Shown piece after piece: positions 1 to 37,267 of a DNA stretch of 37,267 nucleotides; position 1 is the first letter of the stretch; every line of letters starts with the position of its first letter. A model generated the notes under the pieces. The model made no database searches. It saw nothing but the letters and a program-made list of their open reading frames with translations, and was not told where the DNA came from. The stretch spans positions 1 to 37,267 of the forward strand of contig JBMFWY010000009.1 in the NCBI GenBank assembly GCA_049964795.1, given 5' to 3'. Both the position numbers and the translations under genes were made by a program. This DNA comes from Candidatus Micrarchaeia archaeon. Lineage in GTDB: Archaea; Micrarchaeota; Micrarchaeia; Micrarchaeales; Micrarchaeaceae.

Positions 1-312
1 AACTACAACAAAAACAACTAAAGCGGCACAGATATAAGCACATGCATGAGCACAAGCCACTAAAACAACATAGGCGTAAGCACAAGTATGGGCACTAGTG
101 CAAGCAGCTACAGCAAAATCGACTACAGCAAAAGCATCAGCATGAGCATAAGCATGAGCAGCAGGTATAGCTTTTCTGCGAAGCTACTAGCTAGCGAGCT
201 TAGGCTCCTTGCAGCTTGAGCAATTAAAGAAAGGGAGATGAGGTAAATGATATACATTCAAAAAAAGTTTTTATTGTCAGTTTAAATTTACCTAGTGTTT
301 TCTTTAAAGACC

Positions 313-426
313 AGCCCTGAGAGGGAATTGGACCCTCGACCTCCTGTTTTCCTGCGCTTCTTGATTAAACTTCTTTCCAAGAAGTTTACTTACAAGACAG
401 GCGCTCTACCACTGAGCTACCAGGGC
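313..426 (-). tRNA. tRNA-Thr(TGT) with 42-nt intron at canonical 37/38 (intron 349-390); CCA not encoded
   Basis: Minus strand folds as a cloverleaf: acceptor GCCCTGG/TCAGGGC + T73, D-arm GCTC-AGTGGTA-GAGC, anticodon stem CCTGT/ACAGG with CT-TGT-A|A, T-stem GAGGG/CCCTC. BHB-like CTTG/CAGG helix with AAA bulge. Confidence 0.93.
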
Positions 427-451
427 ACGCATATACTTTTGACGCTATATT

Positions 452-467
452 TTTATATACTTTTATT
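452..467 (-). promoter_or_regulatory. BRE/TATA promoter of tRNA-Thr
   Basis: Minus strand AATAAAAG-TATATAAA about 30 nt upstream of the tRNA 5' end. Confidence 0.6.
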
Positions 468-559
468 GTGCAGGCAATCAAAAGTGCATGAAAGGAAAAG
501 GGTTTGTGTTACTGAAATAGCATTTCCCGAATAATCCGAAGCTATACTGTGCAACTGCT

Positions 560-697
560 CTATTTCCTTAGCCATTTATATATCTTTTTATATACCCCGT
601 ATGGTATGCTCCTTTCAAACGCTTCCTTTGTTACTTTGTCTATGAATTCCGAATCGCTGATCTTTCTTTCATGATCCGCCCTTCTGCTTTCTGACAT
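560..697 (-). CDS. uncalled 45-aa small protein (MSESRRADHERKISDSEFIDKVTKEAFERSIPYGVYKKIYKWLRK)
   Basis: Hand-translated. GGTG SD lies 5 nt before ATG, the same spacing as other genes here. TATAAATA on minus strand near 731-738. Confidence 0.5.
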   Translation of the reverse strand: MSESRRADHERKISDSEFIDKVTKEAFERSIPYGVYKKIYKWLRK

Positions 698-872
698 CTT
701 CGCACCGCTCAGGTCTTTGGCATGTTTACATATTTATACTTATTTGAACCTATTTGGATCTTGAATTTATTTGAATTAGAACCGATAACGCTTTCTTTTT
801 AGATTACAAATTCTTTCACAGGCATACTGCGCTGCAGGGCTTTCTGCCTGCCTATCGATTTCAAGCTTGGAC

Positions 873-2462
873 CTATGCCGATACCTTCTCTTTCACCACG
901 AAAAGCCTGAAGTAAGAGAGGTATGCGGAAGAAAGCTTGCCTACGGCACCAAAACCTTTCGAAGCTTCGGCCATGAAAGCTATTTCCTTTTTGCTTATCG
1001 CCCCTAATGCCGCTGCCAATCCGGGATAGATAATCAATGCGATAGCAAGGTTTGCCACTAGCACAAGATAGCTTTCCTTCATATAGAAGGATACAGCTGC
1101 CATTATTATCGCAAGCAGTATCGCGGCAACTGCGATCCTTGCGGGCTTTCCGAAACTTACCCTAATTCCAAACTCTTTCCTTAGCAAGTGGCTGTAGAGC
1201 ACCGTTGCAATCGCTGGGGATATTATGAAGATCGCAGTGAGCGCTCCGTATGCCTTGTAGAGTGGCGTGAGTATGAGAAGCGCCGCCAGCTCTATCGCAA
1301 CTATTGTGAGCTGGTACTGCATAAAGCGCCTTGTATTGCCGTGGCCTATGACAAGAGTGCTTGCCACGCCCCATATTACCTCTATTGCCAATCCTGCAAG
1401 CGCTATTGAAAGATAAATTGGAGCGTATGCATAGGAATGTGAGAACAGCAGGAAGACAAGAGGCTTTGCGCTTCCTATCATGTATGCTATAATCGGCAAA
1501 AGGAGGAAAAAGGTGTAGTATATGCTGCTGTTTATCGCGTGCTCGACTTTTTCCCTCATCTCCTTGCTAGCGAGCATTGTTGAAAAGGCTGGAAGCAGCA
1601 CAAAGGTTATTGAGGTAACAAGTAGGTCTATGAAGCGCGAGCCTTTAAGCGCTATGCCATAGTTGCCCACTATAGTGGCAGTTGCATAAACTCCGAGGAG
1701 CAAAGGAGCAAAGTTCATAAGCCCTGTCATTGCAACATTCGATGCCACCACTGGCATCGAGAACTTTGTTATTTCGCTTATCGCTGCCATCTCCACTTTG
1801 CCAAGCCTAGCGCCTATACTCCTTGCAAGGTATATCAAGGCAGCGATTGCGCCTATCGCTGCTGAAGCGGCGTAACCGGCAATCGCGCCCAGCACTCCGT
1901 AGCCCATGGAAACAAACAGTATAACAAGCAAAAGCTGTGAAACGGCGTATGAAAGGTTTGCGATAGTGGAATCAACCGCTTTGTGCATCCCTATAAGAGC
2001 CGAAACCGCAGCGTTGAAAAGAACTGTAAGGAAGACGCTTGCCGCTGCTATCATCAAAGGCAAGGAGATGGAAGAGTTATGGTAAACGTATGTGGCAACA
2101 TAGGGTGATACCACTATGCCCGCAATTGCTATCGCAAACGCGGCCGATAGCGAAACGAACATGCCGTTCGCTATTATCTTTTTCATGGCCTCCGAGTCTC
2201 TTATTCTCTCGGGCAGCATCTTTCTGAAAGCTGCCCCCATGCCGAAGTTGCCTCCCATACCAAGAACGAGGGAGTAGGATATTACTATAGTGTAAAGCCC
2301 GTAGTCTGCTGGCCTTAGCACTCTTGCAAGGTATACCAGCAGCGCGAGAGAGACAAGTGCGCCTACCACCTTGCCTGAAACGAAGATTGAGCCCCTGCGC
2401 GCTGTCTTTACGCCAAGGTCCTTGAGGCTTTCGGCACTTTCCGCTTCAGGATAATCCATCAA
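873..2462 (-). CDS. oligosaccharide flippase / polysaccharide biosynthesis protein (Wzx/MOP superfamily)
   Basis: 529 aa with many TM helices; LARVL-P-DYG-Y and G-Y-IA motifs typical of Wzx-like flippases. Confidence 0.85.
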   Translation of the reverse strand: MMDYPEAESAESLKDLGVKTARRGSIFVSGKVVGALVSLALLVYLARVLRPADYGLYTIVISYSLVLGMGGNFGMGAAFRKMLPERIRDSEAMKKIIANGMFVSLSAAFAIAIAGIVVSPYVATYVYHNSSISLPLMIAAASVFLTVLFNAAVSALIGMHKAVDSTIANLSYAVSQLLLVILFVSMGYGVLGAIAGYAASAAIGAIAALIYLARSIGARLGKVEMAAISEITKFSMPVVASNVAMTGLMNFAPLLLGVYATATIVGNYGIALKGSRFIDLLVTSITFVLLPAFSTMLASKEMREKVEHAINSSIYYTFFLLLPIIAYMIGSAKPLVFLLFSHSYAYAPIYLSIALAGLAIEVIWGVASTLVIGHGNTRRFMQYQLTIVAIELAALLILTPLYKAYGALTAIFIISPAIATVLYSHLLRKEFGIRVSFGKPARIAVAAILLAIIMAAVSFYMKESYLVLVANLAIALIIYPGLAAALGAISKKEIAFMAEASKGFGAVGKLSSAYLSYFRLFVVKEKVSA

Positions 2463-2680
2463 AGCACTTTAATCATCGGCGATTGTCGCGCGTGCTTGCC
2501 GCTGCATTCTTAAAATAGCGACACTTCGTCTTTGCGCGCGACCGCTTTTATTCTATTATTGCAGCACAACAGCTAAATAACCTATCAGCGTAACAGACTA
2601 TGGCAAGATTTATTAACCTTTATTATAAAAATAAATTGCTTCATTCTCTTGAAGTTGCAAATGTTAGTGGTGCTTTTAAA

Positions 2681-2833
2681 ATGGGAAAATCTCCTCTCGC
2701 TGATGCAGAGATATCAAAAATCTGGATATGCAAGAAGTGCAAGGCAAGGAACAAGGCAGGCAGCGAAAAATGCAGGAAATGCGGCTACAGGTATCTTAGG
2801 CCTAGAAGGAAAGAGCTCAAAGCCAAGAAGTGA
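2681..2833 (+). CDS. rpl40e: 50S ribosomal protein L40e
   Basis: ICKKCKARN...CRKCGYRYLRPRRK zinc-ribbon signature; GGTG SD before ATG 2681. Confidence 0.95.
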   Translation: MGKSPLADAEISKIWICKKCKARNKAGSEKCRKCGYRYLRPRRKELKAKK

Positions 2834-2906
2834 CGCACGCTCCGGCATTGCTTGCAAGAAGGCGTTACGCGTAAAAGTGCAAATATAAATGTAACATGGT
2901 GTAAAA

Positions 2907-3128
2907 ATGGTAGAACTTGATCCGGTCGAGCAGCTGATAGTGAAGGCGATGCAGGAAATCGGCGCCACAAAGGATACGAGCATAAAGACTGCGGACGACA
3001 TAGCGAAGAAGTGCAACAGGCCCAAGGGCTTGATAACGAACAAGCTTGTAGTGCTTGCGCAGAAGGGCGTTGTGAAGCGCGTCGCTAGGGAAAAGGCTGC
3101 AGGATATTATCTTGTCCAAAGTGCATGA
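2907..3128 (+). CDS. small winged-helix DNA-binding protein
   Basis: 73 aa; TADDIAKKCNRPKGLITNKLVVLAQKGVVKRV fits a wHTH pattern; GGTG SD. Confidence 0.75.
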   Translation: MVELDPVEQLIVKAMQEIGATKDTSIKTADDIAKKCNRPKGLITNKLVVLAQKGVVKRVAREKAAGYYLVQSA

Positions 3129-3131
3129 ACC

Positions 3132-3596
3132 ATGGACGAGCCAAAGGAGTATATCGACTTTATGGCGCGCTACAGGGACTGGATAGCGATAAAGCGCATA
3201 GGCATAAGGGAGGGCACAGATCCGAAAGAGGTATCCCTTTATCTCGCAACAGTAAAGGAAACGATAGAGCCCAAGTTCTACAAGTTTCTCGGAATAGATA
3301 TGCAAGCTCTTGACGAACTTGCGGATTCGATGACAAAGGGGATGAAAAAAGGCTATGACTCTCTTGCCGCGGTGCTGCCAAGGATGAATGACAAGAGCGT
3401 AAAGGAGTCGATCCTGAAAGCGTGCAAAGACCCGAAAACGAAGCCGATGGCGGAGTCTTACCTGTTTGGCAGGATTCTTTCAGACCTTGAAATAGAAGCT
3501 TTTACCACGCCGAAGACGTTTGTAAAGATGTTTCCAGAATACAAGATATCGAAGAAAGGCATGGGCAGGGGAGCAAAAGGCGTGCAGGGGCTTTGA
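3132..3596 (+). CDS. conserved archaeal protein, DUF2666-like
   Basis: F-A-Y-DW-AIK...T-P-EV-YLA-V-ETI pattern recalled for DUF2666; starts 3 nt after the upstream stop. Confidence 0.55.
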   Translation: MDEPKEYIDFMARYRDWIAIKRIGIREGTDPKEVSLYLATVKETIEPKFYKFLGIDMQALDELADSMTKGMKKGYDSLAAVLPRMNDKSVKESILKACKDPKTKPMAESYLFGRILSDLEIEAFTTPKTFVKMFPEYKISKKGMGRGAKGVQGL

Positions 3597-3732
3597 AGTT
3601 TAAACGATTCAAATTCTTCCGATTTTATTTCTATTTCTTTTGAATTTTATTCCTTCTTGTGCTACAGCCTTCGAGCTTGGCTTTTCGACTCTGCAGCGCG
3701 CTTTTTCCGCTGCGTTTGAAGCTTTCTTGCAC

Positions 3733-6700
3733 TTACATAAACTTCGCGAGATTAATCTGCTTTGTTTCGCTGTCTACGCCTCCTCCGAAAACAGTCTCTA
3801 TCTCCTTCTTTACTAGCTCAAGCGTCTGCTTTAGGTAAGTGTCAAGATTGTATCTGTCTGCTATTCCTCTCGCCATGTCAAGATACTTTATTATGCCGCC
3901 TTTTGATATCGTGAGCACGAGCTTGCCACCGCACTTTTCACACACTCCTGAGAGAGGCACGCGCCTGTACTTTGCGTTGCATGATATGCACCTGAAGCTT
4001 TGCTTGGAAAAAGAATGCAAGTTTCCTATCAAGTCAGGTATGAAGTGGCTTATTATGAGCCTTTTCGCGGCGTCGCGCTTGTCTACGCTGTTGAGCTTGT
4101 CCATGAGCATGAACTCGACGCGCACCTTGTCCTCCATGTTATTGAGCTTGGTATATGCGCTGCGCGCGGGAGAAGACTTGAGCGCCGAGGACGAGCTGCC
4201 GTGCGTAAAATTAAGCCCCGAAAACACGGAAGGAGTGCCGAGCCTGCTTCCTACCAGCTCCAGCTTGACCTCTCCAGGAGAAGCGTATGCAAGGCTCTTT
4301 TCGTAAAAGTCCAAGCCGTACGCGCCCACAACTTCCATGGCATGCACCTCGTCATCCACCTCTTCGGGAGAGACATTGACTGTCAGTATTATAGGAGCAT
4401 CCATCGTTCCTCCCACTGAAGTTGCAAGATATTCGCGCGAGAAATTTACAAGCGCGTCAAGCAAAAGCATTGTGGTGTCTTCATCCCCGTCGCAGTTCCT
4501 CCTTCTTGCAGAGACAAGGTAAGGATGCGCAAGCCCTATCGAGGAATCCGTGAAGCCTATAATCCTGCCCAGCACACCTGAAGAGGTGTGGGGGGAAAGT
4601 GTTACCACGAGCTTGCCAACTAAATCGTCTATCGACTTGGCGTTGTAGAATCTTTTTTGGCCGTAGAATTTTTCGAGCAAATCGTCAAGGAAGTTTGATA
4701 CCTTAAGCAGGTATTCGGCACCGCGCCTGTTCAATATCACATCCTGGTGCTTGAGCTCGACAAGCTGGCTTCCGCTTTCAAGCTCCGCGCCATAAGCATC
4801 ACTGGAATAGCCCAGGCTTTTGAGCTTCTCAACACTCACGCCTATCTCCTCTGGATAGAAATGGGTTATGGGCGCGTCGGTAGCGTCGAATCTCGCGGTG
4901 CCGTCCTTGAATATGTAGATGCCGTGCATGCTGCGCAGTATGCCTTTTTCGAGAGGCTCAGCTTCCTTGTTTTTGCTGAAAAGGCCTTTTACCCCTTTGA
5001 GCGATTGAGGAGGCGTGCTTATGCCAAGCGTTTGCATCGCACTCTCCATCGCTTCAGAGAGGGAGATATTTTTTGATTCAAATCCAGTAAGCTCCCCACC
5101 GCACGCTACACATTTCGCATCATCTTCAGATGCGCGCCGCCCGCAGCTCTTGCACACCCTCTCTATTATTGCGGGGGCGTTGTGCTTCCTGCAATATCTT
5201 GAATAAAGTGATTCTCCACCCACACTGCACCTGTATCTTGCTATTTCAACTTCTATGCTTTTGCTCCCGAAAGAGCGAGCGCTGTTTGAGTAGGCTTTTG
5301 AGATGTTCCTTTCCTTGCCGCCGTATTCGCCTATAGGAAATAGCACGTTTGGCGCGGGTTTCATGAGCCTTTCTTTTGCCTTTTCTGGCCTGCCTATCCT
5401 TGCACCCAGCCTGGTAGAGCGCCTCATCACCTTGAACATCGAAACGCTGTTGACCAATGCAAGTGTATTGGCTTCCTTGCTCTCCAAAATCTTACTGCTC
5501 CTATCAAATCTCAGCGCTTCCGCGCTTCCGGAATAGAAGCCAAGAGAAAGCGCAAGGCTTGCCGCATCGCCTCCTTTTATCGAGATATATGCGCCCGAAT
5601 CAAAATGTGGAACGCAAAGCCTCTCGAGGGTTTCGCGCGCTTCTGGTGAGGGCTCGCCAAGCTTGAGCTCGGCTATGTGCATCGGCTTCTCGCCCTCGCT
5701 CTCGATTATCTCGGCGCGCGAAATCGCTTCGCATAGCTTGAGCAAATCCTGCGCTTCAACATCCTGGAACTCGTAAGTGTAAAGAGGGTGCATGGGCACG
5801 GAATATTTCATTGAAAGCTCGAAAGCTTCCATGAAGCTTGACGGCTCAGGCATAGCTCCCGCATAGCCTGCGGCCTTCAGCTGCTCGTACCAATATTCCT
5901 CAACATAGCTTGTAGGCTGTAGCAAGGTATTTGTTTTCTTGAAGTCTCCGTAAGTGACAAGCATGTCTCCTACCGAGAGTATTTTCGATATCCTTGGCTT
6001 TATCTCCCTTGCCTTTTCGGCGCTGTTGACTCTGAAGGCTTCCCCTGTGCTTAGCTTTACGAACGGACCCTCTATAGAGTCAACAGGCATTGCTATGCAG
6101 CCCTTGCCCGGCTTTTCCACTTTTAGCTGCGTGCCCGGTGCTATGAAGTCCTCGAGCACAACCATTGTTGCAGGGCTGAAGCCTTTCGAAGCTATGCCCG
6201 TAAACCTGGAGCGGCCGTACCTGAGCCTGAAGGAGCCGTAGTGTGCAGGATATGCAAGTATGGGCCTGCCTGCAACAATTTCCTGCAGGAATACAGCTTT
6301 CTCCTTCTCAGAATCAGATTGCGTAGGGTTTTTGTCTACTTTTATGACCCTATTTAGCCAATCCCAGTCCAAGCCTGCGGCCTTTGCATACTTGAGCACG
6401 CTTTTTGCCTTTTGCATTATTCCCTCGCAAAGCACCAGTGCCACGCCGCCTCGCACCCTGTTTGTCACAAGCTCCTCCTTGCCGTTTGCGTCAAGCCTCT
6501 TTAAGTTGCGGTGCACACTCACTTCGGCATCTTCCGTTGGCACGCCGTCTATGCATACGGGGCAATTTTCAAGGGCTACTCTCATGTCCTCTTCTGAAGG
6601 CAGGTACTGAAGATGTGCAATCGAATGGTACATAAGCACTTCCTCTACATACCTTGCAACCTCTGTCTGCGAAGGCTTGTAGGCGCCTATGCCCAGAATC

Positions 6701-7218
6701 CTACGCGCGTAATCGGCAAGCACAACGGAGAGCGCTGCGCTGGTGCCTCCTGCGCCCCTTATCGGACCCGCATAAAGCACTGCTATGTAATCCGAGCCTT
6801 CCGCGCTCTTGTGGATCTTTACTCCCTGGACGCCTTCGGTTGGCGCCACGAGCACTCCCTCGGTAAGCACTGAAAGGCCCACACGCACCGCGAGGGTAAG
6901 CTTCTTCTCCAAGTCGCTTGGACCGAAATCGCTCCTCTTGCATATCTCCCCTGTAATTTCAAACGCGAGCTCCTGCCTTGTCTTGCCTGAAGCCTTTGAC
7001 TTGATCATCTCCGCCAAGCCGTGCAAGCCTATTATACCCTCTACCCTGCTTGCAAGATCCGGCGCGGGCTTTATCTCCACGAAAGGCTTCGGGTCGTAGC
7101 CAAGAGATCTCGCTGCGCTGGCTATCTCGAACTCCTTTTCAAAACCTTTTTGCAGCGCCTCAAAATATTCTTCTATCATTTTATCATTTTGCCGTTTTGC
7201 CATTTGGGCATTTTTCAT
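3733..7218 (-). CDS. polC: DNA polymerase II (PolD) large subunit DP2
   Basis: YAGPIRGAGGT, FRLRYGRSR, RRRNCDGDED catalytic motif, C-terminal CxxC zinc sites and PIP-box-like QINLAKFM. No intein seen. Confidence 0.98.
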   Translation of the reverse strand: MKNAQMAKRQNDKMIEEYFEALQKGFEKEFEIASAARSLGYDPKPFVEIKPAPDLASRVEGIIGLHGLAEMIKSKASGKTRQELAFEITGEICKRSDFGPSDLEKKLTLAVRVGLSVLTEGVLVAPTEGVQGVKIHKSAEGSDYIAVLYAGPIRGAGGTSAALSVVLADYARRILGIGAYKPSQTEVARYVEEVLMYHSIAHLQYLPSEEDMRVALENCPVCIDGVPTEDAEVSVHRNLKRLDANGKEELVTNRVRGGVALVLCEGIMQKAKSVLKYAKAAGLDWDWLNRVIKVDKNPTQSDSEKEKAVFLQEIVAGRPILAYPAHYGSFRLRYGRSRFTGIASKGFSPATMVVLEDFIAPGTQLKVEKPGKGCIAMPVDSIEGPFVKLSTGEAFRVNSAEKAREIKPRISKILSVGDMLVTYGDFKKTNTLLQPTSYVEEYWYEQLKAAGYAGAMPEPSSFMEAFELSMKYSVPMHPLYTYEFQDVEAQDLLKLCEAISRAEIIESEGEKPMHIAELKLGEPSPEARETLERLCVPHFDSGAYISIKGGDAASLALSLGFYSGSAEALRFDRSSKILESKEANTLALVNSVSMFKVMRRSTRLGARIGRPEKAKERLMKPAPNVLFPIGEYGGKERNISKAYSNSARSFGSKSIEVEIARYRCSVGGESLYSRYCRKHNAPAIIERVCKSCGRRASEDDAKCVACGGELTGFESKNISLSEAMESAMQTLGISTPPQSLKGVKGLFSKNKEAEPLEKGILRSMHGIYIFKDGTARFDATDAPITHFYPEEIGVSVEKLKSLGYSSDAYGAELESGSQLVELKHQDVILNRRGAEYLLKVSNFLDDLLEKFYGQKRFYNAKSIDDLVGKLVVTLSPHTSSGVLGRIIGFTDSSIGLAHPYLVSARRRNCDGDEDTTMLLLDALVNFSREYLATSVGGTMDAPIILTVNVSPEEVDDEVHAMEVVGAYGLDFYEKSLAYASPGEVKLELVGSRLGTPSVFSGLNFTHGSSSSALKSSPARSAYTKLNNMEDKVRVEFMLMDKLNSVDKRDAAKRLIISHFIPDLIGNLHSFSKQSFRCISCNAKYRRVPLSGVCEKCGGKLVLTISKGGIIKYLDMARGIADRYNLDTYLKQTLELVKKEIETVFGGGVDSETKQINLAKFM

Positions 7219-7303
7219 TTTCTATTTTTCGTTTTTCTTTTGTTCCTTCATTGCTTCTTTATCCAGTTACCGCATTTTCTATGCAAGCGTAAGCGCACTA
7301 TTA

Positions 7304-8809
7304 TCAAGCGTTAAAGTCGATCATGTTGAAAGTGTGGCTCCTTGCCTCGAGCACCGGCAGTATGCACGGTGTCGGCATGTGGCCCTGTTTTATCTGGTAC
7401 TCTGTCCTTGCCTGCCATGTGCCGCTGTTGAGCACATCGACGCCGTGATATGTCGCAAAACCGTTCTTGTGTATATGCCCCATATATAGCACGTCTGGAA
7501 TCTCGTCTATTACAAGCTCGTCGTTTTTGCCTGGCACCATTATGTTGCCGCCGTATATAGGTGACAGATGCCTTCTTTTCAGTAGCTCGACCATCGCTTT
7601 CTCCGGCCGCGCATAGCTCATGCCGGGTATTGAAGCTATTATAGAATCCAAAGATGCACCGTGATATGCAAGTATGTTTATCCCATGCACCGTTATGTAG
7701 GACGGGTTTGTGAGCAAATGCACATTGTCCATCTTGAAGTCCTTTAGGAAGCCGGTGTCAAGACTTGGCTGTGGCTCGGAAAGCTGCACGGAATCGTGGT
7801 TTCCTGGCAGCACAAATATCTCTATGTAGTCGGGGATTTTTTCAAGGAGGGAAAAAAAGAGCCTGTATTGCGAATAGAAATCAGGCACCGCAAGATCCCT
7901 GTCTTGGTGAGGATATATACCTATGCCGTCAACATCGTCCCCTCCTATTATAAGGTATTTTACCTTTCCTGCAAGCTCTTTTGCCTTGTCGACTTCGCCG
8001 TTAAGCCAGCGTATCATGCGCGTGAAGTTGTCCTGCATGAACAGCTTGCTGCCTACGTGTATATCTGAAGCGAAGGCTATTGCTATGTCCTCTTCGGAAC
8101 GCTTCGGGGTTATTATGGGCACGTCAGGCCATATCAACTCGCTTGCCATTAGGAAGGGGCCCGAAATCTTGCCCTTCACTGCGAGCACCTCGTCGTTAAC
8201 TATAGTTGAAGCTTTTGCAAACAGCTGCTTGCTCTTTTCGTATGTGCCGTTGAGGAATATTACCTTTACTGTGCTTTTTTCGTCCTCGAGCACGACCATT
8301 ATGTTGCCGTTCTTTGTTGTTATCTTGCTCCGCACTATTCCAATTACGCAAAGCTCCCTGCCCGAAGGAAATTTGGAGACAGACTCGAGATCCTGCACTA
8401 TTGTTATGGTGCTGCCCCTCTCCTGCTCTATTATGTGCTTTATTTTTTTCAGCCTGCTGCGGAAGTAATCTACGAAATCGGATACCGTGCCGCTTGTTAT
8501 CTCAGCCTTTCTAGTCCTTGTGGAGTAATTTGCGTCTACTAACTTTGACGGTGGATTGAAATCCGCAGGCTTTGATACCTCTATCGTGCTTGGGACCTTT
8601 TCGCTTTTCAGCTGCTCCACGATCTTGTTCACGCGCTCCGTTGTAAGGATCTTCAATCCTTCTTCTCCAGAGAAGGAATCGACTATCCTCGAGACAAGGA
8701 GCTCCATGTCTATCTCGCTTGAGGAAGAAAGGTCAATGTCTGCTGCTACGGCTATGCCAAACTTGGCAAGCCTCCTTGCAATTGACAGATAAGCCTCTTC
8801 ACCCTCCAC
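7304..8809 (-). CDS. polB: DNA polymerase II (PolD) small subunit DP1, proofreading exonuclease
   Basis: OB-fold region plus calcineurin-like motifs SDIHVGS, GDDVDG, PGNHD, YHG, GHIH, NSGTWQ; directly upstream of DP2. Confidence 0.97.
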   Translation of the reverse strand: MEGEEAYLSIARRLAKFGIAVAADIDLSSSSEIDMELLVSRIVDSFSGEEGLKILTTERVNKIVEQLKSEKVPSTIEVSKPADFNPPSKLVDANYSTRTRKAEITSGTVSDFVDYFRSRLKKIKHIIEQERGSTITIVQDLESVSKFPSGRELCVIGIVRSKITTKNGNIMVVLEDEKSTVKVIFLNGTYEKSKQLFAKASTIVNDEVLAVKGKISGPFLMASELIWPDVPIITPKRSEEDIAIAFASDIHVGSKLFMQDNFTRMIRWLNGEVDKAKELAGKVKYLIIGGDDVDGIGIYPHQDRDLAVPDFYSQYRLFFSLLEKIPDYIEIFVLPGNHDSVQLSEPQPSLDTGFLKDFKMDNVHLLTNPSYITVHGINILAYHGASLDSIIASIPGMSYARPEKAMVELLKRRHLSPIYGGNIMVPGKNDELVIDEIPDVLYMGHIHKNGFATYHGVDVLNSGTWQARTEYQIKQGHMPTPCILPVLEARSHTFNMIDFNA

Positions 8810-8844
8810 GCGACGCCCCCTGCAGCATTGTTCAAATTACGCGA

Positions 8845-8860
8845 TTGTGCAATTGCACAA
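8845..8860. promoter_or_regulatory. perfect 16-bp palindrome TTGTGCAATTGCACAA in the DP1 promoter region
   Basis: Read directly. Lies between a TTTAAA box (8878-8883) and the DP1 start (8809). Confidence 0.45.
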
Positions 8861-8931
8861 AACGCATCCGAATTCCCTTTAAATTTAACATTACTTCATT
8901 TTTCCTTTTTTTCTTTTTTCCCTTTTCCTCT

Positions 8932-9201
8932 TTATTTCTCTTTTATAGATTCGAGCTGGCTGAGTATATTCCATATCACTGTCCTCGCCTGAGGCTGCAG
9001 ATTTATGTCGTTGCTTATCGAGTCTATATTGTAGATTGCGTTTGAAACCCTCACTGTGTATTCGCCTTCGGCGCTGAGACTGTTTTTTGCCTCGCTCACC
9101 GCGCTTCTGACATTTTTCGGAACTGACATATCATTTATTATCGAGTCTATCTGCCTCTTGATTTCCTCTATTTTTTTGGCTATCTCGCTATCGTTTTTCA
9201 T
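8932..9201 (-). CDS. UPF0147 family protein
   Basis: D-SVPKNVR...D-ISNDINL-PQART-IWNI-SQLE signature; GGTGA SD. Confidence 0.9.
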   Translation of the reverse strand: MKNDSEIAKKIEEIKRQIDSIINDMSVPKNVRSAVSEAKNSLSAEGEYTVRVSNAIYNIDSISNDINLQPQARTVIWNILSQLESIKEK

Positions 9202-9406
9202 CTGATCACCTTCTTATCCAAGCGCACCGTTACGCAACTTACAATTAGCAACATTATTGCAACAAGTATAGATTGCGCTGAAACCTATATATTACTTTGC
9301 GTGGCTTTTCGACAATTTTTGTTAATACAAAACTGTTTTGCGCAAAAGCTGAAAATTGCACTGGACGCGGCATGCGATGCCTTTGCGCTTTTGTGTCACT
9401 GGGCTG

Positions 9407-10327
9407 CTAGACCGTTATATGCAAAACATATCTTGCATAGAAACCGAGAAGTATCGTGACCGACGCTGCACCTAATGATATAAGTAAGGATTCGGCCACG
9501 CGCTTAGCAATGCTTTGGCCGCTAAGTATCGCGATTATTGATGAAGTAGTCGCAAGCACCAGGCTAGTGAGAAGCACCGAATAGGCAATTCCGTACAAGC
9601 CCCCTATGCCTAAAGCGAAAGGCGCAATAGGGAACGCTGCCCCGCAGAAATAAAATATACCTGTATAGAGTGCGGAGAGGCCAGGCTTTCTTCCGCGACC
9701 CGAAGCGCTTATGTTTTTCTCGTACTTCGTGGACAGGTATGCCCCTCCTGACATCGACAGTGTACCTGAGATCGCGACAAGCATCCCTGCTATGAGCACG
9801 AGAACGGGCAAGCGCAGTGCCGCGCTGAACCCCACTACAGCGGCAAGCACTTCGACAAGCCCGTCGTTCATGCCAAATACTACATCGCGAATATTGTTGA
9901 GCACTGGGCTCAGGGAAAGAAGTATATGGCTCAGCACGTCTTCGGTGCGTTCCCCTTTTTCCATGAGGTGCAAAAGCGCAGCTTCGCCTCTCCCAAACTT
10001 GAACCGCCTCATTGCAAGCGAGAGCTTCTTGTCTGTAATTAGCTTGTTATATTCCATGAGTTTTATTGTAAAAGCTATGCCGAACAGCTTGCGTGAAATC
10101 ATTATCAGAAGAATCCGAAAAAAGTTGTTCCTCTTCCGCACCCCGAAGCCGTTCATCCTTAGAAGCTTCTTAAGTATCTCTGAGTGGCCCCTCTCTATTA
10201 TGTATAGATGCGAAAGGGTTTTCCTTATCTCACTGTTTTTCTCTTCCTTCTCCAGGATGCCATAGACTTGCGAGTGGAATTCTTCGTCCTGTTGGAGGCT
10301 CTGTATGTATTCTTTCTTGCTCTGCAT
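9407..10327 (-). CDS. VIT1/CCC1 family Fe/Mn transporter with N-terminal ferritin-like domain
   Basis: RDVVFGMNDGLVE and GTLSMSGGAYLS VIT1 motifs; N-terminal E..H and ERGH residues. Start placed at MQSKKEY (ORF track extends to 10426). Confidence 0.88.
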   Translation of the reverse strand: MQSKKEYIQSLQQDEEFHSQVYGILEKEEKNSEIRKTLSHLYIIERGHSEILKKLLRMNGFGVRKRNNFFRILLIMISRKLFGIAFTIKLMEYNKLITDKKLSLAMRRFKFGRGEAALLHLMEKGERTEDVLSHILLSLSPVLNNIRDVVFGMNDGLVEVLAAVVGFSAALRLPVLVLIAGMLVAISGTLSMSGGAYLSTKYEKNISASGRGRKPGLSALYTGIFYFCGAAFPIAPFALGIGGLYGIAYSVLLTSLVLATTSSIIAILSGQSIAKRVAESLLISLGAASVTILLGFYARYVLHITV

Positions 10328-10500
10328 GGTACGGATTTGGAAAGCAACATTTAATATGTTTCGCGAGTTGGAGCCGAAAGGAGAATGCGGATTCTTGGAA
10401 AGCCCTGAAGGCAGTTGCATGCGCATGCGAAAGCGCTTTTTGCCTCTTCAAAAGTAAAAAATAAATAGATGTTTTTGCATATTATATATTGGGTGATAGC

Positions 10501-10950
10501 ATGGTTGCCAGGAAGAATAGGTCTACCGGAAGGTGGCTGATGCCGGGATTTTCGGAGTTCTATCCGGAGAGGCTTGACAGGTATTTTGACGAGTTTTTCC
10601 ACATGCCAAGCCGCTTGCTCTCCGAGTTTGCAAAGATGCCGGATATCGACCTCATAGATGAGGGCGACCATATAACAGTAAAGGCGGACATTCCGGGAGT
10701 CAAAAAAGAGGACATAAAGCTCAGGGTCGACAAATCAAGGATAACAATAAGCGCCGAGACCAAAAAGGAGAAGGAGGAGAAGAGCAAGAACTACTACTTC
10801 AGCGAGCGCGCAGCTTCTAGCTATTTCAGGAACGTGCAATTGCCAAGCGAGGTTGTGCCGGACAGCGCAGAAGCAAAGTTTGAAGACGGAACTCTTGAGA
10901 TAAACTTGAAGAAGGCCAAGGAAGAAGGCAAGGAGGTAACTGTCAAGTAA
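10501..10950 (+). CDS. small heat-shock protein Hsp20
   Basis: Alpha-crystallin motifs ADIPGVKKEDI, ER...YFR-V-LP, AKFEDGTLEI; GGTGA SD before ATG 10501. Confidence 0.96.
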   Translation: MVARKNRSTGRWLMPGFSEFYPERLDRYFDEFFHMPSRLLSEFAKMPDIDLIDEGDHITVKADIPGVKKEDIKLRVDKSRITISAETKKEKEEKSKNYYFSERAASSYFRNVQLPSEVVPDSAEAKFEDGTLEINLKKAKEEGKEVTVK

Positions 10951-10981
10951 AGGGCAGCGGCTTTTTGTCTCTTTTTTCTTT

Positions 10982-11635
10982 GCTGCTGATTCCGCGGCAA
11001 ACGGCCTGCTTACGATGCCCGCAATCGCCCTCGAAACGCTTCCGCCTTCCGTGGTAGGCTTCGTCTTTGTGGGCATATTCATAGGCGGGCTCGTGCCTGC
11101 AGCGATAATGGCAATAGCTTCTGCAAACCTTCTAACCAAAAACGTCGTGATGCCTTTCAAGAAGCTGAGCCAGGAGGGCCAGACAAAGCTTGCGAAATGG
11201 CTTACCGCCGCAATCATCTTCATAGCCCTTGGCTTTGTATTCGTGGTGAATCCAACATACGCAATACAGTTGCAGCTTCTTGGAGGTATAATCATAACGC
11301 AAACGCTTCCTGCGGTATTTCTAGGCCTGTATTCCAGAAAATTGGACTGGAAGGCGCTTATCGCGGGCTGGATAGTGGGCATAGGAGCAGGCGTGTGGCT
11401 TGTCCTGCTTGCAAACCATTTCCACACGCTTACGACTTCGATTTATCCTACTCCACTGGGTCCGCTGTTCATAGGGATAATAGCGCTGACATTGAACATC
11501 ATTGTAGCTGTAGCAGGCTCCTGGATTGTCAATGTGCTTGGAGCGAGGAGGGAAGGCGTTATCAGGGAAGCGGAATTGCTGATAGAGGAAGAATCGTTGC
11601 TGAAGCGGGGAGCACATCCTCAAGGCAGGAGGTGA
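10982..11635 (+). pseudogene. C-terminal fragment of a sodium:solute symporter (SSF)
   Basis: LVPAAIMAIASANLLTKNV and IQLQLLGGIIITQTLPA match the C-terminal half of SSF transporters. Only ~210 aa, begins ~30 nt after the hsp20 stop, no SD. Confidence 0.7.
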
Positions 11636-11845
11636 AAAGCGGCGCTGATTTTGTTCCGCGTTGCTGAAACGCACTAAATCCATAGGCTGCGCCAGCTTCC
11701 TTCCGATAAATTATTAAGCGTTTAATTCCAAGTTCCAAAGCATTTGGATTTGATGGCTCGATCGCAACGGCTTGCTTGCCCTCCTATTTGAATTTGATGG
11801 CGAGCATGCGCGATTGCTGAATAGCTTCAATTATGAGGTGCATAA

Positions 11846-12739
11846 ATGGATCTGACAATCGTGAGGTTTGCAAGCTTGATAGCAATATCGCTAATATATA
11901 TGCTTTTTGACGTTTTCAATCGCAGGAACATCCCAAGCGCTTTTGCGTATGCTTCTGTAATCTACGGCGCGATTCTTACCTTGCTGTACCTAAACATCGC
12001 GATGATAGCAGAAAGCGCAGGTATAGCCCTTTTGGTGCTTGGTGCGGGATATCTTATTTACAAGTATGGCCAGCTGGGAGCAGCAGACGTCACGGAATTT
12101 GCTGCGCTCTCATTAATCCTGCCGATTCAGGGCATCCCCTTGCTCTACCATGCAAACCAGCTAAGCTTGCCCTTCATTATCTCGCTCATAATTAACAGCG
12201 GCATAGCTTCGTTTTTCATAATACTTGTATACTACCTGCCGAAGGCGAAGAAGAATTCGGAGAAGCCGCTGCTTTCCTACATTTCGCAATACGATCTGAT
12301 AAAAGCGACGGTGATAGCTGTTGCATACCTGTTTTTCATTTTCTTCCTGTCTTCTTATACGGGATTTTACCTTCCGGGAGTTGCAATGCTCTCCCTGATA
12401 GCAATTGTCTCAATAGCCATAATGCTTTTTGAGAAGCCATTGACCAACACGATGATTTCCTACATAACCGTGAAGGATTTCGAGGAAGGGGATATAATAG
12501 CGTTTAACCTGATGAGCAAAGAGGAAATAGAAAGGCTCAGGCAACGCATACCGAATTTTGGCAGGCTTGTCGATCAAAAGCTCATCACGGAGATGAAAAA
12601 GCTCAAGATAGAAATGAAGATACCGGTATACAAGGCGGCAATGCCTCTTGCATTGCCCATATTTATCGGAGTGTGCCTGTCGCTTCTTTTCGGCGACCTG
12701 ATACTTTTCATGCTCCCCTTAATTTACCTTTTACCCTGA
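11846..12739 (+). CDS. prepilin/prearchaellin peptidase (A24, PibD/FlaK-like)
   Basis: First Asp in FDVFNRRNIP, GAAD second catalytic Asp, C-terminal P-A-PI motif; polytopic; GAGGTG SD. Confidence 0.85.
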   Translation: MDLTIVRFASLIAISLIYMLFDVFNRRNIPSAFAYASVIYGAILTLLYLNIAMIAESAGIALLVLGAGYLIYKYGQLGAADVTEFAALSLILPIQGIPLLYHANQLSLPFIISLIINSGIASFFIILVYYLPKAKKNSEKPLLSYISQYDLIKATVIAVAYLFFIFFLSSYTGFYLPGVAMLSLIAIVSIAIMLFEKPLTNTMISYITVKDFEEGDIIAFNLMSKEEIERLRQRIPNFGRLVDQKLITEMKKLKIEMKIPVYKAAMPLALPIFIGVCLSLLFGDLILFMLPLIYLLP

Positions 12740-12800
12740 TGCAAAACCTGCTCGCTATATCATTTATACTTTTGCGCCTTAAAGGCTTATTGCAAACACT

Positions 12801-13691
12801 TTGCGCGGTTTTATTATGCAGTCAAGCAAAAAGTTTCAAAATTCGCCGGGCTTGGCGTCCAAAGGCCTTTCTTTTGCCTTCTTTGGCTATGATTACTTCG
12901 ATGCGCCTACCAATATGGCAATAGACGAAACCCTTAAAAAGCTCAGCGAGCAGACGGGCCTTGCATTCATACGCTTCTACAGCTTCTCCAAGCCGGCTAT
13001 AATACTCTCTATTTCAGACAGCATAAAATGCCTGAAGCAGGGCTATGGAAGCTCAAATGACATAGAGGTTACAAGAAGGCAAAGCGGCGGGAAGCCCATC
13101 TATGTGGATGAAAATGTGCTTGCCTACAGCATTTCTGGCCCAACATCTACAAGCCAGACAAAGGATTTCGGCTCCATGGATTTTGTGCACAGGTATTTCG
13201 GCTCTAGGGCCTCTTTGGCGATAGCGAAATATTCAGGCTCCGACAATATAGAGACAGGAGAAGTATACAGCATAAAAGCAATGGGCAAGCCTCTTGCGGG
13301 GCATGCGCAGAATCCTACAATCGGCAAGTCTTTTTTTTACCACGGGGTTATCGCCATGCGGGCATGGAACTTCGAAAGGATAAACAGGCTTTTGAGAATG
13401 CGGCCCGGAGATTATGACGAGCTCAAAATCCTGCCTAGCGTGGAATCGATAAGCGCTGAAACTCGCGGCACATTCGATTTGGAGCACGCTAAGTCCGATT
13501 TGGCCAAGGAGCTGCTGGCCCAGATCTCGGAAGGCAATTATCAAGGCATGGGTGATGAGGAAAAAAAGAAGGTGCTGGATTCGGCAAGAATGCTTGCAGA
13601 CTCAAAGTATAGAAATGAAGAGTGGATAAAAAACGGCAACGGGGGCACGCTGCGCGAAGATTCTGCATTCTGCCTGCTTTACACGGGCTAG
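12801..13691 (+). CDS. biotin/lipoate-protein ligase family catalytic domain (LplA/LipM-like), divergent
   Basis: NMAIDE, RRQSGG, G-AQ and YHG motifs; start may be ATG 12816. Confidence 0.8.
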   Translation: MRGFIMQSSKKFQNSPGLASKGLSFAFFGYDYFDAPTNMAIDETLKKLSEQTGLAFIRFYSFSKPAIILSISDSIKCLKQGYGSSNDIEVTRRQSGGKPIYVDENVLAYSISGPTSTSQTKDFGSMDFVHRYFGSRASLAIAKYSGSDNIETGEVYSIKAMGKPLAGHAQNPTIGKSFFYHGVIAMRAWNFERINRLLRMRPGDYDELKILPSVESISAETRGTFDLEHAKSDLAKELLAQISEGNYQGMGDEEKKKVLDSARMLADSKYRNEEWIKNGNGGTLREDSAFCLLYTG

Positions 13692-13708
13692 CCGCTATAA
13701 AAACCTAG

Positions 13709-14782
13709 CTAGCTCTTTTCTTCTTCAACCAGCAATTTGAGGAGCTTGTGGGCAGGCCCCAAAATCCATTGCGAGCCGCCTGCGTAGACGTTTGAGAATA
13801 TCGCAACGCTAGCTTCATTGTCCAGATCCCTTGCAATGACAGAGGTAAACCCTTCCCAGCTTCCCGTGTGCTCTGCCAGCTTTTTGCCTCTGCCGCTTCT
13901 TATGAACCACCCAAAGCCGTAGCCGTATTCGTTTCCCTTGATTGGAGCCTTTATGCTGAACATCTCCTGAATAGATTCCTTGCGCAACAGCTTGCTTCCG
14001 TATAAGGCTGCATCCCACTTTGCAATATCAATGATGCTCGAATACAATGCACCATCGGCAAGCATGCCAAATGCATCCGCAACGAATCTGGCGTTTGCAA
14101 AACCTCCGCTTTTTTTTATAAGTTCGTAGCCTTTTGCCCTGTTGTACACTATTTCCCTGTAGCTGTGCACCCCTGTAGAGCTCATGCCAAGAGGCTTGAA
14201 TATCTCATTTTCTAGGAAGCGGTAATACTCAATGCCCGACACCTCTTTTATTATAAAGCCCAGTAGCGCGTAATTGGTGTTTGAATAGGAAAACCTTTTG
14301 CCGTGGCGAAATTCGACAGGCAGCTTGCAGATATTTTCAAAAATTTCCTGTTCGCTCGCCTCGCGGCTTAGGTCGAAAAGCTTGCCGGGCACGTAGCCGG
14401 AATACTTTCTGCCCAAATAGTCTGCTATTCCAGAACTGTGCGACAGCAATTCGGCAACTGTTATGCTTTTCAGCCTTGCAGGCACTTTACCAAAAAAATC
14501 GGCAAGAGTGTCATCGAGCTTCAGTCTGCCTTTCTCGCTAAGCTTGAGAATTGCCGCCGCGGTGAACGCCTTGCTCATCGAGCCGATCCTAAAAGGCATT
14601 GCAGGATTGGCAGGAATGCCGAATTCAAGATCTGCTGCGCCAGAGCCTTCGGCAAAAACGATTCTGCCCTTTTTGAACGTGCCTGCGACAACGCCGGGCG
14701 CCTTGTGCTTCGCCATCGCGTCTTCCAATATTTTTCTTGCCCTGCTATTTTCTGCCAATCCCTCCAAATTACCCACTGCCAA
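13709..14782 (-). CDS. serine hydrolase, beta-lactamase/PBP class C family
   Basis: SxxK (SMSK), LLSHSSG, YSN and HTG motifs. Confidence 0.93.
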   Translation of the reverse strand: MAVGNLEGLAENSRARKILEDAMAKHKAPGVVAGTFKKGRIVFAEGSGAADLEFGIPANPAMPFRIGSMSKAFTAAAILKLSEKGRLKLDDTLADFFGKVPARLKSITVAELLSHSSGIADYLGRKYSGYVPGKLFDLSREASEQEIFENICKLPVEFRHGKRFSYSNTNYALLGFIIKEVSGIEYYRFLENEIFKPLGMSSTGVHSYREIVYNRAKGYELIKKSGGFANARFVADAFGMLADGALYSSIIDIAKWDAALYGSKLLRKESIQEMFSIKAPIKGNEYGYGFGWFIRSGRGKKLAEHTGSWEGFTSVIARDLDNEASVAIFSNVYAGGSQWILGPAHKLLKLLVEEEKS

Positions 14783-14825
14783 AGCAAAACACCTGCCGAT
14801 TGCCCTTGTTGCCGCAACCGGAAAG

Positions 14826-15389
14826 CTACTGCTTCTTAATCGACAATACCTTTATGTTAAACACGAGGGTCTTGCCTGCAAGCGGCGAGTTGAAGTTTAT
14901 TGTCGCGTTGGTGGCGTTTATAGCTTCTATCTCCCCCTGGCTGCCTGTTATAGTCGTGATTACCTCTCCGACTTTTGGTGTATTATTCCTGAAGACCGAA
15001 ATAGGCACAACTATTATCCTGCTCTGATTAACATACCCATATCCTTCGCTGGGAGGTATTTCTACCGTCTTGCTTTCGCCTACTTTCATGCCTATTACTG
15101 CATTTTGGAAACCGGATATCACCTGATTTGCTCCCACTGTGAAGTTAAATGGCGTTCCGCCGACATTCGTGCTGAACACTGTGCCATTGGTGAAGCTTCC
15201 CGTATAGTATACGCTTACAGTGTCTCCGGCTACAACTGTTGGAACATCCAAAATGTAGAATGCAAACGCCGCGGCCGCGATTATTGCCACTGCTATCGCG
15301 GCAATATATGCATTTCTGCGTCCGTATGCCTGCCTTTTCTCCTTTTTTGCTGTTTCTTCCTTAGATCCATTAGCTCCGTCTTTTTCCAT
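14826..15389 (-). CDS. membrane-anchored FKBP-type peptidyl-prolyl isomerase with IF insertion
   Basis: GDTVSVYYTG...G-VF-TN, VG-NQVI-GF, IPP-EGYG, N-PLAGKTLVF; N-terminal TM helix. Confidence 0.92.
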   Translation of the reverse strand: MEKDGANGSKEETAKKEKRQAYGRRNAYIAAIAVAIIAAAAFAFYILDVPTVVAGDTVSVYYTGSFTNGTVFSTNVGGTPFNFTVGANQVISGFQNAVIGMKVGESKTVEIPPSEGYGYVNQSRIIVVPISVFRNNTPKVGEVITTITGSQGEIEAINATNATINFNSPLAGKTLVFNIKVLSIKKQ

Positions 15390-15482
15390 ATGGGCACCTA
15401 TCGATTGCGATATAAAGCATTTTTAGCAAAAGTATAAAAGGCATAGCCTATTCTGCATGGAAAAGGTAAAGGCCATTTCAAA

Positions 15483-17126
15483 TCAGGTCTTGTAAACGGT
15501 ATAAGTTGTGTTTGTTGTCACATTAGGCAGTGGCACCAAGAGGCTAAATAGCGTGTGATTGAGCAGGTAACGCGGGTATGGCGGTTGGGTATATATAGAC
15601 ACAAGATTGCACTTGCTGGCTAGCGTATTGTCCGTAACGGTAATTAGATAATCATTTTGTTTTATTATAGTGCAGTTAAGTTCGTTTATACCTGTCCAGG
15701 ATATGTTGTAATTGTAATCTGTAAATGAAAGTATAGGTAAAGGCATTGCATTATTATAATCAACCGTCAATATTGAAGAACCTTTAGGCAAGGTATTTAC
15801 AAACTTTCCTATGTTGTAGAAGGGATATTCGTAAGAGTACATAGATATCTTAATAGAATTGACCTGCACTAGGTCATTCGCCACAATGGCGCCAAGTAGT
15901 ATTGCAACTGCCGCTACTTTGATATAATAGGACTTGCCCTTTTTTCCTTTCACTTTCTCCTTTGCATTTTTCACCTTGTTTTGTTTTTCGAATGGGTGAC
16001 CTTCAAGAAAGTCTGCCATTGCCATGCCTATAAGCAGCGTGGCAGATGGCGCAAGTATAAGCAGATACCTTGTAACAGGTATGCCCATATCTATCTGAAG
16101 ATAGGAGGTTAAGCTCATGGTGCCAAAACACAAGTACAAGAATATTGACAAAACCCAGACTGCGGGCAGCGACGCCTTCCTGTCTTTGTAGATTATTGCT
16201 ATAGCGCCTGCTGCCACCAAAAGGTAGTAATAGAAGCCTGTCTCCGCCATGCTCAGGTTAAAAAGCCCTTTGTTTGCTTTGTTGGTTAGAAACATATATT
16301 CTATATAATTCTCCAAGCCATAAAATGGAGACACTTTTACATTTCCAAGAAGCGCATGCTGGGTAGTAGAATTATAATTGTTGATTAGAGCAGTAGGCAC
16401 ATATTGGGGCGTTCCAAAAGCGAAAAAGCTGAATGCCATAATCACCAATATTGCAAATCCCACACCCAGCAGCGACATCATCAATAGCTTTGCATAATGC
16501 AAGTTTCCCCTATGCCGCACGACGAGATACCCTAATATGAGGAGTAGGGGCAAAAAGCTCAATACTTCTTCAGAAACGGATAGTATGCCCAGTATGGCAA
16601 CAAAGCCTGCGGATAAAGACAGCAAATAAGCATTCCTATTGCTTTTTGCATACAAAGCATATATAAGAAGAAGCATCGATAGTGCCGCGAAGAAAGCCAT
16701 TATTACATCGTCGCCGCCTCTTGAAACCTCTTCTATCCCCAAAGGGAAAAGCGCATAAAGCAGCGCGGAAGCAAGGCCTGCAGTGTAGCCGCTTAGTTTT
16801 TTGCCCAAAAAGAAAATCACAAGAATTGTGAAAGCATACATGATAGATGCGTACATTATATAAGAGGCATTGCTTGGTCCCAAAAGCCAAAAGAACAGTG
16901 CAACGCCGCCGTAAGTAAGATATTTGACACCATCTATGCCCTGATACATGAGGTGGGCAAACCCCTGGGTTTCAAGCATATGGCCGTAAATGCTGTAAAA
17001 CTGTTCGTCGAGACCTGCGGCCCCATAGAATCCGTGAAATGCAGTTGCAAAGAAAAGCAGTATGATTGTAGCCAAAGCAAGCCCAACGAAAACTTTTTTG
17101 TAGCGCTTTAGCACATATACCACCAA
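15483..17126 (-). CDS. GT-C fold membrane glycosyltransferase (ArnT/PMT-like)
   Basis: DE motif after TM1 (LDEQFY), many TM helices, RYLL-L-P motif; visibly AT-richer than neighbours. Confidence 0.78.
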   Translation of the reverse strand: MVVYVLKRYKKVFVGLALATIILLFFATAFHGFYGAAGLDEQFYSIYGHMLETQGFAHLMYQGIDGVKYLTYGGVALFFWLLGPSNASYIMYASIMYAFTILVIFFLGKKLSGYTAGLASALLYALFPLGIEEVSRGGDDVIMAFFAALSMLLLIYALYAKSNRNAYLLSLSAGFVAILGILSVSEEVLSFLPLLLILGYLVVRHRGNLHYAKLLMMSLLGVGFAILVIMAFSFFAFGTPQYVPTALINNYNSTTQHALLGNVKVSPFYGLENYIEYMFLTNKANKGLFNLSMAETGFYYYLLVAAGAIAIIYKDRKASLPAVWVLSIFLYLCFGTMSLTSYLQIDMGIPVTRYLLILAPSATLLIGMAMADFLEGHPFEKQNKVKNAKEKVKGKKGKSYYIKVAAVAILLGAIVANDLVQVNSIKISMYSYEYPFYNIGKFVNTLPKGSSILTVDYNNAMPLPILSFTDYNYNISWTGINELNCTIIKQNDYLITVTDNTLASKCNLVSIYTQPPYPRYLLNHTLFSLLVPLPNVTTNTTYTVYKT

Positions 17127-17451
17127 TGAATTACGATTTAGATAAATAGAGGGAAACTATAAATTCCTTATGTGGCACGCCTCCTGCGAATAAGCTGCAA
17201 TTGAATTTCCGCAAGCTTGCAAATGCGGGCATTTCCAAACTCCCACTTTTTCCGTTTTTCCATAACCTTTTTATATTATTTCTTAGCAGTACTAACCAGA
17301 GAAAAAGTCGCATTCATGATGATGGCTATGTTACATATTACACTTATTAATAAAAATAAAACCTTTTCCGAAATCGGAAGAGGAGTCGATCAGATAAGTG
17401 CAGTGGTAGCCATAATCCAAGAATAGAGCGGCTTTTTCTTGAGTTGGTTTT

Positions 17452-19032
17452 ATGGCTAAGTCATATGTAGACATTGTAAAATACATGATAGAGGCAAGAT
17501 TCGAAGTAAGCGGGATGGTAGACAAGCCCGACATAATAGGCGCGATTTTTGGGCAGACAGAAGGGCTTCTTGGAGGAGACCTTGACCTGCGCGAATTGCA
17601 GAAGAACGGCAAGATTGGCAGGATAGAGATAGAAAGTGGCACCTCGGAAAGCAAGACTTACGGAAAGCTTTCTCTTCCGACTTCGCTAAATAGGGTAGAG
17701 ACTTGCATACTTGCTTCCGCGATAGAATCCGTAGATAGGGTAGGGCCATTTGAGACTTCTTTCAAGATAGAGAAAGTCGTTGATACAAGAAGCGAAAAGA
17801 GGGCAAAGATAATATCCAGGGCAAAAGATTTACTGAAAACATTGCTTGAAACGGAGCTTCCGGACAGCAAGGAGCTCAGCGAACTTGTCGAGTCAGATGT
17901 AAAGCTCAGCGAGATAACAACGTATGGGCCGGAGAAGCTTCCTGCAGGTCCTGATATAGACAAAAGTACAGAGCTGATACTTGTAGAAGGAAGGGCTGAT
18001 GTTGTCAATCTGCTCAGGAATGATATAACAAACTGCATCGCGGTAGGCGGCGCTTCAGGAACCGTGCCGCAGACAATAATCGCGCTCTGCAACACGAAAG
18101 ATGTCACTCTTTTCGTTGATGGAGACAGAGGAGGAGAACTGATTATGCGCAGCGTAATGAACGTTGCGGAAATAGACTTCCTAGCGCGCGCGCCTGACGG
18201 CAAAGAGGTAGAGGAGCTTACAAGGAAAGAGATTATCAAGGCTTTGCGCTCGCGCATACCTATAGAGCAGGTTGTCTCAAGGAATGGCAGGCAGGCAAGC
18301 CATGCACAAGCGCCGCATTTCGCGGAGCAGCAAAGGCATGAGCGCGAAGAGGTGCAACAAACATTTTCTTCGCCAAGCCAGGCAGGCATGCAGCAGAGGA
18401 ACCAATTTGGTGCGAGGCAGCAGCATTCATTCGCGCAACAGCCTCAGCAAGCACAGCAAACGCAAAGTGCGCCGCAACAGGCAAGGCAGGCGCCTTATGC
18501 ACAACGCGGCGATGAGCATGTACCAAGCCCTTCCGAGATAAGGGACAATCTTTTCTCGCACAACAGGCAGGGAAATGAAGGAGAAGGAAGAAGAGAGCGC
18601 CCAAGCAATTCGTTTTCTCCTTCAAACAGGAGCCTTGGCATAAAGGACTTGAGTGAAAATGAAAACGGCGAAGAGGATCGCGCCGCTACGGGAATGGGCA
18701 GCCTGCCCAGCATACAGATGTCGCCTGAAGCGTCTATAAGTGTATCGGAAGTGCTAATAAGTGCTTTGGACGAGCTCAAGAACAGGCTGAGAGGAAGGCT
18801 TTATGATTCGAAGAACAGCATGATAGTGGAGAAGCCGATAAGCGAACTTATACAGGCTGTGCAGGATACGCCAGACGTTAATGCCATAGTGTTTGATGGT
18901 ATAATAACGCAGAGACTTGTGGAGCTTGCACACAGAAAGGGAGTAAAGATGATATATGGCACAAGAGCAAGCCAGCTTTCGAGAAAGTATGATGACATGC
19001 TGCTGTATACACGCGAGAGCGGCAAGCTTTGA
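17452..19032 (+). CDS. dnaG: archaeal DnaG (primase-like, exosome-associated)
   Basis: DIIGAIFGQTEGLLG, TOPRIM motifs VEGRADV and DGDRGG, C-terminal VFDGIITQRL. Confidence 0.96.
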   Translation: MAKSYVDIVKYMIEARFEVSGMVDKPDIIGAIFGQTEGLLGGDLDLRELQKNGKIGRIEIESGTSESKTYGKLSLPTSLNRVETCILASAIESVDRVGPFETSFKIEKVVDTRSEKRAKIISRAKDLLKTLLETELPDSKELSELVESDVKLSEITTYGPEKLPAGPDIDKSTELILVEGRADVVNLLRNDITNCIAVGGASGTVPQTIIALCNTKDVTLFVDGDRGGELIMRSVMNVAEIDFLARAPDGKEVEELTRKEIIKALRSRIPIEQVVSRNGRQASHAQAPHFAEQQRHEREEVQQTFSSPSQAGMQQRNQFGARQQHSFAQQPQQAQQTQSAPQQARQAPYAQRGDEHVPSPSEIRDNLFSHNRQGNEGEGRRERPSNSFSPSNRSLGIKDLSENENGEEDRAATGMGSLPSIQMSPEASISVSEVLISALDELKNRLRGRLYDSKNSMIVEKPISELIQAVQDTPDVNAIVFDGIITQRLVELAHRKGVKMIYGTRASQLSRKYDDMLLYTRESGKL

Positions 19033-19059
19033 GCTTGCGCTCGTCTCTTTCTTTTCTTT
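19033..19059 (+). terminator. probable terminator after dnaG
   Basis: Short GAGC/GCTC hairpin followed by a T-rich tract. Confidence 0.4.
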
Positions 19060-19245
19060 GCCTTCCTGTTTCTGAGCTTTGTCTTGGGCTTGAAGGAAAT
19101 TGCATTGCCGCCGATGCTTAAATGCAAGCTCGGCGTGGAGCGCGCTTGCGCTGCGAACCATACTTAAATTCTAGCCAAGCTTTTGTTTAGGCTTCGGCTT
19201 GCCAAAAGTAGTAGTCAAAAAGCAGCGCATCGTCTCGGAGTGACG

Positions 19246-19551
19246 CTATACTACCTCTATGTTCTGCTCGTTATAGCCTAAATTGGCCAGCGCCTTTTTC
19301 GCTTCGAGCTTGTGGTTGCCCTGCAACTCTATCAGACCATCCTCATACGTGCCTCCGCAGCCGAGCACCCTTTTGAGGTTTTTTGAGGTATTTTCTATAT
19401 CTTCCGGCGATATGCCCTCGATAACAGTAAGCACCTTGTCGAACTTGGCCTTCTTGGTGTATACCTTTATCCTGTTTTCCGTTTCCTTGTCAAGGACATC
19501 GCATACGCATATGTCTTTGGGCAATCCGCATTTCGGGCAAATCTCTACCAT
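19246..19551 (-). CDS. sui1: translation initiation factor aIF1 (SUI1)
   Basis: CPKCGLPKDICVC, LKRVLGCGGT, IELQGNH. Confidence 0.96.
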   Translation of the reverse strand: MVEICPKCGLPKDICVCDVLDKETENRIKVYTKKAKFDKVLTVIEGISPEDIENTSKNLKRVLGCGGTYEDGLIELQGNHKLEAKKALANLGYNEQNIEVV

Positions 19552-19757
19552 TATTCCTTTACACCTCTTTCTCTAAAAACAGTGTTTATCCTTGCTATGC
19601 TTTTCTTTATCTCCCTGATTTTGACTACCTTGCTCTGCACGCCTGTTGCCGCAATCTTCCTTTTTTCGGCAAACATCTCAAGCATAAGCTCGTTTAGCTT
19701 CGCCCTGAGAACATTGTCCTGCATAGCCCTTATTTCTTTGATCTTTATAATAAGCAC
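19551..19757 (-). CDS. rpmC: 50S ribosomal protein L29 (start GTG 19757 or ATA 19748)
   Basis: KIKEIRAM...IREIKKSIARINTV; stop overlaps the sui1 start (TAATG), the conserved rpl29-sui1 order. Confidence 0.9.
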   Translation of the reverse strand: MLIIKIKEIRAMQDNVLRAKLNELMLEMFAEKRKIAATGVQSKVVKIREIKKSIARINTVFRERGVKE

Positions 19758-19900
19758 CTTCGCATTAGCAGATTTATAGTGCATAATATATTTAAATCTT
19801 GCTGCTTTTCGAAGGCAACAGACGCACAAGCTGGGAGCCAGAGCACAAAAGTAGGGACATTGTGCTATGCTTGCAAGCAAGCTTTTCAATGCACAAGCGC

Positions 19901-20809
19901 TCAATGCAGCGATGCAATTATGCCGTCTATTACCCCGTTTACTCCTATGCCGCCAGTGCTCCTTACCACAAGCCTGTGGCTGAGTATCGGTCTTGCAAGC
20001 GCCTTTATATCTTCGATGTTGACCTCACTCCTGCCCTCTATAAGCGCTTTCGCTTTTCCACATCTCATGAAGCTTATCTCCGCCCTCGGGCTGCCACCCA
20101 TTACTATATGTATATCTTTCCTGCTCGCATTGACAATTTCGGTTATGTATTTTACTATGTCGTCGCCCATTTTTACGCTGTCGACCATGCCCTGGAGCTC
20201 TACTATGTCGCCTGTTGTAAGGACATTGTTTATCTTTACGCTTTCGCCCTTTTCCTTTATCCTGAGCATCTCCTGCTCCTCTTCCATGCTTGGATAATCT
20301 ACTGCTATCCTCATCAGGAACCTGTCCGCTAGCACTTTAGGTATTGGAGTGGTGCCTTCTATGTTAAGGGGGTTTTGCGTTGCAAGCGCTATGAAAGGCT
20401 TCGGCAATGGGATTGTCTGGTCGCCTATGCTGACTTGCCTTTCCTCGAGCGCCTCGAGCAAAGCTGTGGTCGTTTTTGGCGGCGCCCTGTTCAGCTCGTC
20501 CACAAGCAGTATGTTGGTGAAGATCGGTCCCTGCTTTAGCTTTATCTCCTTATTTTCATCAATATAGGTATAGCCTATGATGTCGCGTATGTCGAGGTCC
20601 GGCATGCCTTGTATCCTGTTGAACTTCGCTTGCACGGCTTCCGCAAGCGTCTTTGCCATTGTAGTCTTTGCGACTCCAGGCACTCCTTCAAGCAGCACAT
20701 GGCCGTTTGCAACAAGGGCTATGAACATGAGCTCTATTACCTCCTCCTTGCCCGCTATCCTCTTTTTGACTTCTTTTAACACATTCTGGTACGCTTCTTT
20801 TGGGTCCAC
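19901..20809 (-). CDS. MoxR family AAA+ ATPase
   Basis: GHVLLEGVPGVAKT, LLVDELNRAPPKT, ATQNP, DRF, GGSPRA. Confidence 0.95.
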   Translation of the reverse strand: MDPKEAYQNVLKEVKKRIAGKEEVIELMFIALVANGHVLLEGVPGVAKTTMAKTLAEAVQAKFNRIQGMPDLDIRDIIGYTYIDENKEIKLKQGPIFTNILLVDELNRAPPKTTTALLEALEERQVSIGDQTIPLPKPFIALATQNPLNIEGTTPIPKVLADRFLMRIAVDYPSMEEEQEMLRIKEKGESVKINNVLTTGDIVELQGMVDSVKMGDDIVKYITEIVNASRKDIHIVMGGSPRAEISFMRCGKAKALIEGRSEVNIEDIKALARPILSHRLVVRSTGGIGVNGVIDGIIASLH

Positions 20810-20940
20810 ACAAAAACCTTATTAAACTTAACTATTAGAATATAAGCAGGCAAAGATTAAATAATAGTGCTGCATGCGCAACGTAAAGCATAAGCAATGG
20901 CTTGCCCAAGCAGCGCAGCTATTAAAGGAGGTGACGTTAA

Positions 20941-21267
20941 ATGATAGGAAAAAAATCCGAGTTCAAAGGCAACGCTCTTATAAAAGATGTTGAGGAACTC
21001 ATAGAAAAAAGGGGAAAAGTTGGAGAGCTGACTTACGAGCAGAAGCGCGCTTACGAGCATGCGAAAGCGCTTGTGCAAAAGAAGCACTACAACGAGCTGA
21101 AGAAAGAGCTTGAAAGCCTTGGCATGCTTAGCGACGACGCGGTAGCAAAGGTGCTGGAGATCATGCCGAAGAGCAAGGTGCTGCTTTCGCAGCTTCTCAT
21201 AAAGGAGAAGAGGGTTTTCAGCGACGAGGACAAGGAAAAGATACTTTCTATTTTAGGTAAGGCGTGA
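20941..21267 (+). CDS. rpo4: RNA polymerase subunit Rpo4 (RpoF)
   Basis: MIGKK, ELTYEQKRAYEHA, K-LEIMP; AGGAGGTG SD; precedes DUF655 as in the conserved operon. Confidence 0.88.
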   Translation: MIGKKSEFKGNALIKDVEELIEKRGKVGELTYEQKRAYEHAKALVQKKHYNELKKELESLGMLSDDAVAKVLEIMPKSKVLLSQLLIKEKRVFSDEDKEKILSILGKA

Positions 21268-21315
21268 AGCGCTGTTGGCGTTGATTGCACGCATGTTTGT
21301 TGTGGAGGGTGAAGG

Positions 21316-21903
21316 GTGAAAAGAATGGAGGAAACAGGAGAACAGCAAGAAAAGCGCGAGGAGTACGCAAGGGTAATAGACTTCATGTCCAGTGGAAAGG
21401 CGTCCTCCAACAGGTCCGAGCCCGTTGCCCAGCTGGTAGGCGAAGAATGGTTCACGCTTTTGGAGGCACAGCCCAGGGAGTCCGTCTCGCTGCAGCTGGC
21501 CGAGCGCGTTTACATAGGCAGAGAAGAGAGGGACAAGATTTACCTTATAAAAGGAAGGATAAGCTACGAAGACCTCACACAAACGGCAAAAAACGAGCTG
21601 CCTACTGTAGTCATGCAAATAATAATGGATAACGAGCACAGATTCATAGAGGTTTTCAATAAGTCAGGCCCACTTAATATTCGCGAGCACACTCTTGAGC
21701 TTCTTCCCGGCATAGGCAAGAAGCATTTGGTAGCAATACTCACGGCGCGCGAGAAGAAGCCTTTTGAAAGCTTTGCAGATTTGAAGGGGAGGGTTCCACT
21801 GCTTCAGGATCCGGCCAAGCTACTTAGGGACAGAATAATAAGCGAGCTTATGGGTGCTGAGCGGTTCTACATGTTTGTGAAACCTTTCAGGAAGAGGCTT
21901 TGA
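21316..21903 (+). CDS. DUF655 family RNA-binding protein
   Basis: EEYA-V-DF, Q-VG-EWFTLLE, HhH LELLPGIGKK, PFESFAD. Confidence 0.92.
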   Translation: MKRMEETGEQQEKREEYARVIDFMSSGKASSNRSEPVAQLVGEEWFTLLEAQPRESVSLQLAERVYIGREERDKIYLIKGRISYEDLTQTAKNELPTVVMQIIMDNEHRFIEVFNKSGPLNIREHTLELLPGIGKKHLVAILTAREKKPFESFADLKGRVPLLQDPAKLLRDRIISELMGAERFYMFVKPFRKRL

Positions 21904-22002
21904 AAACGCAGGCATTGGCCTATTCCGCTGAGCGCGAGTGCACAAGCTGAACACGCTGTGCAAAAAGCAACAATAAATGCTGTTGCTCTAAAAATAGACT
22001 TT

Positions 22003-22287
22003 TCACACTTTTTCAAGATGCAGTGAAGGCACTATGAGCTTCCTTTTTGCGCTCATGACATTTACTTCTACTATATAGGCTTCGCCGCGCTGGCCAATTA
22101 TCTTCCCTATCTTACCCCTGTATCTGGGATGCGGTATGTCCCTGTAGTTGCCTTTTGGCACTATCGCCACTTTGTCCCCTATGCTGAACTTTTTCAGCTG
22201 ACTCCTCGTGCCGAGGCTCGAAGGCCTGTGGTGCCTTGCTATATTCCTTGTCCTTTTCGAAAGCATGCCGTTTGATTTCATGGTCAT
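22003..22287 (-). CDS. rpl21e: 50S ribosomal protein L21e
   Basis: KSNG...TR, F-IGDKV, PHPRYRGKIG, HLEKV. Confidence 0.94.
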   Translation of the reverse strand: MTMKSNGMLSKRTRNIARHHRPSSLGTRSQLKKFSIGDKVAIVPKGNYRDIPHPRYRGKIGKIIGQRGEAYIVEVNVMSAKRKLIVPSLHLEKV

Positions 22288-22495
22288 TGCTATCTCCTTA
22301 ATTATTTATTATAGAAAATGTCCAATTAAAAAGCATTTGCACTGCTTTGGCGGATTTTCGCCGCTGCAGCGTCAAATAGCAATAAGGATTAGCAGCATAA
22401 CCTATTTAATAGTTCATTTGCAAACTCTTTTTGTAAAGGAGAGTGCGCGCGATGAAGCCGCTACCTCCGTTGTTTAAAAGCAAAAAGTGTTGCGA

Positions 22496-22813
22496 ATGGC
22501 TGAAAGAGTTTCTACTCCGCACAAAAGGGTCACGCTGAAGCCCACTTACCACGTGGTAAACATAGTCGCAAATGCCGACTTGAACACCTATCTTGATCTT
22601 TACGGTCTTGCAAGCATATCCCACGACGTGGACTACGAGCCGGAGCAGTTTCCTGGCGCCATACTGAAGGTCTACAACCCCAAGGCGGCGCTGCTGCTTT
22701 TCAAGAACGGCAAAATGATATGCACCGGCGCACGAACTGTTTCAGACGTAAGGAAAGCGATAGCAGAGGCTGTTGAGCTCATCAAAAAGTACAAGAAGCA
22801 GTCTGGAGAGTGA
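22496..22813 (+). CDS. single-repeat TATA-binding-protein-like protein (105 aa)
   Basis: One complete TBP repeat: NIVA..DL...LDL...YEPEQFPG....P-A-LL-FKNGKMICTGAR. No second repeat. Confidence 0.9.
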   Translation: MAERVSTPHKRVTLKPTYHVVNIVANADLNTYLDLYGLASISHDVDYEPEQFPGAILKVYNPKAALLLFKNGKMICTGARTVSDVRKAIAEAVELIKKYKKQSGE

Positions 22814-22857
22814 AAAAAAACCCTTTTTAGGCATATACGTTAATAACCAAAAAACAC

Positions 22858-22965
22858 CGCAAAATATTTATATAGGGTAGTATAAGATACTACCACGGTT
22901 TTTTACGCTGTTTCTGTAAAAACCCTATTCTCATCCACCCAAGGCGTATGCTTTGCATACGCCTT
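22858..22965 (+). other. BRE/TATA followed by three inverted repeats; candidate sRNA or regulatory element, last hairpin a likely terminator
   Basis: TTTATATA 22867-74; GGTAGTAT-AAG-ATACTACC 22876-94; GGTTTTTTAC..GTAAAAACC 22897-924; AAGGCGTATGC-TTT-GCATACGCCTT 22941-65. Confidence 0.45.
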
Positions 22966-22977
22966 ATATTTTAGCTT

Positions 22978-23568
22978 TTAGCTTTGGCTTTCTTTAGCCA
23001 TTTTCCTAGCAAAAACCAGATATCCTGTATGCCATACTCCTTTTGTCGAAGGTCTCATGCCTTCTTCCCTCACCAGCATATCCCTTACTATACTCTCAAG
23101 CACCATTATGTCAGAGAAGCCGTATCTGTTGAGCTCCTTGACAAATGCCTTCACCTGTTCCATGTGCGGAAGATAGCCGAATATGAAGCCGCCGTCCTTG
23201 AGCGCTTTGTAAGCCTTGCCGACGACTTTGTTTGATTCGGGCATGTCGAGGCTCACCAAATCGACATCCTTTTCCTTTATTCCTTTCCTTACATCCCTGT
23301 TTACTATTGTAAGATTTTCAACCCCTTCCCTCTTCGCATTCGTTTCTGCTATTTTTATGAATTCTTCCCTTATCTCATAGCTTACTACTTTCTTGCATAT
23401 TTTCGCAAGCGAAATGGCAAGCCATCCACTGCCTGTTCCCGCGTCTACGCAAACGCTGTCCTTGCCGATTCCGGCATATGCCATTACCATGCCTATGTCC
23501 TTGGGCAGCATTACTTGCGGCCCTCTTTTAAGCCTTCTATAATGCTCGGGCAAAAAAATTGAAGTCAT
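22978..23568 (-). CDS. trmI: tRNA (adenine-N1)-methyltransferase TrmI-like, lacking the N-terminal domain
   Basis: KRGPQVMLPKDIG, DAGTGSG, LDMP, MRPS...HTGYL; ATG overlaps the topA stop. Confidence 0.88.
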   Translation of the reverse strand: MTSIFLPEHYRRLKRGPQVMLPKDIGMVMAYAGIGKDSVCVDAGTGSGWLAISLAKICKKVVSYEIREEFIKIAETNAKREGVENLTIVNRDVRKGIKEKDVDLVSLDMPESNKVVGKAYKALKDGGFIFGYLPHMEQVKAFVKELNRYGFSDIMVLESIVRDMLVREEGMRPSTKGVWHTGYLVFARKMAKESQS

Positions 23569-25844
23569 ACTCTCGCCTTGCCTTTTTTGCTTGCTTTCCT
23601 TGGCGATTTTCCTGATTTCGCCTTTTTACCTTTTCTTACTTCATGTTCCGCCTCGGTGCTTGCTTTGATTTCCTTTTTTGGCTCGCCGGCTTTTGCGGCA
23701 GTGCCTGCTGCTTCCTGCCGAAGCACTGCCTTTTCGCCTGTGCTTCTCGCCTTTGCTGAATTGCTGCTTTCCAAAGCTCCTTTCGCCCCATGCTTCTCCT
23801 GCGCCTCGGCACTTGCCTTGCCTTCTTTGCAATTGAGGTTCAAATCCGTCTCGAAGGCGCCTCCTCGTCCAAGCAAGATCTTTACTATGGGCGCGCCGCA
23901 TACTTTGCAGACTTTTCCGGTTGCAAAAACCCTGGCCCGCTGTGGAAGCGGATAAGTATTGGTGCACTTTGGATAATTGCTGCAGCCCACGAACTGCTTT
24001 CCTTTTCTAGACCTCCTTATTATAAGGTCTCCGCCGTCAACAGGGCACTTGCCCAAAACCTCCTGTTTTGGCATTGCTTCCTTGCTGCTTTTCATCTCCT
24101 CCGCTATTCTAGGCATGTTCTTGTCAAACAGCTTCAATGCTTCAAGCAAAATCCTTTTGCCCTCATCTATAACTTCCTCTTCGCTTTTCTCGTTTTTTGC
24201 TATTTTTTCCATGTCTTCTTCAAGCGCTCTCGTCGTGCTTTCGTCAACTATCATCTCGCAGTTGTCTTTCAGCGCCTTGTAAACTGCCATGCCAAGGCTC
24301 GTCACTTTTATGCTACCTCCTTCGATATATCCCCTCCTGAAAAGCGTATCTACAATTTGCGCGCGCGTCGCTTTGGTGCCAAGGTTTTTCCTTTCCAGCT
24401 CCGCTATTATCCCCGCCTTGGTATACCTTTTCGGAGGCTGCGTCTGCATTTCCTTGACCTCGACTTTTTCCGCAATTGCGGGCTCGCCGCTCTTGAACTT
24501 GGGCAGCTCCTTTTCGTCTACTTTGGCGTATTTGTAAAAGTCCATCCAGTTTCTTTCTATTACCCTCTTGCCCGAGACGCTGTAGCGCTCAGCCCCGAAC
24601 CTTGCCACAACTTTCGATGTTGCGACTCTCGCCGGCTTTGCAAAGCAGGCAAGGAACCTTCTTGCTATTAAGTCGTAGATCATGCTTTCCTGCTTGCTGA
24701 GCCCCTTCGGCATTACACCTGTCGGGAATATTGCGGGGTGCGCTTCGTCGTATTTCGGCCCCTCTCTTGGCCTGAACCTCTTTTCACTTATAAGCACTTC
24801 GGCTTCCTTGCTGTATTCAGGGTTCTTTGCAAGTTCCGAAAGTATCTGAGGCAAGTTGAGTATTGCAGGAAGCTTCTGCGAAGAGGTTCTAGGATATGAG
24901 ATATACGACCTCTCATAGAGAGTCTGCGCTATGGCAAGCGTAATCGAAGGATCTATATGCATTGTTCTGCTCGCCTCAAGCTGCAGCGAGGTCAGGTCAA
25001 ATGGTGGATAAGGCCATAATTCTTCCTCTTTTTCCTCTGCTGATTCTATAACGCCATTGCTGTTGCGCTTAGTCTCTTCGGCTGCTGTTTCTGCTATTTC
25101 CTTGCCCTTTATGTCTCCCCTCTCGTTCAGCATTCCGACTCCGCGCACTTGAGCGAGAACCCTCCAAAATGGCTCAGGCGTGAATGATCCTATTTCTAGC
25201 TCTCTTTTTGCCAATATCGCAAGAGTCGGTCCTTGAACCCTGCCTACGCTTAACACTTCCTTCTTACCTGCGCTGCCTTCGTTTATTGCGCGCATCAGTG
25301 CCCTACTTAGGTTTATCCCCCAAAGCCAGTCTAGTATGTGCCTTGTTTCCCCAGCGTAAAAATTGCTCATGTCAAGAGGAAGTATGTTGGTGTATGCGTT
25401 TATCAAATCCCTCGTTGTCGTTGTGGAGAATTTCATTCTACCTGTATTCGTGCTCTCCATGCCTTTCGAGATGTACCTTATGATGTTTGTGCCTATGACG
25501 GTGCCTTCAAGGTCGAAGTCGCACGCGTTTATGAACAATCCGCACTCCTTACCTAGCATGGAAAGCGTGTCCAGGTAATCCTTCGTGTAAAAGGATCTCT
25601 TGCTCACTGTATAGGAAGGAGCCCACTCCACGTTCAAGACAGGATACCCCTTCGCGTTGTCTGATTGCTTTATTGTAAAAATATGGCCGACGGCGGCGGC
25701 GATATATACCTTGTGTCCTTCCCTACTTACCTCGAAATAGCTGCTCCTTCCGGCGCCCCTTTTGCGCTCTGCCTTGCCTTCGCCTATTGCTATCGCAAGC
25801 CTGAGCGCTACACTGGGTTTTTCGGCAATTATTAGAGTATCCAT
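23565..25844 (-). CDS. topA: DNA topoisomerase I (type IA)
   Basis: IIAEKP, D-DLEG, SVGRVQ, ISYPRT (catalytic Tyr), AHPAI, GTKATR; zinc ribbon CP-DG...FVGCSNYPKC; Lys/Ala-rich tail. Confidence 0.97.
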   Translation of the reverse strand: MDTLIIAEKPSVALRLAIAIGEGKAERKRGAGRSSYFEVSREGHKVYIAAAVGHIFTIKQSDNAKGYPVLNVEWAPSYTVSKRSFYTKDYLDTLSMLGKECGLFINACDFDLEGTVIGTNIIRYISKGMESTNTGRMKFSTTTTRDLINAYTNILPLDMSNFYAGETRHILDWLWGINLSRALMRAINEGSAGKKEVLSVGRVQGPTLAILAKRELEIGSFTPEPFWRVLAQVRGVGMLNERGDIKGKEIAETAAEETKRNSNGVIESAEEKEEELWPYPPFDLTSLQLEASRTMHIDPSITLAIAQTLYERSYISYPRTSSQKLPAILNLPQILSELAKNPEYSKEAEVLISEKRFRPREGPKYDEAHPAIFPTGVMPKGLSKQESMIYDLIARRFLACFAKPARVATSKVVARFGAERYSVSGKRVIERNWMDFYKYAKVDEKELPKFKSGEPAIAEKVEVKEMQTQPPKRYTKAGIIAELERKNLGTKATRAQIVDTLFRRGYIEGGSIKVTSLGMAVYKALKDNCEMIVDESTTRALEEDMEKIAKNEKSEEEVIDEGKRILLEALKLFDKNMPRIAEEMKSSKEAMPKQEVLGKCPVDGGDLIIRRSRKGKQFVGCSNYPKCTNTYPLPQRARVFATGKVCKVCGAPIVKILLGRGGAFETDLNLNCKEGKASAEAQEKHGAKGALESSNSAKARSTGEKAVLRQEAAGTAAKAGEPKKEIKASTEAEHEVRKGKKAKSGKSPRKASKKGKARV

Positions 25845-25906
25845 AAAAAGCACAAGCATTAAGTGCAAATCAAACTATCATGCGCTGCGATTGCAGCATT
25901 GCTCGC

Positions 25907-26245
25907 TTATCCACTTTTTCGATTATCAAATTTTCCCTTTTTGGGCGTGCCGCCTGCCTTGCCCTTCGGCTTTGCGACGGCTCTGGCCGCCTTGCCCGCA
26001 GGAGAAGGTTTCGCTTCTGGAAGGCTCACCACAGGTACTTCGCGGCGAACCTCCGTTTTGTGCCCTTCCTTTCCTTCATATCTTCCGCTTGATATAAGCC
26101 AGGAATTCACAAGCCCTATTGCGAGGGCGATGCCCACTACAACATAAAAATATTCGCTTGCCCCAGAAGTTATAAATAATGCAATGGCGTATATGGTAAG
26201 CGCAACCACTACGAGCGATACTGCAACTGCAACGAAGCTGTTCAT
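25907..26245 (-). CDS. hypothetical membrane protein (2 TM + basic tail)
   Basis: Two hydrophobic segments followed by a K/P/A-rich tail; same strand as topA. Confidence 0.65.
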   Translation of the reverse strand: MNSFVAVAVSLVVVALTIYAIALFITSGASEYFYVVVGIALAIGLVNSWLISSGRYEGKEGHKTEVRREVPVVSLPEAKPSPAGKAARAVAKPKGKAGGTPKKGKFDNRKSG

Positions 26246-26265
26246 ATCATCAGCGGTGTATTTAG

Positions 26266-26622
26266 TTGGATATATACCTAGTTATATTTATAACACTTAT
26301 TGCAGCTTTGATCGCGTCTTTTGCACAGATTCTCTTCAAGAGGGGGATGGCAAAGTCTCTTTCAGGCCTGCGCGAAGTCCTGGCTTTGTTCAAGAGAAGA
26401 AACGTGCTTGCGGGCATCGGAGCTTACGTTGTGAGCTTGGTGATATACCTTTATGCACTTAAATCCGCGCCGCTTTCGCTGGTTTATCCGATATTTGCAA
26501 GCAGTTTTGTGTTCACTGCCCTTTTTTCCTCGGTTTTCCTTAAAGAAAAAATAAACGCAGTGAGAGCCGCAGGCGTATTGCTGGTTTTTGTTGGCGTTGC
26601 GATAATAGGGATTACGGCGTAG
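26266..26622 (+). CDS. small DMT/EamA (SMR-like) transporter subunit
   Basis: 4 TM; AQILFKRG, PLSLVYP, LKEKI...G motif. Confidence 0.85.
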   Translation: MDIYLVIFITLIAALIASFAQILFKRGMAKSLSGLREVLALFKRRNVLAGIGAYVVSLVIYLYALKSAPLSLVYPIFASSFVFTALFSSVFLKEKINAVRAAGVLLVFVGVAIIGITA

Positions 26623-26631
26623 GCGAATCGA

Positions 26632-26958
26632 ATGAATGGAAAACTCTCAAACATAGGTTTCATAATTATATCCACCCTACTAGGGGCAGTCGGGCAGCTG
26701 CTTTTTAAGTACTCTTTTGGCAGCACAGAATTCGCCGCGGTTATGTCTGCGGGCATAATCGTGTATTTTATATCTACCCTATTCTACTTTTACGTTCTCA
26801 GCAGGACGCACCTGAGCTGGGCATACAGCTTCGGAGGCCTTGCCTACATATTCGCGGTATTATTTGCGGCAGTGCTCCTCAACGAAAACGTGCCGCTCCT
26901 GAGATGGATAGGGGTATTCACCATATTTTTAGGAGTAGTACTTATAGGGCTCACCTAA
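26632..26958 (+). CDS. small DMT/EamA (SMR-like) transporter subunit, partner
   Basis: GQLLFK, LSWAYS, LNE-V...RWIG; 9 nt after its paralog. Confidence 0.85.
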   Translation: MNGKLSNIGFIIISTLLGAVGQLLFKYSFGSTEFAAVMSAGIIVYFISTLFYFYVLSRTHLSWAYSFGGLAYIFAVLFAAVLLNENVPLLRWIGVFTIFLGVVLIGLT

Positions 26959-26967
26959 TCTCGACAA

Positions 26968-27001
26968 GGAAGCCCACACGCTTTAGTCGTGAGCAGTTTA
27001 C
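26968..27001 (+). mobile_element. orphan IS200/IS605 (TnpB-type) right-end remnant
   Basis: GGAAGCCCACACGCTTTAGTCGTGAGCAGTTTAC resembles the GAAGCCC..CTTTAG..GG-AGTTCAC subterminal hairpin and end motif; no tnpA/tnpB nearby. Confidence 0.5.
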
Positions 27002-27072
27002 CCGAGCTTGCTTCTTACTATCCACGGGGCGCATCCGTAGATCCATTATGGCGTTGGCACCATGACAGTAGC

Positions 27073-27375
27073 TCATTTGTAGATTTTTGCAATCATGCTT
27101 ATGATAGGCACCTCTATGTCCCTGTCATATCCCGCAGAGTAGCCTATGTACATGCCATAAACCCATATCACAACGCCAAACACGCTTATGTAAGGCAGTA
27201 GAAGCAGCGCGAAGGCTATTGCACCAAGAGCGCTCGCCTGCAAGCTATGGAATCTTACCCTTTCTGGATTATCCACCTTTATTTCTTCGGAAAGCACGTA
27301 TGCGCTCAGCCCCGTGAAAAATCCCAACGAGTAGATTGCAATATACATAATCCTTGCTTTTGTATCCCCATTCAT
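27073..27375 (-). CDS. DUF4870-like small membrane protein
   Basis: Y-LGFFTG, VRFHSLQA, VPII pattern; GGTG SD 5 nt before ATG 27375. Confidence 0.7.
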   Translation of the reverse strand: MNGDTKARIMYIAIYSLGFFTGLSAYVLSEEIKVDNPERVRFHSLQASALGAIAFALLLLPYISVFGVVIWVYGMYIGYSAGYDRDIEVPIISMIAKIYK

Positions 27376-27429
27376 GCAAGCACCTTTTTGCTTTTGCATT
27401 TCTGTCGCTTTGCCTTCCGCGTTTTTCCC

Positions 27430-28473
27430 TCATGCCTCTTCTTCCGTTTCAATCTCGGCTATATCCCGAAAGCCGTGCAGTTGGGCCCCCGCCTCACTGT
27501 CCGAATTTATTATCCTTATCCCTATGCCTGCTTCCTCCGCTTCGCCGAGCAGCTTTCTAACTTCTATGTTTCCTATTATTGAATCGTTTACCAATATTCG
27601 CCTAGCATCATAAGACTCTATCGCCGATCTTACGTTTTCCAGGCCGTACTTTGCCTTTCCTATGCTTAGCGCCTTCAAGAATTCTTCCATCAGCTTGAAC
27701 TCTTCACGCACCCTGCTTCTTGATATTATGCTTGCAACTTTTCCATTCTTCATCAGCTCGTACATCCCCGTTCTCTCTGTGTCGCTTGACCTTTCATATT
27801 CGATCCTTTTGCCTATGCTTTCGGCAAGGCCTTTCTCCTCTATATATTTCTTGATGTCTTCCTTTGTGAATCCTGGGCCAGCGATAACGACAGTATCGGT
27901 ATTAAGGTTCCTTATTACCTCTATTATCTCGTTGAAATACTTCTCCTTTTGCTCCTCAAAATCTTTCGGCTTCATCCTCTTGCTCAGCTTGCTGTAGATT
28001 TCGTTGAGGAACTCTATACCATAGCCCAAAAGGTACGCAGGCAGGGCCTTCTCGTCATCAACAAGTATAATCGCAATACGCGGCTTTTTCGAATCCTCTA
28101 TGGCTTCCTTTATAACTTCCATTATGTATTTCGGCCATTCCTGCTTTGCAAGCTCTATCTCGTCATGCAAACCTATGTTGAGCGTGTGGTAGGTATTAAG
28201 CCTTATGTATTCGAGTGGCTTTCCGCCTATGATCTTGCCCGTAGCCCTTAGCCTCAATGCATTTTTGTCGAGTTCTGTCTTCTCGACGCTTATCTCAGCC
28301 ACTACCTTTTTCATCTCCCCTTCGTCGCCCTCCTCAGGCTTGAACCTCCTGAAACTCTCCGCTCTGAGCCTGTCGCCTTCGAATATGATTCTCTGTAGAG
28401 CCCACAAGTCCTCGACATTGTCTATCCTGAGCCTGAGCCTGCCGTCCATCTTCCTAAAGCTGAATACTTTCAT
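27430..28473 (-). CDS. pelA: mRNA surveillance protein Pelota (Dom34)
   Basis: EDLW-L, LR-TG-I, YHTL, IAGPGFTK; eRF1-like three-domain layout. Confidence 0.95.
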   Translation of the reverse strand: MKVFSFRKMDGRLRLRIDNVEDLWALQRIIFEGDRLRAESFRRFKPEEGDEGEMKKVVAEISVEKTELDKNALRLRATGKIIGGKPLEYIRLNTYHTLNIGLHDEIELAKQEWPKYIMEVIKEAIEDSKKPRIAIILVDDEKALPAYLLGYGIEFLNEIYSKLSKRMKPKDFEEQKEKYFNEIIEVIRNLNTDTVVIAGPGFTKEDIKKYIEEKGLAESIGKRIEYERSSDTERTGMYELMKNGKVASIISRSRVREEFKLMEEFLKALSIGKAKYGLENVRSAIESYDARRILVNDSIIGNIEVRKLLGEAEEAGIGIRIINSDSEAGAQLHGFRDIAEIETEEEA

Positions 28474-28696
28474 CCGCACCGCTTGCGCTGCCTGCCACTT
28501 GTATTATGAAATGCAAAGATATAAAGCGGTTTGAGTATTGCACTTTTTTGCTGTGCGGCTTCTGCATTTCAGTGCCTTTTTGAGCAGCTGCGCATTTTGC
28601 AAAGCGCAAAAATGAAAAAGGGCTTTGGACGCAATGCCGCTGCCAAGCAAAATTATTTATTAGTGCCTTACGAATTGGTATAAAGGGTGTTTAATC

Positions 28697-29473
28697 TTGA
28701 AGACGTTTGCCTATGTTGCATTCGCCGCAGCCTTGGCAATCCTTCTTGCTAGCACGACAAATATTTCATACGGCTCATATGCTGTTACAAACCTCAATAC
28801 CACAGTCCTGCTCAATCCCAACACGAGCGCCTCTGTAAAAGAGGTCTTGACTGTATATATAAGCAATGAATCGATACAGCAGTATTCCACAGACAGGATA
28901 GCGCTGAACCTCACGCTGAGTGAATGGCAGTCCCTTATAGGGCCCATGCTGACCCAGCACATCATAAACCCAAAGCTTGGGGTATACAACTTTAGGATGC
29001 TCCCTGGCGCAGTAACAAGAAAAGGCAGCGGGGGAGAAGCCTACATACTGATGAGCTACAATGTTCCGAACGTAACTTCTGTGGAGCAAACAGGCCCGCG
29101 CTCTTTCAGATACAGCTTCAACCCAAACGTGCTTAATTTTGAGCATGGGGCTAGCGGCGAGGTATTGCCGGCAAACACAACGCTTAACATAGTAATACCT
29201 GCGGGTGCTTCGATAACTTCAGTCTATCCTGTTCCGGATTCGCCTGCAAGCGGCATCACAAACAATTACATGAATGTTACAGAAGTCTCGTGGTTCTACG
29301 GAGAGCCGCTTTCAAAGTTCACACTTACCTTTGTAATAACCGAGAGCCTTCAGGAGGAAGTTGCCAGAGCCTTTCAAGGAGTATATGCCTATCTTGGCAT
29401 ATTCTCCTATGTAATCATAGCGCTTGTGATACTTCTGTTTATAATCTACGCGTATGTCAAGGCGGGAAGATAA
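28697..29473 (+). CDS. secreted/surface protein with C-terminal TM anchor
   Basis: N-terminal signal-like helix, beta-rich N/S/T-rich body with several NxT/S sequons, C-terminal TM helix. Confidence 0.75.
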   Translation: MKTFAYVAFAAALAILLASTTNISYGSYAVTNLNTTVLLNPNTSASVKEVLTVYISNESIQQYSTDRIALNLTLSEWQSLIGPMLTQHIINPKLGVYNFRMLPGAVTRKGSGGEAYILMSYNVPNVTSVEQTGPRSFRYSFNPNVLNFEHGASGEVLPANTTLNIVIPAGASITSVYPVPDSPASGITNNYMNVTEVSWFYGEPLSKFTLTFVITESLQEEVARAFQGVYAYLGIFSYVIIALVILLFIIYAYVKAGR

Positions 29474-29500
29474 TCGCGCCTTTTGCTTTGAAGTGGGAAA

Positions 29501-30985
29501 TTGCACGAATACCAATTCAGGATACTTGAGTTCTTAAAAGAGAGAGGCAAAAGCAGCTTCGAGGATATTGTCGAAGCCACGGAAATCTCGAGCGATGCAG
29601 CGCGCTGGGCCGTTGAGACTCTCGCAGAGCAGAAAGCAATAGGGGTTTCAAAAGGCAAGACACTGCAGTTTTTTGTCACAGAAGAAGGCAAGGGCTACCT
29701 CGAAGAAATGCCTGAGGAAGCATTCGTAAAGCAGCTTGCGAAGGAAGGCCCCGCGAAAGTCGGGGAAGTGAAAAACAGCATAGGGATGATGTGGGCAAAG
29801 CGCAACGGCTGGATTGCCATAGAAGGAGGCTTCGCAAAGCTTACCGAAGAAGGCATGCGGCAGACAAAGTCTGGCAAGTATTTATTGAGGGAAGTGCTGC
29901 GGAAGCTCAGCTCGCAGGAAGCGGGAGGAGAGCTTGCCGAAAAGCACCGCAAGGAGATAGAGGTGCTGCAGAAGAGGGGGCTTGTAAAGGTAATTGAGAA
30001 GTATGCGATTGAAGAGCTCAGTATAACTTCAGAGGGTAAGCGCATGCTTGAAGAAGGCCTCAAGGAGGAGGGCGAAAACCAGCTTACTAAGGAAATGCTG
30101 CTCTCCGGCTCGTGGAAAAGCGTGAAGTTCAAAAGCTATAACATAAACGCTCCGGCAGAAGAGGTTTATGCTGCAAGGCTGCACCCCATGCGCGAGTTCA
30201 ACAACTATCTGCGCAACATTTGGGTGAGCATGGGCTTCACAGAGGTTTCGGGCCCTATCATAGAGTCTGCATTCTGGGATTTCGACGCGTTGTTCTCCCC
30301 GCAGGACCACCCTACAAGAGAGATGCAGGACACGTTTTTCCTTTCAAACCCAAAGGAGATAAGCATAGAAGATCTATCGCTGCTCAAGAGGGTAAAGAAG
30401 ATGCACACTTCCAGCTGGGGAGATGTATGGAGAGAGGAAGTAGCAAAGCAGGCATTGCTCAGGACGCATTCGACAAGCGTTTCCGCGCACTACATTTACA
30501 AATTTTCCAAGCTTGTAGGTGAAGAATACCCTGTCAAGCTGTTTTCGCTTGGCAAGGTTTTCAGAAACGAAAGCATAGACTACAAGCACCTTGCAGAGCT
30601 CACACAATATGATGGCATAATAATAGGAGACAAGCTGAGCTTCTCGAACTTGATAGACACGCTCAGGCGCTTTTATGAGCTGCTTGGATTTGACACCAAT
30701 CCGCGCAACAAGAAATTCAAGTTCAAGCCTTCATATTTTCCTTTCGTTGAGCCTGGCCTTGAAGCTTTGTACTACGACGAAAGCAAGCAGGACTGGATAG
30801 AGCTTGTAGGAGGAGGCATAATAAGGAAGGAGATAACAAAGGCGCTCGGCACCAACAAGACGGTGCTCGCGTGGGGAGGAGGCGTTGAAAGGCTCCTATT
30901 CCACTTCATGGACTTGGATTCGCTTACTACATTGTACAAAAATGAAATCCAATGGCTAAGAAAGAGGCCGAGGGTTGACATCTAA
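29501..30985 (+). CDS. pheS: phenylalanine--tRNA ligase alpha subunit
   Basis: FDALF-PQDHP-REMQDTF, LLRTH, FRNE--D--HL-E, YFPFVEP. Confidence 0.98.
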   Translation: MHEYQFRILEFLKERGKSSFEDIVEATEISSDAARWAVETLAEQKAIGVSKGKTLQFFVTEEGKGYLEEMPEEAFVKQLAKEGPAKVGEVKNSIGMMWAKRNGWIAIEGGFAKLTEEGMRQTKSGKYLLREVLRKLSSQEAGGELAEKHRKEIEVLQKRGLVKVIEKYAIEELSITSEGKRMLEEGLKEEGENQLTKEMLLSGSWKSVKFKSYNINAPAEEVYAARLHPMREFNNYLRNIWVSMGFTEVSGPIIESAFWDFDALFSPQDHPTREMQDTFFLSNPKEISIEDLSLLKRVKKMHTSSWGDVWREEVAKQALLRTHSTSVSAHYIYKFSKLVGEEYPVKLFSLGKVFRNESIDYKHLAELTQYDGIIIGDKLSFSNLIDTLRRFYELLGFDTNPRNKKFKFKPSYFPFVEPGLEALYYDESKQDWIELVGGGIIRKEITKALGTNKTVLAWGGGVERLLFHFMDLDSLTTLYKNEIQWLRKRPRVDI

Positions 30986-31000
30986 AAGGTGCTATTGCAA

Positions 31001-32644
31001 ATGGCAGTTGTTTCATTTAGCTTGAAGGATCTTGGCATAGAAAATGCAGCGGAGCTTGCTGAAAAAATGGGGCTTGACGTAGAGGGGATTGAAGGCGGCA
31101 CCCTTTCCCTGGATGTGCCCCCAAACAGGCCTGACCTTTTGGACTTCTTCGGGCTCAAGCGCGGCATGCTGTATTACAGCGGCAAAAAGATCCCGTCAAG
31201 CTCAGATTACACTGTAAACGGCTCGCCGGAGACAAGCATAACAGTATCGAAAAAAGTTGAAAAAATACGCCCGTTCATCTCCTCCTTCGTAGCAAAGAAT
31301 GTGAGTATGGACGAGCAGCATCTCAAGTACTTGATAAATTTCACCGAAAAGCTGAGCGAGACATACGGAAGGAAAAGAAGAAAAATGGCAATGGGGCTGC
31401 ACAATTATGACGCGGTGAAAGGACCCTTAAGATATGACGCCGCAAGCAATGGAGAGTTCATACCTCTGGGCTCGGAAAAGCCAATGAGCTTCGGCGAAAT
31501 AATAAAATTGCATCCGAAAGGCATAGCATTTGGCGGCACAATACCTGGCGCGGCTTCTGGAGAAACAATGTTCCCCTATTTGAGAGACGGGGAAAAGATA
31601 ATGTCGCTTATACCTATAATAAATTCGAAAGCTACGGCGATAAGCAAGGACACGAAAAATATTCTTGTTGACGTGACAGGCACTTCTGAAAGGACGGTGC
31701 GCAGCACCGCAAGCCTACTCGCTGCGTCATTCATAGAGCAAGGGGCGGCGATATGCCCTGTAGAGATAAAATACGAGAAGAAAAGTGTTGTAGAGCCGGA
31801 GATGCCGTACCGCGAGATAAAGGTAAACCTCGCGAAAATAGACGGGACTTTGGGCATGAGGCTTATGGAAAGTCTGCTTATTACGTATGCAAATAGGCTT
31901 GGATACCCTGCATCAAAATATGGCAATTCCCTTCTTGTCAAAGTTCCCCCATATCGCCTTGACGTATTCAACTACCAGGATGTAATAGAGGATATAGCAA
32001 TAGGCTTCGGCTACGAGAACATAAATCCCATGCCTGTGCGCAGCACTGCGGTAGGGCTTCTGAACGAGCTGCAGGAATACATCAACAAGCTCTCAATTTT
32101 CATGATAGGCCTCGGCTATTCAGAAGCAATAAACAATTACTTGACAAGCGAGGAGGTTTCATTCGGGCAGATGGAGATACCAGAGGACAAGGACGTGGTA
32201 AAGGTGACATATTCCAAGACGGAAAATATTACCATGCTCAGGAAGGCGGTGCTGCCTTCGCTGCTCCTTGCGCTCGGAAGGTCTACGCACGAGAGGATGC
32301 CGCAGAAGCTTTTTGAAGTTGGAAGCGTATTCTCTGTCGAATCAGGCAAAGCGGTTGAAAGAATCAACCTGGCTTTTGCAAGCGAGCATTCCAAGTCTAA
32401 TTTTGCAGACGCGCAGGGAGCGCTGAACGCGATACTCGGCTTTCTGGGCATGAAATACTCGCTGAAAGAGGAGAGCAATCCCTCGTTCATAGAAGGCAGA
32501 TGCGCAGGAGTATTCGTGGAAGGCAGGCGTGTGGGCATGCTGGGCGAGCTGCATCCCAAAGTGCTTACCAATTTCAAGATTGCAGAGCCTGTAGCGGCTT
32601 GCGAGATAAATCTTGTGGGAGAAGTTTCGTATTTCAAGGAATAA
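31001..32644 (+). CDS. pheT: phenylalanine--tRNA ligase beta subunit
   Basis: PNRPDL, GRKRRK-A-G-H, PIINS, PPYR-D, IEDIAIGFGY, GELHP. Confidence 0.97.
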   Translation: MAVVSFSLKDLGIENAAELAEKMGLDVEGIEGGTLSLDVPPNRPDLLDFFGLKRGMLYYSGKKIPSSSDYTVNGSPETSITVSKKVEKIRPFISSFVAKNVSMDEQHLKYLINFTEKLSETYGRKRRKMAMGLHNYDAVKGPLRYDAASNGEFIPLGSEKPMSFGEIIKLHPKGIAFGGTIPGAASGETMFPYLRDGEKIMSLIPIINSKATAISKDTKNILVDVTGTSERTVRSTASLLAASFIEQGAAICPVEIKYEKKSVVEPEMPYREIKVNLAKIDGTLGMRLMESLLITYANRLGYPASKYGNSLLVKVPPYRLDVFNYQDVIEDIAIGFGYENINPMPVRSTAVGLLNELQEYINKLSIFMIGLGYSEAINNYLTSEEVSFGQMEIPEDKDVVKVTYSKTENITMLRKAVLPSLLLALGRSTHERMPQKLFEVGSVFSVESGKAVERINLAFASEHSKSNFADAQGALNAILGFLGMKYSLKEESNPSFIEGRCAGVFVEGRRVGMLGELHPKVLTNFKIAEPVAACEINLVGEVSYFKE

Positions 32645-32654
32645 GGTGCTGCGG

Positions 32655-33557
32655 ATGGACGATTTTGAAAGCCTGAGAAAAAGAATGCTTGAAAATGCAA
32701 AACAGGGAATAAGGAGATCTTATGAAAGCGAGGAGTATGCACTTATACAAGCGATAAACGCATATTTGCAGCTGAGCAAGTCGTACAATTTGCTTTACGA
32801 AAGGCTCAGCGAATGGCTTGGCATCTATGTGCCGGAGCTCGGCCTGCAGACACCAAAGCAGCTCATGGAGCTTTCGCTTGCGCTTGCAGAAGGGAGCACG
32901 ACAAAAGAGAGGCTCTCAAAAATATTCGGAAACACGCAGCTCGCCGAGAGCACTGAGAAGAAGATAGGCACCACGATAGGAAGGAAATGGGCAGAAGACG
33001 AGAAGGCAGCATTTGCAAATTTCGCGAGTCTTGGCATAAGTGTAGCTGCCACGCTCGAGTCGCTCGAAGGATATATAGCAAAATCTGCGGAACGCATAAT
33101 GCCAAATGTCACATATCTGACAGATCCGAAGATAGCCGCGGAGCTTCTCAGCAAGGCGGGCTCACTAGAGCGCATGGCGTTGATGCCTGCCAGCACAATA
33201 CAATTGCTTGGAGCCGAGAAAGCGCTTTTCAAGCATATAAAGTTCGGCAGCAAGTCTCCAAAATACGGAGTGCTTTTCAAGCTGCCGAAAGTGAGCGGTG
33301 GCAGAAGGGACCTTCGCGGCAAAATCGCGCGCATATACGCCACAAAAATAAGCATAGCGCTCAAAGCAGACTACTTTTCAAAAAGGTTCATAGCTAAGGA
33401 GCTCAAAGCAAGCCTGGACGAAAGCATAAGAAAGATAGAAGCACAGCCAGAGAAAAAAAGAAGCGAAGGAAGGGCACAACCACAAAACAGATGGAGTAGG
33501 GGAGGGAGGCAGCGCAGCCCGGGGCCGCACAGGAACTTTAAGCCCAGGCGCTACTGA
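32655..33557 (+). CDS. nop5: C/D box sRNP protein Nop5 (Nop56/58)
   Basis: ERL-EW---Y-PEL, PASTIQLLGAEKALF-H, PKYG, RGKIAR, K-SIA-KAD; GGTG SD before ATG 32655. Confidence 0.94.
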   Translation: MDDFESLRKRMLENAKQGIRRSYESEEYALIQAINAYLQLSKSYNLLYERLSEWLGIYVPELGLQTPKQLMELSLALAEGSTTKERLSKIFGNTQLAESTEKKIGTTIGRKWAEDEKAAFANFASLGISVAATLESLEGYIAKSAERIMPNVTYLTDPKIAAELLSKAGSLERMALMPASTIQLLGAEKALFKHIKFGSKSPKYGVLFKLPKVSGGRRDLRGKIARIYATKISIALKADYFSKRFIAKELKASLDESIRKIEAQPEKKRSEGRAQPQNRWSRGGRQRSPGPHRNFKPRRY

Positions 33558-33573
33558 ATTTCGCGCTACGCGC

Positions 33574-34209
33574 TCAGTCTCCCATAAGATATCGGAGTAC
33601 CTCGTCGAGTATCTTGAGCATCTCCTCGGAAATTATAAAGTTTTCATCGCTTGACGCATCAATCAGATAGGAAAGGAAATCGAGAGCGTCCTGATCGTTT
33701 ATTGGCCTTTTCTTGCCGGTTTTCGGGTCTATTACATTGCCTTTTACAATTACAATCTTTTTGAATTCTTTGCTCGGCTTGCTGCCATTGCCATCCTCCT
33801 CCTTCCTTGAAAGCTCATTATACAGCTTGATTGCATTTTCCAGCTTTTCTGAAGGAACCAGCACCATGTCTCTCCTGAAAAGCAGGTTAGACAGCTTTAC
33901 TACCTTTTCAATTTCTTCCGGCTTCAGCATGTCCTCTGCTTCCTTCGCGGCGATGCTTTTCTCCAAGACGCTGCCGTCTTCATACCTTACCATGAGCTTT
34001 TCCAGCTTGCTCCTGTTTTTCGCCATTCCAAATAATACCTCTGCATACTCAGGTTTTTTACTGTCTTTTTCAAACAAATTTTCAAGTGCATAAATCATAC
34101 TTTTTGGCAATGGCTTTTCCTCCAAATCCTCTCCGTTAACAGATCGAATAGCGATTCCTGCCGCAAGATTTATGACAATTTCTTCCCTGCCGCGCGTCTT
34201 GTTTGCCAT
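33574..34209 (-). CDS. hypothetical protein (charged, helical)
   Basis: About 211-aa ORF with AGGTGG SD; no family recognised. Confidence 0.7.
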   Translation of the reverse strand: MANKTRGREEIVINLAAGIAIRSVNGEDLEEKPLPKSMIYALENLFEKDSKKPEYAEVLFGMAKNRSKLEKLMVRYEDGSVLEKSIAAKEAEDMLKPEEIEKVVKLSNLLFRRDMVLVPSEKLENAIKLYNELSRKEEDGNGSKPSKEFKKIVIVKGNVIDPKTGKKRPINDQDALDFLSYLIDASSDENFIISEEMLKILDEVLRYLMGD

Positions 34210-34280
34210 GTTATCCACCTATTAGCTATCTGTAAAAATAACTAAATAAGTTTTGCAGGTATTTGAAAGAAACAGCAATG

Positions 34281-34374
34281 AACTTGCACGGTTTTGTTTA
34301 TTTAGTCGGACTTTATCAGCAATTTCAATACTTTATCAACAAGATTTGACTTTTTTAACAAAGCCAACTTGCAC
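34281..34374. repeat. short direct-repeat cluster upstream of a TATA box
   Basis: ACTTTATCA(G/A)CAA at 34310 and 34330, degenerate copy at 34349; AACTTGCAC at 34281 and 34366. Confidence 0.55.
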
Positions 34375-34400
34375 AAAAGATTTAAATATAATAATGGCCA

Positions 34401-34559
34401 TCATTTAGTTTGATTGCCTTTAGAAATATGGTTTCTGAAGGGTATGTGGTTCGGATGGATCAACTGGTGCTGCAAAAGTTCTGGAAGTCTAGTTTTGTCA
34501 TAGGCAGCGCATGCAGGCTCACATCCGTAAATACAAATAACATGCCATATATCCTCCAT
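34401..34559 (-). CDS. uncalled 52-aa C2H2-like zinc-binding microprotein
   Basis: MEDIWHVICIYGCEPACAAYDKTRLPELLQHQLIHPNH...: C-x3-C-x13-H-x3-H with LxxH. CCCGAAAAA-TTTTATAT BRE/TATA at a distance fitting a leaderless start. Confidence 0.45.
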   Translation of the reverse strand: MEDIWHVICIYGCEPACAAYDKTRLPELLQHQLIHPNHIPFRNHISKGNQTK

Positions 34560-34600
34560 TTGGCCGCATAAAATCCATATAAAATTTTTCGGGTGTTTAT

Positions 34601-35038
34601 GTGGCTCAAATGGTTATAACGAGAGAGTTGAAAAAAGGTTCTTCCTTGAGCGAGCGCGAGCGCGTTGTGCTTGCAGAGATAGGCAAGGATGAGATAATAA
34701 GCGCTTCAAGCTTTGTTGACTACGTAAGCGAGCAGTATGCAATGCCAAAAAGCACGGCGTGGTATGTGCTCAGAAAGCTGAAAGACAAAGGCATGCTTGA
34801 TTTCGCAAGCAAAGAGGAGGTAGGCAAGCCCCTCCAGCTGACCAGAAAAGGCCTGCGCGAGCTCGCATGCATTTGCACAGGAGCTTCAAGCGCAGGATTC
34901 CCGGCTTCGCTAAGAATGCAGTATGCACGCTGGAGCACCTATGGCGCTACGGCACAGTACGAAGAAGCAGGGCAGGAGCGCGAAAATATAAGCTCTAAAA
35001 TGCAGTATAAGCAAAAAGCTTTTTACAGCCTTGGGTAG
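34601..35038 (+). CDS. winged-helix domain protein (putative regulator)
   Basis: LSERER-VL...PKSTAWYVLRKLKDKGML-F...LT-KG; GGTG SD 5 nt before GTG. Confidence 0.75.
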   Translation: MAQMVITRELKKGSSLSERERVVLAEIGKDEIISASSFVDYVSEQYAMPKSTAWYVLRKLKDKGMLDFASKEEVGKPLQLTRKGLRELACICTGASSAGFPASLRMQYARWSTYGATAQYEEAGQERENISSKMQYKQKAFYSLG

Positions 35039-35074
35039 GGTTGGAGAAACAGATGGCGGGAGGAGGGTGGCGCT

Positions 35075-35380
35075 TTACAACGCACGCTCCTTTTTTAGGA
35101 GCTGCGCCTTCCTCTTGCTTCCTCCGTAATAATACTTTCCTAAGCTGTTGTCGCTTCTTATTACCCTGTGGCATGGTATTATTACAGGAAAGGGATTGTT
35201 CTTCAAGGCAGTACCCACTGCCCTGTAAGCGCGCGGATGCCCTATTGCTTCTGCTATGCGCTTGTAGGTAGAGGTTTCTCCTTTCCTTATGTTAAGCGTC
35301 TCGAGCAAAACCTTTACCCGGAATTCGGTAAGCCCTTTTGCTTTGAGCTTTTCTGCCAAATCTGCTTTTGATATACTCAT
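35075..35380 (-). CDS. ogt: O6-methylguanine-DNA methyltransferase (C-terminal domain only)
   Basis: GETSTY--IA, AYRAVGTAL--NP, active-site PCHRV. Confidence 0.92.
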   Translation of the reverse strand: MSISKADLAEKLKAKGLTEFRVKVLLETLNIRKGETSTYKRIAEAIGHPRAYRAVGTALKNNPFPVIIPCHRVIRSDNSLGKYYYGGSKRKAQLLKKERAL

Positions 35381-35451
35381 GCTGCAGCACTGCGATTACG
35401 CTTTACGCTTGAGCAACTTTTGATTAAATGATTGAATCTGGAATTCTAGAT

Positions 35452-36384
35452 CTACCACCATTTTGCACTTTCTGCAAGCTCTGCCATCTTCTCCTTTGCT
35501 TCAGGTTTTCTAAACACAAATAGATGCTCGTGCATCAATAGCAAAAAGTTGCTTTCTACGGATTTTTTTGCCCAAAGAGGTGCGGTTTTTGTGTTATGCT
35601 GAATCTTGACAATGCTTTCCTTCAGTACAAAACCGGCTTCAAGAAATACCTGCATTACCCTGAATGATATTGGGACCTGATGCTTGTGCCTTCTGGTGTC
35701 TCCGATTAAAATCGCACAGTACGTATTTGGCTTCAGAACGCGGTAAAATTCCTTTGCCACTTTTCCCATTTCATCTGAAAATTCGTTGACAGAGCAAACT
35801 TCCGACAGATCGCCAGCCTCTTTATGGTTGGAGTTTTTTGTATAGGATATTATGCTTGCGTATGGCGGATGAGTGGCTATAAGATCTATGCTTTCATTCT
35901 TTATAAAATCGAGCTTTCTCGCATCTCCAAGAAATGTTCTCTGCTCGGGGAAATTATCGTTCAAGGTATGAAAGTTTAGTCTATCTCTTGTTAGCATTAA
36001 TGCCTCTTCGTTTATATCTACCCCTATACCTTTTCGCCCAGTTAGTTTGCATTCTATCAAAGTAGTGCCGGATCCCACAAATGGATCCAATACAGTATCC
36101 CCTTCATTTGAGTATCTTAGTATTAAATTTCTGGCTACCTGGGGCGCCCAGTTGCCTCTGTACCTCGCGTTTAAAGAGTGGGTAGCCCAATTGCCTCTTT
36201 TTGGAAAGCTCCAAACCGTAGTTACTTCGATATCAAAATCTTTAGGCTGTAATATCTTGATGTTATTATGGGCTCCGATTTCTAGTTCTGTATCCTCTAT
36301 AACTATGAATTTGTGCTTTTTTACAAATTCCCTATAATCGGCATCTGTTATTTCTCTCGCTTTGGTAAGCTCCAATTGGTCCAT
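35452..36384 (-). CDS. site-specific amino (N6-A/N4-C) DNA methyltransferase
   Basis: Motif I DPFVGSGTT, catalytic THPPY, YRVLKP; AT-richer than the core genes. Confidence 0.88.
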   Translation of the reverse strand: MDQLELTKAREITDADYREFVKKHKFIVIEDTELEIGAHNNIKILQPKDFDIEVTTVWSFPKRGNWATHSLNARYRGNWAPQVARNLILRYSNEGDTVLDPFVGSGTTLIECKLTGRKGIGVDINEEALMLTRDRLNFHTLNDNFPEQRTFLGDARKLDFIKNESIDLIATHPPYASIISYTKNSNHKEAGDLSEVCSVNEFSDEMGKVAKEFYRVLKPNTYCAILIGDTRRHKHQVPISFRVMQVFLEAGFVLKESIVKIQHNTKTAPLWAKKSVESNFLLLMHEHLFVFRKPEAKEKMAELAESAKWW

Positions 36385-36388
36385 AAGT

Positions 36389-36532
36389 TCACTTTTTGTT
36401 TTGGTTTAGCCATTCCTTGATCAAGCCGTTTATTTTTGTGGAAACTTTCAGGTCATTCTTCGTGCACGCTTCCTTGAACCTTACGAATAAATCTGTATCT
36501 ATAGTTATCGTGATTTTCCTTTTAGCTTCCAT
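36389..36532 (-). CDS. uncalled 47-aa ribbon-helix-helix regulator (CopG/Arc-like)
   Basis: Hand-translated MEAKRKITITIDTDLFVRFKEACTKNDLKVSTKINGLIKEWLNQNKK: beta-strand KITITID followed by two helices; ends 4 nt before the MTase ATG. Confidence 0.8.
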   Translation of the reverse strand: MEAKRKITITIDTDLFVRFKEACTKNDLKVSTKINGLIKEWLNQNKK

Positions 36533-36555
36533 ATAAACCGCATTAATAAATACTT

Positions 36556-36573
36556 ATACATATTTATATGTAT
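36556..36573. promoter_or_regulatory. perfect inverted repeat overlapping the TATA box of the RHH-MTase operon
   Basis: ATACATAT-TT-ATATGTAT, which contains minus-strand TATAAATA, 24-41 nt upstream of the RHH ATG. Confidence 0.65.
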
Positions 36574-36577
36574 CTAA

Positions 36578-37147
36578 TTAAAACTTCCTGCGAGGCACTA
36601 TATCCAAGTTTGCCTTAAGCAAGGCTTCCACTGGATGCGTCCCACGACCGACATCACACAGCAGCGACATGGCAAGTTCACTCCCAAGCCTTCCCTCTGG
36701 AACGCTATAGCTAAGCGAGGAGAGAATTGCGTCGAGTTCTTTTTGCTTTTTCTCAGGTCTACCGGTAAAGTTGATATCTTCCTGCTCAAGAATCCAGTTT
36801 AAGGCGTACAAGATATATTCTAAAGGATAGCCTTGCAAATCTGCAGAATCATTTTGATATCTTTCTAGTGCGCTTTTGACGTCTTTTGTTTTCCATACTT
36901 CATAAATTGCCTTTAGTACTGCCATTCCTGCGTTTTTATTCTGGCACAGCTTGCCATAGAGGTCTATTAGAAAGTGTGCATGTTTTGGCACCATAGATCG
37001 CAGAGGACTTGTTGAGGTCACGAGCCGGACACGGAAATCTCTGCCAGACTTGCCGTCTTCTGTTTTAAGCAAAAGCCAGCCATTTGACAATGGTATAATC
37101 TCTTTTATTTCTTTTTTCCTTATTCTTGAGCCGACTCTTATCTCCAT
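36578..37147 (-). CDS. hypothetical protein (189 aa) upstream of RHH-MTase
   Basis: Motif-like segments PKHAHFLIDLYGK, GYPLEY, WILEQEDINF, HPVEA; TATATAAG about 35 nt upstream of ATG 37147. Confidence 0.75.
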   Translation of the reverse strand: MEIRVGSRIRKKEIKEIIPLSNGWLLLKTEDGKSGRDFRVRLVTSTSPLRSMVPKHAHFLIDLYGKLCQNKNAGMAVLKAIYEVWKTKDVKSALERYQNDSADLQGYPLEYILYALNWILEQEDINFTGRPEKKQKELDAILSSLSYSVPEGRLGSELAMSLLCDVGRGTHPVEALLKANLDIVPRRKF

Positions 37148-37267
37148 AGAATCAGTATCAATTTTTAGAATTAAAGGCTTATATAGCTTCTGAGCGTGCG
37201 AAAAGATATTTATGGAAATGAAGGGCTTATGCAACGGAAAGATATTGCCCTGCTTCTTGGTAAAACC

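What the first reader, a model, noticed from the sequence alone, without database searches (positions are those of the whole stretch)
22496..22813. Stand-alone half-TBP: one intact TATA-binding repeat that could act as a symmetric homodimer
Seen: a 105-aa ORF with exactly one TBP repeat. It keeps the NIVA Asn, both DNA-intercalating Phe (EQFPG, LLLF) and the TGA Thr. Only ~205 bp upstream and ~165 bp downstream are free, too little for a second repeat, and the in-frame upstream translation shows no TBP motif, so this is not an obvious frameshift. Established: archaeal and eukaryotic TBP have two tandem repeats thought to come from a duplication; single TBP-fold domains occur inside RNase HIII and some DNA glycosylases. 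Inference: a homodimer would rebuild a two-fold symmetric saddle resembling ancestral TBP. It could act as an alternative or bidirectional initiation factor, or compete with canonical TBP/TFB. I cannot confirm it is undescribed.
Basis: partly seen in the sequence, partly recalled or inferred. Interest (0 to 1): 0.85.

Follow-up and report, generated by a model that had tools for sequence, protein, structure and literature searches.

The report
Single-repeat TBP replaces canonical TBP
This small gene encodes half of the normally two-part TATA-binding protein, and in this archaeon and most of its phylum no two-part version was found, so half-proteins pairing up probably start all transcription there.

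Summary
Window 22496-22813 (+) is a 105-aa ORF with exactly one complete TBP repeat (Pfam PF00352, positions 2-85 of 85, E 7e-26). It is under strong purifying selection (dN/dS 0.046).

The interpretation needs revising, and the revised picture is more interesting. This is not an accessory half-TBP beside a canonical TBP.
- The genome (Micrarchaeota, DPANN; 725 kb, 91.6% complete) has no two-repeat TBP. It has a second, unlinked single-repeat paralog, "B", about 50% identical.
- The same two-gene state holds in 22 of 24 family relatives, including the closed genome of cultivated Ca. Micrarchaeum sp. A_DKE.
- Across a 101-genome sample of the class, about 46 genomes have one single-repeat gene only, about 26 have two or more unlinked ones, and only 23 have a two-repeat gene.

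All DNA-contact residues and a TFB-type stirrup motif are invariant. The best reading is that single-repeat subunits dimerise into the saddle and serve as the lineage's general TBP. This gene's product (A) probably forms homodimers, with B as an extra partner or alternative.

Dimerisation itself is not shown. Whether A-A or A-B dominates here is open, and so is whether half or full TBP is ancestral in the phylum. No description was found in the searchable literature.

The parts
22496..22813 (+). TBP-A: 105-aa single-repeat TATA-binding protein (stop codon included)
   Evidence: ORF, Pfam PF00352 2-85/85, E 7e-26; AF2 model with the full repeat topology; Foldseek: TBP halves, rmsd about 1 A; dN/dS 0.046; 36 invariant columns in 71 orthologs.
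22288..22495 (.). Divergent intergenic region shared with the L21e gene; the promoter and leader of TBP-A are not mapped. TATA-like TATTTAATA lies at 22403-22411 and TTTAAAA at 22473-22479. A Shine-Dalgarno-like AAGTG lies at 22485-22489.
   Evidence: Read. The genome-wide SD signal (G-rich at -9 to -6) comes. Which TATA-like element is used is inference only. TTTAAAA is centred about 20 nt before the ATG, which is too close for a usual archaeal spacing of -26/-27 (recalled).
22003..22287 (-). Ribosomal protein L21e gene, the conserved divergent neighbour of TBP-A
   Evidence: Pfam Ribosomal_L21e, E 1.7e-14; L21e found next to the TBP-A ortholog in 66 of 80 fetched loci.
22824..22828 (+). Run of five T, 11 nt after the stop codon; possible archaeal oligo-T terminator of TBP-A
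   Evidence: Read. The function is inferred from general knowledge of archaeal termination and was not tested.

Best explanation
The ORF encodes TBP-A, a single-repeat TATA-binding protein. Together with an unlinked paralog TBP-B (G000 contig 4), it is the only TBP-fold transcription factor found in this Micrarchaeota genome. Two single-repeat subunits are proposed to pair through their S1 strands and H2 helices. This would rebuild the ten-stranded saddle that canonical TBP makes from two fused repeats. The dimer would bind and bend AT-rich TATA boxes with two Phe pairs, one pair per subunit. It would recruit the genome's single TFB through a stirrup that each subunit carries in the TFB-binding (C-repeat-like) form. 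Because a homodimer is two-fold symmetric, promoter direction would be set wholly by TFB/BRE. I take the A homodimer to be the main general factor, because relatives live with A alone. B would be an additional partner or an alternative TBP. Shown: one repeat only, no two-repeat gene, clade-wide conservation, invariant DNA-contact residues, purifying selection. Inferred: dimerisation, TATA binding, TFB recruitment, and homo- versus heterodimer.
For: - Only two TBP repeats occur in the 725-kb assembly, on contigs 9 and 4, each in a 111-aa open frame. A six-frame HMM search gives E 6e-35 and 1e-33 for these two, and the next hit is E 0.54.
- One TFB gene is present.
- Family f1: 22 of 24 relatives have matches. 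Of these, 21 have exactly two single-repeat matches and G014 has those plus a two-repeat ORF.
- Closed genomes show the same state: G013 (hits at 119 kb and 882 kb), G104, and Ca. Micrarchaeum sp. A_DKE (hits at 156 kb and 787 kb of 990 kb).
- Sister family f3: 8 of 15 genomes have a single match, including the one-contig genomes G032 and G035. Their gene falls in the A clade, and no sampled genome has B alone.
- Class sample: 99 of 101 genomes have a match. By my reading of the rows, 46 have one single-repeat gene, 26 have two or more unlinked ones, 23 have a two-repeat gene, 4 cannot be classified and 2 have none.
- In 71 A orthologs 36 columns are invariant, including N22, V24, F52, L67, F69, I75 and T77. 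These align with the DNA-contact positions of solved TBPs (the residue roles are recalled).
- The stirrup reads YEPEQFPG, as in the C-terminal repeat of P. woesei TBP in its TFB complex 1AIS. The N repeat there reads YNPEEFPG.
- dN/dS is 0.046.
- Synteny with L21e holds in 66 of 80 loci, leaving no room for a second repeat.
- TATA-like AT-rich words are the most enriched upstream hexamers (TTTAAA 6.8x), with an A-rich 5' flank. This fits an ordinary TBP/TFB promoter grammar but does not discriminate between models.
Against: - No direct evidence of dimerisation, DNA binding or expression was obtained.
- Three genomes at least 90% complete (G004 of the same genus, G056, G082) show no TBP repeat at all, even with a lenient protein query. 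So absence calls in MAGs are imperfect, or TBP can be missed.
- Two MAGs of the order carry a two-repeat TBP as well (G014:C43 and G029:C77). The G014 copy looks like a canonical TBP (N vs C 42% identity) and may be contamination, but this was not shown.
- Family f1 always keeps B. A in f1 has changed the interface strand S1 (invariant T17, Y18; Val where other A types have Glu). This fits an A-B heterodimer as well as or better than A-A.
- The window genome itself is only 91.6% complete.
Confidence: 0.6

Rival explanations
1. Obligate A-B heterodimer: in this family the two unlinked genes are the two halves of one functional TBP (a split TBP in effect), and A alone is not functional here.
For: - Both genes are kept in every f1 genome that has any TBP match (22 of 22; 20 of 20, one of them the unpublished G100).
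- A and B are only 40-56% identical within a genome, as far apart as canonical N and C repeats.
- At three columns that separate canonical N from C repeats, B has the C-type residue and A the N-type (Gln vs Glu before the S1 Asn; Val vs Ala in S4).
- A in f1 has family-specific changes in the interface strand.
Against: - In f3 the A type exists without B in 8 of 15 genomes, so A-type proteins can work alone.
- B has been lost more than once on the f3 A subtree.
- Overall HMM log-odds do not assign A or B to N or C (A +1.8, B +1.9 bits; true N +8.5, true C -10.8).
- An AU test disfavours B grouping with canonical C repeats (p 0.038).
- In 10 of 14 f1 B genes the likely start codon is ACG. If ACG initiates poorly, as in other prokaryotes (recalled), B would be less abundant than A.
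Confidence: 0.25
2. Not a general transcription factor: a monomeric nucleic-acid-binding TBP-fold protein with another role, like the single TBP domains of RNase HIII or the Thermococcales monopartite proteins. Transcription would then start without a classical TBP, or with a TBP too divergent to detect.
For: - Single TBP domains with other or unknown roles exist (PMC3597702, passages read).
- Three fairly complete genomes have no detectable TBP repeat.
Against: - The sequence is close to canonical TBP repeats (42% identity to S. acidocaldarius TBP repeats, E 4e-36), unlike the Thermococcales proteins described as distantly related in PMC3597702.
- All DNA-kinking and TFB-stirrup residues are invariant.
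- TFB is present.
- No other TBP-like candidate appears in a six-frame search.
Confidence: 0.06
3. Artefact: misassembly, a recent truncation or pseudogene, or a canonical TBP hidden in the unassembled 8% of the genome.
For: The genome is a 34-contig MAG, 91.6% complete.
Against: - The same architecture occurs in closed genomes, including a cultivated strain.
- 541 clusters of 57-184 aa have E <= 1e-5 with this query and 764 clusters of 52-168 aa have E <= 1e-10 with a second type; most of those listed are 95-130 aa.
- dN/dS is 0.046.
- Synteny is conserved.
Confidence: 0.02

Closest known systems
Canonical archaeal TBP (e.g. S. acidocaldarius 1MP9, P. woesei 1PCZ/1AIS, M. jannaschii 2Z8U)
   Same: Same fold and same family. 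It shows 35-42% identity to either repeat, the same DNA-contact residues, and a stirrup motif identical to the C-terminal (TFB-side) stirrup of P. woesei TBP.
   Different: One repeat per polypeptide instead of two fused repeats, so the saddle needs two chains. Both stirrups of a homodimer would be of the TFB-binding type, which removes the N/C asymmetry. The sequence cannot be assigned to the N or the C repeat.
Monopartite TBP-domain proteins of Halobacteria (TbpA) and Thermococcales (Brindefalk et al. 2013, PMC3597702; passages read)
   Same: Stand-alone proteins of about 90-140 aa with a single TBP domain in Archaea, judged not to be misannotations.
   Different: Those all sit beside one or more full-length TBPs in the same genome, and TbpA is reported there as non-essential. 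The Thermococcales group is described as distantly related to TBP. Here no full-length TBP was found in the genome, the protein is close to canonical TBP, and the state is shared by most of a phylum.
Multiple TBP/TFB paralogs of haloarchaea
   Same: More than one TBP gene per genome, possibly for alternative promoter sets. This is a model for what TBP-B might do.
   Different: Haloarchaeal paralogs are two-repeat proteins. Here the paralogs are half-size and could also mix as heterodimers.
N-terminal TBP-like domain of RNase HIII and TBP-like domains of DNA glycosylases
   Same: A single copy of the TBP fold that binds nucleic acid.
   Different: Those are domains inside enzymes, are far diverged in sequence, and are not transcription factors. 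Foldseek puts glycosylases at E about 0.3, against 1e-7 for TBPs.

Membership tests
TBP family (Pfam PF00352 repeat) | A complete TBP repeat: S1-H1-S2-S3-S4-S5-H2, about 85 residues | tested here: met
   profile 2-85/85, 90.3 bits vs cut-off 22.9; secondary-structure order in the AF2 model; rmsd about 1 A to TBP halves.
Canonical TBP (NCBIfam full-length TATA-box-binding protein models) | Two tandem repeats in one polypeptide of about 180 aa | tested here: not met
   one repeat; 67-80 bits against full-length cut-offs of 181-347; no adjacent repeat and no other two-repeat gene in the genome.
Canonical TBP | DNA-contact and kinking residues on the concave sheet (S1 Asn and Val; two Phe; Leu; Val/Ile; Thr) | tested here: met
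   N22, V24, F52, L67, F69, I75 and T77 are invariant in 71 orthologs and align with the same residues of solved TBPs. Their roles in DNA binding are recalled from the TBP-DNA structures, not tested.
Canonical TBP | Acidic stirrup that binds TFB/TFIIB | tested here: inconclusive
   The motif YEPEQFPG equals the C-repeat stirrup of P. woesei TBP and is invariant in all Micrarchaeota repeats aligned. Binding to TFB was not tested.
Canonical TBP | Binds the TATA box as a saddle and nucleates the pre-initiation complex | not testable with these tools
   Needs biochemistry (SEC-MALS, EMSA, in vitro transcription).
Monopartite TBP-domain proteins sensu Brindefalk 2013 | Single TBP domain, under 150 aa, no adjacent second domain | tested here: met
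Monopartite TBP-domain proteins sensu Brindefalk 2013 | Occurs in addition to a full-length TBP of the same genome (true of every case in their Table 3 and of TbpA) | tested here: not met
   own genome; closed relatives.
Split gene (fission of the N and C repeats into two genes) | The two products are orthologous to the N and the C repeat respectively | tested here: inconclusive
   HMM log-odds are near zero for both. B has C-type residues at 3 discriminating columns. AU test of B with canonical C repeats: p 0.038. The tree puts A and B inside one Micrarchaeota clade (SH-aLRT 93).

The most novel reading that the evidence does not exclude
Micrarchaeota replay the origin of TBP. An ancestor of the phylum reduced TBP to one repeat that works as a symmetric homodimer and is the sole general factor. 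Later, different lineages rebuilt asymmetry independently. Some did so by tandem duplication and fusion into new two-repeat TBPs whose halves are still 53-68% identical (families f5, f10, f14, f16, f19). Others did so by unlinked gene duplication into A and B subunits drifting towards a heterodimer (order of this genome). If so, natural one-, two-, and even three- or four-repeat TBPs in one phylum give a living series for the long-postulated path from homodimer to fused pseudo-dimer.
Probability: 0.3. Interest if true: 0.92.

Novelty: new variant of a known kind. Interest (0 to 1): 0.83.

Why it matters
The two-repeat TBP is taken as universal in Archaea and Eukarya. Its internal symmetry has long been read as the trace of a homodimeric single-repeat ancestor that nobody has seen at work.

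Here a whole archaeal lineage appears to run transcription initiation with single-repeat TBPs only. It includes a strain that grows in laboratory co-culture and has a closed genome.

That makes several questions directly testable with natural proteins:
- Can a symmetric TBP dimer nucleate a directional pre-initiation complex?
- Is BRE/TFB alone enough to set polarity?
- How does asymmetry (A/B paralogs, re-fused repeats) evolve?

It also matters for annotation. These genes are mostly labelled 'hypothetical protein' or 'TATA-box-binding protein, partial' in public records. Marker-based surveys that score 'TBP present' hide the difference (PMC8407392, passage read).

Tried and rejected
Complex prediction. 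I sent two copies of TBP-A with a 71-row alignment. The result was no verdict (score 0.31, mark 0.42) and the controls were not run. It is neither support nor evidence against.

Sequencing runs. For window 21800-23600, none was listed. Read laying was therefore not used, and there is no expression or read-level evidence either way.

Assigning the half-TBP to the N or C repeat. HMM log-odds were ambiguous. In a FastTree with 85 other two-repeat TBPs (84 database representatives plus the canonical-type ORF on G014:C43), the Micrarchaeota clade falls on the N-repeat side of a split with support 0.94. I do not rely on this: there are only 87 columns, the outgroups were chosen by similarity to the query, and the HMM test disagrees.

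Re-fusion of two-repeat TBPs. The free trees group N and C repeats by lineage. But AU tests do not reject a single N clade (p 0.47) or a single C clade (p 0.49), so I kept this only as the novel case.

Palindromic TATA boxes as a signature of a symmetric TBP. TTTAAA is the top upstream hexamer, and forward and reverse words are about equally frequent. AT-rich intergenic DNA, divergent promoters and near-palindromic TATA boxes of ordinary archaea (recalled) would give the same result. There was no comparison genome in the script box. I rejected this as evidence.

Long ORFs. Some orthologs have ORFs of up to 221 aa (L041, L014, L047, L066, L011, L007). They still contain one Pfam repeat only.

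Other DPANN phyla. They could not be sampled.

Literature. Eight searches and passages of five papers gave no description of single-repeat TBPs in Micrarchaeota or DPANN. One search was badly framed and uninformative. Subscription journals and supplementary files (closed) were not seen. Supplements of PMC8407392 and PMC8204110 may list TBP genes.

Full report
**1. The observation**

Window 22496-22813 (+) is an intact 105-aa ORF. Pfam finds one TBP repeat covering profile positions 2-85 of 85 (E 7.2e-26). NCBIfam full-length TBP models match it over either half only, far below their cut-offs.

The frame opens 6 codons before the ATG. There are 208 bp upstream to a divergent L21e gene and 164 bp downstream to a convergent GCD14/TrmI-like methyltransferase.

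An AF2 model built with a 71-row alignment (pLDDT 88.7) has the complete S1-H1-S2-S3-S4-S5-H2 order. It superposes on one half of solved TBPs at about 1 A rmsd, and the first 44 Foldseek hits are all TBPs.

**2. The genome has no two-repeat TBP but has a second half**

The window is contig 9 of a 724,721-bp, 34-contig assembly (91.6% complete, 2.2% contamination). PF00352 hits it twice: here and at C4:36603-36848 (minus strand), each in a 111-aa open frame.

My own six-frame HMM search gives E 6e-35 and 1e-33 for these two and E 0.54 for the next hit. The second protein, which I call B, has one full repeat and is 50% identical to this one, A, over 84 residues. One TFB gene is present.

**3. 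Who this is**

Sources name close homologs Candidatus Micrarchaeota, Micrarchaeaceae or Micrarchaeum ARMAN-1, with a few MAGs labelled Marsarchaeota or Acidoferrum. The phylum scope of the genome search returned only one class.

**4. The state is clade-wide**

Family f1:
- 22 of 24 relatives have matches.
- 21 of these have exactly two single-repeat matches. In G001 and G008 the second match is partial.
- G014 has two single-repeat matches plus a two-repeat ORF on a separate contig.
- The two genomes without a match are G003 (60% complete) and G004 (92% complete).

In one-contig genomes the two genes lie far apart (G013: 119 kb and 882 kb; G104). The closed chromosome of the cultivated Ca. Micrarchaeum sp. 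A_DKE has two single-repeat hits at 156 kb and 787 kb and nothing else.

Sister family f3:
- 8 of 15 genomes have a single match, among them the one-contig genomes G032 and G035.
- 6 have two matches.
- G029 has two plus a two-repeat ORF.

Class sample of 101 genomes at least 85% complete. 99 have a match. Reading the rows, I count:

| State | Genomes |
|---|---|
| One single-repeat gene | 46 |
| Two or three unlinked single-repeat genes | 26 (16 in f1, 4 in f3, 5 in f8, 1 in f23) |
| A two-repeat gene, i.e. adjacent matches in one 187-223-aa frame | 23 (22 in f5, f10, f13, f14, f16, f19, plus G029) |
| Cannot be classified | 4 |
| No match | 2 |

The 46 include G068, whose two weak matches are one repeat. 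The 4 unclassified genomes arise because 8 rows were not listed.

G004, G056 and G082 (91-93% complete) stay negative with a lenient protein query. G100, an unpublished genome, is one of the f1 genomes counted.

**5. Selection and context**

- dN/dS against the nearest species is 0.046 (dN 0.034, dS 0.73). Against the next species dS is saturated while dN stays at 0.05.
- In 80 named loci fetched with the ortholog, L21e lies just upstream in 66, DUF655 in 55, and the methyltransferase downstream in 47, at variable distance. There is never room for a second repeat upstream.
- 71 A orthologs share 36 invariant columns.
- With this query, 541 database clusters of 57-184 aa have E <= 1e-5. Using the f4-type single protein as query, 764 clusters of 52-168 aa have E <= 1e-10. 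These ranges also take in some two-repeat proteins of about 180 aa, but most clusters listed are 95-130 aa. They are mostly unnamed, 'hypothetical protein' or 'TATA-box-binding protein, partial'.

**6. Function inferred from sequence**

Aligned to solved archaeal TBPs, the invariant N22, V24, F52, L67, F69, I75 and T77 fall on the positions that contact and kink DNA. Those roles are recalled from the TBP-DNA structures.

The stirrup reads YEPEQFPG in A, in B and in every Micrarchaeota repeat aligned. In P. woesei TBP, solved with TFB and DNA (1AIS), the C-terminal repeat has this motif and the N-terminal one has YNPEEFPG. That the C-terminal stirrup is the TFB side is recalled.

So each subunit carries a full half-site for DNA and a TFB-type stirrup. 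A dimer would be a saddle with two equivalent TFB sides. Direction would then come from TFB/BRE, as is already held for archaeal promoters (recalled).

**7. Homodimer or heterodimer**

For A-A:
- A-type genes are the only TBP in 8 of 15 f3 genomes and B is never alone.
- B-bearing and B-less f3 species have very similar A proteins.
- About 46 genomes of the class have one gene only.
- Most f1 B genes seem to start at ACG (see section 9), which hints at lower abundance.

For A-B:
- f1 never loses B.
- A and B are as different as canonical N and C repeats (40-56% identity).
- B has C-type residues and A has N-type residues at three discriminating columns.
- f1 A has its own changes in strand S1.

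I put about 0.85 on 'single-repeat subunits are the only TBP and act as dimers'. Within that, I put about 0.6 on A2 being the main form here.

**8. Evolution (unresolved)**

All Micrarchaeota repeats form one clade against canonical repeats (SH-aLRT 93; 0.78 in the larger FastTree). This includes both halves of the phylum's own two-repeat TBPs. Within it, B (f1 plus f3) is a clade (98), and A of f1 (99) joins A of f3 (87).

The phylum's two-repeat TBPs have halves that are 53-68% identical. The median in 84 other two-repeat TBPs is 39% (range 28-63). Their N and C halves group by lineage in the free trees.

Against that, AU tests do not reject one N clade or one C clade (p 0.47 and 0.49). HMM log-odds leave the halves unassigned. 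So three scenarios stay open: reduction followed by re-duplication, repeated reductions from an unusually symmetric ancestor, and gene conversion.

**9. Seen in passing**

- In 10 of 14 f1 B genes an in-frame ACG lies exactly 5 nt after GGTG. That is the genome-wide Shine-Dalgarno spacing. One ortholog has ATG there and one has ATA. In 5 genes no ATG, GTG or TTG exists upstream of strand S1.
- Right after TBP-A lies a family-wide conserved, structured element with no Rfam match.

**10. Literature**

Brindefalk et al. 2013 (PMC3597702; abstract, outline and passages read) describe monopartite TBP-domain proteins in Halobacteria and Thermococcales, each beside full TBPs. DPANN genomes were not covered.

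A 2021 DPANN survey only scores TBP as conserved (PMC8407392, passage read). A 2026 paper still describes archaeal TBP as bipartite (PMC12917281, passages read).

None of eight full-text searches found single-repeat TBPs in Micrarchaeota or DPANN. Subscription journals and supplements were not searchable.

**Verdict**

The reading changes from 'odd accessory half-TBP' to 'a subunit of the only TBP this lineage has'. It is a new variant of a known family, of high interest, and directly testable in a cultivated relative.

Noticed in passing
G000:C4 (locus L002, minus strand, just upstream of the 96-aa ORF 1465-1755) and B orthologs L028, L030, L035, L041, L043, L045, L158-L161: TBP-B probably starts at a non-canonical ACG codon. 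In 10 of 14 f1 B genes an in-frame ACG lies exactly 5 nt after GGTG, the genome-wide SD spacing. L023 has ATG and L047 has ATA at that spot. In 5 genes no ATG, GTG or TTG exists before strand S1. In the window genome itself the motif is GTGAT-TAA-ACG, and an ATG 7 codons before the S1 Asn is an alternative start.
   Followed up: partly
window 22866-22973 (+), downstream of TBP-A: A conserved structured element. A TATA-like TTTATATA is followed by an invariant single-stranded 18-mer (22923-22940) and an invariant 9-bp hairpin. It is found by blastn in about 65 fetched Micrarchaeaceae loci, nearly always 70-200 nt after TBP-A on the same strand, at 82-97% identity although synonymous sites are saturated. 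The fold z-score is -3.96. There is no Rfam match, it is single copy, and no complementary target is in the assembly. It may be an unknown small RNA or a 3'UTR element.
   Followed up: partly
L067-L071 (G042, G114, G057, G077, G047): The two-repeat TBPs of other Micrarchaeota families have unusually similar halves (53-68% identity, against a median of 39% in 84 other two-repeat TBPs). Their halves group by lineage in free trees, though AU tests do not reject single N and C clades.
   Followed up: partly
P0122 (272 aa), P0124 (376 aa), P0144 (702 aa): Database representatives related to the query carry three or four Pfam TBP repeats in one protein. Whether these are real genes or fused gene calls was not checked.
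   Followed up: no
L003 (G014:C43) and G029:C77:2653-3174: Two MAGs of the order carry, besides their two half-TBP genes, a two-repeat ORF on a short contig. The G014 ORF is of ordinary archaeal type (N vs C 42% identity; it reads N +16, C -16 bits in the N/C test). It may be contamination from a host-like archaeon or a transfer.
   Followed up: partly
G063:C1 (448 kb, 894 kb, 1045 kb); G069, G072, G112, G118: One genus of family f8 has two or three unlinked single-repeat TBP genes, which are closely related in-paralogs (L053-L055). So duplication of the half gene happened more than once in the phylum.
   Followed up: partly
window 313-426 (-): A tRNA match of 114 nt covering the whole 71-position model, so it probably contains an intron.
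   Followed up: no
G004, G056, G082: Three genomes 91-93% complete (two of them in 7-9 contigs) show no TBP repeat at all with the Pfam model or a lenient protein query. Assembly gaps are the simple explanation, but this was not checked.
   Followed up: partly
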